Shown: in pieces, positions 1 through 64,000 of the stretch
Layout: each line of letters starts with the position of its first letter
Position numbering within the stretch: the stretch's first letter is position 1
Source: a virus
Lineage: Duplodnaviria > Caudoviricetes
Virus record (IMG/VR): IMGVR_UViG_3300014059_000970
Location: 32,001 to 96,000 of that record
Length of the DNA: 64,000 bases
Reading direction: 5' to 3' (one strand)
Translations under genes and position numbers: made by a program
Notes under the pieces: model-generated
What the model was told of the DNA's origin: nothing
Databases searched by the model: none
The model's input: only the letters and a program-made list of their open reading frames with translations

Positions 1-186
1 AACTTTTACAGAAGTCTCTGGTAGGGCGTTTTCTAAAATCGCATCATCTTCAGACTCCAATTCTCGTAGTTTAGCTACTACAGAACTTTTGGGAGTTAGA
101 GAATCCGCTTCCTCTCTTGTTACTCCGTATTCATTTACTAACAAATCTCTTAACTCTGAAACCGACTTTGACGTTGTGTCAATCAT
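1..186 (-). CDS. hypothetical protein, N-terminal part (runs off window)
   Basis: Own translation from ATG 186: MIDTTSKSVSELRDLLVNEYG..., open to position 1; overlaps the stop of the upstream gene. Confidence 0.7.
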   Translation of the reverse strand, partial: MIDTTSKSVSELRDLLVNEYGVTREEADSLTPKSSVVAKLRELESEDDAILENALPETSVKV

Positions 187-994
187 ATTTATCTCCTAGT
201 ACAATTCTTCGTTCACCCAGTTCTGGGAATTTAGTTCCTATTTTATTTAATATTTCGACTAAATCAGATACGAGTCTCAGTCCATAGGTTTTGGATAGAT
301 TCTTTTTCTGCCTTAATCTAATGATGCAACAGCCAGCATTGAGCAAAAGACCGTCCTTAATATTATCCGTTTTTTGGGTCTTCTTTAAGTGTTCTTCTCC
401 CCAAATTGGCTCAAAATGCGTTGGACCGTCAATTTCAACGGCGGTATTTAGTTTTGGCAGCCAAATGTCCAAGTGAACCTTTTCGTTAAGTAGACTTTGT
501 TCTTTGTGAAACTCTACTTGAAAACCACGATTAAGAAGTTCTGCGACAACAAAGTGTTCTAATTTAGACCCATCTTTTGCTACCTGTAATCTCTTTTTTG
601 TAGCCTTTTGTTGCATTTCTTCAATTTGAAGGGCCGACCTATTATTCCAGTTTTCCCTAGCAATTTCAGAACGCCTCTCCCTTTCTTCGTCAGAAATGTC
701 TTCCCACTTATTTGCTACTGACTGCCCTATCTTTATTTTTTCTTCTTCGGTCCTTTGTCTTCCAGCAGTAGGATGTTCTACTCTTCCATTTGCTAATGCT
801 AGAGCTTGGGCTTCTGACCTATTCCTAAATTGAAATCCAATCTTGGAAGCATGACGGCGAACCTTATTTGCATAGGTTCCGTATCTATCTCCAATTTGCG
901 CCGTTGTTAACCCGGCCACATTATGACATTCATTCAATATAGCCTTTTGTAGCTCAACATCAAGTGCTAAAAAGTCGTTCCAGTTGTTTACCAT
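179..994 (-). CDS. putative homing endonuclease: NUMOD3-like repeats plus Vsr/DUF559-like nuclease
   Basis: GRQRTEEEKIKIGQS repeats; HLDIW...AVEIDGPTH...KDGLL; ATG 994 preceded by GAGGA. Confidence 0.75.
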   Translation of the reverse strand: MVNNWNDFLALDVELQKAILNECHNVAGLTTAQIGDRYGTYANKVRRHASKIGFQFRNRSEAQALALANGRVEHPTAGRQRTEEEKIKIGQSVANKWEDISDEERERRSEIARENWNNRSALQIEEMQQKATKKRLQVAKDGSKLEHFVVAELLNRGFQVEFHKEQSLLNEKVHLDIWLPKLNTAVEIDGPTHFEPIWGEEHLKKTQKTDNIKDGLLLNAGCCIIRLRQKKNLSKTYGLRLVSDLVEILNKIGTKFPELGERRIVLGDKYD

Positions 995-1403
995 TAAAGT
1001 CCTCAATTATTAATTCTGGTTCATGCCATGTGCTTGCTAGTATATCAAACCTATCTTGATTTCTAGCTATTAACTTATTACTAAATACTTTTCGTAACAT
1101 ATCAATAGGGTATGGCTGATAAATATACTCTAAATCCCATGGGTAATAGTATTTAACATTATCACCCATCATATTATTCATTACATTTGCTGTAAATATA
1201 TCTGTTGCAATAATTTTGCCGTCATACAAATAACCATAAAGTAGTTCTACGACAGGAAAATTAATTTTGTTTGGTATTGGGCCGGGCTCACAATAAAAAA
1301 CCGTAATGTTAATCTGGCTTGATAACTTATTTAGTTCAGCCGTCATACTTAAGAATTTTTGTGAATGGTCGGGCTTATCTATTAGAATTGCTAAGTTTTT
1401 CAA
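960..1403 (-). CDS. hypothetical protein, possibly glycosyltransferase-related
   Basis: 147 aa ORF in the GT cluster; IATD...YYYPWDLE resembles GT-B N-terminal halves. Confidence 0.55.
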   Translation of the reverse strand: MKNLAILIDKPDHSQKFLSMTAELNKLSSQINITVFYCEPGPIPNKINFPVVELLYGYLYDGKIIATDIFTANVMNNMMGDNVKYYYPWDLEYIYQPYPIDMLRKVFSNKLIARNQDRFDILASTWHEPELIIEDFNGKQLERLFST

Positions 1404-2076
1404 TTATTATTTGTCCTAGTTTATTTTCTGTGATTAAATTCTTCTTTTGAGATAGTACCATCGCGTCCCTATCTTTTTTTGAAAGTTCAAGTAGCTCAAT
1501 TGGATTTGGATGGTTATAGACGGATAAAATATTGTTATAAACTAATGAGTCTGACATTATTCTATTTGTACAGATTGTAAGTTTAGAAGACTTGCTCAAT
1601 TTAACTAAATCTTGCTGTGTGCCTAAACCCACATATCCTGGACAATTAATAAACGCGCCTATTATTTTTACTCTATACTTTTTATGTAGTTTATTATATA
1701 TGTCGTGTACAAACTCTTGGTTGTTGCCGTCAAATCCAATTACTATGTCCGATTCAAGTTCTTTGCTTGGAAGTTCGGGCTTGTACTTCATTGTATTCGC
1801 AAAACCAGGCAGATTCATCTCAAAGTTGTCTGGAAAGCGAATTTTTTCTCTTCCAAGGATAATTGTTTTCGGATTGGTTTTCTTCCTGAAATTATCAATC
1901 TCTGGTATTAGGGCAGAAGGCTCTGGTAAAACTAGAAAGTCGGGATTTTGTTCCTGAAATGCCCTATGAATATTTCTGTCAAATCCGGCGACCTGTTGGC
2001 CGTTAGTTCCAAATCCATTAGCTACGCCGTCTAGTTCTTCTCTATAAAAACTGTCTATACAAATCAAAAATTTCAT
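1375..2076 (-). CDS. hypothetical protein, divergent GT-B-like
   Basis: 233 aa; NPDFLV, GFANT, SDIV, YVG...DLVKLSKSSK pattern; in GT cluster. Confidence 0.5.
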   Translation of the reverse strand: MKFLICIDSFYREELDGVANGFGTNGQQVAGFDRNIHRAFQEQNPDFLVLPEPSALIPEIDNFRKKTNPKTIILGREKIRFPDNFEMNLPGFANTMKYKPELPSKELESDIVIGFDGNNQEFVHDIYNKLHKKYRVKIIGAFINCPGYVGLGTQQDLVKLSKSSKLTICTNRIMSDSLVYNNILSVYNHPNPIELLELSKKDRDAMVLSQKKNLITENKLGQIIIEKLSNSNR

Positions 2077-2756
2077 ATTTGTTCCATTAATTTTAAATCA
2101 TATGAAGAGTCTATATCAATAGCCCTTCCGTTAATCGGCTCGAATACTTTAAATATTCCGCCACGAGTTATTATATCGTTGATTGCTTCAAAGCCAAACC
2201 AATAAGATGTTTTTTCTTGTTTAAGTATTTGCTTTAAGATGTCCAGCTCTGGTCCGGTGAAAAAGGCAATTTGCGCCCATTTTGTTGGAATTTTATAGAA
2301 GACGTTTTCTAAAACTCCGTTATTGTAAATACATCCAACTTCTTCATCTTTCATTATAGAAGACACGACAACGGCAGACTCTTTATTAAATGGCAGGTCT
2401 ATACACTGTTTGTTAAATACAAGGTCGCCATATACTACTAATACTTTATTTGTCTTTGCCTTTTTTAGACCCAGTCCAATACTATATAACACATTGGTTG
2501 ACTCGTAATCTTTATTATAGATAAAGCGCACATTCTTTACATCTGACGATAACTTATCAAATTGATATCCACCAACTACAATAATCTCACAGTGCCTAAA
2601 GCACGAGTTAATAATCTCTATCTGTTTTGATAGGATTGTGTGTTCATCATTAATTTTAACTAAAGACTTTGGACCATAAATTTTCATTCTTTTGCCAAGA
2701 CCGGCTGCTGGAATTATTATTGTGTATTTGTCTCTATAAGAAGGCCTGGATTCCAT
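2073..2756 (-). CDS. NTP transferase (LicC-like or sugar-phosphate nucleotidyltransferase)
   Basis: IIIPAAGLGKRMK..GPKSL, NKDYESTN, YGDLVF, C-terminal IDIDS. Confidence 0.85.
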   Translation of the reverse strand: MESRPSYRDKYTIIIPAAGLGKRMKIYGPKSLVKINDEHTILSKQIEIINSCFRHCEIIVVGGYQFDKLSSDVKNVRFIYNKDYESTNVLYSIGLGLKKAKTNKVLVVYGDLVFNKQCIDLPFNKESAVVVSSIMKDEEVGCIYNNGVLENVFYKIPTKWAQIAFFTGPELDILKQILKQEKTSYWFGFEAINDIITRGGIFKVFEPINGRAIDIDSSYDLKLMEQI

Positions 2757-3121
2757 GAAAAAATAACTTTTGGTATATGTATTCCTATTTCTTGACTTAA
2801 TAACTGTAATAGTAATTCACTGATATTTTCCTTGTCTCCAGCTAGAGGAATCTGCGTTCTAACAAATATAGGAGAGTTTAAGTTAAATCCCTTATGAATA
2901 ATATCTGGACAGAATGAGGGGTTATATCTAATAACTTCATATCCATTATGTATTTCCTTTATGTCTCCATATAGAACTTTATTAATTGTGGTTTGAAAGG
3001 TGTCCTCTATTATTTTTCTATTAAGAACGCTAAAGCCATCGGGAACCAATCCGTAAATAACATTAGGATTTGGATTTTTCAGTAAATCGAGAAACTCTTT
3101 AATTGTTTTTACAATATGCAT
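2717..3121 (-). CDS. hypothetical protein
   Basis: 134 aa ORF overlapping its neighbours in the operon. Confidence 0.55.
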   Translation of the reverse strand: MHIVKTIKEFLDLLKNPNPNVIYGLVPDGFSVLNRKIIEDTFQTTINKVLYGDIKEIHNGYEVIRYNPSFCPDIIHKGFNLNSPIFVRTQIPLAGDKENISELLLQLLSQEIGIHIPKVIFSWNPGLLIETNTQ

Positions 3122-3813
3122 TTTTGTTTATTTCTTTCTAGTCTTAACATTAGTAAAAACTTTTTAGTATATTCAAAGTAATAGCTATTATATATATATG
3201 GAGATATCAACATCATTGCTTGTTTCTTATTTTCTGCATATGAAAATTTCAACAGCTCTTCTTGTATCTTTTTAGTAATTACTTTTGGCCACTTGTTGTT
3301 AACTTCTGGAAATCCGTTTATGATAAGAAGAAATTCTCGCCTGTTATAGTTCTTAAATATAATGTGCCAGCTATCGTCTTCTAATTCAAAATGAATGTTC
3401 CACTTTATACCAGAACCCTCTAAAGTCTCTTTAACTAACTCCATTAGCTTTTCGTTTTTATCTGGATTGTCTTTGACGATTACATATAGTTCTTTTGGAG
3501 GATTATCAAAACGCCTAATTTTATTTAGGGAGTCCTTTAGGATTTCTCCTTCTAGGAATAAAACTATAGGAATATATTGTATTAGGTTTTCTTTTTGTAT
3601 TTTTTGAACTAGGTCGGTTGTATCCTTTTGCTCTTCTAACCAAGACTCTGGTCTATAATATGGACAAACAAAGTCTTTTATAACCGTGCCGTTTTCTGTT
3701 CGTATGACTTTTAGACCTTTTTCTCTATAGAATTGAGCCCTACCAATACGACAATCAATTTTATCATTGTAAAAGATACATCCCTTACAGTTCGTGTCTG
3801 GTGGTGCAAACAT
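3109..3813 (-). CDS. hypothetical protein with Cys-rich N-terminus
   Basis: CKGC..C..C metal-binding pattern; operon context. Confidence 0.65.
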   Translation of the reverse strand: MFAPPDTNCKGCIFYNDKIDCRIGRAQFYREKGLKVIRTENGTVIKDFVCPYYRPESWLEEQKDTTDLVQKIQKENLIQYIPIVLFLEGEILKDSLNKIRRFDNPPKELYVIVKDNPDKNEKLMELVKETLEGSGIKWNIHFELEDDSWHIIFKNYNRREFLLIINGFPEVNNKWPKVITKKIQEELLKFSYAENKKQAMMLISPYIYNSYYFEYTKKFLLMLRLERNKQKCIL

Positions 3814-4132
3814 AATGACAATTGTCTCTCTTTGTTGATATTGTCTTGAAGTTAAATTGGGCCAAAAAGCGCTTAATATTATCTAGGGTGTCCATTGACT
3901 TCACCGCACCAATCATTGAGTTAATCTCATCTATAGATTTTGAAGAATCTGAAACAGCCCTAGCAAAATCAAATACCTCTATACCAATTATCGTCAATGT
4001 TCCACCAATTGCAAATTTCGGTAATATTTGCTGTATTACATTGTATTTCTCTTTAAGCTCAAGTGGGTCTAAATTAACTGTCGCGTTATTCACAGACCCG
4101 TCCGGTTGGGACAAAATTTCCTGAATGTTCAT
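3785..4132 (-). CDS. hypothetical protein
   Basis: 115 aa ORF with ATGA overlap with the upstream gene. Confidence 0.6.
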   Translation of the reverse strand: MNIQEILSQPDGSVNNATVNLDPLELKEKYNVIQQILPKFAIGGTLTIIGIEVFDFARAVSDSSKSIDEINSMIGAVKSMDTLDNIKRFLAQFNFKTISTKRDNCHYVCTTRHEL

Positions 4133-5079
4133 TCTATGTATACCCTAGAAGCATGCTTGCTAAGTTCCTCCCTCCATCTATTAATAAACATAGGCTGGCT
4201 AAACTTAGAATGCAAATTAGTTTTAAAATTACTAATCTTATTATATAGGGCTTTATCGAAAGATAGCTCTTTTATTTTGGAAATTATTTCTTCTTGGGTT
4301 GTAACTTGTATACAGTTGAGGTTTTGTTCTAATAGTCCTTGGTATATTGGCCACCCATATGTTACGATTGGCACGCTATTATTAAGAGCATATAATATAT
4401 CATAATTAATATCAGCCTGTGGAGCGGTATTGACGAATAACCTAGCCCTTCTAAAAAGACCTTTGTAATCTTCAAATGTTTCTACTTGACCGGCGTATGG
4501 TAGATTTGGATGATGTCCTATAAAAACGGCCGATGGGAAATTTTGTTTAATTAGATTTATAAGTCCCATATCATGCTGTAAAGATACGGTACAAAGTATA
4601 TCTATGTCTTTTTCGCTTTCCCAGTTTTTTGGAACTATGCCATAATTAATACAAGTGTCCGATTCATACTGTTGTTGAACATATTCTGACGTTGATATAT
4701 GTGGGAACGGAGTTAGTTGCTTATTCTTTTCTCTAAAAAACGCATTTTGATTGTTCTGGTCATGGTCAATAATAAGACCAGGCGCGTGCAACTGTCTGCA
4801 TATTTGGAAAAACTGATTATGGGCATGTCTGCTATTAAAGATAACAAGGTCTATATCAACATGGTGTACTTCGTTTAAATCCCTAAAAATATGTAGGTTT
4901 TTATATTCGGCCTTCATAAATCCAGGCCACTGATATGCCGACATGTCTAGACAACCATAAAAGTCGTGGCCGGTTTGTAATAATTCAACATCAAACTTGC
5001 CGTCATAGAAGAAGGTAAGAATGTTTAACTTGCCGTCTTTTTTTGTGGCTTTTCTTACTAAATTACTTATTATAGACAT
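4129..5079 (-). CDS. glycosyltransferase (GT-B/GT4-like)
   Basis: INYGI, LFRRARLFVNT, ILYALNNSVPIVT, FS..MFINRW C-terminal GT4 pattern. Confidence 0.8.
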   Translation of the reverse strand: MSIISNLVRKATKKDGKLNILTFFYDGKFDVELLQTGHDFYGCLDMSAYQWPGFMKAEYKNLHIFRDLNEVHHVDIDLVIFNSRHAHNQFFQICRQLHAPGLIIDHDQNNQNAFFREKNKQLTPFPHISTSEYVQQQYESDTCINYGIVPKNWESEKDIDILCTVSLQHDMGLINLIKQNFPSAVFIGHHPNLPYAGQVETFEDYKGLFRRARLFVNTAPQADINYDILYALNNSVPIVTYGWPIYQGLLEQNLNCIQVTTQEEIISKIKELSFDKALYNKISNFKTNLHSKFSQPMFINRWREELSKHASRVYIE

Positions 5080-6130
5080 CTAAACACTCCTTCATTTTAT
5101 TTGCAACTGTTTGATATGAAAATTTATCTAGAATAAATTGTCTAGTGTCGGACTTTTCACGACTTTTATATTCGTGTCGCATTGCGTCTTGTAGGTCAAG
5201 TATATCAATTTCCTGCCATGTTTCATTTCCAGTATATATGTGCGGTAATGGAGGATGCTTACAATCTATTGGAGTTTCAACACTATTTACTCCTATAAGA
5301 TTTGGATAAAAAATTGACATAGGAAATGTATTATTTGTGCAAATCACAGGATTATTAAAATAAAGGGCGTCCATAATAGGCATACAAAATGCCTCTCCAC
5401 GAGAAGGACAAACAAAACAATCACACATCTTATGTATTGAGTATATGTCTTGTTCAGATATGGCGCTTTTAATAATAATTTCTGGAATATATTCCTTTCT
5501 TAATCTGGCTCGCGTTCTCCATTCGTTTATTTCTCCAGCCAAGTCGGTTTCATTGGTCTTAATCAAAAGAGTTACGTCTTCTTGTGGACTAAATTCTCTA
5601 TGAAAAGCCTTAACTAGAGCTAGGATATTCTTACGCTCATTGTTCTCACCAATAAAGTAGAATATGTACTTGCCATCGGCCTCTTGTAAATTAAATGGCT
5701 CTGGTTCAGCAATAGGGGCTTTATATGGAATTGGAACAATGTTTATTTTTACCTTTACTCCACTAGATACAAGACTTTGCTTTTCCATTTCAGAGTTAAC
5801 CCATACTTCATCAAGTAGGTTTATCTTTTGGACCCAGCCGGTCTTTTGAAGATTTCTTGTTTCTGTAAAGAACACGCCTATATTATAGCAGTCGTGACTT
5901 TCTAATAGGTCTGGTAGAACATTTTGAATTAGAACATCTATCTTGTCTAATTTTGTATTTTCGGCAGCTTCTGCTCTTTTTGAAATCTTACCACCGTTGC
6001 CACCCATATATACGGGCCTTGCAGCAACTTTATGGCCGGTCATTAATAGGGCGTCTAGATACCTTCGAGCGGCGATACTCCAACCATCTGTGTCGGGGCC
6101 ACGATATTGTGCTAAAAATAATATATTCAT
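5063..6130 (-). CDS. glycosyltransferase family 4
   Basis: GWSIAARRY, RKNILALVKAF, CDCFVCPSRGEAFCMPIMDAL. Confidence 0.9.
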   Translation of the reverse strand: MNILFLAQYRGPDTDGWSIAARRYLDALLMTGHKVAARPVYMGGNGGKISKRAEAAENTKLDKIDVLIQNVLPDLLESHDCYNIGVFFTETRNLQKTGWVQKINLLDEVWVNSEMEKQSLVSSGVKVKINIVPIPYKAPIAEPEPFNLQEADGKYIFYFIGENNERKNILALVKAFHREFSPQEDVTLLIKTNETDLAGEINEWRTRARLRKEYIPEIIIKSAISEQDIYSIHKMCDCFVCPSRGEAFCMPIMDALYFNNPVICTNNTFPMSIFYPNLIGVNSVETPIDCKHPPLPHIYTGNETWQEIDILDLQDAMRHEYKSREKSDTRQFILDKFSYQTVANKMKECLDVYNK

Positions 6131-6849
6131 TGGTTATACTCTGTTATAATTTTACATATGCGTATTAGTTCGTCTTGACTATATACGCCCTTCATCATAT
6201 TAATCATTTTGTGGACCCACTGGACATTTCCAACTATATATCCTTTTTTATTATTAATTCTATCTAACGAAGCTGTTCTATCTGGTTGTTGGCCAAGTTC
6301 TAATTGAATACCAGATATGGCACATTTGCCGTTTTGTCTATCCCATAATTCTTGCAGATATTCAATGGTAATGTTAAATTCTTTATTTCTAGATACCGCT
6401 TCTCGTTTTAGAGTTGACCAAAACTTACCAGGAATATCTTTAAAACCAGCCCATCTTGGGTTTTTGTTTCCCTTAATATCTGGAATTTTTCTATATAGTG
6501 GTTTTTTACGATTTGTGTAGTCTACATTTCTTTCAATACATTTTGATTCACCACAACATTTAACATCTCCACATAATAATTCATGAGTAGTAACATTTCG
6601 TTTTTTTCCACATTCACATATACATTCGTTTTCATAGCTACCATTTTTCTTAGAATCGAGCCTTTTAACTACAAACAATTTATTTATAGTTTGCCCAGCT
6701 AGTTCTTTAATATTGTTTCGTTTTTCGCTAGAGATACGGCGATTAATGCTTTGTATAGAACAATTGTATATTTTTGAAATTTCTATTGTACTATAACCGT
6801 CTAAATACAATTGGTTAATTTCTTCAATAGGTAAATTTAATTTTTTCAT
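6127..6849 (-). CDS. HNH homing endonuclease with N-terminal HTH
   Basis: KCAISG...TASLDRINNKKGYIVGNVQWVHKMINMMK; CECG motif. Confidence 0.85.
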   Translation of the reverse strand: MKKLNLPIEEINQLYLDGYSTIEISKIYNCSIQSINRRISSEKRNNIKELAGQTINKLFVVKRLDSKKNGSYENECICECGKKRNVTTHELLCGDVKCCGESKCIERNVDYTNRKKPLYRKIPDIKGNKNPRWAGFKDIPGKFWSTLKREAVSRNKEFNITIEYLQELWDRQNGKCAISGIQLELGQQPDRTASLDRINNKKGYIVGNVQWVHKMINMMKGVYSQDELIRICKIITEYNQ

Positions 6850-6852
6850 TTT

Positions 6853-6917
6853 ATAACCATATAGGATAGTTTTGTATAACATATTGTACACCGATTGTTG
6901 ATTCTCTATACAGTTAT
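6853..6917 (-). promoter_or_regulatory. 12-bp hairpin over the HNH translation initiation region, with GGTGTACAAT promoter-like motif in the loop
   Basis: ATAACTGTATAG pairs with CTATATGGTTAT (2 GU), ending 3 nt before ATG. Confidence 0.65.
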
Positions 6918-6928
6918 TTAAATAAATT

Positions 6929-7600
6929 TTAACTAGATTCTTCCTCTTTAAAGCAGTTGCGAAATTTGTCTTTTCTAAATCCAGCCTTGAAATACTTTAG
7001 ACACCTAGAAATAATCATCGCTTCGTCAAATACGTCAGCCAAGGCGGTGTGGGCCGCACTTTTAGGCATTCCAAAATATTCTCGTAAACTATCCATCGAA
7101 CGACTTTTTAATGTACTGTCCCATACTAGTAATAAGTGGGCAATATGTCTTAAGTCTATAATCTCGTGATTAAATAGGCGCTTAATCTTAAATTTCTCAT
7201 TAAGTCTATTAGCTATAATAAGGTCGAAGTTAATAATGTTAACTCCACTAGCTATAGGGGCGTCGTATTGAGTCTTGCCCTTATTATACTTTTCAACGTG
7301 CTGTACGAACTGTGGCCATACAACTTCTAATAGTGGTGATTCTGACCACTTCTTTAATAGTTCTTCTTGAGTGCATCCACGAAGTTTACAGTGCCATGCT
7401 ATTGTTTTGATTCTATCGTCAGTTAAGTATGTAGCTAAATCGTCTATTCCTTCTGGACGAATATTTGAATTAAACTCACTACCGGGAATAATATCCAAAG
7501 TAAATGGGTCAATAATAACACAAGCCAGTTCTACAGGATTACATGTTTCTGGAGTTGGCAAATCTATTTCATAGTCAAACACACAAATTGGTTTTAACAT
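6929..7600 (-). CDS. DEDDh 3'-5' exonuclease (DnaQ/epsilon-like)
   Basis: VFDYE, GVNIINFD, IIDL, AHTALADV. Confidence 0.85.
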   Translation of the reverse strand: MLKPICVFDYEIDLPTPETCNPVELACVIIDPFTLDIIPGSEFNSNIRPEGIDDLATYLTDDRIKTIAWHCKLRGCTQEELLKKWSESPLLEVVWPQFVQHVEKYNKGKTQYDAPIASGVNIINFDLIIANRLNEKFKIKRLFNHEIIDLRHIAHLLLVWDSTLKSRSMDSLREYFGMPKSAAHTALADVFDEAMIISRCLKYFKAGFRKDKFRNCFKEEESS

Positions 7601-9270
7601 TAATTTCCTTTTTCTATTAAATGCGCGAATTCGATAAAGTCTGGATAATTTAATTGGTCCATACCAACCCTAGCTCGCTCTCCTAAAATCTTATTAGTTC
7701 CTAACGCCTTACATATATTATATATTGTCTCTCTATTAATTCCGTTAAAACCCTGTCCAGGATTTGTAAATCCTCCATTATTTAACCAAGAGAGCCATTG
7801 TACTCCAGTATAGTTATGTGCTAGCTGCGGATTCTTTGCTACTTCTGACGTTGCCCACAATATGAATTCTTTGTTTGTTAATCCTTCAATCATGTTTGGT
7901 ATGTTCATATCGCCTATTTGTATTGGAGCGTCCCACTTACCTTGTAGACCAGTTAATTTAATTGATTCAAAATGTGCCGTTAATTTATTTGCACAAATGT
8001 CCCAATCAAAATTCTTCTCGGCTCCTTCTCTAGCTGACCTACTGCGCTTTTCTTTATACTTTTTATCTAAAGACAGAAACTTATAGAAGGCTTCCGCTGC
8101 AAACTCATTATCTGGAGCAACCCTATCTGCCTTCATTTGTAAATCACGAGGAATGCTCGCTGGCTTTAATGGAATTCCATGTGTTAATTTTACACAGTCT
8201 TCCATTGCAGAATAATCTACAGAGGCAATTACCACCCCACAGGCCGCTGCTTCTAATTGGCCCAATCCAAGACCTTCGCAGTTAGCATATTGGACATATA
8301 AATCCATTGTATTATATGCGTCTACTAATTGGTCTTCTGTATATCCGTTTCCAACACTAGGAATCGCCGCATCTGGACTATTACTAAAGTGTGACCATAC
8401 TGGCGCACTTAATGGTCTTCCTCCTCCACAAAACTTGGACACGAAATGTTTTCTTGTCCTATTGCAAACATAGCTAAAGTATACCCTATTCATTAGTCCG
8501 AATTCATTTAATAAATCGGGCAAGTCCCATCCGTTATCTGGATAGCTTGTGTGTAAATAAAGGTAGGTCTTTTTACCTATTTCTGTATTGCCGTACTTAT
8601 CTAGATAGATTCTAAATGCCTTGAATAATTCAGCAAATAACTTTCTTGGCTGATTACGCATTGTCGTGCCAATAATATAGGCGTCTTCTGGAAGGCCCAT
8701 TCTCTTTCTGGCTTCTATCTTGTCTTTTACTTTATAGATTTTTGTATCTACGCCGGGGTATAATGCCCCTAAAGGATTGAATCCATACTTTCGTAGATAT
8801 GGAATGCACCAGTCCGCATAAGTAAACATTGAGTCTGAATCTTTAAAATTATCAAACCAACTTACTTGTTGTGGAATACTATCGCATGTATATGATGTGC
8901 AAAAGTGAAAGAACTTCCTAAATGGAGAAGAATGAACGTGGTTAGCGTTCCACGGGTCTTGGAAGGTAAAAACAATATCTGGCTTGAAATCTAAAGCTAT
9001 ACGGTCAAATCTCCAAGCTCCATAGCAATTATTTTGTGCGTTAGAATTAAAAAAATCAAATTCTGGATGGCCGGGCCTTACTGCAACCGGGTAGCACTTC
9101 CATTTAACATGAGAATAATCGCTGTCTTCTATTGCTCCAAAACCAGATAGCTCTGCTACCTCAAACTTATCATTAGCAACTAGGCGAGGAATTAGTTCTC
9201 TACCTATCTTACCAAAACCACTTTTTGCAGAAGAAATTTCTGTGTGGAATAATATCTTTATCTTTTTCAT
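7600..9270 (-). CDS. glycosyltransferase family 4
   Basis: SGFGKIGREL, MRNQPRKLF, YNTMDLYVQYANCEGLGLGQLEAAACG. Confidence 0.9.
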   Translation of the reverse strand: MKKIKILFHTEISSAKSGFGKIGRELIPRLVANDKFEVAELSGFGAIEDSDYSHVKWKCYPVAVRPGHPEFDFFNSNAQNNCYGAWRFDRIALDFKPDIVFTFQDPWNANHVHSSPFRKFFHFCTSYTCDSIPQQVSWFDNFKDSDSMFTYADWCIPYLRKYGFNPLGALYPGVDTKIYKVKDKIEARKRMGLPEDAYIIGTTMRNQPRKLFAELFKAFRIYLDKYGNTEIGKKTYLYLHTSYPDNGWDLPDLLNEFGLMNRVYFSYVCNRTRKHFVSKFCGGGRPLSAPVWSHFSNSPDAAIPSVGNGYTEDQLVDAYNTMDLYVQYANCEGLGLGQLEAAACGVVIASVDYSAMEDCVKLTHGIPLKPASIPRDLQMKADRVAPDNEFAAEAFYKFLSLDKKYKEKRSRSAREGAEKNFDWDICANKLTAHFESIKLTGLQGKWDAPIQIGDMNIPNMIEGLTNKEFILWATSEVAKNPQLAHNYTGVQWLSWLNNGGFTNPGQGFNGINRETIYNICKALGTNKILGERARVGMDQLNYPDFIEFAHLIEKGN

Positions 9271-9282
9271 TATGACCTTAAA

Positions 9283-9324
9283 TAAAAATAGTGGGGACAG
9301 ACACCATCGTCAGCCCCACTATTT
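9283..9324 (-). terminator. intrinsic terminator after ssb
   Basis: AAATAGTGGGG...CCCCACTATTT stem followed by T-rich tail. Confidence 0.75.
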
Positions 9325-9326
9325 AA

Positions 9327-9713
9327 TTAAAATGGGATGTCTGCTCCGTCGCCCTTACTATTTCCAACACCAGCTAATTCTGGTTCTGGCTCTTGAACAC
9401 TTCCGGTGTCCTTCTTATAGCCACTAAAAACAGTAAGCCTATTGGCATTAACAACTATCTTACTTCTCTTACTGCCGTCAGACTCCCATCTTTCTTGACG
9501 TAGTTCTCCTTCTACTAGAACCGCGTCTCCCTTTGATGGAACCTTCTTACCCCATGACTTAACATCAAAATAATCGGTTTCATCTACCCATTGGTCGCCC
9601 TTCTTAACTCTACGATTAACCGCTACCCCAAACTCTACCACGCTGTTGCCACTTGCAAAAGTCTTAACTTCTGCGTCTCTTGTGACATTTCCTTGTAATT
9701 GAACACTGTTCAT
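9327..9713 (-). CDS. ssb: single-stranded DNA-binding protein
   Basis: MNSVQLQGNVTRDAE, VEGELRQERWE, acidic DIPF tail. Confidence 0.95.
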   Translation of the reverse strand: MNSVQLQGNVTRDAEVKTFASGNSVVEFGVAVNRRVKKGDQWVDETDYFDVKSWGKKVPSKGDAVLVEGELRQERWESDGSKRSKIVVNANRLTVFSGYKKDTGSVQEPEPELAGVGNSKGDGADIPF

Positions 9714-9723
9714 CTTTGTCCTC

Positions 9724-12700
9724 CTAAATTTGGTTAACAGACTCAACAATGAGGCTGTTCTTATCACTTCTTTTCCCGGTAATTAAAACACAATTACCTT
9801 CTTGTAAAATACATTCAAACTGTTCCCATGCGTCAGAAAACACAACTATAGCTTCACAAATTCCGCTATCGTCCGACGCCGTAATAAACGCCATTTCTTT
9901 TCCTGCGTTTGCGCCATTTTTAATTGTATTGGTTTTTATCCTATCAATTTGACATGCTATACTAATATAGCTATTTTGATTATTGAAACCATTATTAAAT
10001 TCTTGGCATGTGCAATTTGCCCTATATTTATTCTGGCTTTCATCTAAAAATGTTGCCGTTAAACAAATACCTAATAGGGCGTTTTCTAATTGTGCTACTT
10101 GGTGTGGCTTATCAAGAAGTTCATATGGTGGATTATGAATAGACTCTATTAGACCATTAATAACTGCCACCCTATTCTTATTAGAACAAGCGCCGTTTTT
10201 TCCAGATGGAGAAAGTAGCATTGCTTCTAATATACCTAGAAGGGTAGTCTTTTTATTTAGAATTATGTTGTTTTTTATCCAAAGTCTTTCCCTGTCAGTC
10301 ATTTCTGACCAGAGTTTGAACTCAAATACCATTTTAATTCTAGGAATCTTGAAACAGTCGCACGCACCAGAATTAATAAGGGATTCCATTGCCCTAGAAT
10401 CAATCTTTGGCATCTTATCTGGAGGTACTGCTTTTAGCAAAAATTCAAACCACTGAATGTCTGGATGAATAAACTGCCTTAATTTTTCAACAACGCTTTC
10501 TCCAACATGCTTAATATCACTTAACCCAAAATATATCTGTTTATCAATAAGGTCGAAATGTGAGTTTAACCTTAATATACTTGGTGGTTGAACAAATATA
10601 TCAAATGATTTAGCGTCGTTAACTAACTCATAGATTTCCTGTTGTGGCTTTGGCTTTTGCTTTGAGTAATACAAATAAGCGGTATAAAATTCCAATGGAA
10701 AATAAGTCTTTGCATAAGCAGACATAAAAGAGAATAGAGCATAACTCAAGCTGTGGGATTTATTAAACGAATAACGCTGTGATTTTTCAATCCAGCCGAA
10801 AATCTCTTCTCCAATCTCTTTACTTACAACCCCTTGCTTTTCAATACCTTCAATAAACTCAACTTTAACTTTAGCCATAAGGTCGGCCTTCTTTTTACCA
10901 ATAGCCTTACGCAAAGCATCGGCCTGCTTTAAGTCGAAACCGGCCAATAATTGGGCCAACTTCATAGCAGATTCTTGGTAAATCAAAAGACCATATGTTG
11001 CCTTAAGAACACTAATAGTAGAGTCGTGAACATAGGAAACTTCCTCACCTAAATTTTTTCTAATAATATAGTGTTCAGTAACGCTTTTACCATCTTCTAG
11101 TTTAGCTTCCAAACAACCGGGACGAAGCACAGCCATAAGTCCGCTTAAATGCTCCATACATTCTGGTTTTAAATCTTTAGACTTTCCTTGTCCAAGTCTT
11201 GAATCTAACTGAAAACAGCCTTTAGTCTTTCCTGTTGCAAATAAATCCCAAACGGCTTGGTCTTCTAAATCTAAAGTATTAAAGTCAGTGTTAAACGCTG
11301 GATTAAGCCTAGCTATCATAGCCATCTTATCTAGGAAATTTAGACCTAGAATATCCATCTTACACAAACCGATAGCTTCCATATAGTTCATAGTAAGACC
11401 GCCGATTGGTTTCTTGGTCTTGGCATCTAGAACCATTGGACATATTTTATCTAGCTTGTCTTTACTCACCACGACACCGGCAGCGTGCCTTGAAACATTG
11501 GCTTTTACACCTTCTAGGCTCATAGCTTCTCTAAATCTATCAGCATAAGGACCGGCCAATTCTCCATTCTCATCAAGATAGCACCATTCCTTAAACCTAT
11601 CAGCCCTATTTTCTAGACACCACCTTAAGATTGAAGAACTGCCTTCTTCCATTTCTTCCATTTCTTGGAGTTCGTCTGTAATCTTATGTTCTTCAATAAT
11701 ATTTGCAGTAATACGCTTAACCTCTTCGTGGGTCATTTCATTGTATGCACTAAATACTTGGCTAATAGCTTTCTTACCCTTTAGATTGCCAAATGTGATA
11801 ATTTGAGTAACTCTATCAGCGCCATACTTTTGCTTAATGTATTCTACAATTTCATCACGATGCTCAACCTCAAAGTCGCTATCAATATCTGGAAGGCTAC
11901 CAGAACGACCTTCGTTATAAAAGCGCTCAAACATTAAGTCATACTTAACGCTATCAACTTTAGTAATGCCTACTAGATATGATACTAGACATCCGGCGGC
12001 AGAGCCACGACCAACGCCAGTTAGCCATCCCTTTTGACGGCAATAGTCAATAATATCCCAAACGATTAAGAAGTAGCCGAATAGATTGTTACGCTTCAAA
12101 ACGTCTAGCTCATACTTAACCCTATCGGCATACTCTTGTTTTCTTTCTTCTGGAATCTTACCAACTATAAGCCTTTTCCATCCTTCTCTACAAAGCTGAG
12201 TAAAATACTCCTCTTCAGTCAATCCATTTGGACAAGGAAAATCTGGTAATTGTGGTGAAGATAGAATATGATAATCTTCTATTTGGGCCAGAATCTTATT
12301 GGTGTTTTCTAGTTCTTCTTGAGTATGGCCATATTGGACCATTTCCTCATAAGTTGGAATATGATAATTGTCTGAAATAAAGAATGTGCGAAGTTGAAAG
12401 TCGGGCTTCATGGCCTCTTTCATACTTACGCTCATATTACTACACAATAGAATTCGCTGTAATTGTGCATCAGAATGCCTGCAATAATGCGCGTCTGGTG
12501 TGGCGATACATGGAATTCCTGTAGTTTTAGATATTTCTCTTACGGCATTTGTTACAGTTATTTGGTCTGTATTATACTCTCGGTCCATTAACTGACATTC
12601 TAGCCAGAAATTACCCTTTCCAAATATCTTTTCTAAATACAGGGCGGTTTTGGTAGCAGACTCTATGCCAAACTTTTGAAAGCTATCTGATACATTACTG

Positions 12701-13128
12701 CCAAGGTGGCCAGAAAACCCTATAATATTTCCGTCTAGGAATTCTGCTAGTTGTTCTAGAGATAGACGTGGCTTACTATAGTAGTGATTTTCATCTTTAT
12801 TGCTAGCTTCAACTATTTTTAGAATTTGAGACCAGCCCGCGTCGTTCTTTGCAAGGATAACTAGGTGACTGCACTTCCTATTTTCATTTGTTTTAATAGA
12901 GGCGTTGTCATCTGATATGTATAGTTCAATACCTAGAATAGCTTTTAATCCCATTTCTTTCATGGATTGTAAAAAGGCTATACTATTACTTACATTTCCA
13001 TGGTCACTGATAGCGCATCCAAGACTTTCTATTTCTATAATTCTTTTTGCAATATCTTTGGTTTTGGAAAGTCCGTCCAATAACGAACAGTCGCTATGTA
13101 CATGTAATGGAGTATATGTTTTATTCAT
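9724..13128 (-). CDS. dnaE: DNA polymerase III alpha subunit
   Basis: PHP LHVHS..SLLDG, GRGSAAGCLV, LPDIDSD, YSFNKSH, C-terminal OB fold; no intein seen. Confidence 0.97.
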   Translation of the reverse strand: MNKTYTPLHVHSDCSLLDGLSKTKDIAKRIIEIESLGCAISDHGNVSNSIAFLQSMKEMGLKAILGIELYISDDNASIKTNENRKCSHLVILAKNDAGWSQILKIVEASNKDENHYYSKPRLSLEQLAEFLDGNIIGFSGHLGSNVSDSFQKFGIESATKTALYLEKIFGKGNFWLECQLMDREYNTDQITVTNAVREISKTTGIPCIATPDAHYCRHSDAQLQRILLCSNMSVSMKEAMKPDFQLRTFFISDNYHIPTYEEMVQYGHTQEELENTNKILAQIEDYHILSSPQLPDFPCPNGLTEEEYFTQLCREGWKRLIVGKIPEERKQEYADRVKYELDVLKRNNLFGYFLIVWDIIDYCRQKGWLTGVGRGSAAGCLVSYLVGITKVDSVKYDLMFERFYNEGRSGSLPDIDSDFEVEHRDEIVEYIKQKYGADRVTQIITFGNLKGKKAISQVFSAYNEMTHEEVKRITANIIEEHKITDELQEMEEMEEGSSSILRWCLENRADRFKEWCYLDENGELAGPYADRFREAMSLEGVKANVSRHAAGVVVSKDKLDKICPMVLDAKTKKPIGGLTMNYMEAIGLCKMDILGLNFLDKMAMIARLNPAFNTDFNTLDLEDQAVWDLFATGKTKGCFQLDSRLGQGKSKDLKPECMEHLSGLMAVLRPGCLEAKLEDGKSVTEHYIIRKNLGEEVSYVHDSTISVLKATYGLLIYQESAMKLAQLLAGFDLKQADALRKAIGKKKADLMAKVKVEFIEGIEKQGVVSKEIGEEIFGWIEKSQRYSFNKSHSLSYALFSFMSAYAKTYFPLEFYTAYLYYSKQKPKPQQEIYELVNDAKSFDIFVQPPSILRLNSHFDLIDKQIYFGLSDIKHVGESVVEKLRQFIHPDIQWFEFLLKAVPPDKMPKIDSRAMESLINSGACDCFKIPRIKMVFEFKLWSEMTDRERLWIKNNIILNKKTTLLGILEAMLLSPSGKNGACSNKNRVAVINGLIESIHNPPYELLDKPHQVAQLENALLGICLTATFLDESQNKYRANCTCQEFNNGFNNQNSYISIACQIDRIKTNTIKNGANAGKEMAFITASDDSGICEAIVVFSDAWEQFECILQEGNCVLITGKRSDKNSLIVESVNQI

Positions 13129-13666
13129 TTAAATACTTAATTGCTTTTTCTAAATTGTGGATATTGTCTAAGAACATACCTAGGCCAGCATTACATTTAG
13201 AGCAAAGTAAGCCTCTCACTTTAAGTGTTGTATGACAATGGTCTAATACTAACTTATCTAACTCTCCACATATCGCACATTGATATTGTTGTTTTTCTAA
13301 TAAGGCTAAATATTCTTCTTTTGTTATATTATATTTTTGTCTTATTACATTTATATATCTTTGGTCTGGATTTTTATCTCTATATTGTTTTTCAGCTTTT
13401 TTATCGCATTGTTTACATCTGTTTCTAAGTCCATCTTTACTTCTAAGTCTTTTAGAATATTCTTTAATTTCTTTTTCTAACTTACAAAATGAACATATCT
13501 TCGTTCCAGTCGTAATTATTCCTGGATGTTTAGCTATTCTCTCTCTATCATATTTTAGCTCACAACTTTTGCATCTAGTATCTAGACCATCGGCATAAAC
13601 TTTTCTAGAATTAAATTCTGATAGAGGTTTTCTATCTCTACAAACTCTACAACTTTTAGTGTCCAT
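13121..13666 (-). CDS. endonuclease VII-like homing endonuclease
   Basis: Two CxxC..DGL..RCKxC repeats; CAICG..LVLDHCH..VRGLLCSKCNAGLG. Confidence 0.85.
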   Translation of the reverse strand: MDTKSCRVCRDRKPLSEFNSRKVYADGLDTRCKSCELKYDRERIAKHPGIITTGTKICSFCKLEKEIKEYSKRLRSKDGLRNRCKQCDKKAEKQYRDKNPDQRYINVIRQKYNITKEEYLALLEKQQYQCAICGELDKLVLDHCHTTLKVRGLLCSKCNAGLGMFLDNIHNLEKAIKYLNE

Positions 13667-13692
13667 TCTATAATTTTACTGAATAATCGTAT

Positions 13693-14016
13693 CTATTGGT
13701 CTGTGAAAACTTCATAACTTTCTTCAAATCGGCAGTTTTGGTCAGTGCAAATAGTTTTTGTAACTAGTCTATAGGTAATAGTAACTTCGTCGCCCTCTTT
13801 ATACGACCCTTCCGGTACAAGTACCTCTACTATCTTGCCGTTTTTAAATGTATTAAGAACCGCCTGTGGTGGAGCGTTTGGTAGTCCTTCTGGAACAACA
13901 ATAGCCCAAACCTTGAATCTATCTGTCTGCCATTCTCCATATTCAACTTTAGTTTTAGGTCCACTAGAGCATCCTAATAAGAATGTCGTTAACAATGTCA
14001 TTATATATTTATTCAT
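13693..14016 (-). CDS. putative lipoprotein
   Basis: Signal peptide with lipobox LLGC. Confidence 0.65.
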   Translation of the reverse strand: MNKYIMTLLTTFLLGCSSGPKTKVEYGEWQTDRFKVWAIVVPEGLPNAPPQAVLNTFKNGKIVEVLVPEGSYKEGDEVTITYRLVTKTICTDQNCRFEESYEVFTDQ

Positions 14017-15056
14017 TCTACCTCTCCTGGTGGTTTGTATCGACCAATTTTATATCCTTCCTTACTCATATGCTCCATAATTACATCTATATCTCTAAAG
14101 TCAAGAATATAGTTGGTTTGTTCGCACATTGTCATATATTCGCCCTTCTTACTAAAGTGGCACTTGGTCTGACCCTGATTTACTATTGGTTTAATGTTAG
14201 TTCCTTCAAATGACTGTTTAGCATAAGAACAGAACTTACACGGCGACTTAAAATCCTTTGGATGAAATCGGCCCTGCATCTTTGGCCTATCCAAGTATTT
14301 AATCTTTTCATATACTTCCCTAATCTGTCTTTTAGTCTCTGGTAGGTCGTCTCTACTAAATGGAATAGTAAAAGGCCCGCCATCGTTCATAAAGTAAATA
14401 GTGACAAATATATCATCAATGTCTGGATATAGGATTGAGGCGGCTAAATGGTATAGGCGTAATTGGAAGTCGTTTTGTAAATACTCGTATGTCTTTTCTT
14501 CACGAGTTGCCCAGTTAATCCTTTTGCCCGTCTTATAGTCTACAATCTCGTATGTAGATTCGTCATTCTTGATTAGAAGGTCGATGGTTCCATTTAGAAT
14601 TAATTCCCTAGCCCAGTCGTCTTCTAGCTGAATACTAAAATGACGTTCTGGCTCGACGATAGTTTGGTTGAAAGGGTCAAACTTGCCGTTGTAATCTTTA
14701 ATGGCGGTGTTAACCCATTTTATTACTATTTTATGGTCTGAATCGTCCCAGACTTGATGTGAAAACGCTTTTGCGTAATAATTAAATATAGCGTCAATAA
14801 TGAAGTCGAGGTCGAAATTCTTTGGAGAAGTCGAGTATTTTCCTACAATCTCATCGTCAATCTTACGCTTGTTCTGTTGTCTAGCTAACTTAATCTTTGC
14901 AAGCACTTCCATTATTTTGTGGACGATGGTGCCCAAATCTGTGCGTTTGTTTGATTGTTCAGGATGGCCAAGTCCATAGCTGAGTAGGAATTTTAACTCA
15001 CAGATGTCGAGCGTCCCCGCCATTGAACTTCTTAAATAAGTAATAGGTATTCCCAT
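14013..15056 (-). CDS. PD-(D/E)XK exonuclease (Cas4/AddB-like)
   Basis: GTIVHKIME, GTIDL..IVDYKTG, QLRLY, C-terminal CKFC plus N-terminal Cys. Confidence 0.85.
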   Translation of the reverse strand: MGIPITYLRSSMAGTLDICELKFLLSYGLGHPEQSNKRTDLGTIVHKIMEVLAKIKLARQQNKRKIDDEIVGKYSTSPKNFDLDFIIDAIFNYYAKAFSHQVWDDSDHKIVIKWVNTAIKDYNGKFDPFNQTIVEPERHFSIQLEDDWARELILNGTIDLLIKNDESTYEIVDYKTGKRINWATREEKTYEYLQNDFQLRLYHLAASILYPDIDDIFVTIYFMNDGGPFTIPFSRDDLPETKRQIREVYEKIKYLDRPKMQGRFHPKDFKSPCKFCSYAKQSFEGTNIKPIVNQGQTKCHFSKKGEYMTMCEQTNYILDFRDIDVIMEHMSKEGYKIGRYKPPGEVE

Positions 15057-15587
15057 TTATTTCCTTATATTGTTTGAAACTTTACAGCACCAATCTATGA
15101 ATTCTTCTTGAGATAATTTCCACTTGATGCAGTTTATTGTTTTATGAACCCATTGAACGTTTCCCTCAATATATCCTTTGTTGGAATCTATTCTGTCTAA
15201 TGAGCCAGTTTGTACTTTTCGTCCTTCGATACTTAATGATGTAGGAAATATTAAAATAACTCCACTTAAAGCACATTTATATTCTTGTTTTTCTAGTATT
15301 TCTTGTAAATACTCTATCGAGACACTAAATTCCATATCTCTGGTTTTTGCGCCGTGCTGTAAAATACAGAAATAAGAACCACTTACATCTTTATGTCCTT
15401 TTCTTAATTTTAAATTATTCCTGCCGGTTCTATTATTGTTTGGTTTTATACTATATTTTTGTAGTATTCTCCTGACGGTTGTATGTGATTTTGCGCCAAT
15501 AATAACAGATATTTCTCTTGAAGATTTCTTGTCTTCAACATACATTCTAACTATTTCTTCATCTGTTTCTGAATATACTTTATTCAT
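15057..15587 (-). CDS. HNH homing endonuclease
   Basis: KCALSG...GSLDRIDSNKGYIEGNVQWVHKTINCIK; paralog of 6127 and 27211. Confidence 0.85.
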   Translation of the reverse strand: MNKVYSETDEEIVRMYVEDKKSSREISVIIGAKSHTTVRRILQKYSIKPNNNRTGRNNLKLRKGHKDVSGSYFCILQHGAKTRDMEFSVSIEYLQEILEKQEYKCALSGVILIFPTSLSIEGRKVQTGSLDRIDSNKGYIEGNVQWVHKTINCIKWKLSQEEFIDWCCKVSNNIRK

Positions 15588-16465
15588 ATCTCCCACCCTT
15601 GGGTTTTTAGAAATTCGTAAACTTTTGCATTTTGTTCTTGTATTGTCATGTCTGTATTATCAATTACTAAATTATAGTTATCAAGAGGGTAGTTATCTAA
15701 CGCTGTTTCGCTCTCGTGTTGGTCTTTGCCCTTATTAATATCCCTCAATAATCTACAAGTTATTCCATGTGCTGAAACGCCTTCTACTTCATTAATAAAT
15801 CGCGTATCTCTTATAATTGCATATTTTGGAGCGTCTTGTTTTATTTGATTCATTGTTGCGTTAACATGGGCGTTGCCATACATCTTACGCATAATCTCTG
15901 TGCCAACAAATTGAAGAACTTCTCTGGCAGTCATAAAGCCGGCGGCGCGATATTGAAGATTAATTCTAGATAACATCTCCTGCGTTACTTTTATGTTTCT
16001 CCATTCATGTTTACTATCTTCTTGAAAATCTTCATCTGATAAGGACCAATCACACAACATGTTTCCACTCTCTTGATATAGAGTTTCTTTAGTGATAATT
16101 CCAGGCATATCTTCCCACTTTAAATGAGTAAGACTATTCTTTTGTTCATCAGTCCCATAACACTGTTCATATGTAAGACCTAACATCTTAATACAGATTT
16201 CTTTCTTAAGGCAATCGGCAAAACTATATAACTTAATATGTTTGTCTAGATACTCTTCTTTAAAGCCCGACATATATGTACTATTAGAATCGTAGTCTAC
16301 AATTCCTTCGGTGCAATTATGCCACCAGACATATAACTTTCCTTGTGGTGTTATTTTAAATTCTCTAACATAATTTAGCTTCTTCATTACGGACCCCAAT
16401 ATATAATTGGCTGCCGTATCCTTACCTGATTGCTTCTTTCCTGAAATTCCTAAAATCTTTGTCAT
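15584..16465 (-). CDS. deoxynucleoside monophosphate kinase
   Basis: GISGKKQSGKDT, SFADCLK, REVLQFVGTE, IRDTRFINE, HESE. Confidence 0.9.
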   Translation of the reverse strand: MTKILGISGKKQSGKDTAANYILGSVMKKLNYVREFKITPQGKLYVWWHNCTEGIVDYDSNSTYMSGFKEEYLDKHIKLYSFADCLKKEICIKMLGLTYEQCYGTDEQKNSLTHLKWEDMPGIITKETLYQESGNMLCDWSLSDEDFQEDSKHEWRNIKVTQEMLSRINLQYRAAGFMTAREVLQFVGTEIMRKMYGNAHVNATMNQIKQDAPKYAIIRDTRFINEVEGVSAHGITCRLLRDINKGKDQHESETALDNYPLDNYNLVIDNTDMTIQEQNAKVYEFLKTQGWEI

Positions 16466-17505
16466 AATTTGTCTACATAGGGTCCAATGATTTTCTTGAC
16501 TGTTTCTATATTACATTTCCCAATGTCGTCTTCATAGCTTGGTGAAATGGTTATAATGTTATGTGTATATTGACAATGTTCCTGAACATGCTTTACTAAT
16601 ATTTGTCCCGGCTGACCAGCATCAGGAACTACTATAATTGTTTGTGCTAACGATGAATCTAAAACTGACTTCTGTGCATCACTAAACTTTGAGCCAAAAG
16701 TGCCAACTGTCATAGGAAAGCCGGCTTCGTGTAATCTCCAAGTATTAGCACTACTTTCTGTTATAATTATAAGGCCGGTATCGTCAATAACTTTCTTTGC
16801 ATTGTAGAAATTATATAGGGCGTTATATGACGGAAAATTGTCCGAGTTCTTCCATTTTGGAAAAGTCCTACAAATTCCTTCGGGGTTATGAAACTCCTTA
16901 CAGTGTGGACATTTTTCATGAACGCTTCTACCCAAACACGCAATAATATAGCCGTCTTCATCAATCTGCGGTACAACAATCCTGTCATAAAACGGCTTAG
17001 TCTTATTATCGCAGTAGCCGACCTTAAACTCACTTAAAGTTTTCTCTTTGTACTGTCTATCTATGAAATATTTTGGAGGCTTCAGTTTGGAAAGAAATTC
17101 TTCTGGAGACAGGCGAAACGAATACGATGCTGGTATTGCGGACCTATTAATAAAATTGGTCAACTTATTATCAAAACTATTATCTGGTGCTTGATATTTT
17201 GCCCCAAAGAAAGATTCAACCCAAACTATAGCCTCTTGCCTAGAAACTTTCCTATTGCCCCTAATTGATAGAATCGCACTAATAAATCCTATTATGCTTC
17301 CGCCATATTCCTCTTGGCAGTTTCCTGTAAAACATTTCCAGTTACCTGGGCTAGTATGTCCATCTTTATATATTGTTAACGAACTCTTATTATCGCCATC
17401 ATGGATTGGACATTTCCCACGAAAGCACTTTGAACTTTCCCATAGTTCTAGACCAAAATGCCTATTAATTTTGTCAAAATTTTGAACTATGTCTTCTAAA
17501 ATCAT
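16462..17505 (-). CDS. dnaG: DNA primase (CHC2 zinc finger plus TOPRIM)
   Basis: CPIH...WKCF..C, RIVVP, KWKNS, LYN, IITES. Confidence 0.85.
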   Translation of the reverse strand: MILEDIVQNFDKINRHFGLELWESSKCFRGKCPIHDGDNKSSLTIYKDGHTSPGNWKCFTGNCQEEYGGSIIGFISAILSIRGNRKVSRQEAIVWVESFFGAKYQAPDNSFDNKLTNFINRSAIPASYSFRLSPEEFLSKLKPPKYFIDRQYKEKTLSEFKVGYCDNKTKPFYDRIVVPQIDEDGYIIACLGRSVHEKCPHCKEFHNPEGICRTFPKWKNSDNFPSYNALYNFYNAKKVIDDTGLIIITESSANTWRLHEAGFPMTVGTFGSKFSDAQKSVLDSSLAQTIIVVPDAGQPGQILVKHVQEHCQYTHNIITISPSYEDDIGKCNIETVKKIIGPYVDKL

Positions 17506-17762
17506 TTAGCGTTCCAAAACTGGCCAACCTTACGAATTAGACTAGTTTCGGCTCCCTTAAAATCCGTACCACACTCTAATGAATATGTGTCTTGAGATAT
17601 TGTAGCCACGACCCTATCTTCTGCCATAGCATAAATTACAATAAATCCACATTCCTGTAATTTTTCGTAAGCTCTGAGTTGGACCTGTTCTAGCCCATAG
17701 CCGGCCTCTTTAATACTATCAACTAAAATCTGCGCCGCTCTATTAATTAGATGTGTTTTCAT
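17502..17762 (-). CDS. hypothetical protein
   Basis: 86 aa ORF with ATGA overlaps on both sides. Confidence 0.6.
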   Translation of the reverse strand: MKTHLINRAAQILVDSIKEAGYGLEQVQLRAYEKLQECGFIVIYAMAEDRVVATISQDTYSLECGTDFKGAETSLIRKVGQFWNAK

Positions 17763-18526
17763 AAATTTTCTCCTAATAAATCGTAAATGTTGCCAGACTT
17801 GTCTAATTTAGACAGTTTTAAAATTCCGGTTCGTGGTCTTTTGTCTTGCTCTCTTTGGTCTTTTAAATTTTGTTCTTTATTTACTTTAATAGTATCTAAT
17901 AGCGTTTTATCAAAAATATAAGTTTCATATTTTTGATTATATACATCTACTTTTAGTAGATAGATATCTCTAGAAGAATAATCTTTCGGAGAAAAAGAAG
18001 AAAGGTCTTGATTTTCCATAGTTGTGCTTTTTACTTCTATAATTTCTCCATTTAACACAAGGTCGCCAACTGGCGATTCTTTTGCCGAGTATACTATAGC
18101 CACTAACCCTTGAGATAATGTTGCATTCATTCCGCTACGACAAGGAACCCCTAACTCTGTTTGAGTAATATAGTTGTCTCTAAAAGAATTCCATAATCTT
18201 AATATTGATTTTTTATTAGTATAATCAAATTCATATGGTAGTTCAGAAAGAACGGTTCCGTCTTTAATCATATCTTTCCAATATTTGTCTATCGTTGAAG
18301 CGGATATTTTTGGATTTGTTTTTTCACTTATTTGTTTACACGAACAGTTATCTCCAATCATTTCTTTTGTTTCAAGTATCTGCTTTCGTATTTGTTGTGG
18401 TGTTCTATTTTTTCTCTTTGGTGGTTGTTTTTTTATCTTTTTTCTAACCACTTCTTTAACCGGAGAATATTCTATATTTCCGTTTAAAATACCAATTAAT
18501 AGTGTCTTATTTTCTTCTTGTATCAA
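17759..18526 (-). CDS. type II restriction endonuclease, Bsp6I-like, with N-terminal HTH-like extension
   Basis: D..IEVKSTT..DLSSFSP...KVNKEQ..DQ..Q.KRPR matches my recollection of the Bsp6I family; next to a C5 MTase. Confidence 0.7.
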   Translation of the reverse strand: MIQEENKTLLIGILNGNIEYSPVKEVVRKKIKKQPPKRKNRTPQQIRKQILETKEMIGDNCSCKQISEKTNPKISASTIDKYWKDMIKDGTVLSELPYEFDYTNKKSILRLWNSFRDNYITQTELGVPCRSGMNATLSQGLVAIVYSAKESPVGDLVLNGEIIEVKSTTMENQDLSSFSPKDYSSRDIYLLKVDVYNQKYETYIFDKTLLDTIKVNKEQNLKDQREQDKRPRTGILKLSKLDKSGNIYDLLGENL

Positions 18527-18536
18527 AATTGGTTCC

Positions 18537-19448
18537 TTATATTAAATTTTTAACTATTCTAGAAACAAGTATTGGAGATACCGAATTTCCAGCTTGTTTA
18601 TACAAATGTGTATTGCTTACTACTTCTTTAAAGTTTGAAGTAAAACCTTGTAGATTTAAACACTCCCTAGGTATTAATTTTCTTATACCAAAAGAATCCC
18701 GTATTAGTGGAACGTTATGTCCTCCTCCGCCCATATTAGCGGTTAGTGTTGGACATAATCCGTTAGCGTTTCGTCTTACATATATTCTTCTTAGTTGATA
18801 TACTGAATCGTCTTTAATATCTGAATCTAATAGATTATAGTATTGTGAATTTGAATTATAATAATATTTATCGTCTTGTTTTCTTAAATCTAGACAATCT
18901 TTAACTGTCTTTGTTAGAGGTATTTCTGTAGGAAATGTAAATTCTTGTTTTATATCTTTTCTAATTCCTACGAAAAACAATCTTTCTCTACATTGTGGTA
19001 TATTTGCATGAGTATGTAATCCAAGAACCTCTGTGTGTACTTTATACCCAGAAGAATCTAATAATTTGTTAATATACTTAAAGTCTTCACCATTATTTGT
19101 TTTTAGTATATTTTTAACATTTTCTAGAATAAAGTATTTTGGTTGCGATTCTTTTAGGATTCTCGCAATATGTTCTATAATCGTTCCACGACTATCTTTT
19201 AGACCTAATTGGTTTCCTGCAAGACTAAATGGTTGACAAGGAAATCCAGCGCAAAAAACATCATGGCTTGGCAAATTACTAACTAATGTTATATCTGTAA
19301 ACATATTACTATTTGCAAAATTTGCTTCATATGATTTTCTGGCGTTTTCATCAATTTCTATTACTGCTACACATTCTGTTTTTGGTTCAATATCGCAAAA
19401 TCCAAAATGGAACCCGCCAATACCGGCGCAAGCATCAACTATTTTCAT
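18537..19448 (-). CDS. DNA cytosine-C5 methyltransferase
   Basis: CAGIGG, GFPCQPFS, ENV, PQCRER, YKQAGNSV. Confidence 0.95.
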   Translation of the reverse strand: MKIVDACAGIGGFHFGFCDIEPKTECVAVIEIDENARKSYEANFANSNMFTDITLVSNLPSHDVFCAGFPCQPFSLAGNQLGLKDSRGTIIEHIARILKESQPKYFILENVKNILKTNNGEDFKYINKLLDSSGYKVHTEVLGLHTHANIPQCRERLFFVGIRKDIKQEFTFPTEIPLTKTVKDCLDLRKQDDKYYYNSNSQYYNLLDSDIKDDSVYQLRRIYVRRNANGLCPTLTANMGGGGHNVPLIRDSFGIRKLIPRECLNLQGFTSNFKEVVSNTHLYKQAGNSVSPILVSRIVKNLI

Positions 19449-19458
19449 TCATACCTTT

Positions 19459-20910
19459 CTAAAATTCTATGTCATCGCCTGGTTTATCGTCTTCTTCATC
19501 TGGACTTCCATACTTGTCTTTAACTAAAAATGCGTTTTCTCCTTCTGTTACTTTTGCTATAGCTCCTTGGAAATAACAATTTATATAGTCTAACGGATGT
19601 CGACCACCGCCATGACGCGCCTTTAATACTACTAACTTGTGAGTACCGGCACTTGGACAATCAGCCATTTCTTCTTCAGACTTTTCTTTGAAGATAGTAA
19701 AATTAGAACAGAGCCAAATAATTCTATCTGACCCGCTAGCAGCCGCCGTTGATTCTTTATCCACACCGTCGCGGTTTAACTGCAAAAACATTAATATTGG
19801 AATACCGTATCTGACAGCAAAATTATGCAGAGAGGTCATCATAAAGCCCAATAATTGGTATTCTTGTAGGGCGCTACTAATGCCTTCTGAATTCATCAAC
19901 TTAAGATAGTCATATACTATTACACAAGGCTTGGCCTTTCCACTACTATCTAGGCCCACATCCTTGACTATCCAACGCCTCATAACCGCTAATTGTTCCT
20001 CGAAAGGCATACCAGCGATTGACTTATGGAAATATGGTAATTTTTTCTTTTCTATCTCGGCAGCAGCCCGTTTGACCGATTCTTGTTCTTTTGGCTTTTG
20101 AGAGAATTTACCAGTTTCAATGTTGTAAATATAACATTCACTAGCCATAGCAAGAAGACGGTTAATATGGTCTTCTTTAGACATTTCCGTGTCCATATTT
20201 AAGACAGGAATATTGTGTTTGTCGGCTATATGAAAGCCCATATTGCCTGAAATAACGCTTTTACCAACACCAGAACGAGCGCCTATTAAATTAAGCGTGC
20301 CCTTTCTTAAACCACCACCTATAGAAGCGTCCCATAGTTTAAAGCCAGTTTCAACACCAACTTGGTCTAATGGATTATCTGCTAGAAACTGAACATAGTC
20401 GCTAAGCCCACTACTGATTTGAGACGGGGCCTCATCAACATCGTTTAGCAAAGACGAAAAGTCAAATATCTTATTTTCTGCAATGCTTAGAATAGATGCT
20501 ACACTTTCATCTCCAGTTATAGCATTAAGGTCGCTACCCGCCTCTTCTAGATGAGTTTTTAATAGTCTGGTTATTTCTAGCTTACGAATTTTCGCAGCAA
20601 ATCTACGGGCATTCTTTTCAGAAACCGCACAATTAAATAGGCTCTTTAAGTGATTCTGAAACTTAACATCATCAAAATAAGTATCTAGGCCCAGTTCACT
20701 ACCAGCGGACAGAATAGAAACAATATCTATCTTGTCTACGTTTTCGTGTTTAAAAATCTGTCTTATCGCAGCGTAGGCGTACTTATTATATTCAACCGTA
20801 AAAGTAGACTCTTGAATTAAATCCGCAATATCTAAATATACTTCTTGACCGTGCTGTGCCACGGCCGCTAAAACAGCGCGTTCTGCGGAAACATCTACTA
20901 ATACTTTCAT
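19459..20910 (-). CDS. dnaB: replicative DNA helicase
   Basis: AERAVL, GARSGVGKS, DTEM, VYDYLKLM, QLNR, KARHG. Confidence 0.95.
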   Translation of the reverse strand: MKVLVDVSAERAVLAAVAQHGQEVYLDIADLIQESTFTVEYNKYAYAAIRQIFKHENVDKIDIVSILSAGSELGLDTYFDDVKFQNHLKSLFNCAVSEKNARRFAAKIRKLEITRLLKTHLEEAGSDLNAITGDESVASILSIAENKIFDFSSLLNDVDEAPSQISSGLSDYVQFLADNPLDQVGVETGFKLWDASIGGGLRKGTLNLIGARSGVGKSVISGNMGFHIADKHNIPVLNMDTEMSKEDHINRLLAMASECYIYNIETGKFSQKPKEQESVKRAAAEIEKKKLPYFHKSIAGMPFEEQLAVMRRWIVKDVGLDSSGKAKPCVIVYDYLKLMNSEGISSALQEYQLLGFMMTSLHNFAVRYGIPILMFLQLNRDGVDKESTAAASGSDRIIWLCSNFTIFKEKSEEEMADCPSAGTHKLVVLKARHGGGRHPLDYINCYFQGAIAKVTEGENAFLVKDKYGSPDEEDDKPGDDIEF

Positions 20911-21470
20911 TAATCCCTACCAGTTATACAACCATCACAAACATATCTTCTATGGGCAAGAGCCCCGCCAACTTCAAACTCCCTATGACAACGAACACAT
21001 TCAACTTCATATAATGTAGCGCGAGCCATTCTTTGGGCTGGCCTTCCTTTTTTAAGGGCCTCTTTATCTTCCTTTACCAAATGCTTATTTGCACTAAACT
21101 CTTCCATTTCAAGAAATACGTTCTTTCTTGGACCCGTATTTAATCCTTCTGTTCTACAGAATTTTTCTCCAACTCCTTTACTACCGCGTTTCTTTGGCCT
21201 AGAGCCTTTTCTTCTTGGAGATTCTTCTTCGTCATCATCGTCTTCCATTCGGATTTTTATTACTTTTTTCTTTGGCCTTTCGGTTGGCTCAAAGTCTTCT
21301 TCAAAATCCTCTTCAATTGGCTGGGACTTTGGTAATATAATCTTGTCTTTTCTAGGACGACCACGTTTCTTTGGAGTTTGTGAAACTTTTGGTTCGCTCG
21401 CTAAAGCAGCGGCAAAAGCAGCCTTTTGCTCATCTGATAGCGTTGCTAAAAAATCTTCCATCTGACCCAT
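20910..21470 (-). CDS. hypothetical protein with AT-hook and C-terminal zinc ribbon
   Basis: KKRGRPRK; CVRC...CDGC. Confidence 0.7.
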   Translation of the reverse strand: MGQMEDFLATLSDEQKAAFAAALASEPKVSQTPKKRGRPRKDKIILPKSQPIEEDFEEDFEPTERPKKKVIKIRMEDDDDEEESPRRKGSRPKKRGSKGVGEKFCRTEGLNTGPRKNVFLEMEEFSANKHLVKEDKEALKKGRPAQRMARATLYEVECVRCHREFEVGGALAHRRYVCDGCITGRD

Positions 21471-21471
21471 A

Positions 21472-21966
21472 CTAACCTCTTTGATAACTCTTTGCTCTTT
21501 GTAAATTTTCTAATTTGTCCGACATCTTACTTATTGTAGTGCCGAGAAAACTTAATCTCTCTATTTTTTGTTCGCTGTATGATATAAGTTTTAACAACCT
21601 ATTAACTACTTGATTATCTCTTGCTATTAATCTACCGCGCATTTCATATCTAGTATAGGAATCGTAATCACTCCATTTGGCAGCTATGAAATAGTCTAGC
21701 TTATCTTTAAGCCATTTCAATGTCGCCGCCTCTTTATTATGAACGCGCTGAATATAGTATGAATACTGCGCCAATTGATATGCTTTTTCAGCACACTCAA
21801 CAGCGCCTAGTTTTTCTAATTGTGGATGCGTTAGGTTTAATATTTCTTCAGTTTCATTTGGAACCGTTGGTTTGCTTAAATTATGTATTGACTCGAACTC
21901 GTCCAATAACTTATGGGCAAGCTCCATTTGTTCTTCTAGGGTTTGGCTTTTAGCTTGTTCTTCCAT
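21472..21966 (-). CDS. helical hypothetical protein (possibly UvsY-like)
   Basis: Coiled-coil character; lies between recA and dnaB. Confidence 0.55.
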   Translation of the reverse strand: MEEQAKSQTLEEQMELAHKLLDEFESIHNLSKPTVPNETEEILNLTHPQLEKLGAVECAEKAYQLAQYSYYIQRVHNKEAATLKWLKDKLDYFIAAKWSDYDSYTRYEMRGRLIARDNQVVNRLLKLISYSEQKIERLSFLGTTISKMSDKLENLQRAKSYQRG

Positions 21967-22346
21967 TCTTCTTCTTTCTCATTGTATGGCAAAACTATCA
22001 GAGTTATACCATTAAGTTCGCACCATTCGGCCTTGTTTCTATCATTAGCTTGGCCCTTAAAAAAGTCCATTTTAGTATTGTGGTAAAGTGGGGTAAATTC
22101 ATAGTGTTGTCTACCATGGACTTCCACAGCTATACCAAGTGTAGGAATATAGAAGTCTAAAAATAGTTTCTTCTTTCCTTCTATGACAATGGGAATTTCT
22201 TCATAAATGCCACAGGTCGAATAAAGACTATGTAGTATTTCTTTTGCTTTGGCATGAGCCTTACTTGTTGGTCGTTTATTACCTTTTGCCAGTTTCTCTG
22301 GAATTTTCCAGTTTAACTCTTCTCCATCGAGCGTCTTAACTAACAT
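21936..22346 (-). CDS. Vsr/DUF559-like endonuclease
   Basis: LDFYIP..AVEVHGRQH...DRNK.EWC. Confidence 0.8.
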   Translation of the reverse strand: MLVKTLDGEELNWKIPEKLAKGNKRPTSKAHAKAKEILHSLYSTCGIYEEIPIVIEGKKKLFLDFYIPTLGIAVEVHGRQHYEFTPLYHNTKMDFFKGQANDRNKAEWCELNGITLIVLPYNEKEEEWKNKLKAKP

Positions 22347-22704
22347 AGACGTAATATACCCATACCTTTTTGTTATGTTTTTTAGCTAGTTCTATCATAT
22401 GCTTACTGCCTTTAGAAACGCCGTCATATAAAACCAATACAGAATCTCCTAATTCGGCCATATCTTCGTTTCTTCTATATCCTGCACCTTTTCCGTATTT
22501 ATCCCATTCAGCAGGCATTATTGTAAGGGTTTTATTTAATTTCGTAGCAAGTATTTCTCCTAGTTTGTCGGCTCCATTTGCTCCACCAGATATAATTTCT
22601 GTAACTTCATTCCTTACGATATCTCCTAGGTCTAAAGTTAAAATAGCGTTATATAAATGTTGAATATTAACAATTGTTCTAGAGCCGGCTATAACTAATT
22701 TCAT
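22336..22704 (-). CDS. SLOG family protein (DUF2493/YspA-like)
   Basis: IAGSR, SGGANGAD, AEWDKYGKGAGYRRNEDM, SKGSKHMI. Confidence 0.9.
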   Translation of the reverse strand: MKLVIAGSRTIVNIQHLYNAILTLDLGDIVRNEVTEIISGGANGADKLGEILATKLNKTLTIMPAEWDKYGKGAGYRRNEDMAELGDSVLVLYDGVSKGSKHMIELAKKHNKKVWVYYVYVS

Positions 22705-23660
22705 CCTAGCATTTCCTTTACTTTAGCAAGCATGTCTTTATATAGGTCTTTGTCATCTTTTAATAGATTACGGGCCTTTTCTTTACCCTGAGCCTGTCTG
22801 CCGTCTGGAAACTTTAACCATGCGCCGGATTTAGCAACAATTCCTATATCTATAAGCATTGATAGAAGGTCATAGTATTCATCTAGGGCTTCACCATATC
22901 TCAATAGAGTTGTAGTTTTACCTCCAGGTGGTCCTAGCGCAGAAGTATCGCATTGCCAGTGCATAAGTTGCCCAACCTGCTTATCGCCGTCCATGAACGC
23001 CTCGACGTGAGTGACTTTCAATTTAACGTCCGCCGCATATTGTATTTTTTGACCAGACGCCTCCATCCATGTAGCGGGTCCGTTGCCCTGATTTGCAATT
23101 AAATGCGTGATACATATTAGAATGTTATTCTGGACGGGCAAGATATTCGCTGCCCGTTTGGTTAATGTAGCAAGCATCAGCGGAATATCATCACGAAATC
23201 TTTCGGAAATCGTGCCCGCGTGACGGCTCGACGAACAAAGTTGTGATGCGGAGTCTAGTATAAACACAGAATTCTCTTCTGTCTCTATCAAATTCATCAG
23301 AATTTCAAGATAGTCGTCTCCGCTTAAGATTTTCTTTTTAGTAGATTTGATAATCTCTATTTTATCTTTATCTAAACTCAGCCCTGGAATTCCTTTTAGG
23401 TCGCGTGGCTTAAGTCTTCCTTCTACGTTTAGATAATATACCTTACAGCCAGCCTGTTGAGCCTTGGCTGCGAAATGTAAAACGCTTGTAGTCTTACCTA
23501 ATTTCTTCTGTCCAGTTACAATAACGAAAGACCCAAGTGGAATTCCGCCGCCTAAAACTATGTCTAGGTTTGGGCTAAAATTAATAACTGGCTTAACTTC
23601 ATCTGCTAAATCTTGTGCTGACGTAAACGCATGTTTGTAGTCTGCTCTAATATCACCCAT
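22701..23660 (-). CDS. recA: RecA-like recombinase
   Basis: LDIVLGGGIP, GQKKLGKTT, ILDS, KSGAW...QGKE. Confidence 0.9.
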   Translation of the reverse strand: MGDIRADYKHAFTSAQDLADEVKPVINFSPNLDIVLGGGIPLGSFVIVTGQKKLGKTTSVLHFAAKAQQAGCKVYYLNVEGRLKPRDLKGIPGLSLDKDKIEIIKSTKKKILSGDDYLEILMNLIETEENSVFILDSASQLCSSSRHAGTISERFRDDIPLMLATLTKRAANILPVQNNILICITHLIANQGNGPATWMEASGQKIQYAADVKLKVTHVEAFMDGDKQVGQLMHWQCDTSALGPPGGKTTTLLRYGEALDEYYDLLSMLIDIGIVAKSGAWLKFPDGRQAQGKEKARNLLKDDKDLYKDMLAKVKEMLG

Positions 23661-24057
23661 CTAATTTATCCAATAATGTTTTCTTGTTATTAGGACGTTG
23701 AAAATTCTCTCCACCAATATTGTCCTCTACTATTGGTTTTTTAACTTCCTTCTCAATCTTCAATTGATATTCTTTAATAACCGGTAAAAGCCAAGGCGCT
23801 CCAAGACTGTAGATTTTTGAAGTTCTTTTGTCCCGAAGCGCCTTTATTATAGCCGAGTCTGAATAATTGTCTAATAGCTTTTTTGCAAGATTTGTTTGAG
23901 AACGATAAAACTGTTTCCATTGAGGCTGTTCCCAAAACTTAACCGGAAGTTCCCGTTTCGTTTGTTGTGCGTTTTTTTCACAAATTAACTCACATATATA
24001 TTGAAGTGGAGTTATCTCTTTTCCCGGCGAATATTTAGACTTATACTTCTTTGACAT
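23653..24057 (-). CDS. hypothetical protein
   Basis: 134 aa ORF, operon context. Confidence 0.7.
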   Translation of the reverse strand: MSKKYKSKYSPGKEITPLQYICELICEKNAQQTKRELPVKFWEQPQWKQFYRSQTNLAKKLLDNYSDSAIIKALRDKRTSKIYSLGAPWLLPVIKEYQLKIEKEVKKPIVEDNIGGENFQRPNNKKTLLDKLDG

Positions 24058-24442
24058 TATTAGTCTTCTTTGCTTTTACTCCCTTTACTGCTTTTAAAAC
24101 TTCAGCATGTTTTTCTAAAGAATTAAAATCGTTTAAAAGAGCCTCTCCAGCGGCTTTAACAGAAGCAATAATGTCTTCTCTTTCTTCAGTTGTAATATTT
24201 GTTTCTTTTCCAGCAATAACTACGGCTTGTAGAGCGTTCTCTTTTTCTAGTTCTTCTACTCTTGCTTGTAGCGTAGCAATCTTGCCTTCAGCAATTTCTA
24301 AAGCACCGCCTAATTCTTCCGCTATCTCAAAATTTTGTTTAGCAATTAGTTTAGCTAATTCTAAATCAAACTCTAATGAGGTTATAACTTCCTCTTGACT
24401 TGGCCCATTAACAGAGGCCACATTTCTTACTGACTTATTCAT
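24041..24442 (-). CDS. coiled-coil hypothetical protein
   Basis: Heptad pattern IATLQARVEELEKEN. Confidence 0.65.
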   Translation of the reverse strand: MNKSVRNVASVNGPSQEEVITSLEFDLELAKLIAKQNFEIAEELGGALEIAEGKIATLQARVEELEKENALQAVVIAGKETNITTEEREDIIASVKAAGEALLNDFNSLEKHAEVLKAVKGVKAKKTNNVKEV

Positions 24443-24956
24443 TTTCTAATCCTTTTGGTACTGCATGTTCTTGTCTAAAAATATGGTCGTCTACATTCTT
24501 ACTAGTAATACGAGTTCTTCTAATTTCGTCCATTGTTTCAGAGGCCGTACTATTCATAATAGCTATGCCCTTTCTTCCGCCTTCTGATTTTCTAGTTAAT
24601 AGACTGCCGGGATTAATTCTCTTTAGGGCAACTCCTACTAGGTAGTCGACATGGCCTAAATTAGCTGGTTCTGTTAACTTACCCTTAATATACTTAATGC
24701 ATGATAAGGCGTCCATCTTTGGCATACCTTGTTCAATTAACTTATCGTATACCGCCTTTTCAACATCCTTTGGAACAAAACCATTTTCTTTTGCATTTAA
24801 TTCCCTGACGTTAGATAGGTTTTCATCTATATACTTTCTTACTACCGTCTCGCTTCTAGCTGTCTTATTAGCTATCTTTGTTACAGAAAGACCGGCTTCA
24901 ACCATTGCGGTAATTGCCCACTTTTCTGTTTCTGTTAGTGCTGTGCCTCTAGCCAT
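24435..24956 (-). CDS. HTH domain protein
   Basis: LTETEK...GLSVTKIANKTARSETVVRKY. Confidence 0.75.
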   Translation of the reverse strand: MARGTALTETEKWAITAMVEAGLSVTKIANKTARSETVVRKYIDENLSNVRELNAKENGFVPKDVEKAVYDKLIEQGMPKMDALSCIKYIKGKLTEPANLGHVDYLVGVALKRINPGSLLTRKSEGGRKGIAIMNSTASETMDEIRRTRITSKNVDDHIFRQEHAVPKGLENE

Positions 24957-24964
24957 TTTATCTC

Positions 24965-25333
24965 CTATACCGTATTGTCTTTAGCTATTCTATTCGCTTG
25001 TAAAAATAACTTTTCTTGTTTTGTTGTTAAAAATCCAACATATAAATCAAACGCCTCTTGATTGACTTTCTTAAATCGTCCAAGTTTGTTCTTTTGTTGG
25101 AACATGGCATTAATTGGATTCATTAATTGGCCATTATCGTCTACCCTCAATTCCCTTCTTACGCCACAACATCTGGCATAAGTAAATTCATTTTCTTTTG
25201 TTTGGGTATAATTTCCGTCCTTTACTACTACATTGTCTTTACTGTCCTTTCCCTTCATAGTATAGTATGTCACTACTTCTGTTGGTTTAATTGGTTCAGC
25301 AAACGACTGGACTGTTCCTGTACGTTCTTTCAT
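24965..25333 (-). CDS. hypothetical protein
   Basis: 122 aa ORF with AAGGA RBS. Confidence 0.7.
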   Translation of the reverse strand: MKERTGTVQSFAEPIKPTEVVTYYTMKGKDSKDNVVVKDGNYTQTKENEFTYARCCGVRRELRVDDNGQLMNPINAMFQQKNKLGRFKKVNQEAFDLYVGFLTTKQEKLFLQANRIAKDNTV

Positions 25334-25344
25334 TGGTTTTCCTT

Positions 25345-25680
25345 TTAATTAGATTTTCTTTGTCCATCCGAGTCCCGCTCGAATGTCTTCATCCCATCTC
25401 CGAGTTTGCCAGTAAATGGCTTGTTCCTATACTCGTTATGTTTCTTATTTAAAAACGCCTTATGGTCTTCACTCATAGAAGATGAATTTTTATCCATCAA
25501 CGAACCTAGAGTATGTGGCGTACTTATTACTATACCTCCGTATAGCCTAGAAACAGCGTCGTTTTTCTGACAAGACGGACAATTTGGCTTAAGCCCAATA
25601 ATCTCGTCCATCTTACAGCTAATCTCAAATTGAGACCCACACCCGCCATCTTCCTCGTAACACTCAAAATCGTAATCCAT
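25345..25680 (-). CDS. FmdB-like zinc ribbon protein
   Basis: YDFEC...CG..FE...CPSC. Confidence 0.8.
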   Translation of the reverse strand: MDYDFECYEEDGGCGSQFEISCKMDEIIGLKPNCPSCQKNDAVSRLYGGIVISTPHTLGSLMDKNSSSMSEDHKAFLNKKHNEYRNKPFTGKLGDGMKTFERDSDGQRKSN

Positions 25681-25691
25681 AAAATCCTATA

Positions 25692-27116
25692 TTATAGTAA
25701 GTAGTTACCTGTGTCTCTGATTGGAACGCCGCTCCAGTTGCTCACATTATGTGTTCTCCAGTAATAAGTACCAGAAGAAGATGGATGAATAAGTCCTGTT
25801 ATTTCTGCTAGGCTACCAATTGTAATCCATGGTCTTGTATTAGACACTGTAACATTTGGGAACTGAGTTGGCTTACCTCTTAATTTAAGAGCTTGTCTTT
25901 GAATTTTATCACAATTCTCTAATATTAGTTTAATACCGCCATAGGCATCAACTAGCCATGTTTCTGATTGAGACGTATAGCTATTATATGATAGTTTAAC
26001 ATCTTCAAACTTAATAACTGCTGCGGTTTCTGTATAAATACCAGATGGCTGCCAGCTAGTCATATCTAGTAGTTTAGCTGAAAGAGCATTATTATCACAC
26101 TTTACATTTTTAAATGTATAGTTGTCGTTATTTTCGCCGGGGCCGGCACCAATTAGTTCTAATATTCTTACGTTGGGTTGTGTTACTAAAATGTCATCAC
26201 AATAAAATGTGCCGCCGTGCTTTGCTACAACAGCACTGTGCTTTCTAGGAGTAGTCCAAGCTAGTCCGAACTCAAATTTTTGAACGTGGTGACCAATAGC
26301 TTGTTCTGATGAAATTAGGAAGCCAGTTGTGCAGTCGGTCATATACACGTCTGTCCATAAACAGTGGTCATTATTTCCAGCAAAAATTTCGCCTGAAGCA
26401 GCCAACGAAACGCCAATTTCGCAATTCATAATATTAATTGATTCAAATTGGGCTTTAGTAGTTCCTAAACCAGCAACGGCTCCATGGGCTAGTAAAATAC
26501 CTACAACTCCTGTTCCCATAACTGTTCTAGTTGGAGAGCCGATTAAAGAAACACTGTCCCATGTTAAACCTTGGCCAGAAATACAAACCATTGGTTGATG
26601 AGGTCCACCGTGCCAAACAAGTCTAGAAGAAGGACCAAATAAAGGATGAACTTGACCGTCGATAGTTCCAACACTGTTTCCTAGACCTTGTATTCTACCG
26701 CCCATTTGGTATGGGAAGTTAATTGTACTAGAAATTCTATAGGCTTTACCTGGAACAAAAACACCAAATCCACTAGCAAAGGCAGCGTTAATACAGTTTT
26801 GAATAGCGGTTGTACTTTCTGCGTTAGCAACAGCTCCAAAACTTTCAATATTCAAATACCCGCCACTTAAAGTAGCTCCACTTATATTATAAGTGTTGCT
26901 AGTAACTGTATTATCATAATAATTATTAACAACAGGAACATATCCATCGCCGGCCTGCCATCCAGTACCCACTATTTCGCCAAAAGCGTCTTGAGTGCCT
27001 AGTCTTACAACCGTAGTTATTGAAGTGGTGCCCTTATTAAAGGTAATACCAGAGATGTTTTGTTCGCCTTGTATAGCCATTGTGCTTATTATAATATGTA
27101 GGATATTGGTTGTCAT
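25692..27116 (-). CDS. beta-helix protein (pectate-lyase-3/tailspike-like)
   Basis: FGAV...TTAIQNCINAA..VFVPG.AYRISSTI followed by beta-helix-like repeats. Confidence 0.75.
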   Translation of the reverse strand: MTTNILHIIISTMAIQGEQNISGITFNKGTTSITTVVRLGTQDAFGEIVGTGWQAGDGYVPVVNNYYDNTVTSNTYNISGATLSGGYLNIESFGAVANAESTTAIQNCINAAFASGFGVFVPGKAYRISSTINFPYQMGGRIQGLGNSVGTIDGQVHPLFGPSSRLVWHGGPHQPMVCISGQGLTWDSVSLIGSPTRTVMGTGVVGILLAHGAVAGLGTTKAQFESINIMNCEIGVSLAASGEIFAGNNDHCLWTDVYMTDCTTGFLISSEQAIGHHVQKFEFGLAWTTPRKHSAVVAKHGGTFYCDDILVTQPNVRILELIGAGPGENNDNYTFKNVKCDNNALSAKLLDMTSWQPSGIYTETAAVIKFEDVKLSYNSYTSQSETWLVDAYGGIKLILENCDKIQRQALKLRGKPTQFPNVTVSNTRPWITIGSLAEITGLIHPSSSGTYYWRTHNVSNWSGVPIRDTGNYLL

Positions 27117-27210
27117 TTCTACATACTAGTACACCAATCTGCAATTTTTTGAAATTGACACATAACTAGTTACCACTAATAGCTTTACGCTTATTTAGCA
27201 GGTTTTTATA

Positions 27211-27909
27211 CTAAAAAAGGCCCTTATATTTACAAACCTTATAACACTGCTCTACATATTGCTCGTCTGTCATAGCCATTTTACTATGGTTGATTAATTT
27301 ATGAACCCATTGTACGTTTTCTTCGCTATATCCTTTAGAGCTGTCTTTTCTATCAAGAGAAGCTGTTTTTTCTGGATAAAAAGATAAAACTTGTCCAGAT
27401 AATGCGCATTTTCTTTCTTGTTTTAGAAATAAATCCCAAATATATTCTATAGAAATATTGAAGTAAATATTCCTTAATTCCGCATTTGCTCTAATTTGTG
27501 AAAAATGCCCTCCCGATATTTCTCCATGACCACACCAGTCTCTATGATTTTCTCTTGTTTGTCTATGTAAACATCCGCAAGATATCCTTTGTGTTATTTT
27601 TTGAGCTTTTAATTTAATTTTGTTTCCGCATTCACATTCACATTCACACATGGTGTGATTTATATTATCGTATTTTTCTTTATATATATTAGTAACTGTT
27701 AATTTACCAAATTTATCGTTAATTTTGGTTTTACATTTTTTACTAGATTTTCTAACTTCAATTTTATAATGATGTAAGTAATTTAGTATTGTTTGTCCTC
27801 CACACCCATACATCTCCCCTATTTTATCTGACGATAAGCCTTGTTTTACATATAGGTCATTTAGTATTTTAGGAGTTATCTCCTTGATGAATTTTTTCTT
27901 TTTTGGCAT
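27211..27909 (-). CDS. HNH homing endonuclease
   Basis: KFGKLTV..CECECG..SCGC; TASLDRKDSSKGYSEENVQWVHKLINHSK. Confidence 0.85.
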   Translation of the reverse strand: MPKKKKFIKEITPKILNDLYVKQGLSSDKIGEMYGCGGQTILNYLHHYKIEVRKSSKKCKTKINDKFGKLTVTNIYKEKYDNINHTMCECECECGNKIKLKAQKITQRISCGCLHRQTRENHRDWCGHGEISGGHFSQIRANAELRNIYFNISIEYIWDLFLKQERKCALSGQVLSFYPEKTASLDRKDSSKGYSEENVQWVHKLINHSKMAMTDEQYVEQCYKVCKYKGLF

Positions 27910-27927
27910 GATATATTATACACCAAA
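27902..27927 (-). promoter_or_regulatory. GGTGTATAAT promoter motif in a hairpin pairing with the HNH start codon
   Basis: TTTGGTGT pairs ATGCCAAA; TATAAT is 5 nt from ATG (leaderless geometry). Confidence 0.6.
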
Positions 27928-28521
27928 TTATTTTACTCTTACTAAATTTTTGTAAAGTGGAGTCATATAGGGAACCCATTTTTCGCTTATTTTTGACCAA
28001 GGAGAAAGTCCCAAAATAAACTGTTGTGGACCTGGCTCTTTAGGTTCTTTTAATAAGGTCATATTTGCCTCTTTTGGAGTTCTATTAGCCTTTCTTCTAT
28101 TACAGGTCATACAGCAAGTTACTATATTTGTCCAATTTGTTGGGGTTCCCTTATAGCCTTTTTTCTTCCAAGTTTCTCTAGGAACCACATGGTCGTAAGT
28201 AAGATGCTCTCCATCTATTGATTGGTGACCGCAATAACAACAAGTCATCTGGTCTCTTAAAAAGACGTGTTTTCTAGAAAACGACAGCTTTTTCTTGTCC
28301 TGCCTAATATAGACCGGAGAACGAACTACTGCTGGAATAGGAAAATGTCTTCCACCACAAGTTAGAACTGAATCGTCATAGTAATCTATAACTTCAAGTC
28401 CTTCTCTTGGATTCTCCATATTAACAATTGCTTGAACTACCGCTCGTTTCCATTCTATTGTTGCCAAGGCACTAAAATCTGCGTTAAGCATCAGTACCCG
28501 TCTGTTGTGCTGTTTCCTCAT
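27928..28521 (-). CDS. HNH endonuclease (McrA/HNH_5-like)
   Basis: VFLRDQMTCCYCG..LTYDHVVP..WTNIVTCCMTCNRRK. Confidence 0.9.
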   Translation of the reverse strand: MRKQHNRRVLMLNADFSALATIEWKRAVVQAIVNMENPREGLEVIDYYDDSVLTCGGRHFPIPAVVRSPVYIRQDKKKLSFSRKHVFLRDQMTCCYCGHQSIDGEHLTYDHVVPRETWKKKGYKGTPTNWTNIVTCCMTCNRRKANRTPKEANMTLLKEPKEPGPQQFILGLSPWSKISEKWVPYMTPLYKNLVRVK

Positions 28522-29149
28522 TAAGTCTATCCAATATCTTTTGAATTATTGGCTCCCTTACAATGTCCGAGTTATTTAAATTAACCATTCCTATGCCTTC
28601 AATGTCATACAATTTAGACATTAAAATCTGCATTCCGCCCTGTTTTTCTTTGAAAAGGTCGCTCTGGAATATGTCTCCAGATAGTACCATTTTACTACCG
28701 TAGCCCATTCTTGTCAAGCCCAAAATTAGCTGGTCATAGGTACAATTCTGAACTTCGTCAAAAATAATGAAAGAGTTTTTGAAAGTAAGACCGCGCATAT
28801 ATCCGAATGGAACTATGTCGATTACTTTTGTAGCAACCATAGTCTCTATCTCTTTCTTGGTTGCGACTTCAGATATAATGTCCATTACTGGTCTGATATA
28901 TGGAGTTAGATTTTCTTCTATATTTCCAGGTAAGTGTCCGGTTGGTAGGTCGGACTGTACTAATGGTCTGCTGATTATAAGTTTGTCGTATTTTTTAGCA
29001 AGTAGGGCGTTGATACCAAACAATGTTGCTAAAAATGTTTTTCCTGTTCCTGCTGGTCCGTTACAAAATGTTATTTTATTTTTTAATAATGAATCTAAAT
29101 ATAGTTGTTGGTTATCTGTTTTGGGTTGAATAGTATTCTTGTTCTTCAT
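28484..29149 (-). CDS. phoH: PhoH-like protein
   Basis: GPAGTGKT, GHLPG, YMRGLTF, DEVQN, TRMG, GD..QSD. Confidence 0.95.
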   Translation of the reverse strand: MKNKNTIQPKTDNQQLYLDSLLKNKITFCNGPAGTGKTFLATLFGINALLAKKYDKLIISRPLVQSDLPTGHLPGNIEENLTPYIRPVMDIISEVATKKEIETMVATKVIDIVPFGYMRGLTFKNSFIIFDEVQNCTYDQLILGLTRMGYGSKMVLSGDIFQSDLFKEKQGGMQILMSKLYDIEGIGMVNLNNSDIVREPIIQKILDRLNEETAQQTGTDA

Positions 29150-29732
29150 TAAAACGTACTTTCCATTCGTTGTTACCTTCTTCTGTTGTTTTTCTTACGC
29201 TTTTAATCCTTGGCAACTCTTCTGTAGTTATGTTCATATATTGAAGAATTGACACTACAGACTGTCCTATTCCGTCACAAATATCTATCTCGTATGATAA
29301 TTTTAGATGGTTTTTGTCTTCAAAGTATTCTTCAAAAAATTGATTTTCTTTTTCGACTTCTTCTAAACACCACTTTATTCCTTCATAAGAATATTCTGGT
29401 CTTTCTCTTTTTTTATGCCATCCGTTTGTTTTATACGCTATATATCTAGAAATGGCCTGAAGAATGCTATCTTCTCTATATAACCATATTAGATAGTTGA
29501 CCTGCATATTACTGTCAAAAAATGCCCGTAGCTGGTCAAAGCCGACAATTTTTACTCCAAACACAGAATTCTCTGTCTGAAATTTTCTAATCCACTCATG
29601 TTTATTATCGCCAAATTTCATGGATTTGTTAAAGAATTCTTTAGGAAAACCACATCTATTAGTAGATGATAGCATATCGCAAAGATATGTACTTCCTGTA
29701 CGACTACCACAAATTATAGCAAATTTTTTCAT
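29112..29732 (-). CDS. sulfotransferase (Stf0-like)
   Basis: PAPS loop RTGSTYL, PKEFFN, FGVK, LYRE..LQAIS, SYE. Confidence 0.85.
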   Translation of the reverse strand: MKKFAIICGSRTGSTYLCDMLSSTNRCGFPKEFFNKSMKFGDNKHEWIRKFQTENSVFGVKIVGFDQLRAFFDSNMQVNYLIWLYREDSILQAISRYIAYKTNGWHKKRERPEYSYEGIKWCLEEVEKENQFFEEYFEDKNHLKLSYEIDICDGIGQSVVSILQYMNITTEELPRIKSVRKTTEEGNNEWKVRFNEEQEYYSTQNR

Positions 29733-30784
29733 AGAGACTCTATATGGATTAGGACTTCCTTTACAAAAAGTTCTGCATTGAGCCAAGTTTTATCCATGTT
29801 TTTAAGATATTCATGAGCTTCTTCGGCTCGTTCAGCTAGGGCTGGAATTTCTGACGGTTCTGTAAAATACAGTGGATAGTCTTCCCCTAAGTATTCTACA
29901 ACCGCAGGATTTTTATTAATTATGATAGGAGTGTTTCTTACAATACAATCTAAAACGCCATTACTTGCGCTAGCATCAAACACTTCCATAACCACAATAT
30001 TACTAGATAAATAAGAATCGTAATAGCTAGCAGGAATAAACGTCATACTGCTATATCCACCGTATTCTTGTCTAATGGCGGAATAATATTTTCTAACCCT
30101 TTCATCAAATTCCTTAACCCAAACTTTATCTGTCCATAGTCTTAATTTGTGGAATTTTGACAATGGAATTTGGTTAATAAGCTGTGTGTTTCTTAAATAA
30201 TATCCAACTTGGATTAAGGTCTTGTGCTTGTTTCTATTGTATTTTTCTGGAGTCCATTTTAGCTTTGGTACTGCGCATGGATGCTTTAATACTACAATTG
30301 GGCACTTTAGATGTTTTCTTAAGAAGACCGCTAGATGTTCGCTTAAAGCGAAAGCTAATTTTAGATTTTTGGCACTTTCAATAAATTCTGGTTTTTTAAA
30401 GACCAGCTCTAGATTTTCTCTTTGGTTGCCAAAATATGGAATTGTAGGGGGGTGATGAAATACGCCGACCCAAGGTTCTGTATATACTGTTGGATTATCC
30501 TTATAGCAGAAATTTTGTTCAATAAAGTCGTCAAATAAGATTCCTTTACGAGAACTAATAGTTTCGAGATATTTAAAAACATAGGGCCATCCACTACGAT
30601 GAAATCCTACGCCGATTGCGTCTTCACAATCTCTAACTAATTTTATTGATTTATATTTATGACTTCCTGTTCCACTTCCACTACCGCCTGGACAGCATCC
30701 ATTTTTAAGCCTACATATTAGTTTAGCTAGAAAAGTCATGTTAACTTTCTCAATATTTTGAATGTATATATTAATATCTCTCAT
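29729..30784 (-). CDS. hypothetical protein, GT-B-like C-terminus
   Basis: HRSGW, PWVGVFHHP, YDSYLSSNIV..DASASNGVLDCIVRNTP..VVEYLGEDYPL. Confidence 0.65.
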   Translation of the reverse strand: MRDINIYIQNIEKVNMTFLAKLICRLKNGCCPGGSGSGTGSHKYKSIKLVRDCEDAIGVGFHRSGWPYVFKYLETISSRKGILFDDFIEQNFCYKDNPTVYTEPWVGVFHHPPTIPYFGNQRENLELVFKKPEFIESAKNLKLAFALSEHLAVFLRKHLKCPIVVLKHPCAVPKLKWTPEKYNRNKHKTLIQVGYYLRNTQLINQIPLSKFHKLRLWTDKVWVKEFDERVRKYYSAIRQEYGGYSSMTFIPASYYDSYLSSNIVVMEVFDASASNGVLDCIVRNTPIIINKNPAVVEYLGEDYPLYFTEPSEIPALAERAEEAHEYLKNMDKTWLNAELFVKEVLIHIESL

Positions 30785-30811
30785 ACTATTATGTACACTC
30801 TTTTTGAGTTA

Positions 30812-33262
30812 TTAACAGGCGGAATATCCACAATCTTTACATGATTTACATCCATCTATTCTAACTAACCTACCAGAACACTCTGGACATTCTTCTCCCT
30901 TTACTTCTGTATCATCAGTTATATATTTTTTCAAAGCCCTAGCAATGCTCTTTGAGAACGATTGAAGGTCGCCCTTTGACTTTTCTAATTGATGAACTAT
31001 AAATTCTACAGATGTGCCATGTCTTAATCCAGCACTAATAAGTCTGGTCGTAGTATCTTCTTCGTCGGTGGTAAATGCGCCAATTGGTGACAGTTCTGTT
31101 TCGTCATCAAATTCGGCCTTATACTTACCTCTGCCCCTTTTAACAATTTTGCCCTTCTTAACTTTCTTGTCTACAACGCCATTTCTACCAGCAAAAACTT
31201 CATAGGGCTGGCCTTCATAAAGTCCCACAAGAACGAAGTAGTCTTTGCCTTGAACCTTAATATGATAAACGTCGCACTCTAATTCTTTTGGTCTTTTCGG
31301 TGCGTCTGTTTTTTGTATACCAGTTACTTTAGTTGACTTACTAGAAAGTACGGCGGTCATCGTTCCTTCGCGGTATGTTGTAACTCCCTTAACTCCACTT
31401 TTCCAAGCCTTGGTATAAACATCCTTGAAGTCTTCATATGGATAGTCGGCTGGGAAATTTAAGGTCTTACTAATGGCCGAATCAATATACTTTGCAAAAA
31501 TAGACAAGGTAGAAATATGGGCGTCTACTCCTAAATTCATAGCAACCGTTGCCCATTCAGCATTTTCATCCCATTGGCCCGATTTCTTTAGTTCTGTAAT
31601 ACCATAGTCTTCTACCCATTCTTCTTTAGTTAGGCCACGATTGCGGTCAATCTTATAGATAGAACCGTTAAATTCTTTAATTAGAATATCTTCGTCACCC
31701 TCTTTTACCCACTTCCAATCTTGGCGTGATGTATATTGTTTATTTGTCCAATCAATTCCGCTTGGTATTTCTAGACCTTCTGGTGAATGGTCTACAATAA
31801 ATGTCCTATAGTACCCCTTATCAAAGATAGGCTCACAACCAGATGAGATTAGGTTAGCAAATACGGAAGTGTTACCGGTCGGCTGAATAGAACTAACATG
31901 GGAATTGCGCATACCAAAAGACTTAATAAGGTTGCGAGTCTCCCAACTTAAAATCTTAACAAATTGTCCGGCAAGATACTTTTCTTCGTCATATTCTGGA
32001 AACGAACCCTTTTCTTTAGCTAGTTTAGCAGACGCCGAATATTCTCTATTTGTCTTAAACTTCATTAGGTCTTCTGTTAACTCTAGAGCTTTTTCAGAAC
32101 CATAGCCGACCCTCATCATCATTAAAGCAGAAGCATATCCAACAACGCCAAGACCAATTCTGCGCTTCTTAAGCATTGTTTCTTTTTGCTCTGTCAGCGG
32201 TACGTTGGTTACATCATTAACATTATCTAGAAATCTAACGGCTACATCAATATATTCGCCCAACTTATCATAGTCCCAATTATCACCTTTTACGAACTGG
32301 GCCAGATTAAGAGAGCCTAATAAACATACGCCATGCTTTGGTAAAATCTGTTCGCCACAAGGATTAGTGGCGTTAATGAATTCTGTATACCATAAGTTGT
32401 TCATCCTATTCATCGTGTCAACAAATAGAACGCCCGGCTCATTTCTTACATAAGTGCGATGAGTGATAAGTTCCCAAAGATAGCGGGCCTTAACTTTTTT
32501 ATAGACAACTACTTCATAGTCTTCTTCCCACTTATCTAGATTTCCGTCCCAATACAATTTGTATTCTTCTGGATATTTTTTATAATCTGGATAGACCAAA
32601 CGCCAGTCTGTGTCTTTTTCTACAGCTTCCATAAATCTGTCATTAATAAGCACAGACATATTGAATTTAGATAGTTTACCGGCAGTTTCCTTAACGGTAA
32701 TAAATTCTTCAACATCTGGATGCCAAATTGACATCGTAACCATTTGGGCACCTTTGCGAATAAAAGCCTTTTCTCCTTTACCAGACTTATTTCCACTTCC
32801 AGCCGTTATAATTTCAGATGATTTATCCCATAGTTCTAGAAACTTAACAGCGCCTGGAGATTGGTTAGCAATACCGGCAATATTTGCGCCCCTTGGTCGC
32901 ATAACATCAGCACAGAACCCGTATCCACCTTCTGACTGTAAAGTTTTAGCTTGTCTAAAAACTGCATTATATATTCCCTCTATAGAATCTTGGTCCTCGC
33001 CGGTAAAACCGTCTACATAACAATTAAGAAGAGTGGTTCCTTTTAGTCCACGACCAGCATTAGATAGAACCCTTCCACCTGGAATGAATTTAAAACCTTC
33101 TAAAAGATTATAGAATTTCTCTGTCCAAAATTCCTTATCTTTTTCTGGTTCTGCTATCGCCCTAGCAACAACCCTAAATGTATCATCAACTGTCTCTTCA
33201 CCTTCAAATTTATACTTACTTGCCCATTGGGACTTGCTAAACTCATTTGTAAATGCTGTCAT
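30812..33262 (-). CDS. nrdJ: class II (B12-dependent) ribonucleotide reductase with TSCPD-like and zinc-ribbon C-terminus
   Basis: PGGRVL, TNPCGEQ, CLLGSLNL, QPTG, KGVTTYREG, C-terminal CPEC..C..C; no NrdB in window. Confidence 0.9.
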   Translation of the reverse strand: MTAFTNEFSKSQWASKYKFEGEETVDDTFRVVARAIAEPEKDKEFWTEKFYNLLEGFKFIPGGRVLSNAGRGLKGTTLLNCYVDGFTGEDQDSIEGIYNAVFRQAKTLQSEGGYGFCADVMRPRGANIAGIANQSPGAVKFLELWDKSSEIITAGSGNKSGKGEKAFIRKGAQMVTMSIWHPDVEEFITVKETAGKLSKFNMSVLINDRFMEAVEKDTDWRLVYPDYKKYPEEYKLYWDGNLDKWEEDYEVVVYKKVKARYLWELITHRTYVRNEPGVLFVDTMNRMNNLWYTEFINATNPCGEQILPKHGVCLLGSLNLAQFVKGDNWDYDKLGEYIDVAVRFLDNVNDVTNVPLTEQKETMLKKRRIGLGVVGYASALMMMRVGYGSEKALELTEDLMKFKTNREYSASAKLAKEKGSFPEYDEEKYLAGQFVKILSWETRNLIKSFGMRNSHVSSIQPTGNTSVFANLISSGCEPIFDKGYYRTFIVDHSPEGLEIPSGIDWTNKQYTSRQDWKWVKEGDEDILIKEFNGSIYKIDRNRGLTKEEWVEDYGITELKKSGQWDENAEWATVAMNLGVDAHISTLSIFAKYIDSAISKTLNFPADYPYEDFKDVYTKAWKSGVKGVTTYREGTMTAVLSSKSTKVTGIQKTDAPKRPKELECDVYHIKVQGKDYFVLVGLYEGQPYEVFAGRNGVVDKKVKKGKIVKRGRGKYKAEFDDETELSPIGAFTTDEEDTTTRLISAGLRHGTSVEFIVHQLEKSKGDLQSFSKSIARALKKYITDDTEVKGEECPECSGRLVRIDGCKSCKDCGYSAC

Positions 33263-33537
33263 TAATCTTCCAGTTTATTCTTCTTTCTTATCTTTTGGAT
33301 GTGATTTTCAACTTCTTTCAAACCTTCCGTGATTTCTTTATCAGTAGCGGCCGGCTCTACTTTCTTCTTTTTCTTCTTTAATCTGCCACTATTTCTGTTG
33401 TAGTAGCTTTCTAAATCTTCTGCTCTGTTTGTAACAAATGACCTAGTTTTTCCAGTTGGATTGCCCTGTGCGTCCCTAACTTGGATAACTAATTCAAATT
33501 GATGTTCTTGCTTTTGGTCTGAACCGATGTTTATCAT
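33262..33537 (-). CDS. hypothetical protein
   Basis: ATG 33537 with GAGGA RBS; Lys-rich. Confidence 0.65.
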   Translation of the reverse strand: MINIGSDQKQEHQFELVIQVRDAQGNPTGKTRSFVTNRAEDLESYYNRNSGRLKKKKKKVEPAATDKEITEGLKEVENHIQKIRKKNKLED

Positions 33538-33740
33538 TTTGTCCTCGTACTGTGATTTAAAAAAGGTATGCGATAATGATTGCACTAGAAATGTGTGTTA
33601 AACAAAAATAATTGTCGTTGTTTCTTTAATAATAAGTGCCAGATTGTGTTGCTCCAAGAACATACCTTTTAGCGGAAGTGGACGATGCCATTACTCGCTT
33701 CTTTAATCTTGGTTGTACTAATATATACACTTTGGGAGCG

Positions 33741-34316
33741 TTAACAACTTTTGATTTTCTTAATTTTTTCTAGAGTTTCCTCGTCTGGCTCTATACATAC
33801 AACTTTTACATTTTTCATAAGGTGTGACAGTATCTCGAATTGCGTGTCGTACTCTAAATTTTTAGTCATTTCTGCTTTATTTGCATTTAAGAAGTATATT
33901 TCAGATATGCCGGCTTGATACATGTATTGTAGACAAGAACAGCATGGTGGTCCGGTAATATATGCCTTTGCTCCATTACAAGATATGCCGTTTTTGGCAC
34001 AGTTTAATATGGCGTTGTGTTCGCTGTGAATCATAAACGGGTATTTGTCCGGCCTTAAATTAGGTAATACGTCGTCGTCTATGTTTCTGATAAAACTATT
34101 ATATCCCGTTCCTATTATTGTTTTATCTCTAACTAAAATGCATCCACATTTAGTCTGCGCGTCTAAACTTCTATTAGATACAAGGTATGCTTGTAATATA
34201 AAATCTATGTCCCAACTATTCCTACTTACTTTTGTTCTTGAATTTGCCCACTGAAATATTTGTGTCTTGGCATTTTCAGATAGTTCTTCTGTACTCCATA
34301 GTTCTGAGTTCACCAT
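33741..34316 (-). CDS. dCMP deaminase
   Basis: RSLD..TKCGC, GYN, HSEHNAI, PCCSC. Confidence 0.92.
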   Translation of the reverse strand: MVNSELWSTEELSENAKTQIFQWANSRTKVSRNSWDIDFILQAYLVSNRSLDAQTKCGCILVRDKTIIGTGYNSFIRNIDDDVLPNLRPDKYPFMIHSEHNAILNCAKNGISCNGAKAYITGPPCCSCLQYMYQAGISEIYFLNANKAEMTKNLEYDTQFEILSHLMKNVKVVCIEPDEETLEKIKKIKSC

Positions 34317-34629
34317 AACTTTGTTCAAAATCCTGTATTGTTAAATCCTTACCAGTAGCCCTTACGGCTTCGTAGTATTGTTGTCCTTCTTTCCAATATT
34401 TAATCCAACCCAATTGTTGTCTAATCTTTCTCTTTAGAAGTTTTTCTTCTCTTGGTGTTGGGTGATGTGCAACTACAACGGCCTCTTCTGGTTTGGCCTT
34501 GCACTTTTGTATAGCAGAAATAATCGTAGACACCAGCGTTATAATAAGCATTATAGTCGCTGGGTCCACGAAAACTTTTTGTTCTTTTACAAGTTTATCT
34601 TGTACTTTTTGGGCAATGTCTTCAATCAT
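34276..34629 (-). CDS. hypothetical membrane-associated protein (paralog of 34629-34958)
   Basis: Hydrophobic helix, then C-K..PE..A...PT...L...LG..K...G..YY.AV..G shared motif. Confidence 0.7.
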   Translation of the reverse strand: MIEDIAQKVQDKLVKEQKVFVDPATIMLIITLVSTIISAIQKCKAKPEEAVVVAHHPTPREEKLLKRKIRQQLGWIKYWKEGQQYYEAVRATGKDLTIQDFEQSYGELRTMEYRRTI

Positions 34630-34958
34630 TACTTTGCTTGGTATGCTTCTTGGACATCGTTGACATTTGCGCCGTAACCAGCCTTTAGTACGGCATCATA
34701 ATATTCGCCACCGTCTTTTCTGTTCTTCCAGAAACCTAGCTCATTACGAACAGCCTTCCTAAGCACAACCTTTTGTACTCTTGTTGGGTTGTTTACATCA
34801 AGTGTTGCTTGTTCTGGTGTCTTCTTGCATTCCTTTAGGGCATTTACTATTTGCATAACAATTGCCATAATTTGTTGAATTGTTTCTTCATTTAGTTCAA
34901 ACTTTACAGTTGAAGACTTCTTTAGGTTGTCAACTGCCTTTTGTACTATGCTTAACAT
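34629..34958 (-). CDS. hypothetical protein (paralog of 34276-34629)
   Basis: Same shared motif. Confidence 0.7.
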   Translation of the reverse strand: MLSIVQKAVDNLKKSSTVKFELNEETIQQIMAIVMQIVNALKECKKTPEQATLDVNNPTRVQKVVLRKAVRNELGFWKNRKDGGEYYDAVLKAGYGANVNDVQEAYQAK

Positions 34959-34962
34959 TTTA

Positions 34963-35607
34963 TTATTCTCCGGTTGGGGTAAATAGGTATTGAATTCTAG
35001 GACTTAAAGCGATATGTCCAGGCTCTGTAGCCTCGTCGCTCTTATTATTAAGTAAATCAAAATTATTCATATTAAATGAATAGGCAACTGCGGTACTACA
35101 AACAGGATAAACTATTGCCCCTAATTTATCATTCATTAAATGCTCTTTAGACATAAATCTAAAAAACACTAATTTTTGTTTAATCATCCACCAAATTCGC
35201 TTCCATCCATAAGGCAATCCGGTCATCTTTCTCATTATACGGGTAACTGACTTGCCAACAAAGTCTTTTTGGTAAATATTAACTTCTTTTGTCTCTGGAT
35301 TAAATATCATAGTAGTAAAACTAGGAATTGGACGATAAATGTCTATTAGTCCAGAATGTTTAGAAACCTCAACTTCTAAATTAACAGTTCTGCCTCCATA
35401 ACCTTCCCTAAATTCAACGCATTCTAATATTCCCTCATCAGTATTAGCGTCTCCATTAGACCAAGAAGCAATTGCAACATGTGAATAAGAACTATCAGAT
35501 TGTGACGATATAATTCTAGAAACCCATCCTTGTCCTCTAAATAGTAAAACGTCTCCTTCGTTTATGAATTTTTTAATTTCCTTGTACGGGAGGAATTGTT
35601 TTTCCAT
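34963..35607 (-). CDS. permuted papain-like NlpC/P60 protein (YiiX/YebB-like)
   Basis: GDVLLFRG..YSHVAI...Y...VCSTAVAY...P. Confidence 0.8.
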   Translation of the reverse strand: MEKQFLPYKEIKKFINEGDVLLFRGQGWVSRIISSQSDSSYSHVAIASWSNGDANTDEGILECVEFREGYGGRTVNLEVEVSKHSGLIDIYRPIPSFTTMIFNPETKEVNIYQKDFVGKSVTRIMRKMTGLPYGWKRIWWMIKQKLVFFRFMSKEHLMNDKLGAIVYPVCSTAVAYSFNMNNFDLLNNKSDEATEPGHIALSPRIQYLFTPTGE

Positions 35608-35941
35608 TTTGTAGTTGATTCACTTGTACTTCTAGTTGGTTAATCGTTTTTTGCTGAAATGAATTTTCTAATTCTATTGGAGCTAATGTTAGTTTATTAT
35701 GATAAAGCATAGCAGAAACAGCAACACAGGCCACTCCGACCCATGCTGCTATTGTTGCCCAGTCTGTTTTATTTAAAGTATTGGATTTTTCTGTGAAAGT
35801 ATTAAATGATATTATCAGTCCGCCAACATCGTCCTTGATGTTTTCAAGTTTTGTATCAATACTAACTACTTCGTTTTCTAAATCATTTAATCTACTATCA
35901 ACATTCCGGTTATTGTTATGCGGTCTTACCATTGTAGTCAT
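35573..35941 (-). CDS. coiled-coil plus single TM protein (holin-like candidate)
   Basis: N-terminal coiled coil; TM WATIAAWVGVACVAVSAML. Confidence 0.55.
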   Translation of the reverse strand: MTTMVRPHNNNRNVDSRLNDLENEVVSIDTKLENIKDDVGGLIISFNTFTEKSNTLNKTDWATIAAWVGVACVAVSAMLYHNKLTLAPIELENSFQQKTINQLEVQVNQLQNGKTIPPVQGN

Positions 35942-36758
35942 TTAGGCTACCAGAAGGACCACCGTAGCGATAAACAAATTCGCCCTTCAAACCGTAGTTT
36001 GTTGAACTGTTTTGAGTTACTTCATCAGTGCCCCATCCAGCGAAATCATTTGATTGTGTTGGAGGTGTGCTAAACTTACCACTTGCTAGAACAAGATTAC
36101 CTGCCCTAATTGCAGTTGCTACCTTTTGTGTACGAACAGCCTTAACACTGTGTACCTTTGAACGACCATAATCTGAAGATGCTGACATTAGTTTAGTATT
36201 AGCAACTCCGTGAGTTTGTCCAGTTCCCTTCATAAAGATGAAGTTTCTGCGGTCTTGACTTGCCACATCTCCATTTCCATTAGGGCCAGTACGAATTCTG
36301 ATTTCTGTAGCTCCGCCGGTTGCGTCATATACATATGGAGTATTTAACACAAAAGCACTAACATTAGAAATGCCTACAACCCTATGGATACCGTCGTATA
36401 TACCAGTAGTGGCACTTCCTGTAGAAAGGTTTCTAACATAGATTGGGTCTCCGACTACATATCCTCCTGAACTTATATTTATAAGAGCTAGTCCGGCCCA
36501 TTGACCAGTGCCGTTTGTTATTCCAGTAGCTGTTGCAGAAGACGCTGTAACTAGAGAGCCCCAATCAGCTTGTCCTAAATCAACACCAGCAACAACTTTA
36601 GTATTTAGATTACTACCTTGTTGGTATAGTACATTACGAAAGTTTTCGTTTGATGCTGAATTTGACTTCATTGAACCACCATCTACTCTAGTAGATGAAG
36701 CACTAATACTAGTTCCGTTAGCTTGTTTGTATGGTCCGCCAGTGTATAATAAACTCAT
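35916..36758 (-). CDS. putative virion protein (paralog of 36773-37567)
   Basis: G/S/T-rich; shares LYT.GPYKQ.NG, NF..MK, HG.AN.KL, SDYGR, TAIR, KGE..R.GG. Confidence 0.65.
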   Translation of the reverse strand: MSLLYTGGPYKQANGTSISASSTRVDGGSMKSNSASNENFRNVLYQQGSNLNTKVVAGVDLGQADWGSLVTASSATATGITNGTGQWAGLALINISSGGYVVGDPIYVRNLSTGSATTGIYDGIHRVVGISNVSAFVLNTPYVYDATGGATEIRIRTGPNGNGDVASQDRRNFIFMKGTGQTHGVANTKLMSASSDYGRSKVHSVKAVRTQKVATAIRAGNLVLASGKFSTPPTQSNDFAGWGTDEVTQNSSTNYGLKGEFVYRYGGPSGSLNDYNGKTA

Positions 36759-36772
36759 TTATCATTCTCCAA

Positions 36773-37567
36773 TTAATTTGTTTTAGCTCTATAATCAGCA
36801 GATGTTGGATTGGCACCACCAGAACGGAAAGTTAATTCGCCCTTTGTTCCAATCTTTGTTGTACTATCTACTGTTTGGTCGTCTGCGCTTACTGAATCTG
36901 TTACTGTTTGAGGATATCCGCTATCAAATGTTCCGCTATAAATATTGTATTTATCTGTTCTTATAGCTGTCGCTGTTTTGGTTGTTGCAGGAGTTAGGTG
37001 AAAATCGGCAATTTTAGGACGACCGTAATCAGATGCTCCATATGCTAATTTACTATTTGCTTGACCATGTACTGTTGCATCATTCTTCATCATTACGAAG
37101 TTTTCGTCACCTTGGGTAGCAAATGAGCCTCTCTTAATTTTAGAAGCAATAGAAGTAAGAGTAATCATATAGGCAGTAGCTACAATATTTAGAACTACAA
37201 CAGTGGTGCTTGTTACAGATACCACTCTATAATATTGAGTAAAGGCAGAATCTGATGGAAAACCAACCATATCACCAACAACTAATGAATGAGCAGAATT
37301 AAAAGTAACTTGTAAAAGACCATTTGAGGCTGCTGCGAAAGAGTCAGCTACTATGCCGGTTTGAATATCTGCTGGGCCAACGCCGTCAACTCCACCCTTA
37401 ACATCAGGAAATCCAACTTGTCCAGTAAGGTTTTCTACCCTATTTAGGACAACGCCATCTCTAACTTTTTTGGCTGTTCCAAGGTTAACATCTGTTGAAC
37501 TGGCGGTAATTGCTGAACCATTATTTTGCTTATATGGTCCGCTTGTATAAAGTGTGTAATTAGACAT
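36773..37567 (-). CDS. putative virion protein (paralog of 35916-36758)
   Basis: Same motifs; GGTGTATCAAT motif upstream. Confidence 0.65.
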   Translation of the reverse strand: MSNYTLYTSGPYKQNNGSAITASSTDVNLGTAKKVRDGVVLNRVENLTGQVGFPDVKGGVDGVGPADIQTGIVADSFAAASNGLLQVTFNSAHSLVVGDMVGFPSDSAFTQYYRVVSVTSTTVVVLNIVATAYMITLTSIASKIKRGSFATQGDENFVMMKNDATVHGQANSKLAYGASDYGRPKIADFHLTPATTKTATAIRTDKYNIYSGTFDSGYPQTVTDSVSADDQTVDSTTKIGTKGELTFRSGGANPTSADYRAKTN

Positions 37568-37601
37568 TATTTGAGTCCATAGAAAGTGGGTTGATATCTA
37601 C

Positions 37602-38234
37602 TTATTGATACACCAATTGGTATGATTTCAGCCTAACTCCGTATATTTTGGCCTTTTCTATGTCTTCGTATTGGGCTTTTGAACAAGAAATATTATTATA
37701 GATTGTTTTGATTTTCGGATTCTTATTCATTAGCATTTGACACATAATAAGATTATCAGTATGGTCTTCAACAAATTGGCCAGTAGCTGGAATGATATAT
37801 ACGATTCCTAAATTTGATAATATATTGGCCACAGTATAGATGAGTCCATCGTAATACATGCGGTAGTCCAGAACAATGCGTAGTTCCGCTCCCTTTTCAG
37901 CGCATATCTTTTTGTTGGCCTGAACGTCTTCAATAAACTTTTGTTTTTCGCAGTTGTAGAAATAAATAGGGTTGACGACCAAATCTACAAAATTGGCACC
38001 CCTATTAATAGCAGAAATACAGCCGTGCTGGCGCATATAAGTATCGCCTAGACCGGCAGGATAATCTATTGGACATGCAAGTTTTATTGTTTTTGGCAAT
38101 ATTGCGCGAAGTTTACCAAGATAGTAGGGCGGGACAAACAGGCAGTCCATATCCATACGGATAAACTTAAAGGCTAGTTGAGTTATATCTTTTTCTGATA
38201 ATGTCTGGTCGTATAAATTAGCTTCGTTGAACAA
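37602..38234 (-). CDS. DeoC (deoxyribose-phosphate aldolase)-like protein, probably inactive
   Basis: VPPYY, PIDYPAG, GANFVDLV, LRIVLD; YIIPATG where DeoC has FVKTSTG. Confidence 0.75.
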   Translation of the reverse strand: MFNEANLYDQTLSEKDITQLAFKFIRMDMDCLFVPPYYLGKLRAILPKTIKLACPIDYPAGLGDTYMRQHGCISAINRGANFVDLVVNPIYFYNCEKQKFIEDVQANKKICAEKGAELRIVLDYRMYYDGLIYTVANILSNLGIVYIIPATGQFVEDHTDNLIMCQMLMNKNPKIKTIYNNISCSKAQYEDIEKAKIYGVRLKSYQLVYQ

Positions 38235-38862
38235 TTGATGTTAATCCATTAGGGTCTATTATTCTGTCAATAAAGCCGTATTTTAAAGCTTCTTCGGCAG
38301 TTAAATACCAGTCTTCCTTTTCTTTAAAGAATGAGGCCAATTTATTTCTGACGGCCAAAACAGATTTTCCCTTAAAAAATTCGCCGTCTTTACATTTTTC
38401 CGCATAAATATCAAGCATAAGGTCGCGCTGTTTTTTACAGATATAGGCCCAAGACTGTGCTTGTTTATGGGTTCCAGAAGCGTCTTCACTACCTTCGTGA
38501 AACATGAACATACAATTAGGCATAGCAATGCGTTCATCCGCAGCCTGCAAAATAACTGTAGCAATAGACATTACAGAGCCATGACAGAGAATATTAATCG
38601 GCATACTAGACGCAGAAATGGCGTCATATATTAACATTCCGGCGTCAAATTGACCGCCTTGGCTAAATAAATGGATAAGAATTTCGGGCTCTTTTGATAA
38701 TAGGGCCAGGTTTTTGATAAATCTGGTAGCAACCCTAAAATCTATACCGTCTTCACACTCTTCTTTTGTATTGTCGTGTAGGTATATTTGCCCATTGGCG
38801 GTATCTATGCAAAAGTCATGAATTTCTTCAATCAGATTGTTTGTATCGTTTGTTCTTTTCAT
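38218..38862 (-). CDS. clpP: ClpP-family serine protease
   Basis: SQGG..GMLIYD, GSVMSIA, FMFH, DWYLTAEEALKYGFID; triad intact. Confidence 0.9.
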   Translation of the reverse strand: MKRTNDTNNLIEEIHDFCIDTANGQIYLHDNTKEECEDGIDFRVATRFIKNLALLSKEPEILIHLFSQGGQFDAGMLIYDAISASSMPINILCHGSVMSIATVILQAADERIAMPNCMFMFHEGSEDASGTHKQAQSWAYICKKQRDLMLDIYAEKCKDGEFFKGKSVLAVRNKLASFFKEKEDWYLTAEEALKYGFIDRIIDPNGLTSIVQRS

Positions 38863-39217
38863 AGTCTTTTAAGAACTTAATCACTGTATTTGTTACATTT
38901 AGCTTGATTTCCTTTTCGTCAAACCTCAATCCTACCGACATATGAAATCTATATGGGCTGATAACATCAAGAGTTTCTACGCCCAATGTATTATTTATTA
39001 TAAGCGCAACAGCTTGACTAATCTTAAAATTAGTGTGGCCAGTCCATAATCTGTACTTTTTTAGTTGATAAAACGGATTAATCTGTTGTGGAAAGACTTG
39101 GGCTAATTGAAAATTTTCTGCGCCTTCGTCTTCAAATTCGCCACTTTCTTCATATTCATCATTTTCATCTTCTTCGTCAGGAAATTTAAACTTTTCCCAT
39201 CCTATCTCATAATTCAT
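38828..39217 (-). CDS. hypothetical protein
   Basis: Acidic N-terminus; WTGHTNFKI..GVE...SPYRF. Confidence 0.7.
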   Translation of the reverse strand: MNYEIGWEKFKFPDEEDENDEYEESGEFEDEGAENFQLAQVFPQQINPFYQLKKYRLWTGHTNFKISQAVALIINNTLGVETLDVISPYRFHMSVGLRFDEKEIKLNVTNTVIKFLKDYEKNKRYKQSD

Positions 39218-40089
39218 ACGGCTACCTCCATTGAAATCTTCGGTGCGTGATTATAATTGTGAATCTCCATATCTTTATGGGTCCAGCGCCATATATTCTG
39301 CCAATTAATTAACTCTAGTGTTGGTAATGGTTTAGGTTCTCTTGTTAGTTGTTCTTTTGCCCCGTCAATATGGTTTTCGTATATATGACAGTCACATAAC
39401 ATTCCAGAAAGATTGCCTGGAGTCATATTTGCTTCTTTACATAGAAGTTCTAATAATAGGGCGTAACTAGCAATATTGAACGGAACGCCCAACATTAAAT
39501 CACAACTGCGCTGAGTCCAGTGTAAGTTTAAGACTCCGTCTAAATGAGTAACTACGAACATTAAATGACATGGAGGAAGTGCCATTTCGTTAATCTGTAA
39601 TGGATTCCAAGCAGAACATACCATTCTTCTGTCATCTGGATTATAGTGTAATTTTCTTACTATTTCATATAACTGGTCATTATGATAAGGATATACAATA
39701 GCCCCGTTTGGAACATCCGTATAGTCCTGTGTTTTAGACTTTTTAGCAATATATTTCTGATTAAAACTTCTCCATTGAAACCCGTAAATTGGGCCAAGGT
39801 CTGTTTTATCTTCTTCTCTCCACAATTCTTTGGGCTTATTCCATTCGTCCCAAATATGACAACCCCTTTCCTGATACCAGTCCTTATCAGTAACTCCACC
39901 AATAAATCCTTCTAGCTCAACCGCCATAGCCTTAACGGCCATTTTCTTGGTAGTAAGTAGAGGAAACCCATCCGCCATATCGTGCGAAAAATGTACATTT
40001 GGTACAACTAGAGTCCTAACTCCAGTTCTATTTCCTTTCCATCTACCTTTGTCTAATACTGTTTGAACTATATCAAGATATGACCGCAT
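39214..40089 (-). CDS. thyA: thymidylate synthase
   Basis: FPLLTTKK, LGPIYGFQWR, MALPPCH, QRSCD..LGVPFN, HIYENH. Confidence 0.97.
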   Translation of the reverse strand: MRSYLDIVQTVLDKGRWKGNRTGVRTLVVPNVHFSHDMADGFPLLTTKKMAVKAMAVELEGFIGGVTDKDWYQERGCHIWDEWNKPKELWREEDKTDLGPIYGFQWRSFNQKYIAKKSKTQDYTDVPNGAIVYPYHNDQLYEIVRKLHYNPDDRRMVCSAWNPLQINEMALPPCHLMFVVTHLDGVLNLHWTQRSCDLMLGVPFNIASYALLLELLCKEANMTPGNLSGMLCDCHIYENHIDGAKEQLTREPKPLPTLELINWQNIWRWTHKDMEIHNYNHAPKISMEVAV

Positions 40090-40092
40090 GTT

Positions 40093-40488
40093 TTACTCCC
40101 TAAATATACTTGATTGTCTAAAAACTTTTAGTGGCTGCACTAATGGTTCGTCGAGTAACAATTCGCTATGTTCTTTCATTAAGTCGTTTGTTTCTTTCCA
40201 TACCAATATAACATCTTCAACGAACTGTCTTCCTTCTGGATTGCCCTTCATATATTCATCTAATATGGAAACAATTTCCTTTGTATATTTCCCAGAATTT
40301 AAATCCGACAATAATGCGCCAAATTCTATAGCAAGGTCAGTGTCGTCTTCTGGTTGACACTTCCAATCAAACTCTACATTTGTTTTGCCATTTTCTACAG
40401 TAAATGTAATTCGGGCGTAATTTTCATCTTCTAGAAAATCTTCTGGCTCTACGACTTTTTCTTCTTCTTGTTTTTTAAACGGCCACAT
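40093..40488 (-). CDS. hypothetical protein
   Basis: 131 aa ORF with AGGAG RBS. Confidence 0.7.
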   Translation of the reverse strand: MWPFKKQEEEKVVEPEDFLEDENYARITFTVENGKTNVEFDWKCQPEDDTDLAIEFGALLSDLNSGKYTKEIVSILDEYMKGNPEGRQFVEDVILVWKETNDLMKEHSELLLDEPLVQPLKVFRQSSIFRE

Positions 40489-40928
40489 ATAATTTCTCCT
40501 ATTTCTTCTATAGGCACTAGTATTGTCATAATATGCTCTATTGTATAAAGTTTAAGACTTGCATTCCCGTCGCCAGCCTTTTTAATATCTCTTTTTGGCT
40601 CTGCTGTATTAACAAAATTTCTCAAATCTTCCGTTTTAACAACATATATAATACCGGAAATTATATGACACCAAATATCTGATTTAGTTATATTGATACC
40701 GCTTGGTTTATCAGATTTTGGATTGTAATATTCTATGGCGACATTACCACTTTTACCAGAATATAGGTCGTTCTTAATTTCAACCGTACCAATACCATTT
40801 ATAATTAAATCATAGTCGCTTCGTAGGCTCTTATCTGAATTAAATTCACATTCATAACCCATCTCTTCTAAAACTTTTTTAACTCTCTTTTCGCCATTTT
40901 TGCCGTCTTCTAAATCTTTAAGAATCAT
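40449..40928 (-). CDS. PD-(D/E)XK nuclease-like protein
   Basis: GKNGE..V, YDL..VEIKND..SGNVAIE..PSGI..TKSD. Confidence 0.75.
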   Translation of the reverse strand: MILKDLEDGKNGEKRVKKVLEEMGYECEFNSDKSLRSDYDLIINGIGTVEIKNDLYSGKSGNVAIEYYNPKSDKPSGINITKSDIWCHIISGIIYVVKTEDLRNFVNTAEPKRDIKKAGDGNASLKLYTIEHIMTILVPIEEIGEIICGRLKNKKKKKS

Positions 40929-41461
40929 TCAGTCTTACCTATTTTATTTAACCCCCTTCTAATAGTGGACTTAACGCATTCTTTAGAAACGCCAAGGTTC
41001 TCTGATATATAGGCCAGTCCTTTATTAGAAAAGTATAAGTTCATACATTTCTTTTCTTTTTCTGTTAAGACTGGTGACTTTTCTATCTTATTTAGAAGAG
41101 CTTCTAGTTTATCGTTAAATTCGACCAAGTCTGGCCCAATAACGTCCGGTATAGTTTCTAATAACTCCATTGTATCTGTAATATTGAAGTTTAAAGAAAC
41201 TGGCTTCTTTTTCTCTTTGTTAAGCATCGACCTAACACACCAAACAACTCTTTGTTTACGATATCCTACTAAACTTCCTCGCCCATCCCAGTGCATATCT
41301 CCCTGTATAACAGCAGAGACTACCTCTCCAAACTTATCGTTGTCCTTAAATATCCATCCCGATATCTTTGGAAACGAGGCGTTTAGAATCTTTTTTGCTA
41401 TCAGTTCATATTCAGGCAAGCTTAAATAATTTCTAGTAGTTTCTTTGCTGAATTCTCCCAA
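40925..41461 (-). CDS. phage sigma-70-family sigma factor
   Basis: Region-2-like AV..GD..WD..SL.GY; region-4 HTH LTEKEK..ISENLGVSKECVKSTIRRGLNKI. Confidence 0.75.
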   Translation of the reverse strand: MGEFSKETTRNYLSLPEYELIAKKILNASFPKISGWIFKDNDKFGEVVSAVIQGDMHWDGRGSLVGYRKQRVVWCVRSMLNKEKKKPVSLNFNITDTMELLETIPDVIGPDLVEFNDKLEALLNKIEKSPVLTEKEKKCMNLYFSNKGLAYISENLGVSKECVKSTIRRGLNKIGKTE

Positions 41462-42468
41462 GTAAAACTCCTTCCAGTTGCGATACCCTCATTATTATAG
41501 GGTCGGTTCTTGTAACAGTATCTCATATGTTCGATAATTTGCTCTTTTTGGGACTCTCCGATATAGGCCCAATTACCCTTATTCCCGTCGAACCAAATGC
41601 CGTCATAAGCAGGTTCAACATCGTCTATTTCGACAAGATAAGAATTGTCTTTATTGCAAAACTCTGTATGGGCGGAATAATTCGTAGCTATGACTGACTT
41701 TCCACACGCCATAGATTCTAGTAATTCTAGATTCCAACCCTCTGCTTTTGCTGGGAAAACTCCACAGTCCATTCTTCTAATAAAATCGCCTATATCTTGA
41801 TGAGTATTTGCCCTTGGATGTATAAATACCTTTTCGTGCAGGTCGCAATCTTCACAAACATCTATCCAAGAGCGAACTTGTTGTTCATTTAGAAAAGGAT
41901 TATGACATACCATATGAAGTTCTACATCATCATGATGTTCAAAAGCCCTATTAAAACATTCGACTATAACATCGTGGGCTTTTCTAATCTCCCATTTTCC
42001 AATGGTGAAAAACCTATATGTTCCAGTATGTTTGTCACTACCTGGAAAGAAAATATCCGTATCAATACCAAGTGGTACGACGGATACTTTTTGCTTCACG
42101 AATTGTTCTAGAACGGTTTTTGCCCATTGACTACAAACGATGTGTTCGTCGGGTGTAGATAAGCTGAAAAGTTCTGGCGTAGAAAAGTTGTCTAGCTCAA
42201 AGATTGGGAAGCCAAAATATTTGCCTCGACCAATCCTATCAATTAACTGATGTTGGTGCCAGATTTTAACAGTTGGAGAAGAAAAGTCTGTGGCGAAATT
42301 GGCGTTTGTTCGATTAAAAACATCTTCAATCTTCTTGTCTGTAATCTCTACTCCACCAATAGGAAATAAATCTACTTGAACTAATTTATCTAGCTCAAAT
42401 AGAATATTTGTTCCGGCTACTCCATAACCCATTTGGTTTATAGGGAATTGTGCTATTATTTCTTTCAT
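41422..42468 (-). CDS. glycosyltransferase family 4
   Basis: GYGVAG, PLGID, GKWEIRK, DCGVFPAKAEGWNLELLESMACG, FTWENSA. Confidence 0.92.
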   Translation of the reverse strand: MKEIIAQFPINQMGYGVAGTNILFELDKLVQVDLFPIGGVEITDKKIEDVFNRTNANFATDFSSPTVKIWHQHQLIDRIGRGKYFGFPIFELDNFSTPELFSLSTPDEHIVCSQWAKTVLEQFVKQKVSVVPLGIDTDIFFPGSDKHTGTYRFFTIGKWEIRKAHDVIVECFNRAFEHHDDVELHMVCHNPFLNEQQVRSWIDVCEDCDLHEKVFIHPRANTHQDIGDFIRRMDCGVFPAKAEGWNLELLESMACGKSVIATNYSAHTEFCNKDNSYLVEIDDVEPAYDGIWFDGNKGNWAYIGESQKEQIIEHMRYCYKNRPYNNEGIATGRSFTWENSAKKLLEII

Positions 42469-43418
42469 ACTTGAACGTAGTCTATATTCTTTCTATACTC
42501 ATCTAAATTACGGGCATTAAAATAAGACATACTAGAGCGTAGTCCTTCACTAAATCTATTTAGTAGTTCTTTTACTGTCTCTTCTTTATATTCTAACAAA
42601 GTGGTTCGCCCTTCAATATATCGGGGCACATCTTTGTAGATTTGCTGTGTCTTTTCTGAAGCGGAGCCGCTGTATTGTGTATACCGTTTTCCGCCCTTAT
42701 TAATCTTTTCAGCAGGGCTTTCTTTGGTATTAGCTAGAAGCGAACCGAACATCGCAACATCCGCACCAAAAATCACGGCCTTACAGAAGTCGCCCGGTTC
42801 TTTAATTCCGCCATCAGCAATAATAGAGATATGTCTATCTTGACGCCCATGATAAGTTTCTTTGATAAGGCTAATCATTGGCTGATAGATGCCCGTTGCG
42901 TTTTTAGTAGTGCATCCAGCACCACCAGCAACTCCAACCCTAACAGCGTTTGCTTTGGAAAATTCTAGAAACAAGAAACCTTCTGTTGACACAGTGTTTC
43001 CAACTATAACATATGTGTCTTCATCAAGGCGGATTTTATTAATAATGGGCTGGATATTCCAGTTTGCTCCAGAAGCCACATCAATACAGAAAATTCTGCA
43101 TCCGGCCTTATACAGAGCATTATAGCGTTCTTCCCAGTCATTATTAATTCCCACAGCACAACCAGCACCAGGAGCCTTCTTGTATTCTGCAACTTGTTGT
43201 GCTACACTAGAAAAGCGATGAATAATGCCAAAGGCTCCATTATCCATCATTATACTTGCAAGATAGCCGTCGCAAACATCTTTCATTGGACTGGCTATAA
43301 TTGGAATAGATAACTTCGTACCGCAGAATTCAACAGAAGTATCTATTTCGTCTCTACTTGAGATAGTTGAGACCTGACGGGAAACGAGACTTACATCTTT
43401 GTAGTCTAGGGCTTTCAT
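42465..43418 (-). CDS. GMP reductase / IMP dehydrogenase family (no CBS domains)
   Basis: PIIASPM, IDVASG, VGVAGGAGCTT, IIADGGI, GLRSSMSY. Confidence 0.9.
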   Translation of the reverse strand: MKALDYKDVSLVSRQVSTISSRDEIDTSVEFCGTKLSIPIIASPMKDVCDGYLASIMMDNGAFGIIHRFSSVAQQVAEYKKAPGAGCAVGINNDWEERYNALYKAGCRIFCIDVASGANWNIQPIINKIRLDEDTYVIVGNTVSTEGFLFLEFSKANAVRVGVAGGAGCTTKNATGIYQPMISLIKETYHGRQDRHISIIADGGIKEPGDFCKAVIFGADVAMFGSLLANTKESPAEKINKGGKRYTQYSGSASEKTQQIYKDVPRYIEGRTTLLEYKEETVKELLNRFSEGLRSSMSYFNARNLDEYRKNIDYVQV

Positions 43419-43455
43419 AGAACCTTTCTTGTGTCATGCTTGGTGCTGTTCTTTT

Positions 43456-43483
43456 ATTATACCAGAACTATTTCAGTTGTCAA
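43456..43483 (-). promoter_or_regulatory. sigma70-type promoter TTGACA-N16-TATAAT
   Basis: Exact hexamers, intergenic, upstream of the GMPR gene. Confidence 0.8.
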
Positions 43484-43501
43484 GTGGCAAATTTAAATTT
43501 T

Positions 43502-43948
43502 CTAAAGCCCCGACGAGCCGAACCCGTTATCTCCACGGCTAGTTATGTCGACTGTATTAACGAAGTCAAACTCTACTTCAACTTCACGTTGAATAATCAT
43601 TTGGGCAATTTTAGAACCGGCCGGCAATTCTACCGGCTTTTCAGAGTGATTAATAAGAGCGACTTTAATTTCTCCCCTATAAGAGCTATCAATTAGTCCA
43701 GCTAAAACGTCAATACCGTTTTTGACAGCTAGACCAGAACGAGGCCAAATAAGCCCATATATTCCATCTGGAAAATTGCATACTAGGCCAGTATTAACTA
43801 AAATACGTTCTCCTGGCCAAATTACTACATCTTCAATAGAGAACAAATCCCATCCATTATTTCCTTTGTCTTTTCTTGGTAATTTTACGTCAACATCACG
43901 TTCTGGTAATACCACACCAATAAAATATTCGCCACCGTCCTCAGACAT
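43502..43948 (-). CDS. dut: dUTPase
   Basis: GWDL, PRSGLA, GLIDSSYRGE, IAQM, RG..GFGSSG. Confidence 0.97.
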   Translation of the reverse strand: MSEDGGEYFIGVVLPERDVDVKLPRKDKGNNGWDLFSIEDVVIWPGERILVNTGLVCNFPDGIYGLIWPRSGLAVKNGIDVLAGLIDSSYRGEIKVALINHSEKPVELPAGSKIAQMIIQREVEVEFDFVNTVDITSRGDNGFGSSGL

Positions 43949-44108
43949 CAGTTCTCCTTATAAACCTAAAATCAATTAATTCTCCACTAGAATCTACTTT
44001 TACCAAATCTGGAGTATCAGATTCGCATGGAGGGTCACGCCCTTCTTCTGGAGTTTGAACTATATCAAACGACCAGTATTTCTTAATTAAGAATCCTAAT
44101 TTAATCAT
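43941..44108 (-). CDS. small hypothetical protein (55 aa)
   Basis: Own translation MIKLGFLIKKYWSF...RRTDV*; fills the gap and overlaps the dut start. Confidence 0.4.
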   Translation of the reverse strand: MIKLGFLIKKYWSFDIVQTPEEGRDPPCESDTPDLVKVDSSGELIDFRFIRRTDV

Positions 44109-44110
44109 AG

Positions 44111-44183
44111 TAGGGGCTGTCGGGGTCGAACCGACGCTACATAGTTCTTAAAACTATTGACTCTACCTTTGGTCTAAACCCCC
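44111..44183 (-). tRNA. tRNA-Leu(UAA), short variable loop
   Basis: Cloverleaf; ATAGT-TTTAAGA-ACTAT. Confidence 0.85.
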
Positions 44184-44187
44184 AAAG

Positions 44188-44260
44188 TACCATCTGTGGG
44201 ATTCGGACCCACACTGTCAAATTTTTGAAATTTGTGACTCTGCCGTTGGTCTAAGATGGT
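44188..44260 (-). tRNA. tRNA-Leu(CAA), short variable loop
   Basis: Cloverleaf; CAAAT-TTCAAAA-ATTTG. Confidence 0.85.
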
Positions 44261-44265
44261 TCAAG

Positions 44266-44338
44266 TAGTTCCGGTCGGATTTGAACCGACACATTTTACG
44301 TTCTAAGCGTAATGCCTCTGCCGTTGGGCTACGGAACC
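44266..44338 (-). tRNA. tRNA-Leu(UAG), short variable loop
   Basis: Cloverleaf; TTACG-CTTAGAA-CGTAA. Confidence 0.88.
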
Positions 44339-44343
44339 ATAAG

Positions 44344-44354
44344 TATTATACACT
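44344..44354 (-). promoter_or_regulatory. AGTGTATAATA promoter motif without -35
   Basis: Recurrent motif immediately 5' of the Leu tRNA cluster. Confidence 0.6.
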
Positions 44355-44414
44355 AATCCTCGTTAGGAATAGCGGAAATTATAAAAACCCAGATAATTAA
44401 AAGCCAAAAGAACA

Positions 44415-44873
44415 TCATATCTTTGTCCTCATTAATTTGTCCACCCAAAAGAAGCAAACCCCAAAATTCTTATTTGGATGTTCGTGATGCTTAATGTGGT
44501 GGTCGTACATCTTCCAATAAAACGGCCTCCAAACCATCCAATTTATTTCTAACCCATGAATCGCCCTGTGTGCTTTTGTCCATAAGTATGAATGATAAAC
44601 CATTATAGTAAGCCAACCCAATAAAGCTGGAATTGAAAAATATGCCAAGACAGCAATAATTGGGGAACTTAATATTAGATGATACCAAATCGGCAAATCA
44701 ATATTTAGGTCTAAACGCTCATCCTTATGGTGCAGAATCGCGTGATTTTCAAAAACATCGTCAAACCAGCCTTTAGGAAAGAATCTCTTATGCATTGTCC
44801 ATCTATGTAATGTATATTCTGCTACGGCCATTACTAGATATGATACGAACAATGATACAAAAAATGTTATCAT
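44415..44873 (-). CDS. fatty acid hydroxylase / sterol desaturase family membrane enzyme
   Basis: His boxes HRWTMH, HAILHH, HRAIH, HHIKHH; NFG..WVDKL. Confidence 0.85.
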   Translation of the reverse strand: MITFFVSLFVSYLVMAVAEYTLHRWTMHKRFFPKGWFDDVFENHAILHHKDERLDLNIDLPIWYHLILSSPIIAVLAYFSIPALLGWLTIMVYHSYLWTKAHRAIHGLEINWMVWRPFYWKMYDHHIKHHEHPNKNFGVCFFWVDKLMRTKI

Positions 44874-45259
44874 ATATGATATTGCGTGCCACGTTCTATA
44901 AAATGCTCCTCGCAGTCTTCAAACTCGAAGGTCTTCCGTGCAAATTCCTTGGCTATTTCCGTATCTAGCTCACCGCATGTATAAATGTCTAAAGTAATGA
45001 AGCGCTTTGGCTCAACAGAATGAATCATTATACCAGACTCAATCAAAAATATTGCACCAGAAACGCCAGCCTTATCTGGAAAGACTTCTATTAGATTTTT
45101 GTCTCTTGGTCCGTGAATTACAAATGGCGGAATAGTTGGCGTCATCTTAATTAGAACGACCAATTCTTCTAGGAATCTGTAAATTAACTCTAAATCGTCA
45201 GCAGAGCCAACTCTGCAATTGTACATATCTAATAGATAGCTTCTTCCAAATGGTTTCAT
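44870..45259 (-). CDS. speD: S-adenosylmethionine decarboxylase proenzyme family
   Basis: GVSG..LIES.I.IH...LDIYTCG. Confidence 0.8.
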   Translation of the reverse strand: MKPFGRSYLLDMYNCRVGSADDLELIYRFLEELVVLIKMTPTIPPFVIHGPRDKNLIEVFPDKAGVSGAIFLIESGIMIHSVEPKRFITLDIYTCGELDTEIAKEFARKTFEFEDCEEHFIERGTQYHI

Positions 45260-46083
45260 TTAATATACTTAAGGTCTGGAGGATAGTGGAAAATTATTAA
45301 TTCATTAACTTTAGCTTGATTCCCTAATGTCACAGCATTTGCTACGGCCTTTGATAGTCTAGAACCTTGAGCCCTAGCCATTTCAAATCCCATTTTTGTT
45401 CCGCGTTTTGCCGCGTTGACAACGATAGTGTTGTGGTCTGCACTTAATGAAGTGTCTGATTTTAGAGCGTTATTCTTAACCCCAAAACGGCCACCAAGTT
45501 CTTTAATGCCAAATTCTACAATGCCATTTACATAACCCCTTGCTGCCTTTTGACCACTAATGGCTAGCCATAAAGTTTGTGTAGTAAATGACCTAGCCGC
45601 TGCATCAATAAAGTCTTCATAAGCACTAATTATTCTGCCGTCGTTTTTTAGTCCCCACTTTGGGTCTGGATGCATTTCTTCGGAAGTACCACCACGAGTT
45701 CCGCCAGTAATATGAATGTGCTTACATAGCTGGTGTTTATTATATCTATCTCCTAATTCCTCATAGATAGCAGTGACATATTCAATATTTCTGAGCGACC
45801 AAGGTAATGGCGCGTCGTTTATCTTTTCGCTAGACGGTAGACTATCTACTAACCATTGAGCCGTACTATCTCCAGACATTGGAAGTAAACTAAAGGGCTT
45901 ATTTGCCTTTTCCATTCTGGCTACGCAACGGTCGATAAAAGAAAAGTCCCACTTACTAGCAGTTGGCCTAATCCAGTCGCCTCTAAATCTAATAGCCATT
46001 CCTTCAACTTTTGGTAACATAATATCGTTTATAGATACTTCACGACCGTCGCCAGGTTGTAATATAAAATCCTTTATAATCAT
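45256..46083 (-). CDS. glycoside-hydrolase-like TIM-barrel protein
   Basis: W..I.P....WDFSFID, P.PW...Y..LG.RY, EEMH; GH42-like pattern. Confidence 0.5.
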   Translation of the reverse strand: MIIKDFILQPGDGREVSINDIMLPKVEGMAIRFRGDWIRPTASKWDFSFIDRCVARMEKANKPFSLLPMSGDSTAQWLVDSLPSSEKINDAPLPWSLRNIEYVTAIYEELGDRYNKHQLCKHIHITGGTRGGTSEEMHPDPKWGLKNDGRIISAYEDFIDAAARSFTTQTLWLAISGQKAARGYVNGIVEFGIKELGGRFGVKNNALKSDTSLSADHNTIVVNAAKRGTKMGFEMARAQGSRLSKAVANAVTLGNQAKVNELIIFHYPPDLKYIK

Positions 46084-46112
46084 TTTTTATTCCTTTGTAA
46101 TTGTTAGTAAAA

Positions 46113-46184
46113 TAACTCCAGTAAGAATCGAACTTACATCTGAACTTTAGGAAAGTGCCGTGTTATCCATTACACTATGAAGTC
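46113..46184 (-). tRNA. tRNA-Arg(CCU)
   Basis: Cloverleaf; loop TTCCTAA. Confidence 0.8.
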
Positions 46185-46353
46185 TCTTTTTAAACTCTAT
46201 CTGATGTTCGTAATGAAGCGAATACCATAAGGGGTCCATTTCATCTCTTAATTTATCAGCTTCTTCACTATCTAAATCCAACTGCATTAACTCGTTGTGT
46301 AGAACCCACAAACGGTCAAAAGTTTCTTGTTGAATTTTACTATAATTTTCCAT
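46147..46353 (-). CDS. hypothetical protein (stop inside tRNA-Arg)
   Basis: MENYSK... helical ORF with GGGG RBS. Confidence 0.55.
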   Translation of the reverse strand: MENYSKIQQETFDRLWVLHNELMQLDLDSEEADKLRDEMDPLWYSLHYEHQIEFKKRLHSVMDNTALS

Positions 46354-46363
46354 AAAAACCCCA

Positions 46364-46435
46364 AGTCGATTATAGGAATTGAACCTATCTCTCAAACTTA
46401 CCAAGTTTGAATAATATCCACTATACTAAACCGAC
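46364..46435 (-). tRNA. tRNA-Thr(GGU)
   Basis: Cloverleaf; CAAAC-TTGGTAA-GTTTG. Confidence 0.85.
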
Positions 46436-46438
46436 GTA

Positions 46439-46506
46439 TAGCCCGTCAGAGAATCGAACTCTATCAGGAAGATTCAAAGTCTTCCGTTTACCCCAGTAAC
46501 CGGGCA
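46439..46506 (-). tRNA. tRNA-Gln(UUG), miniature D-arm (68 nt)
   Basis: TTAC-TGGG-GTAA D-arm; GGAAGA-CTTTGAA-TCTTCC; normal T-arm. Confidence 0.7.
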
Positions 46507-46511
46507 ATAAA

Positions 46512-46650
46512 ACCCACCACCATCCCCTTCTTGCGAAGTAATCACCTGATTGACCACTAAACTTCGGGGACCAACCCAAAGCCGGAAACTTGGTCGAATA
46601 CAATCAATCCTAATTTAATTTAGGGCTTGTAATTCAGTTACCAACGCAGT
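46512..46650 (-). ncRNA. unassigned multi-hairpin structured RNA
   Basis: CCTAA/TTAGG, TACAA/TTGTA, GACCAA/TTGGTC, CGAAGT/ACTTCG, TCCCC/GGGGA stems between two tRNAs. Confidence 0.5.
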
Positions 46651-46653
46651 CAG

Positions 46654-46723
46654 TACCAAACAAGGGATTTGAACCCTTTTAACTTCCTTATGAGAGAAAT
46701 TCCGCTAGCCCAGCGCGTTTGGC
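46654..46723 (-). tRNA. tRNA-CAU (Ile2 or Met), miniature D-arm (70 nt)
   Basis: GCCAAAC/GTTTGGT; CGCT-GGGCT-AGCG; loop CTCATAA. Confidence 0.75.
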
Positions 46724-46727
46724 AACT

Positions 46728-46738
46728 TATTATACACT
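46728..46738 (-). promoter_or_regulatory. AGTGTATAATA promoter motif without -35
   Basis: Recurrent motif immediately 5' of tRNA-CAU. Confidence 0.6.
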
Positions 46739-46742
46739 AGTT

Positions 46743-47210
46743 TTACAACAAATCGGCCGTATTTTCAAAAATTTTGACCAATTGTGGAGACATTTCAAAT
46801 CTAGTGCCGTTATGTTCAATAGACTTCCTAATATTACCATCATTATGGCGTTCACTAGAAGCTTTCCAGTCACAAAACATTTCTAATATATCTAGTATAT
46901 TCATGTCATTTACCCCATTCTTAAAGTGCTGGGGATGATGACGATTATGAGCATAATGATGGTCTAATGCCGGCTTCATATCCTGAAGACTATCCTTATA
47001 CTCTTGTGTACCATAAGTCATTTTACATAACTTTTCAGTATATTCAGTAAAATACTCAACTTCTGGCGATTCCAATTTAGATTTATCGTGCTTATCGGCC
47101 CTGTCTAATAAATCCTTGACAAAGAAATGAATTAGCTCCTGAACCCGTCTAATATGCTTGCTCGTATCAAAATTCGTTGCCTGTTCCTCTAAAGTCAAAC
47201 CAGTTGACAT
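46743..47210 (-). CDS. HD-like domain protein (DUF5662-like)
   Basis: HDKSK, HHYAHNRHHP, EMFCDW. Confidence 0.8.
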   Translation of the reverse strand: MSTGLTLEEQATNFDTSKHIRRVQELIHFFVKDLLDRADKHDKSKLESPEVEYFTEYTEKLCKMTYGTQEYKDSLQDMKPALDHHYAHNRHHPQHFKNGVNDMNILDILEMFCDWKASSERHNDGNIRKSIEHNGTRFEMSPQLVKIFENTADLL

Positions 47211-47211
47211 T

Positions 47212-47430
47212 TTATTCTATTCCTTTCGTCTTAAGATATTCTAATAATTCGGCCGCTTCAGATGGAGATAAATTGGCCAGCTTATTTTTTAAGTCGTCAA
47301 AACCATCTCCGCACGCAATTCCTCCGGTATTTTTATTACCGTTTCCGCCCCATGAGACGACCCTATTACACATTCCGCATTTTGTTGTTTCTGCTTGTGG
47401 GTCTATATAATCTCTTGAAAAATCTATCAT
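47212..47430 (-). CDS. hypothetical protein
   Basis: 72 aa ORF with AGGA RBS. Confidence 0.55.
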   Translation of the reverse strand: MIDFSRDYIDPQAETTKCGMCNRVVSWGGNGNKNTGGIACGDGFDDLKNKLANLSPSEAAELLEYLKTKGIE

Positions 47431-47439
47431 CCTGCGGAG

Positions 47440-47913
47440 CTATCCTCCAAGTATTTCATATTCTTTAATTACCTTGCCCGCTTCTGCAAGAAGCTTTTCT
47501 GCTTCTTCGGCTGGGTCAAATACTCTTGGCTTAATCTCGTCATAAACTAGGAAAGGAGTTTCCGTTTCTAGTTCCATGTGACACTTCTTAAACTTACGTC
47601 CACTTCCACATGGGCACGGCTTATTTCTTGGCGGCTTATATCCTCGCTTAAGTTGTTCTCCATAAGGAGGAGTTAGATTTGGTAAGAGTTTTGTCTTATC
47701 AATTTGTGGGTTTGCAGAATATGGGTTATCTACTACTGATTCGATAAATCTGCGAACTCTTCTGGCGCGTTTTCCTGGCATTCTATTCCTCTGTCTTGGT
47801 TTGTGTTTTATTGCTGCAAAACCTTCTTTTACTATTTTATAGTCCTCTGGAGAGATATTACAATCATCGTCCAACATTATAAAATTTGTTCTTATTCCTC
47901 TGATTTTTTCCAT
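47440..47913 (-). CDS. SEC-C motif protein
   Basis: RNKPCPCGSGRKFKKCH; AGGAGG RBS. Confidence 0.8.
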   Translation of the reverse strand: MEKIRGIRTNFIMLDDDCNISPEDYKIVKEGFAAIKHKPRQRNRMPGKRARRVRRFIESVVDNPYSANPQIDKTKLLPNLTPPYGEQLKRGYKPPRNKPCPCGSGRKFKKCHMELETETPFLVYDEIKPRVFDPAEEAEKLLAEAGKVIKEYEILGG

Positions 47914-47927
47914 AAATCCTCCTAAAG

Positions 47928-48000
47928 TACCCGCTGATGGAATCGAACCAACTACTCAACCTTGTAAGGGTAGCGTGAAAAGCCATTTCACTAAGCGGGC
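47928..48000 (-). tRNA. tRNA-Val(UAC)
   Basis: Cloverleaf; loop CTTACAA. Confidence 0.85.
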
Positions 48001-48013
48001 AGCGTATAGCCTT

Positions 48014-48041
48014 ATTATACACCAATTATTTCGGTTGTCAA
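48014..48041 (-). promoter_or_regulatory. promoter TTGACA-N16-TATAAT with GGTG extension
   Basis: Exact hexamers upstream of tRNA-Val. Confidence 0.8.
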
Positions 48042-48044
48042 GCC

Positions 48045-48656
48045 CTAATTTATGTCTTTTTCGTTCTTTTTTCCGCCGGGTGCAAAATAGTATTGTGGTA
48101 AAAGTCGCTTTCTGGTCGCAAATTCCTTTAGGCGAGCCTCGTCTTCGGCGTCTCCATAAATAACACAAGCGTAGTTCTTAAATCTCTTGTGAAATTGTTC
48201 AATTGTAAGATGTAGAGGATATCTATTGTTTTGATGATTATTTAATACCTCTGCCCTATTAGCTAAATCATCATAGCCAACTAGATTAACACAATGCGCA
48301 GTATCAAAAAATATAATAACAGGGCGACCTTCGGCTACTGCTTCTTTAATGAGCTTTACGCAAGCATCCCGACCTGAAGCATCTTTATATTTAACTCCAT
48401 AACTAGTAATCACTCTCCTTAAATCACTAGCCGACGCACCACCCTGACATCTTCTATCTTTTCTTACATCATATAGTTGCTCAATCCCTTGAGTCATAGC
48501 GCAATTATATAGAGAATTCCATACACATGTTCCTCTAGTGTTTAGACTGCGGTATTCCTTTGGAATTGGAGACTGTATATCCCAACAGTCATCCAACTCC
48601 GCAGAATATAAATTACTGACAAATAAAAGTATAAATAGGGAAAGTAAATATCTCAT
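48045..48656 (-). CDS. secreted papain-like (C39-like) peptidase
   Basis: Signal peptide; GTCVWNS, GRPVI..AHCVNLVG, VLNN. Confidence 0.7.
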   Translation of the reverse strand: MRYLLSLFILLFVSNLYSAELDDCWDIQSPIPKEYRSLNTRGTCVWNSLYNCAMTQGIEQLYDVRKDRRCQGGASASDLRRVITSYGVKYKDASGRDACVKLIKEAVAEGRPVIIFFDTAHCVNLVGYDDLANRAEVLNNHQNNRYPLHLTIEQFHKRFKNYACVIYGDAEDEARLKEFATRKRLLPQYYFAPGGKKNEKDIN

Positions 48657-50245
48657 TATTCGCCCTTTTCAAAAATACGAACAACAACTCTGTTCAAAAA
48701 TTCGTTTACAGCGTGCATTGTTTCATCATGTAGGATTGCCTTTGCTACTGGATTTAGAACTGTTTTATGTGCTTCTACCAGTGTCATAGGTGCTTCTTCT
48801 GCAACAAAAGCAACTTGTTCTCCCATTACTGGAGCTACTATTGTTGTTGTTATGCCCAACTTCTTGGCAATAGCTGCGTCAACCCTTCTTGCTACTTCGT
48901 TGTCTAGTTCGTCTGCTCTAGCTCTTAATCTTTCAGCGCTTTCGGCACCAATATATGGAGCTACGGCATTTGCTACTCTTTGTTCAACTTTGTCTAGGGT
49001 AGCTTCGCGCACTTCATCTTTCTTTGCTAGGGCCTTTGTTAAGTAGCCGTTCTTATATAGATAACGAACAACCATTACAACTACGGTAGCTAAACCGCCA
49101 CCGCCTAACCACTTAACTAGATTTTGATAAAAGTCCGCTTCGGCTTGTGCTTCGTCGGCCTTCTTATCTGCGTCTTCTAGTTCTTGGATTACTGGTGGAA
49201 CTTCAACTGGAACATTAAAATCTGGTACGCCGTCAAGATATGGGTTTTCTGATGGATTAATATTTGGAGATGGACTTGGATTAAGAGTCACATCTGGACT
49301 TGGTGTTACATCAGGTGTCTTATCAGGACGAATAATTGGAATTAGCTTTGTTCTGTCCCTGACTGGTTCTGGCACCGTTACCATTGGTACATCAACTACC
49401 TTTGGTGGTAATTGAGCTGGTTGTACAACCTTTGGTTTAGCTGGAACAACAGGACGAACATTGTAATTATACTTACTAGGGGCAAATCTAGCCCTCTTTA
49501 GTCTATTAAAAATAACTTGTTCATAGTTATCTGGTAGTTGAATTACGCTTGGTTCTGAAACTTGACCATTTAGGCTAGCTAAAATTGAATCAACTAGAAC
49601 TGCACCACCATGATTTTCTTCATAGCCCATTGATGTTGGCTTACCGGCAACTCCACCGCCGATTCTCCAAGTAATCATACCCTTTAAATATGTTTCATAT
49701 CCGCTTGGACCCTTTGCTACAATATATAGACCAGAGCCTGATTGTCCGCCTAATGGGGGTGGATAGAATAAAATACGGTCTGATTCTTGGCTAATAATAA
49801 AACCTTCAAAAGCAGAAGGCCAACGAGCCCCTGGACATCCTGCGCTAACTACATAATTACCAACAGCTTCTAGTCCTGCTGGAGCTAATTTAGCAACTCT
49901 TGGTGGATACTTACCGAAGTATCTTTCATCAATAGATAGCAGGGCGTAGTCTGTGCTTGTCCTTTCAACAAACTTTGTCCATACAACGGTTGCAGGTAAT
50001 GGGGTTGTTTTGCGTCCATTCTTAAAGAATTCTAACTGAACATTGTTATTGTTACCAACAACATGTGCATTAGTTAGTATGTAATACATGCCGTTCTCAT
50101 GCTTAATACATGAACCACTTCCATAGTATTGGCCAGCAGTAACTCTACAAGTTGCTTCCAGTATTTGGTTAGCGCCCCATAGTTCTGCTTTAGCAGATAC
50201 AGGAATTAGGAGTAGGCATAAAGTTAAAAAAAGTGACTTAAACAT
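48656..50245 (-). CDS. trypsin-like serine protease with signal peptide, Pro-rich linker and TM segment
   Basis: GSG..ILTNAHV, DYALL, GQSGSG. Confidence 0.85.
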   Translation of the reverse strand: MFKSLFLTLCLLLIPVSAKAELWGANQILEATCRVTAGQYYGSGSCIKHENGMYYILTNAHVVGNNNNVQLEFFKNGRKTTPLPATVVWTKFVERTSTDYALLSIDERYFGKYPPRVAKLAPAGLEAVGNYVVSAGCPGARWPSAFEGFIISQESDRILFYPPPLGGQSGSGLYIVAKGPSGYETYLKGMITWRIGGGVAGKPTSMGYEENHGGAVLVDSILASLNGQVSEPSVIQLPDNYEQVIFNRLKRARFAPSKYNYNVRPVVPAKPKVVQPAQLPPKVVDVPMVTVPEPVRDRTKLIPIIRPDKTPDVTPSPDVTLNPSPSPNINPSENPYLDGVPDFNVPVEVPPVIQELEDADKKADEAQAEADFYQNLVKWLGGGGLATVVVMVVRYLYKNGYLTKALAKKDEVREATLDKVEQRVANAVAPYIGAESAERLRARADELDNEVARRVDAAIAKKLGITTTIVAPVMGEQVAFVAEEAPMTLVEAHKTVLNPVAKAILHDETMHAVNEFLNRVVVRIFEKGE

Positions 50246-50312
50246 AGAAGTAAACCCTAAACAGGTGAAGATAGTTATACACTATATGATACACCTGGAT
50301 AGGGCTACTTCT
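50246..50312 (-). promoter_or_regulatory. long hairpin occluding the protease RBS, carrying GTGTA promoter motifs
   Basis: AGAAGTA/TACTTCT, CCCTA/TAGGG, CAGGTG/CACCTG; ends directly at ATG; AGTGTATAAC in loop. Confidence 0.65.
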
Positions 50313-50331
50313 TTCAACATCAACTATATAA

Positions 50332-50532
50332 CTAGTTGATTATGCCACGTCTCTTTAACGCCTTACGAGCTAAAGACCTGCTCTCATGTACTCTGCGCTC
50401 TCTAATTAATTGACGAGCCTCATTTGGGTTTCCTCTAAAGTAGTGATTGTAGAAATCCCTACCGCTTACTTGACCAGTAGCAAAACCCTTTACTGCCTTT
50501 ACGTTTCTCTTGATTAACTTGTCCCAATTCAT
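50332..50532 (-). CDS. hypothetical basic protein
   Basis: GGAGG RBS. Confidence 0.65.
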   Translation of the reverse strand: MNWDKLIKRNVKAVKGFATGQVSGRDFYNHYFRGNPNEARQLIRERRVHESRSLARKALKRRGIIN

Positions 50533-50546
50533 TTTTTGTCCTCCGA

Positions 50547-51011
50547 TTAACGAAATAAATAAACTCTTCTTAATTGATACGCTTCATTTGGAAATTCAAT
50601 ATTCTTATCTGTCCAATAAGTTATTTTGGTTCCTATGTCCCAGCTATATTTGTAGTATCCAAATCTATGATAGCTGGCCCATCTTTCTTCTGATTCTTTT
50701 AAATGCTCAACAGTGTATGGAATGTCTTGTTCTTCTAGATATTCTGTAATATAGTAATCTAGAACCCATACTGGTAGAATTACTTCGTGTTTTTTACCTC
50801 TTTTCCCTGTCCTATATTGGTTTCTACGCCTTGATTTCCAGCACTTGTCTTTATGAACATGGACATCGTCGTATGAGTCTGGTAGATTATGTCCATATCT
50901 TTTAGCGCGAACATATTTCTTACCATGAGCATAATTCCACCTACGCTCTTGAGTTGTCTTTGGGCTTCTGTACCATGAATCGGTTTTTGGCCCGTACTTC
51001 TTTTCTTTCAT
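50547..51011 (-). CDS. hypothetical basic protein
   Basis: GGAGG RBS; YRSPKTTQERR..VRAKR..LPDSYDD; upstream hairpin 51021-51051. Confidence 0.7.
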   Translation of the reverse strand: MKEKKYGPKTDSWYRSPKTTQERRWNYAHGKKYVRAKRYGHNLPDSYDDVHVHKDKCWKSRRRNQYRTGKRGKKHEVILPVWVLDYYITEYLEEQDIPYTVEHLKESEERWASYHRFGYYKYSWDIGTKITYWTDKNIEFPNEAYQLRRVYLFR

Positions 51012-51103
51012 TTTTGCCTCCACGGTTAATTAGGTTACGACCTAATTCGTGTGGCAATCGCGCAAGCAATCATCCTATTTTCTCCTGTGTTAATTGTTAA
51101 AAG

Positions 51104-51177
51104 TACCCCACTAAAGGAATCGAACCTTTTCTTAGAAGTCCGTAGCTTCTCGTGCGAATCCGGCACACTCAGAGGGC
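51104..51177 (-). tRNA. tRNA-Arg(ACG)
   Basis: AGAAG-CTACGGA-CTTCT; bulged acceptor stem. Confidence 0.8.
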
Positions 51178-51405
51178 TTATAGTTGTTCTTTAAATCTTA
51201 AATCTTCTATTTCTTGTTTGTGGCTTTTAATTCCAATTACTTTGTGACCACTACATACCATACACTTTGGCCGTCCACAATCTAAAGGATGTTGTTTTCT
51301 AAAACGCCCTTTTGATTTTTCTGGAAATCTTATTCCCATCTTCTTTGCTTGTTTTTCTCGTCTAGTTTCCCAGTGTTTGTCATTATCGTGGTTGTTATAT
51401 CTCAT
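51178..51405 (-). CDS. hypothetical basic protein
   Basis: DCGRPKCMVC. Confidence 0.65.
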   Translation of the reverse strand: MRYNNHDNDKHWETRREKQAKKMGIRFPEKSKGRFRKQHPLDCGRPKCMVCSGHKVIGIKSHKQEIEDLRFKEQL

Positions 51406-51442
51406 TGTAAATCATCCCAAATGAATTGTCTTGGAAAGTAAG

Positions 51443-51519
51443 AGTCGAAAGGCGGATTTGAACCACTTATTAAGAGATTTGCAGTCTCTCTCCTAACCAT
51501 TAGGATTAATTCTATCGAC
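51443..51519 (-). tRNA. tRNA-Cys(GCA), atypical D region
   Basis: AGAGA-CTGCAAA-TCTCT; U73. Confidence 0.7.
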
Positions 51520-52093
51520 AGCAACGCCTTGGGTGACAAAAATATGTTTTAATTATTGTCTGCTTTGTTAAGATGCTCTTTTCTTGTGACTCTACTTTAT
51601 CTAGTCTAGTATCAAGAGTTACAAGTTCTGCACTAATTGAACCTAAAGCTTCTCCAAGGGTTTGGAAAATAGCATTCATTGTTAGTTTGTATTCATTAAA
51701 CTCTTTATAGTGGGCTTCCGCTCCAGCTAATAAGGCTTTATCAACTTGACTTGATGTATTTGCTTTGTCTTCTAAATTGGCAATATAAATCTTAAGCTGA
51801 CCGTTTTCTGTAACTAAATTAGAAACTTGTTCTTGTAGTTCAAGGACTTCTTTTGTCAGGTCGTTCTTTTCTAGAGAGGCTACTCGCTCTTCTAAACTTT
51901 TTGTGGTTATCTTTGTACTTTCTACAGCGTCTCTGGCCTTTTTATCAACATAAAGTTTGACTTGCTCTGCCGTATTTTTTACATTACGTTCGGCGTTTTC
52001 AATTGTAGTTTTATTAGGAATAAACCAAAATATTAAAAACACTAGTAAGGTAAATCCTCCCAGCATTAGAATTGCTCTTGTTGGTTCTGTCAT
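51512..52093 (-). CDS. membrane-anchored coiled-coil protein
   Basis: N-terminal TM, long heptads; GGAG RBS. Confidence 0.7.
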   Translation of the reverse strand: MTEPTRAILMLGGFTLLVFLIFWFIPNKTTIENAERNVKNTAEQVKLYVDKKARDAVESTKITTKSLEERVASLEKNDLTKEVLELQEQVSNLVTENGQLKIYIANLEDKANTSSQVDKALLAGAEAHYKEFNEYKLTMNAIFQTLGEALGSISAELVTLDTRLDKVESQEKSILTKQTIIKTYFCHPRRCCR

Positions 52094-52115
52094 ATTTACT
52101 CCAAGATAGATTAAG

Positions 52116-52200
52116 CGGATAGGACGGGTACGACCCCGCATTGCTTTTACACATCACAATTTAGCAAATTGGACCAACAAACTTATTTGGCTCTCTATCC
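52116..52200 (-). tRNA. tRNA-Ser(GCU)
   Basis: Loop TTGCTAA, long variable arm, G73; degenerate D and T loops. Confidence 0.7.
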
Positions 52201-52205
52201 GTATT

Positions 52206-52832
52206 TTATTTCAACCAGCCAAGTTTCTTATATTCTTGTTCTAGCCAAAGTACCCTGTTATTATACACGAAATCTAGAAACTCGTCAAGTTCTTTTTGTT
52301 CGGAAAATCCAGATTTTCTTGATAATTCTCTGGCCGAATTTACATACTCTTGGAATTCAAGGACGTGATTATAGCTATCTATCGAGCGTTTTTCCATTCC
52401 TTCATCAAGGCCAACTAAACATCCTCCTATATAAGCGATATATTCGTCTAGGACGTAAAACGGAGTGTCATTCCAATACTTTTGCTGTTCCACAAGATAG
52501 AGTTGATAATTTGGTCCACGCCTTTTGACATTATCAGCAACTTCTTTTAGTGTAACTTTTGGATTACTAAATAAAAAAGCCCTATCTTTTAGTAAGTAAT
52601 AGGCGTTTGGTCTTTTGTGCTTAAGTCTTATTTTTGAATGCAAAACATGTAAACTTTCATGTCCGCTTGTTATGAGGTCTGTATCTTTAAAAACCTCTCC
52701 TTCGTTCAGATGTGAGCAAATGTCTCCATATACTCCAACGCCAAACCTTCTTAATGGCTTATATTCTATCGTTTCGGCATTACAAATACTAGACAAGAAA
52801 AATAGTATAAGGGCACTAACGGCTATTCGCAT
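52206..52832 (-). CDS. secreted HExxH protein (putative metallopeptidase)
   Basis: Signal peptide; GHESLH, YVLDEYIAY. Confidence 0.65.
   Translation of the reverse strand: MRIAVSALILFFLSSICNAETIEYKPLRRFGVGVYGDICSHLNEGEVFKDTDLITSGHESLHVLHSKIRLKHKRPNAYYLLKDRAFLFSNPKVTLKEVADNVKRRGPNYQLYLVEQQKYWNDTPFYVLDEYIAYIGGCLVGLDEGMEKRSIDSYNHVLEFQEYVNSARELSRKSGFSEQKELDEFLDFVYNNRVLWLEQEYKKLGWLK
52260..52288 (-). promoter_or_regulatory. promoter TTGACG-N17-TATAAT inside the 3' end of a CDS
   Basis: Near-consensus, CGTG extension, upstream of tRNA-Ser. Confidence 0.55.
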
Positions 52833-53037
52833 TATATGCCAGAGTTAACTGGACTTGTTCCTCAAAGTCTAATTCTGAAATTATGGCGAAAAACTCTTTT
52901 CTTTCCATTGAGACCAAACCAGCCTCGGCCGCAGCCTTTAGTGCATTCTTTTTAGAATTTGGGCCAATATAGCAATGGCCGTTGTCACCATAGCGGTGCC
53001 CTACCTTCTCATCGACAACACAAATTTGTAAAGACAT
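52816..53037 (-). CDS. hypothetical protein
   Basis: C...GHRYGDNGHCY. Confidence 0.6.
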   Translation of the reverse strand: MSLQICVVDEKVGHRYGDNGHCYIGPNSKKNALKAAAEAGLVSMERKEFFAIISELDFEEQVQLTLAYNANSR

Positions 53038-53787
53038 CTACCACCCCATGTATTTTTTATAAATATCGTCCATTATTACCCACTTTCTTTCTAGTCTAGG
53101 AGTATTCCACCCTAAACAAAATGAGTAAAACTTCATTATGTCTGTTTTATTAGACATTTCTACGCTCACACAAAAATCACTAGCTGATTGCTTATATATT
53201 TTGCATTCACATGGTAATACACTTTTTAGCCATTCCGAACATTTTGGGCTACAAGCAATTCTTGCTCTTTCTGAGTCACAACATCCGTCTCCATCAAATA
53301 GACCTCTTACAAAGTCGCCTAAATATCTATTTGGTATTTTTGGTTCTAAAAAATTATAAGTTTTATTAGGAATAACTCCAAATTTTTCTAAACTTGGTCG
53401 GAGATTATAGTTGTCTATATTTAGATAGCATTTACTATAACTTTCGCTTTCATATGGCTTTACATTATCGACACCAAGTACAGATAAAGAAAACTTTTTA
53501 AGATGATTTATGTCTTTCTCGGCAAGGTGGACACTTAATCTATTTCTATCCGAATAGATACATCCATCAGCAAAAATGAATCCTGCCCAATACGCAGACA
53601 AGGGATTTACCTCATTGAAGAATGAGATTGTTTTCTTGTCTAGTTTTGATTCCAGTTCTTCTTTTAATATTCTATTTTTAGAACGTGTTCCGCCATAAAG
53701 ATTTAATTTACCAGCTTTTGCCCAGCGTCTTATGGTTTTTTCTCCACAATTTGCTATTTGGGCAGCCTCTTTATAATTTATATACAT
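53038..53787 (-). CDS. LAGLIDADG homing endonuclease with N-terminal HTH
   Basis: AYWAGFIFADGC and FVRGLFDGDGC; LERK. Confidence 0.9.
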   Translation of the reverse strand: MYINYKEAAQIANCGEKTIRRWAKAGKLNLYGGTRSKNRILKEELESKLDKKTISFFNEVNPLSAYWAGFIFADGCIYSDRNRLSVHLAEKDINHLKKFSLSVLGVDNVKPYESESYSKCYLNIDNYNLRPSLEKFGVIPNKTYNFLEPKIPNRYLGDFVRGLFDGDGCCDSERARIACSPKCSEWLKSVLPCECKIYKQSASDFCVSVEMSNKTDIMKFYSFCLGWNTPRLERKWVIMDDIYKKYMGW

Positions 53788-53820
53788 GGTATGATGTCCT
53801 TTCTACCCTTGTATACACCA
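53779..53820 (-). promoter_or_regulatory. GGTGTATAC motif in a hairpin covering the LAGLIDADG RBS and start
   Basis: TGTATACA/TGTATATA plus GGTA/TACC; AAGGA in loop. Confidence 0.55.
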
Positions 53821-53833
53821 TTTCAGTCCAAAG

Positions 53834-53905
53834 TACGCTTGGAGAGACTCGAACTCTCACAAAATGATTGGAAATCATTTATGCTAACCATTACATCACA
53901 AACGC
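53834..53905 (-). tRNA. tRNA-Gly(UCC)
   Basis: AATGA-TTTCCAA-TCATT. Confidence 0.88.
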
Positions 53906-53909
53906 TCAA

Positions 53910-53981
53910 AGCGACTAGTCAAACTTGAATTGACCCCTCAATGTTGGCAACATTGTGTACGAACCCCTATACTATAGTCGC
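53910..53981 (-). tRNA. tRNA-Gly(GCC)
   Basis: CAATG-TTGCCAA-CATTG; GCG 5' end, U73. Confidence 0.85.
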
Positions 53982-54769
53982 GCTAATTCTTTTTCAAGCA
54001 GAACTATTAACTGTCCAATACATTCAGTATTCTGCGTTTTTTTCTGCTTACTATAAATATACACTTCTTTTAAGTATTCTAACCTAATTTCTGCTCTATT
54101 TTTGTAACTTTTATAGTCCAAACCGGCCTGTTTACCAATTTTGGCAGCCGCTATGTAAGCTCCTAACTCATTAACAAACCCAAATTTAAGTTTCGTACTA
54201 GGAATATAGTAGATTTGGCCATAGTCGTCATATAGTTTGATATCTTTTTTGGGAGAAAAATACTTCTGTATTATCTTTGAGTCATAGACCCTAATATGTG
54301 GCACGCTATCTATTATATCAATGAATGGAAAGTTTATATGGACAACCCTATTTTCTAGTAGATAAAGAGATTCCACCCTATCTTCATCAACAAAATTACC
54401 ACCACCATAAATATAAAAGTCCTCTGCCTTTTCTGTATATCTTTCTTTGATTCTTGCATTTAATTTTAAAACCGCAAAGTAATATGCTCGTAGTGGATTT
54501 TGCCCCTCTTTAACCCTTATTCTTTGATTTCTTACTTCTTGTTTTAGGTCAGATGTATAATCTCCAACCTGGGGGCCAACCATTTCAATTATTATGTCGT
54601 TCTTAACTTCAATTTGTTCGTATGGCTTTTCCGCCGCTTCTTCTAGCTCTTTTCTGCTAAAGGTTTGTGCATTGCAGATATTGCTGGAATATGTCGCGGT
54701 CCATAGAAATAGTATCGCCGTGCTGATTAATAAATAAGTTTGTCTTTTTCTTTGAAAAGTTAAACCCAT
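53972..54769 (-). CDS. secreted protein, divergent paralog of 52206-52832
   Basis: Shares ICNA signal end, YLL..R, E..AYI motifs; lacks HExxH. Confidence 0.6.
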   Translation of the reverse strand: MGLTFQRKRQTYLLISTAILFLWTATYSSNICNAQTFSRKELEEAAEKPYEQIEVKNDIIIEMVGPQVGDYTSDLKQEVRNQRIRVKEGQNPLRAYYFAVLKLNARIKERYTEKAEDFYIYGGGNFVDEDRVESLYLLENRVVHINFPFIDIIDSVPHIRVYDSKIIQKYFSPKKDIKLYDDYGQIYYIPSTKLKFGFVNELGAYIAAAKIGKQAGLDYKSYKNRAEIRLEYLKEVYIYSKQKKTQNTECIGQLIVLLEKELARL

Positions 54770-54941
54770 CGAACACGCCCTTTTCCTTTTGTTCTGATAA
54801 GCACATCCCAATCTTTTTAATATCTTGCCTATCTAGGACTACCCACTCTCCATTTTGGCCCAGTATTATACTTCCTTTGTCATTACGCCCAATTAAAAGA
54901 CCAGAGTTTTCGTATAGTGTTTCTTTTATGTATTCTTGCAT
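54657..54941 (-). CDS. hypothetical protein
   Basis: AAGGAG RBS. Confidence 0.55.
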   Translation of the reverse strand: MQEYIKETLYENSGLLIGRNDKGSIILGQNGEWVVLDRQDIKKIGMCLSEQKEKGVFDGFNFSKKKTNLFINQHGDTISMDRDIFQQYLQCTNL

Positions 54942-54969
54942 GGTAGCTCCTTTCTACTATATAGAACAC

Positions 54970-55254
54970 CTAAACTATTAGGTTTTTCTTTTTAGGAGTT
55001 ACTAATTTGGACTTTTCTGAAAATGTTAGCAAATGATAGTTTACGACTTTTTCGTTTGGATTCAAAGTAAACAAGATTTCGCTATTTTCTAGTGTTATAG
55101 AGTCGTCTGACGACAAAGACTTTAAAATATCAACAAATTTATAGTCATGGTCAGTAACAACGACAAATAACGGATTTTTGATTGTTGTAAATTTATCGTC
55201 TACCGATAACTCTCCGACTATCATTTGTCCATTTTTCAATCTAACTATCTTCAT
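54970..55254 (-). CDS. hypothetical protein (Sm-like beta pattern)
   Basis: IVRLKNGQMIVGEL..IKNP. Confidence 0.65.
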   Translation of the reverse strand: MKIVRLKNGQMIVGELSVDDKFTTIKNPLFVVVTDHDYKFVDILKSLSSDDSITLENSEILFTLNPNEKVVNYHLLTFSEKSKLVTPKKKNLIV

Positions 55255-55923
55255 TCATTCTCCTAAATTGTTGTCCTCTAATAACTTGCGTATAGCTTCT
55301 ATATTAGATGCCATAGCGTATGTTGGAATTTCCTTTCCATTTACATACTTTGCTTGGCACATTATTGCCATGCCAACTACCTCGGTCCCATCCTCATTTA
55401 GAACGGGGGAGCCACTGCGACCGGGAATAATTGGCGGATTAAAATTAAATATATTTGGCTTTTCTTTATTTGATTCAAGAAAGACGCCTTTGAACGCACT
55501 TGGCCACGCCCCGTTTGAGCAGCCGTAGCTCCAAATTGTATATAATTCTTTGCTGTCTTTTGCTAGTTTGAGTGGTTTAAACGGCCTATAGTCACCAAAG
55601 TCTGTTTTAGCCACTTTTACCACAGAAATGTCTGTAGTTGTCCATTCTTCATATAGCCACAAAAGCTTAGTTGCTTTTACGTTTTTGGCCTTACCTCCAT
55701 GAGTTAACATTAAGGTTATTTCTTTATCATCTAGCCCACCAACAAAATGGCCGGCACTTATAAGATAATAATTTTCATCGTCTTCTTTATAGCACCAAGC
55801 CGTTCCAAAAGCCTGGCCATTACTTATTCTGCAAATCGAATCACAGACTTCATTAATCCCGGCGTCAGATAAGTTTGATAAGGAGGCCAGAATTAATAAA
55901 GAGAAAAGAAATTGTTTAATCAT
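55255..55923 (-). CDS. secreted trypsin-like serine protease
   Basis: ISAGHF, TDISVV, GRSGSP; paralog of 48656 (GC..A.WPSAF.G). Confidence 0.85.
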   Translation of the reverse strand: MIKQFLFSLLILASLSNLSDAGINEVCDSICRISNGQAFGTAWCYKEDDENYYLISAGHFVGGLDDKEITLMLTHGGKAKNVKATKLLWLYEEWTTTDISVVKVAKTDFGDYRPFKPLKLAKDSKELYTIWSYGCSNGAWPSAFKGVFLESNKEKPNIFNFNPPIIPGRSGSPVLNEDGTEVVGMAIMCQAKYVNGKEIPTYAMASNIEAIRKLLEDNNLGE

Positions 55924-55924
55924 A

Positions 55925-56395
55925 CTACTTAAATTTTAGAGTATCAATTGTTACCTCGACGCTGTTAATGGTTTTGAGTCTCTTAAGTTTATGCGCCAAT
56001 TTTAGCGCGTTTCTATAAGATTCACATTCCAAAGTTAATATAAACTCAAGATGTTGAGAATAAGGGTCAATTGTTAGGAAATTGAATCTTTTTATTGGAT
56101 AGCCTCTATATGAGGAAGGATTATCTGGCAAGTATTTGTCTTTATGTTCATCAAAAAACCTAATTGATATTTTGGCTGGCGTTTTATTTAGCTTTGATTT
56201 TAATAAGCCTTTTTGCATAACTTTCATTGCCCTATCTAGAATATCCCATTTTACATCTTGCTTATATGTCAATGTCCAGTTTTGGAAATTAGACTTGATT
56301 TCATCTTTACCCATTAATTTAGGAAATGTATGAATGTCGTCATTTTTATTAAACATTATTTTACGGCTTGGCCTCCCATTCTTCTCTAAAATCAC
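55925..56395 (-). CDS. hypothetical protein
   Basis: 156 aa ORF; start uncertain. Confidence 0.55.
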   Translation of the reverse strand: MILEKNGRPSRKIMFNKNDDIHTFPKLMGKDEIKSNFQNWTLTYKQDVKWDILDRAMKVMQKGLLKSKLNKTPAKISIRFFDEHKDKYLPDNPSSYRGYPIKRFNFLTIDPYSQHLEFILTLECESYRNALKLAHKLKRLKTINSVEVTIDTLKFK

Positions 56396-56612
56396 GAATC
56401 ACAAAAAGTCCTCCTAAAATTAGGAAACCGTAATTTATTACCGTTTGAATATTTATTGAATCTTGCTGGTCTGTTTTAACTATGCTTTCAGTGTGTTCTG
56501 GACTTACTTGTTTTACCTCAACTGCTTCGTTAACATTAACTGACGAAGTTGTCGTATAAAGTCTAAATCCTAAAAAACAAACCAGCAACACCAAATACTT
56601 AATCACTAACAT
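56361..56612 (-). CDS. small membrane protein
   Basis: N- and C-terminal hydrophobic segments. Confidence 0.55.
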   Translation of the reverse strand: MLVIKYLVLLVCFLGFRLYTTTSSVNVNEAVEVKQVSPEHTESIVKTDQQDSINIQTVINYGFLILGGLFVIRDFREEWEAKP

Positions 56613-56913
56613 CTCCTTTATTTAAATTATCTATTAAACCCTTGCCAAGTTCTGTAATGCCATAAACCACATCTTCACCGTCTAGCTCTGCTTCTACTAG
56701 ACCCTTTTTAGTCATTTCACTTAATGTGTGTTGAACAATAAGTTGATTGATGAATTCTGCAAACTCCTCTTCGCTAAATTCGTCCTTTGTTTTAGCAATT
56801 TCTTGGACTGCGTACATCGCAATAGAATCAAGGGCTAGTTCAGAAAGGTCCGATTCTGCTTCTGCGTGGTTAAATGTTTCTAGGGCCAAATACAAATGCT
56901 GTTCTGTTATCAC
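56599..56913 (-). CDS. hypothetical acidic protein (wHTH-like C-terminus)
   Basis: KKGLVE...YGITELGK; AAGGA RBS. Confidence 0.65.
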   Translation of the reverse strand: MITEQHLYLALETFNHAEAESDLSELALDSIAMYAVQEIAKTKDEFSEEEFAEFINQLIVQHTLSEMTKKGLVEAELDGEDVVYGITELGKGLIDNLNKGDVSD

Positions 56914-56963
56914 AAACCGTCCTTTTGTTAAGAGACTTCATAGAAGTACATATAAATAGAAAA

Positions 56964-57054
56964 TGCGGTAGATATTATATTCCTTCGCCAATAACGTCTT
57001 ATTGGCTGAGCCTTACTCCACAGCCAAATAATATCCTAGGTAAGTCTTTCCGCA
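56964..57054 (-). ncRNA. unassigned structured RNA (three-way junction)
   Basis: TGCGG/CCGCA, GATATTAT/ATAATATC, GCCAATAA-GACG-TTATTGGC. Confidence 0.5.
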
Positions 57055-57058
57055 AAAG

Positions 57059-57130
57059 TAGCGTGCCGGGGAGTCGAACCCCGCTTATGATGTTTCCAGA
57101 ACACCCAACTCACCCCGAGTTCTGCACACT
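57059..57130 (-). tRNA. atypical tRNA, anticodon UGG (Pro?)
   Basis: AGTGTGC/GCACGCT; AACTC-GGGGT-GAGTT; loop TCTGGAA; perfect T-arm. Confidence 0.55.
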
Positions 57131-57580
57131 ATAAATCTTCAAATTTCCAACAACCTCGATGTATACCATGATGGCAATTACAACAAAGCGGTATCAAATT
57201 TGATTTATCGTTATTTTCTCTGTTGTGGTCTATATGATGAATATCTACACAACTTTTGAATTCATCGTAACCACATCTAACACAAACTAACTCTTCTTTT
57301 GACCAAATTCTTTACATTTTCTTGAACAGAAGTATAATCCGCTTCTAGAGCCACCTAAATGGTTCTTCCTTCTTGAAAAGGACTTCTTACATTGATAGCA
57401 TTCTAGTTCAACATATGAAGTGCTATTTTGTCTTCTGTATTCGTTAGAACATGCAAATTTACAACAAGTATAGTCTTGACTGATTCTGGTGAAAAAACTG
57501 TTGTTGCAAATTGGACAAACTTTTTCGTACCCTTTTCTAGTTTTACCATACGGGTCTGTAAATGTAATTAATTCTGGCAT
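57129..57580 (-). pseudogene. HNH endonuclease split by a frameshift
   Basis: Zinc-finger ORF stops at 57287; the -1 frame continues CVRCGYDE..DIHHIDHNRENN..NLIPLCCNCHHGIH to a stop at 57129. Confidence 0.75.
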
Positions 57581-57601
57581 AACTTAATATACACCAGAAT
57601 T
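57570..57601 (-). promoter_or_regulatory. 12-bp hairpin pairing the GGTGTA motif with the HNH start codon
   Basis: AATTCTGGTGTA pairs TATGCCAGAATT. Confidence 0.7.
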
Positions 57602-57642
57602 GTATTGCAAAGTACATTAAATCCACAATATTTGGTAAAAAA

Positions 57643-57710
57643 TGGAGCTTACGAGAATCGAACTCGTTAGCCGATTTTGCAGGAATCAGCGCTTACCCAT
57701 AAGAAACCCC
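57643..57710 (-). tRNA. tRNA-Ala(UGC), miniature D-arm (68 nt)
   Basis: G3:U70, A73; CTTA-TGGG-TAAG; loop CCTGCAA. Confidence 0.75.
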
Positions 57711-57777
57711 ATATACGGACCAATGATACTCGTCATTTGGTTGAACCAAAGAGTGGAGTGGTCCGTGTGTTACTTAC

Positions 57778-57805
57778 ATTATACACTATTTATTTCGATT
57801 GTCAA
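57778..57805 (-). promoter_or_regulatory. promoter TTGACA-N16-TATAAT
   Basis: Exact hexamers with AGTG extension. Confidence 0.8.
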
Positions 57806-57883
57806 GGGAAAATTTGCGAGATTTTGTAAGTTTTTCCATCGACCACAAAAGGCTTGGCATTAAAAGGGTCTAAATGGAAGAAA

Positions 57884-58087
57884 TTAACGCTCATAAGAGT
57901 CTCTTTTCCAACTAGAAAGTCTATTCTTAATAAGATTGCCCCATTTATCCCGTTCGTGCCTATTTATTGCTTCTAACCAAGTCCAACATTGCTGTTTAAC
58001 GTCTTCAAGTTCATGATATCCATAAATAAAATTTGGAGCTATTTTATCTATAATGGTGCTTAAAATAATCCTGTCTTCTTCTGTCAT
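57884..58087 (-). CDS. small protein resembling sigma-factor region 2 only
   Basis: IA..F.YGY.E.EDVKQQ..W.LEA....NRL..WKRD. Confidence 0.55.
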   Translation of the reverse strand: MTEEDRIILSTIIDKIAPNFIYGYHELEDVKQQCWTWLEAINRHERDKWGNLIKNRLSSWKRDSYER

Positions 58088-58106
58088 TGTATTTTTATGA
58101 AATAAC

Positions 58107-58184
58107 CTAGACACATTTTGGGAGTCGAACCCTTTAAAAAACTTTCACATTTTTTATTTACTATTTAATTGCTGTTCGTGCCTA
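58107..58184 (-). ncRNA. ACAGCA-scaffold RNA copy A (tRNA-fragment-like cargo)
   Basis: TAGGCAC-GA-ACAGCAAT ... GTGTCTAG; contains GGGTTCGACTCCC. Confidence 0.65.
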
Positions 58185-58186
58185 AG

Positions 58187-58259
58187 TGGGGCCTACTGGT
58201 TACGCTCCAGTTCCTCTAGCTTTTCAGACTAGCGCTTCTACTAAGTTAGCTTCGACCCC
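58187..58259 (-). tRNA. tRNA-Phe(GAA)
   Basis: CTAGT-CTGAAAA-GCTAG; non-canonical T loop AGCGTAA. Confidence 0.8.
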
Positions 58260-58263
58260 ATAA

Positions 58264-58376
58264 CTAGATACATTTTAAGGGTTTTACCATTAAACTACAC
58301 CACCATTAGGCGGTGACAGGACTCGAACCTGCGTCACTACATTAAAAGTGTAATTTTAAACTGCTGTTAGTATCTA
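58264..58376 (-). ncRNA. ACAGCA-scaffold RNA copy B carrying a circularly permuted tRNA-Lys(UUU)
   Basis: TAGATAC-TA-ACAGCAGT ... GTATCTAG enclosing anticodon arm, T arm, loop-closed acceptor stem and D arm. Confidence 0.75.
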
Positions 58377-58378
58377 AG

Positions 58379-58451
58379 CGGCTATTACGAGGATTGCACT
58401 CGCCACGGTCTGCTTGACGGGCAGATATCACCTCTAGGTGAACTAATAGCC
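58379..58451 (-). tRNA. tRNA-Asp(GUC), atypical D and T loops
   Basis: TCTGC-CCGTCAA-GCAGA; G73. Confidence 0.75.
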
Positions 58452-58455
58452 AAAA

Positions 58456-58544
58456 CTAGATAGTAGTGCCCTTTAGGTGGGCCTCCGCACCTTTGCCTTT
58501 CGGCGTTACTACAACGTATTATGGTTGATTGCTGTAACTATCTA
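58456..58544 (-). ncRNA. ACAGCA-scaffold RNA copy C (structured non-tRNA cargo)
   Basis: TAGATAG-TT-ACAGCAAT ... CTATCTAG; internal GCC-GAAA-GGC. Confidence 0.65.
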
Positions 58545-58547
58545 AAG

Positions 58548-58632
58548 TCGGTCGTAGAAGAATTGAACTACTTGCCGCCACCACACATATTAATGGCAAT
58601 TGTTTTACAGACAACCGTGTGGATTACGACCG
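58548..58632 (-). tRNA. tRNA-Tyr(GUA) lacking a D-arm
   Basis: CGGTCGT/ACGACCG-A; GTTGT-CTGTAAA-ACAAT; long variable arm. Confidence 0.7.
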
Positions 58633-58634
58633 AT

Positions 58635-58704
58635 TATAATTGTATCACGCCAGTCGGTCTATTTCTAGGGAAACTGGAATAACTTTTATCGACATACAAT
58701 TATA
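58635..58704 (-). ncRNA. unassigned structured RNA
   Basis: TATAATTGTAT/ATACAATTATA closing stem; CCAGT/ACTGG inner stem. Confidence 0.55.
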
Positions 58705-58705
58705 G

Positions 58706-58789
58706 CAGTTGGGAAGAGAGTCGAACTCTTCGGGCTTGTTACACCTGATTGTTTTCAAAACAATTTGACACGCCAATGTCCGCCCAACT
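58706..58789 (-). tRNA. tRNA-Ser(UGA)
   Basis: ATTGT-TTTGAAA-ACAAT; long variable arm; G73. Confidence 0.8.
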
Positions 58790-58942
58790 ATGTTTTACTA
58801 GAATATCTCCGCGCTTAACCTCTGTATCTTTTGGCAATAATACGCCAATACGGTCGCCTGGACCAATAGCTCTATTAGTCATACAAAGTTCTACACCAAG
58901 AACTCTAACAATTTCATTTTTCACGGGTTTTCTTTTCTCCAA
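58739..58942 (-). CDS. hypothetical protein (stop inside tRNA-Ser)
   Basis: 67 aa ORF; EVKRGDIL OB-like ending. Confidence 0.45.
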   Translation of the reverse strand: MEKRKPVKNEIVRVLGVELCMTNRAIGPGDRIGVLLPKDTEVKRGDILVKHSWADIGVSNCFENNQV

Positions 58943-59100
58943 GTCTTTTCAAACTCAGTTTGTACATTTTCTATCGAAAGTTCTAATAGTGTCTTTTCTA
59001 TTATCGCCTTACTCTCAAGAATCTCTTTTTGCAATTGTCTGATATGTCTTCTATGGTATAGCATACAATCAATTTTGATTCTTATTTCGTAATCTTTCAT
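58921..59100 (-). CDS. hypothetical protein
   Basis: MKDYEIR... directly after tRNA-Lys. Confidence 0.45.
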   Translation of the reverse strand: MKDYEIRIKIDCMLYHRRHIRQLQKEILESKAIIEKTLLELSIENVQTEFEKTWRKENP

Positions 59101-59103
59101 AAG

Positions 59104-59179
59104 TGCAACCGGAGGGATTTGAACCCACATTGTGTCATCGCTTAAAAGGCGAGTGCATTTGCCATTCTGCCACAGTTGC
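59104..59179 (-). tRNA. tRNA-Lys(UUU)
   Basis: Loop CTTTTAA; slightly enlarged variable loop. Confidence 0.8.
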
Positions 59180-59180
59180 A

Positions 59181-59240
59181 TAAAAAGTCGCCCCATCCCT
59201 ATAACAATTCGCGAACGAAAAGTTCAAGTGAGGAGCGACT
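59181..59240 (-). other. structured spacer / terminator-like element
   Basis: AGTCGCTCC/GGGGCGACT stem followed by TTTT. Confidence 0.45.
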
Positions 59241-59241
59241 A

Positions 59242-59313
59242 CTGTGTAGACAAGATTTGAACTTGTATCCCCGAAGTTAACAGCTTCGTGCATTACCGTT
59301 ATGCTACCACACA
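59242..59313 (-). tRNA. tRNA-Asn(GUU)
   Basis: CGAAG-CTGTTAA-CTTCG; G73. Confidence 0.88.
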
Positions 59314-59317
59314 AAAA

Positions 59318-59357
59318 CCATACACTCTAGCTTAAAGTCGTCTGTATGGGAACGACT
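59318..59357 (-). ncRNA. compact H-type pseudoknot
   Basis: AGTCGT/ACGACT and CCATACA/TGTATGG. Confidence 0.5.
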
Positions 59358-59359
59358 AG

Positions 59360-59441
59360 TGGCAGGGGCGGGACTCGAACCACTTTAATGCGTTCTCTTG
59401 GTTATGAGCCAAGTGAGATAACCAGCCTTCTCTACCCTGCG
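59360..59441 (-). tRNA. initiator-type tRNA-Met(CAU) with T-stem insertion
   Basis: C1:C72 mismatch; CTTGG-CTCATAA-CCAAG. Confidence 0.75.
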
Positions 59442-59446
59442 TCAAA

Positions 59447-59517
59447 AGTTGCAAAAAGGAATCGAACCCAATCTTTCAGCTTTGAGGGCTGACGTGCTTC
59501 CGTTACACTATCGCAAC
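59447..59517 (-). tRNA. tRNA with UCA anticodon (possible opal suppressor)
   Basis: TCAGC-CCTCAAA-GCTGA; weak T stem; C33. Confidence 0.55.
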
Positions 59518-59520
59518 AAG

Positions 59521-59593
59521 TCGCGTATTAGGGAATTAAACCCCGTTCTCCACCAATATGCACGGTGGCGAGTTAACATTACTCCATTACGCA
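59521..59593 (-). tRNA. degenerate tRNA-like gene (CAU?)
   Basis: Cloverleaf with CCACC-GTGCATATT-GGTGG. Confidence 0.45.
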
Positions 59594-59595
59594 AG

Positions 59596-59666
59596 TGGGC
59601 GAGGTAGGACTCACACCTACAAACACCGGTTTTAATCCCGGCCGCTTTAAATTAGCGTACCCGCCC
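59596..59666 (-). tRNA. degenerate tRNA-like gene (Leu-derived?)
   Basis: Good acceptor and T stems; 8-nt loop GATTAAAA. Confidence 0.45.
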
Positions 59667-59716
59667 AAAAACCCGGCCATTATTTCCATAACCTATTCGG
59701 TTAGCGGGATACCGGG
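59667..59716 (-). other. structured spacer / terminator-like hairpin
   Basis: CCCGGT/GCCGGG plus TAACC/GGTTA, followed by TTTTT. Confidence 0.4.
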
Positions 59717-59730
59717 GAATTAATTTTCAG

Positions 59731-59802
59731 TAACCCATAAGAGAATCGAACTCTTTTCTGCTCCTTGAAAGGGAACCGACATCACCAGTAGTCCAATGGG
59801 TC
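59731..59802 (-). tRNA. tRNA-Glu(UUC)
   Basis: GTTCC-CTTTCAA-GGAGC. Confidence 0.88.
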
Positions 59803-59842
59803 ATTACGATAGTTTAACCTACACCACTATCAAAGGGACTAA

Positions 59843-59913
59843 CAGGTTTACTCCGATTCGGACGGAGGATAATTGTTTTGGAGACAATTGTGATACCGCT
59901 TCACTATAAACCT
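59843..59913 (-). tRNA. tRNA-Trp(CCA)
   Basis: ATTGT-CTCCAAA-ACAAT; G73. Confidence 0.88.
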
Positions 59914-59914
59914 A

Positions 59915-60007
59915 TGGTCAGGATGCTGGAATTGAACCAGACAATTACGTGTGACGAGCCTAAGCTCAGCATCCATTGGATTTCAGGTCCGCCGGTCACT
60001 CATCCTG
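59915..60007 (-). ncRNA. tRNA-like RNA: acceptor stem, T arm and encoded CCA with a non-tRNA lower half
   Basis: CAGGATG/CATCCTG-ACCA; CTGG-TTCAATT-CCAG; GTGAC/GTCAC multibranch. Confidence 0.65.
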
Positions 60008-60014
60008 TAAGTCT

Positions 60015-60042
60015 ATTATACACTATTTAAAACGATTGTCAA
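60015..60042 (-). promoter_or_regulatory. promoter TTGACA-N16-TATAAT
   Basis: Exact hexamers heading the main RNA array. Confidence 0.85.
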
Positions 60043-60072
60043 GCCATTTTTCGGAAAAATCTTGGAAAATTT

Positions 60073-60303
60073 TTAATGGGGAGGCTCTAGGTCTATATGT
60101 AGGTCTTTTATAGCCTTAAGCACTTTTCTTGCCCAGATTCTGTCCTGCTCTTTAACCGCCTCTGATAACTCGCAGTAAGGCACCCAAAAATGCTCCCAGC
60201 GTGACAGTCTTGATTCCGACACTTCTCCTGCGACCGATTTGGACCACTCTACCCATTGGTCGTGTTCTAATTCTGCTAGTTTTTCGACTAATTCATCCTT
60301 CAT
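60073..60303 (-). CDS. hypothetical protein (RyR-repeat-like)
   Basis: LAELEHDQW...VPYCELSEAVKEQDR. Confidence 0.65.
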   Translation of the reverse strand: MKDELVEKLAELEHDQWVEWSKSVAGEVSESRLSRWEHFWVPYCELSEAVKEQDRIWARKVLKAIKDLHIDLEPPH

Positions 60304-60686
60304 TGAAATAGCTCCAAATCCTGTTCTGGGTATATAACACTTCTAACTAATTGTGTTTGCATTTCATATAATTTTTCAAGAGCGCCTTCTTTGTATAAGT
60401 CTTGCACTTCTTGAGAAATTCCACTTATATATTCTTCAAAAGTAGCATATCTGCGCGGTTCATCAAAAAGAACCATATATACATAGTCTTGTCTCCAGCC
60501 TTCAAAAATATCCCACCTTTTTAGAGTAAAATCATTTTTAAGGCCACAAAATGTCAGGGCCGGCATGGAGGCAACAATTCTACCAACTCCAGGAAAACCA
60601 GTTACTTTAGAACAAACAATATCCCCAATTTTATATATTGGCTCATTTGTCTGGGATATTAAATCTTCAAACTCCAGTGTCGTCAT
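60300..60686 (-). CDS. hypothetical protein
   Basis: 128 aa ORF overlapping both neighbours. Confidence 0.65.
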   Translation of the reverse strand: MTTLEFEDLISQTNEPIYKIGDIVCSKVTGFPGVGRIVASMPALTFCGLKNDFTLKRWDIFEGWRQDYVYMVLFDEPRRYATFEEYISGISQEVQDLYKEGALEKLYEMQTQLVRSVIYPEQDLELFQ

Positions 60687-60993
60687 TCTTTTCTTCCTCC
60701 CTTATTAGTTTATTGGCCAATTCCATCATCCTATCATATCTCTCGTCTTTTTTCTTTTGTTTTTCTGTCCTAGGATATTGGTCTGTCCAAGTAGCAAATT
60801 GTCTCACTCCACATTTATCACAAACCACATTAGTTGAGCTAGAATGATATTCTGTATGTTCTATTGTTTGGTGTTCACGCATCCATTTGTGGTCACAATA
60901 ACCTGGATATTTAAAGTCACATCGCTGGCATTGCTTATCTAGAAAAAACCAAAAGGACTTTTTATGTCCAAAGATTTTACAGAGTAAACTCAT
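60667..60993 (-). CDS. hypothetical Cys/His-rich protein
   Basis: LLCKIFGHK..CQRC..CDHKW..CDKCG. Confidence 0.65.
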   Translation of the reverse strand: MSLLCKIFGHKKSFWFFLDKQCQRCDFKYPGYCDHKWMREHQTIEHTEYHSSSTNVVCDKCGVRQFATWTDQYPRTEKQKKKDERYDRMMELANKLIREEEKNDDTGV

Positions 60994-62177
60994 ATGTCCG
61001 TCCGAATTTCTTTCCCGACAGGAAAATTAGGTACTGGCTTATCTGTTGTTGTATATCCGAAAAACTCTACTGTGAGCATATCACCAACCTTAATTTTACC
61101 AGCTTTCCAGTCTTCCCAAAACTCTGCCCTGGTATCGTAATCCCCTTTAGGCATAACATTAAATTCATTTCCGTCTTTTGTTACACAGCGGAATGTGCAA
61201 GTACCAACCCAATCCCCAATTACATTCTCTGTAGCTCCAACAATAGGAAATTCATCATCGTCAAATTTTTTATACTTCTGTAAATCCTTGGAACGGCCAT
61301 TAATTTTATAACCGCCGGCACGATTCCTTAACATTATTCCTTCATAACCCTGTGATACATATTGGTCGTGTAAAGTATCTATAGAATTTGCATTTGTTAA
61401 GTATACTGTTTCTACCTGTTGGATAAACTTCGTTCCGCTTGGAATCTTCGCCCATCTTTTAACATAGTCTGTGTTTTCTTCTACTATGTCGTAGATATGA
61501 AGTTCTATTTGGGCAGATAACTCATTAGCCTCGTCTCTTTTAACTGCCCCAATAATCTTGTTAAATAATGGGCCGTGAATGTATAATTCTCCATCATATA
61601 CGCCGTCTTGAAAGTTAGATAGTTCTTCTACTAAATGTGAAAGGGATTTCCATTCAACGTTCTTACGCGAGACTAATTTAACCTTACCATCTTTAACGAA
61701 AGCTAGACATCTCAATCCATTGAGTTTGGGCTGGACTAGACATGGGAATTTAATATGTTTGCCGTCATCCTTGTACTTTTTGGCCAACATAGGTCGCAAT
61801 GGTTTTTCAGTTGGAATATGCTCTGTATAACCGTCTCTATCGCGCTTTTTAGTCCAGAGACTTTCTGCTTTTGATTCGCACTGTTCTTGAACTGTTGTTT
61901 CGTTCTTCTTGCCGATATTTTTACCAGCAGAGATTTCAGTTATACTTTTAGTAAGTTTACCACCTAGCGTTCCGTGATACTGGCAATAGCCCCATACATT
62001 GGGCCTTATTTCCCCAACCTGGACCTCCCAAAATCTTACTTTACCTTTGTTGTCTAACTTATGTAACGCGGGCCAAGTCTTCATAAATTTCCTAATATAA
62101 TGGTCCTGTTGATTTATTTCTGCTTTTAATGCCGATAGACTTTTAGGAGTTGCTCTTTGTGGTCCAATATCACTCAT
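60990..62177 (-). CDS. ATP-dependent DNA ligase
   Basis: PMLA, QPKLNGLRC, YDGELY, GYEGIMLR, RSKDLQKYK, PNFP. Confidence 0.93.
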   Translation of the reverse strand: MSDIGPQRATPKSLSALKAEINQQDHYIRKFMKTWPALHKLDNKGKVRFWEVQVGEIRPNVWGYCQYHGTLGGKLTKSITEISAGKNIGKKNETTVQEQCESKAESLWTKKRDRDGYTEHIPTEKPLRPMLAKKYKDDGKHIKFPCLVQPKLNGLRCLAFVKDGKVKLVSRKNVEWKSLSHLVEELSNFQDGVYDGELYIHGPLFNKIIGAVKRDEANELSAQIELHIYDIVEENTDYVKRWAKIPSGTKFIQQVETVYLTNANSIDTLHDQYVSQGYEGIMLRNRAGGYKINGRSKDLQKYKKFDDDEFPIVGATENVIGDWVGTCTFRCVTKDGNEFNVMPKGDYDTRAEFWEDWKAGKIKVGDMLTVEFFGYTTTDKPVPNFPVGKEIRTDI

Positions 62178-62358
62178 TCCATAGTTCCATATAAACTGGA
62201 TTGCCAAACTTGTATATCGAAATAGCCGTATTAAATTCCTGTCTGTTAGTATAATCTAAAAAACAGTCTCCATATTTCCAAAATACTACAGAATGTGGAA
62301 CCATATGAAAATTACCATCTTTTAGCATTTTCATCATTTGTTTGTAGGTTAGAATCAT
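62170..62358 (-). CDS. hypothetical protein
   Basis: 62 aa ORF overlapping both neighbours. Confidence 0.5.
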   Translation of the reverse strand: MILTYKQMMKMLKDGNFHMVPHSVVFWKYGDCFLDYTNRQEFNTAISIYKFGNPVYMELWNE

Positions 62359-62513
62359 AAAAAGTTAATTTCCACCCCTAGTTCTTTGGCTAAATCTAGT
62401 ATTCTTTGCTTTTTAGATTCCATTTCACAATCCGGCTCATCCCTTTTATAAGGAATTGTCTTTGGTTCCTGAACCTTTTTATTCCACTTGTCGTCGTAAT
62501 AATCCTTAATCAT
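62355..62513 (-). CDS. hypothetical protein
   Basis: MIKDYY... after tRNA-His. Confidence 0.5.
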   Translation of the reverse strand: MIKDYYDDKWNKKVQEPKTIPYKRDEPDCEMESKKQRILDLAKELGVEINFL

Positions 62514-62517
62514 ATCA

Positions 62518-64000: not shown

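What the first reader, a model, noticed from the sequence alone, without database searches (positions are those of the whole stretch)
58107..58544. Candidate new RNA system: three ACAGCA-scaffold RNAs with swappable cargo, alternating with tRNA genes
Seen: transcript order tRNA-Tyr, C, tRNA-Asp, B, tRNA-Phe, A. Each element starts 3-4 nt after the previous discriminator and has a 7-bp closing stem, 2 nt, then ACAGCA(A/G)T. Stems: TAGGCAC/GTGTCTA, TAGATAC/GTATCTA, TAGATAG/CTATCTA, with compensatory changes at pairs 5 and 7 and a G:U to A-U change at pair 4. Cargo differs: A has an anticodon-like hairpin plus T-loop, B a whole permuted tRNA-Lys, C a GNRA-containing domain. Known: bacterial Y RNAs (YrlA) join a Ro60-binding stem to a tRNA-like module, but their GNCGAA-type motif is absent from these copies. 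Inference: a protein-binding handle displaying variable tRNA-mimic modules, released by tRNA processing, perhaps as decoys or adaptors against tRNA-targeting defence. No obvious partner protein is in this window.
Basis: partly seen in the sequence, partly recalled or inferred. Interest (0 to 1): 0.85.

Follow-up and report, generated by a model that had tools for sequence, protein, structure and literature searches.

The report
Phage Ro60-like protein's handle RNAs
The three small RNAs between the tRNA genes belong to a widespread RNA family, absent from Rfam, that shares a 7-bp stem plus ACAGCAA "handle", carries tRNA look-alike parts, and always travels with a phage protein predicted to fold like the RNA-binding ring Ro60, so it is most likely a second kind of Ro/Y-RNA particle.

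Summary
On the minus strand lie A (58108-58184), B (58264-58376) and C (58458-58544). Each is a 7-bp closing stem, 2 nt, ACAGCA(A/G)U, variable cargo, the 3' arm and an unpaired G. Each starts 2-4 nt after a tRNA-like gene.

They are not a local oddity. The same phage has four more copies directly after a gene 31 kb away, outside the window. That gene is Pfam DUF2828+DUF7788. Its close homologue (96% identical) is predicted to fold like Ro60 (VIA-align Z 18.9 over 399 residues; the top ten hits are all Ro60).

The pairing recurs widely. A covariance model finds 128 hits in 80 viral loci, all on the gene's strand. The stem is 99.4% paired with heavy covariation. Of 16 near-complete viral genomes found by the RNA pattern alone, all 16 encode the protein.

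Rfam has no family for the handle. Only B's tRNA-like cargo hits YrlA, below threshold. Cargo hairpins mimic T loops and anticodon loops, mostly Lys-UUU and Asn-GUU.

Best reading: a divergent Ro60/Y-RNA-type particle whose RNAs are released by tRNA processing. Binding and function are inferred, not shown. One preprint reports that the Bas63 homologue gp130 counters the Ppl defence.

This scan has noted the same system before on other DNA: 384 notes in at least 273 genomes.

The parts
58107..58184 (-). Element A: handle RNA. It has a 7-bp stem UAGGCAC/GUGUCUA, spacer GA, ACAGCAAU and a 3' G. The cargo is an A/U hairpin plus a T-arm-like hairpin (GGG-UUCGACU-CCC).
   Evidence: Sequence; fold; pattern match. 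Covariance model R1 scores 36.2 bits, E 1e-5.
58263..58376 (-). Element B: handle RNA. Stem UAGAUAC/GUAUCUA, spacer UA, ACAGCAGU. The cargo is, in order: a hairpin with an anticodon-like loop CUUUUAA (Lys-UUU type), a T arm, a loop-closed 7-bp acceptor stem and a D arm. That is the YrlA-like, permuted-tRNA order.
   Evidence: Sequence; fold. Rfam YrlA scores 34.3 bits (gathering score 69), E 2e-5. Rfam tRNA gives a partial match of 25.6 bits. R1 gives only a weak partial hit of 13.8 bits because the cargo is long.
58457..58544 (-). Element C: handle RNA. Stem UAGAUAG/CUAUCUA, spacer UU, ACAGCAAU. The cargo is G+C-rich, is not tRNA-like, and includes a GCC-GAAA-GGC hairpin.
   Evidence: Sequence; fold; exact pattern match. 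R1 does not find it at E<=10. Membership therefore rests on the handle sequence and on its position.
58549..58632 (-). tRNA-Tyr(GUA)-like gene with no normal D arm and a long variable region. It ends 4 nt before C.
   Evidence: Sequence; fold. Not called by ARAGORN or by Rfam tRNA.
58379..58451 (-). tRNA-Asp(GUC)-like gene. It folds as a cloverleaf with a 5-bp D stem, a 4-nt D loop and the odd T loop UGCAAUC. It starts 5 nt after C's 3' arm and ends 2 nt before B.
   Evidence: Fold. Not called by ARAGORN or by Rfam.
58187..58259 (-). tRNA-Phe(GAA) with the odd T loop AGCGUAA. It ends 2 nt before A.
   Evidence: Rfam tRNA scores 37.6 bits. Not called by ARAGORN.
60015..60042 (-). Perfect sigma-70-type consensus (TTGACA, 16 nt, TATAAT) upstream of the minus-strand tRNA cluster. 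It is a candidate promoter for the transcript that carries the tRNAs and A-C.
   Evidence: Consensus scan, 12 of 12 matches. No terminator-like site lies between it and 58100 on the minus strand. This is a consensus match only, not evidence of function.

Best explanation
A, B and C are stable small non-coding RNAs of a large family not found in Rfam or in the papers searched. I call them handle RNAs. They are the RNA partners of a phage-encoded protein of Pfam DUF2828 + DUF7788, predicted to have the Ro60 fold (a helical-repeat ring plus a vWA domain).

Shown here:
- The handle is conserved and covaries. Its consensus is 5'-W-A-G-R-C-N-C, 2 nt, (A)CAGCAA ... G-N-G-Y-C-U-W-G-3'.
- It occurs almost only on the strand of the DUF2828 gene, next to that gene or in the tRNA cluster.
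- RNA and gene co-occur in both directions of search.
- A close homologue of the protein is predicted to fold like Ro60.

Inferred mechanism:
- The RNAs are transcribed as part of the tRNA operon.
- RNase P cuts at the 5' end of the next tRNA, and 3' processing of the preceding tRNA frees the other end.
- This leaves a 7-bp clamp with a short 3' tail that begins with the invariant G.
- The Ro60-like ring binds the clamp and the single-stranded CAGCAA, as Ro60 binds the conserved stem of Y RNAs.
- The variable cargo is displayed as the working end. The cargo can be a whole or permuted tRNA body, a T arm, or an anticodon-like hairpin, mostly of Lys-UUU or Asn-GUU type.
- The cargo either tethers the ring to tRNA-recognising host factors or serves as bait for them.

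A counter-defence role is plausible but not shown.
For: (1) Same genome. Four more units lie directly after the stop codon of the DUF2828+DUF7788 ORF, at genome 121.27-121.52 kb. R1 finds them at 19-47 bits.

(2) Protein. The AlphaFold model of the 96%-identical full-length homologue has pLDDT 86.
- Foldseek: the top 13 PDB hits are all Ro60, E 1e-6 to 2e-4.
- VIA-align: Z 18.9, 399 residues aligned to Ro60 2i91_A. The top ten are all Ro60. The next hit is Z 8.6 and covers the vWA domain only.
- The MIDAS-type residues D290, S292, S294 and D387 are invariant in the 30-sequence alignment.

(3) From protein to RNA.
- In 80 viral loci, ACAGCA is enriched on the gene's strand just upstream and downstream of the gene.
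- Near the gene, 104 of 208 plus-strand ACAGCA sites have a perfect 7-bp Watson-Crick clamp. On the other strand it is 0 of 43; for permuted motifs, 0-1 per set.
- R1 finds 128 hits at E<=0.01 in 59 of 80 loci, all on the plus strand.
- In 80 bacterial or MAG loci there are 203 plus-strand units against 8 minus-strand, and 68 of 80 loci have at least one.

(4) Covariation. The stem is 99.4% paired, with 242 cells changed on both sides and 26 extra pair types. None of 500 shuffles reaches these values. Slid controls pair at 29-43% (training set).

(5) From RNA to protein. An RNA-only pattern scan of viral contigs gave at least 113 loci. Of 48 records searched, 38 encode the protein, including 16 of 16 that are at least 90% complete. 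The ten without it are 3-70% complete.

(6) Cargo. In 430 distinct units, 190 of 575 hairpins have 7-nt loops, against 36 of 435 after shuffling the cargo. Seventy are T-loop-like and 67 anticodon-loop-like, against 0 and 2 after shuffling. UUU occurs 19 times and GUU 11 times. Long units hit YrlA below threshold or enclose whole tRNAs.

(7) tRNA context. 450 of 454 tRNAs in these loci are on the gene's strand. Units sit 0-6 nt after a tRNA or 5-10 nt before one.

(8) Cultured phages. 701 records carry the protein. In coliphage Bas63 the homologue is gp130, and four units lie in the tRNA cluster downstream of it. A preprint reports that gp130 is Ro60-like and counters the Ppl defence. Its authors only guessed that Y RNAs might hide among the tRNA genes.
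Against: - No experiment or read data show discrete transcripts, their ends, or binding.
- The three window copies are 31 kb from the gene, so their link to it rests on the shared handle and on family-wide co-occurrence.
- The protein shows no sequence-level match to TROVE or to any PDB Ro60. The relation is by predicted fold only.
- The own-phage gene copy is cut at its N-terminus by the contig end, so the fold was predicted on a 96%-identical homologue.
- C was not recovered by the covariance model.
- 21 of 80 viral loci had no model hit within 4 kb.
- The strict scan that fed the model required perfect stems. Part of the pairing statistic therefore follows from how the set was chosen. Searches are the fairer tests.
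Confidence: 0.8

Rival explanations
1. The elements are cis-acting parts of the transcript rather than stable trans-acting RNAs. They could be autoregulatory binding sites for the DUF2828 protein in its own mRNA, or processing and insulator hairpins of tRNA operons.
For: Most copies lie in the untranslated flanks of the DUF2828 gene. Some directly abut tRNAs. No transcript ends are known.
Against: - The three window copies lie 31 kb from the gene, inside a tRNA operon.
- A locus has up to six copies, each with different structured cargo, including whole tRNA bodies. A simple operator or cleavage signal would not need this.
- 32 of 82 loci have units but no tRNA within 4 kb, so the units are not general tRNA-operon punctuation.
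- Their size and architecture match free Y RNAs and Dictyostelium Class I RNAs, which are abundant free RNAs.
Confidence: 0.08
2. They are ordinary bacterial-type Y RNAs of the YrlA/YrlB kind that work with a canonical Ro60 (Rsr) supplied by the host or lying in the missing part of the phage genome.
For: B hits Rfam YrlA at E 2e-5 and has the T arm, closed acceptor and D arm in YrlA order. The record is only 81% complete.
Against: - The YrlA score is half the gathering score.
- The GNCGAA motif that marks Ro60 binding is absent, and CAGCAA is invariant in its place.
- A and C have no YrlA match.
- There is no TROVE gene in the 122.8 kb held.
- The handle co-occurs with DUF2828 genes in 16 of 16 near-complete genomes.
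Confidence: 0.04
3. They are decayed or rearranged tRNA genes (pseudogenes, permuted or split tRNA remnants) with chance similarity in their flanks.
For: They lie among tRNAs. B contains every tRNA arm. The neighbouring tRNAs are themselves aberrant.
Against: The handle is conserved with compensatory changes across very divergent phages and bacteria, and it is strand-specific. Most family members carry cargo too short to be tRNA remnants.
Confidence: 0.01

Closest known systems
Ro60 (Rsr, TROVE + vWA) with Y RNAs: bacterial and mycobacteriophage YrlA/YrlB (Rfam RF02553; Chen et al. 2014, PMC4201824) and Thermus phage phiLo Ro60 with Yrl1/Yrl2 (PMC12135203)
   Same: - A ring-plus-vWA protein, by predicted fold.
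- Several small RNAs encoded beside it on the same strand.
- The RNA 5' and 3' ends pair into a stem next to a conserved, largely unpaired motif.
- The rest of the RNA is variable.
- At least one RNA per genome carries a tRNA-like module in the order T arm, closed acceptor, D arm.
- Shorter partner RNAs lack that module.
   Different: - The protein is not detected by Pfam TROVE or by sequence search against PDB Ro60.
- The RNA motif is (A)CAGCAA after a 7-bp clamp, instead of GNCGAA(N)G or CGAA.
- Rfam YrlA scores are below threshold, and only on the tRNA-like cargo.
- Many copies are embedded in tRNA operons.
- Cargo includes whole ordinary-order tRNAs and isolated anticodon-like hairpins.
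- This phage has no RtcB or RNA ligase.
Bas63 (Escherichia phage JohannRWettstein) gp130, reported in the PhageMaP preprint 10.1101/2024.10.10.617714
   Same: It is the same protein family (tblastn E 9e-64 to the query), upstream of a tRNA cluster. The authors saw the Ro60-like fold and found that deleting g130 sensitises the phage to the Ppl defence.
   Different: The authors only suggested that some annotated tRNA genes might be Y RNAs. The four handle RNAs found here lie between the annotated tRNAs, or under small opposite-strand ORF calls, and are not annotated.
Class I RNAs of dictyostelid amoebae (Rfam RF01414; PMC7919456; search pattern GTTGRCCTTACAGCAA ... GTCAACTG in PMC5054030)
   Same: - They are 42-65 nt long.
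[quoted passage not shown]
- A conserved unpaired motif ending in ACAGCAA sits right after the 5' arm.
- The remainder is variable.
- The conserved start is (A)AG and the conserved end is CU followed by G.
- There are many gene copies.
   Different: - They are eukaryotic and have their own promoter element.
- The stem is 6 bp and the spacing to ACAGCAA differs by about 2 nt.
- The known direct binder is the RRM protein Rnp1A.
- No link to a DUF2828 protein is reported.
- RF01414 gave no hit on the window copies at E<=10.
- Whether the likeness is homology was not tested here.
Phage T4 stable RNAs species 1 and 2 (rnaC, rnaD) in the tRNA cluster (from my own knowledge; not checked here)
   Same: They are small stable RNAs of unknown function, co-transcribed and co-processed with phage tRNAs.
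   Different: No sequence comparison was made. T4 did not appear among the listed phages that carry the DUF2828 protein.

Membership tests
YrlA / bacterial Y RNA (Rfam RF02553) | Score at or above the Rfam gathering score of 69 bits | tested here: not met
   B scores 34.3 bits. A and C have no hit at E<=10. Relatives score 28-50 bits.
YrlA / bacterial Y RNA (Rfam RF02553) | GNCGAA(N0-1)G motif near the 5' end, the proposed Ro60 contact (Chen et al. 2014) | tested here: not met
   The sequence has ACAGCA(A/G)U instead. CAGC is invariant in 128 of 128 model hits.
YrlA / bacterial Y RNA (Rfam RF02553) | tRNA-like domain in the order T arm, loop-closed acceptor, D arm | tested here: met
   Met for B. 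A has only a T-arm-like hairpin. C has none.
YrlA / bacterial Y RNA (Rfam RF02553) | Encoded within about 4 kb of a Ro60 orthologue, on the same strand | tested here: inconclusive
   A-C are 31 kb from the Ro60-fold gene, though on the same strand. Four sister copies abut it. The gene is not a Pfam TROVE member.
Ro60 / TROVE protein family (for the partner protein) | Pfam TROVE (PF05731) match, or sequence similarity to a solved Ro60 | tested here: not met
   There is no TROVE hit in the genome or in the protein. phmmer and a profile search against PDB find no Ro60.
Ro60 / TROVE protein family (for the partner protein) | Helical-repeat ring followed by a vWA domain with a MIDAS motif (fold level) | tested here: met
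   Foldseek's top 13 hits are Ro60. VIA-align gives Z 18.9 over model residues 8-457. D290, S292, S294 and D387 are invariant. The test used a predicted model of a 96%-identical homologue.
Handle-RNA family defined here (model R1) | 7-bp closing stem, 2-nt spacer, (A)CAGCAA, variable cargo, 3' arm followed by G | tested here: met
   All three copies match exactly. R1 scores A at 36.2 bits, B at 13.8 bits (long cargo), and does not recover C.
Class I RNA of Dictyostelia (Rfam RF01414) | Match to the Rfam model | tested here: not met
   No RF01414 hit at E<=10 on 57800-59000, nor at E<=1 on five loci with short units.
Class I RNA of Dictyostelia (Rfam RF01414) | Short terminal stem plus an adjacent conserved motif ending in ACAGCAA, about 60 nt, with a variable rest | tested here: met
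   The motif and architecture are taken from the papers and compared with the consensus. This is a resemblance only; homology was not tested.
tRNA (Rfam RF00005) | Score at or above the gathering score of 29 bits as an ordinary tRNA | tested here: not met
   B gives a partial match of 25.6 bits that skips the D arm. ARAGORN finds nothing in A-C.

The most novel reading that the evidence does not exclude
The Ro60-like ring and its handle RNAs form a modular display system in the phage-host contest over tRNA. The constant handle loads onto the ring. The interchangeable cargo presents baits that intercept host anticodon nucleases or other tRNA-directed defences, or that recruit host tRNA enzymes. 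The baits are Lys-UUU and Asn-GUU anticodon-arm mimics, T arms, and whole or permuted tRNAs. The same handle-and-protein pairing may also be the unrecognised relative of the Class I RNAs of social amoebae, whose function has been open since 2004.
Probability: 0.25. Interest if true: 0.9.

Novelty: new variant of a known kind. Interest (0 to 1): 0.8.

Why it matters
- Scale. Ro60/Y-RNA particles are known from animals, about 5% of bacteria and a few phages. This would be a second, much larger phage branch. The protein is in 701 of 50,697 phage records, including Felix O1-like coliphages, Listeria, Staphylococcus, Enterococcus, Campylobacter and Vibrio phages and cluster-L mycobacteriophages. 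It is also in hundreds of bacterial and MAG contigs.
- New information. Its RNA partners are unannotated, absent from Rfam, and now predictable from sequence.
- Testable question. It gives a concrete handle on how Bas63 gp130 counters a defence system.
- tRNA clusters. It explains unassigned gaps in phage tRNA clusters, and some spurious small ORF calls there.
- tRNA mimicry. It offers a natural set of tRNA-mimic modules whose targets can be looked for.
- Possible wider link. It suggests a connection to the unexplained Class I RNAs of Dictyostelium and, through major-vault-protein-like neighbours in some phages, to vault particles.

Tried and rejected
- blastn of the region against 50,697 phage records found no match.
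- Looking for relatives through the nearby DNA ligase failed in viral contigs. It gave only hits below 35% identity in cultured phages, so the phage has no close cultured relative.
- Searches of the phage record found no TROVE, RtcB, CCA-adding enzyme, Rnl2-type ligase, Rnl1-type ligase or MVP shoulder domain. For the Rnl1 and MVP searches no control genome gave a hit either, so those two say little.
- Sequence and profile searches of the protein against PDB sequences found no Ro60. Only fold comparison shows the relation.
Close relatives of this very phage, such as the 112-kb contig that carries P0002, could therefore not be read.
- ARAGORN on doubled cargo, meant to count permuted complete tRNAs, was uninformative. 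It did not even call B.
- I tested whether particular tRNA isotypes flank the units and found no enrichment.
- Neighbour-gene clustering found no universal protein partner besides the DUF2828 gene.
- The ESM Atlas look-up returned only DUF2828 clusters from viruses and bacteria. It did not help with the question about eukaryotes.
- No paper describing RNA partners of DUF2828/DUF7788 proteins was found. The library misses most subscription journals.

Full report
**What is in the window.** I read the minus strand of 58050-58800. The order is a tRNA-Tyr(GUA)-like gene, element C, a tRNA-Asp(GUC)-like gene, element B, tRNA-Phe(GAA), element A, and then a small ORF.

Each element is a 7-bp clamp (UAGGCAC/GUGUCUA, UAGAUAC/GUAUCUA, UAGAUAG/CUAUCUA), 2 nt, ACAGCA(A/G)U, variable cargo, the 3' arm and an unpaired G. 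The pattern TAGRYASNNACAGCA matches perfectly three times in 64 kb, only here.

Small corrections:
- The elements start 2, 2 and 4 nt after the preceding discriminator.
- The three flanking tRNAs are aberrant. ARAGORN calls none of them, and Rfam calls only Phe.

Rfam at a permissive threshold gives one relevant hit. B matches YrlA at 34.3 bits, half the gathering score, through its T arm, closed acceptor and D arm.

**The partner.** The window is bases 32001-96000 of a 122.8-kb IMG/VR phage record that is 81% complete. The record has no TROVE or RtcB gene.

A whole-genome pattern search finds four more units at 121.27-121.52 kb on the same strand. They begin 5 nt after the stop codon of an ORF that the contig end truncates. 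That ORF is Pfam DUF2828 (3.5e-25) plus DUF7788 (2e-40), with a faint vWA signal.

The family is very large. More than 5,000 homologues were scored, and the full length is about 475 aa. I folded a 96%-identical full-length homologue with a 30-sequence alignment; the model has pLDDT 86 and pTM 0.83.
- Foldseek's 13 best PDB hits are all Ro60: Xenopus, human, Deinococcus Rsr and Thermus phage phiLo.
- VIA-align gives Z 18.9 over 399 residues spanning both ring and vWA. The top ten are all Ro60. The next hit, at Z 8.6, covers the vWA domain only.
- Sequence methods do not see this relation.

**The RNA family is real and tied to the gene.** I fetched 80 viral loci that encode homologues.
- ACAGCA piles up on the gene's strand just outside the gene.
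- Near the gene, half of the plus-strand sites (104 of 208) have a perfect 7-bp Watson-Crick clamp. The opposite strand and four permuted motifs give 0-2%.
- I built a covariance model from 40 short units, with only the clamp as structure. It finds 128 hits at E<=0.01 in 59 of the 80 loci, every one on the gene's strand.
- On that alignment the clamp is 99.4% paired, with 242 double changes and 26 extra pair types. No shuffle out of 500 reaches these values, and slid controls pair at 29-43%.
- CAGC and the 3' G are invariant in all 128 hits.
- The consensus over 430 distinct units is W-A-G-R-C-N-C, NN, ACAGCAA, then a G-poor linker ... an A-rich stretch, G-N-G-Y-C-U-W-G.

The reverse test also holds. 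A scan of viral contigs with an RNA-only pattern gave at least 113 loci. Of 48 records searched with the protein profile, 38 have the gene, including 16 of 16 that are at least 90% complete. The ten without it are fragments.

An independent set gives the same picture. In 80 loci from bacterial genomes and MAGs there are 203 units on the gene's strand against 8 on the other, and 68 loci have at least one.

**Cargo.** Unit lengths are bimodal, about 50-70 nt and 90-130 nt.
- Long units often have the YrlA-like order. They hit YrlA at 28-50 bits, or they enclose an ordinary tRNA, for example at 67.5 bits in L010.
- Hairpins with 7-nt loops make up 190 of 575, against 36 of 435 after shuffling the cargo.
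- Seventy loops look like T loops and 67 like anticodon loops. After shuffling the numbers are 0 and 2.
- The anticodon positions are mostly UUU (19) and GUU (11).
- B's first hairpin has the commonest type, CUUUUAA.

**tRNA context.** 450 of the 454 tRNAs in these loci share the gene's strand. Units lie 0-6 nt after a tRNA or 5-10 nt before one, as in the window. A perfect consensus promoter at 60042-60015 heads the minus-strand tRNA cluster, and no terminator-like site intervenes. Release by tRNA 5' and 3' processing is therefore a reasonable inference, but it is not shown.

**What is known.**
- Rfam has no family for the handle.
- The protein occurs in 701 cultured phage records. It is annotated as hypothetical, DUF2828, vWA, or "Ro-like RNA binding protein".
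- In mycobacteriophage Crossroads the three units lie in an unannotated 375-nt gap after gene 55.
- In coliphage Bas63 the homologue is gp130. The PhageMaP preprint reports its Ro60-like fold and finds that it counters the Ppl defence. It only speculates that Y RNAs hide among the tRNA genes.
- I find four handle RNAs in Bas63, between annotated tRNAs and under small opposite-strand ORF calls.
- Canonical phage Ro60 systems use TROVE proteins and the CGAA-type motif (Chen et al. 2014; phiLo).
- No paper in the searchable library describes RNA partners of DUF2828 proteins.

The papers confirm a 6-bp terminal stem, an adjacent motif ending in ACAGCAA, a variable rest and a length of about 60 nt. 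This is a striking resemblance, but its meaning is untested. RF01414 itself does not hit the phage units.

**Verdict.** The elements are members of a widespread handle-RNA family paired with a protein predicted to have the Ro60 fold. It is a new variant of the Ro60/Y-RNA kind. The link between gene and RNA and the structure of the handle are shown by comparative data. Physical binding, the RNA ends and the function are inferred.

This phage has no RNA ligase, RtcB or CCA-adding enzyme in the 122.8 kb held. A self-contained repair platform is therefore unlikely. Bait or tether roles toward host tRNA-recognising factors fit the cargo better.

This scan has reported the same system on other DNA many times. 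My checks were made independently of those reports, except for the two leads named above.

Noticed in passing
L072:5830-8316 (+) and five other viral loci: An ORF of about 828 aa lies directly downstream of the DUF2828 gene on the same strand. It hits Pfam MVP_shoulder (1.8e-19) and Vault_3 (9.4e-8), so it is major-vault-protein-like. TROVE proteins include the vault component TEP1, so a Ro-fold protein plus an MVP-like protein plus small RNAs recalls vault particles. No such gene is in this phage's record.
   Followed up: partly
window 58187-58259, 58379-58451, 58549-58632 (-): The three tRNA-like genes that alternate with the handle RNAs are all non-canonical. T loops are AGCGUAA (Phe) and UGCAAUC (Asp). 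Asp has a 5-bp D stem with a 4-nt loop. Tyr has no normal D arm. ARAGORN misses all three, and Rfam finds only Phe. Whether they are working tRNAs or also mimics is open.
   Followed up: partly
L089 (MZ501086.1 76361-85656): 5712-5779, 5879-5937, 6334-6402, 6421-6547 (+): Bas63 has four handle RNAs in its tRNA cluster. Their cores are GCAGCAA, ACAGCAA, UCAGCAA and ACAGCAA, so only CAGCAA is invariant. The longest lies under the annotated opposite-strand ORF bas63_0137, which is probably spurious.
   Followed up: yes
window 59447-59517 (-) and 59915-60007 (-): ARAGORN calls a tRNA with anticodon UCA (labelled SeC) in a phage that also has tRNA-Trp(CCA). Earlier notes of this scan also mention a CCA-ending tRNA-like RNA with no anticodon arm, placed first in the operon. 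I examined neither.
   Followed up: no
G019, G034, G039 (records reached through L113, L131, L137): In three viral records the DUF2828 gene matches in two separate pieces, 55 to about 820 bp apart. This suggests an inserted element, an intron or intein, or a split gene.
   Followed up: no
L204 (CAZEIK010000006.1, 40.9 kb, binned as Candidatus Saccharibacteria): This is the closest homologue in the genome collection (58% identity). It is followed by five handle RNAs in a row. The binning may hint at a host for phages related to this one, or it may be a mis-binned phage contig.
   Followed up: no
window 53038-53787 (-), 55255-55923 (-), 48656-50245 (-): A LAGLIDADG/HTH homing-endonuclease-like ORF sits next to two tRNA-Gly genes. 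Two trypsin-like peptidase ORFs lie nearby in the tRNA-rich region.
   Followed up: no
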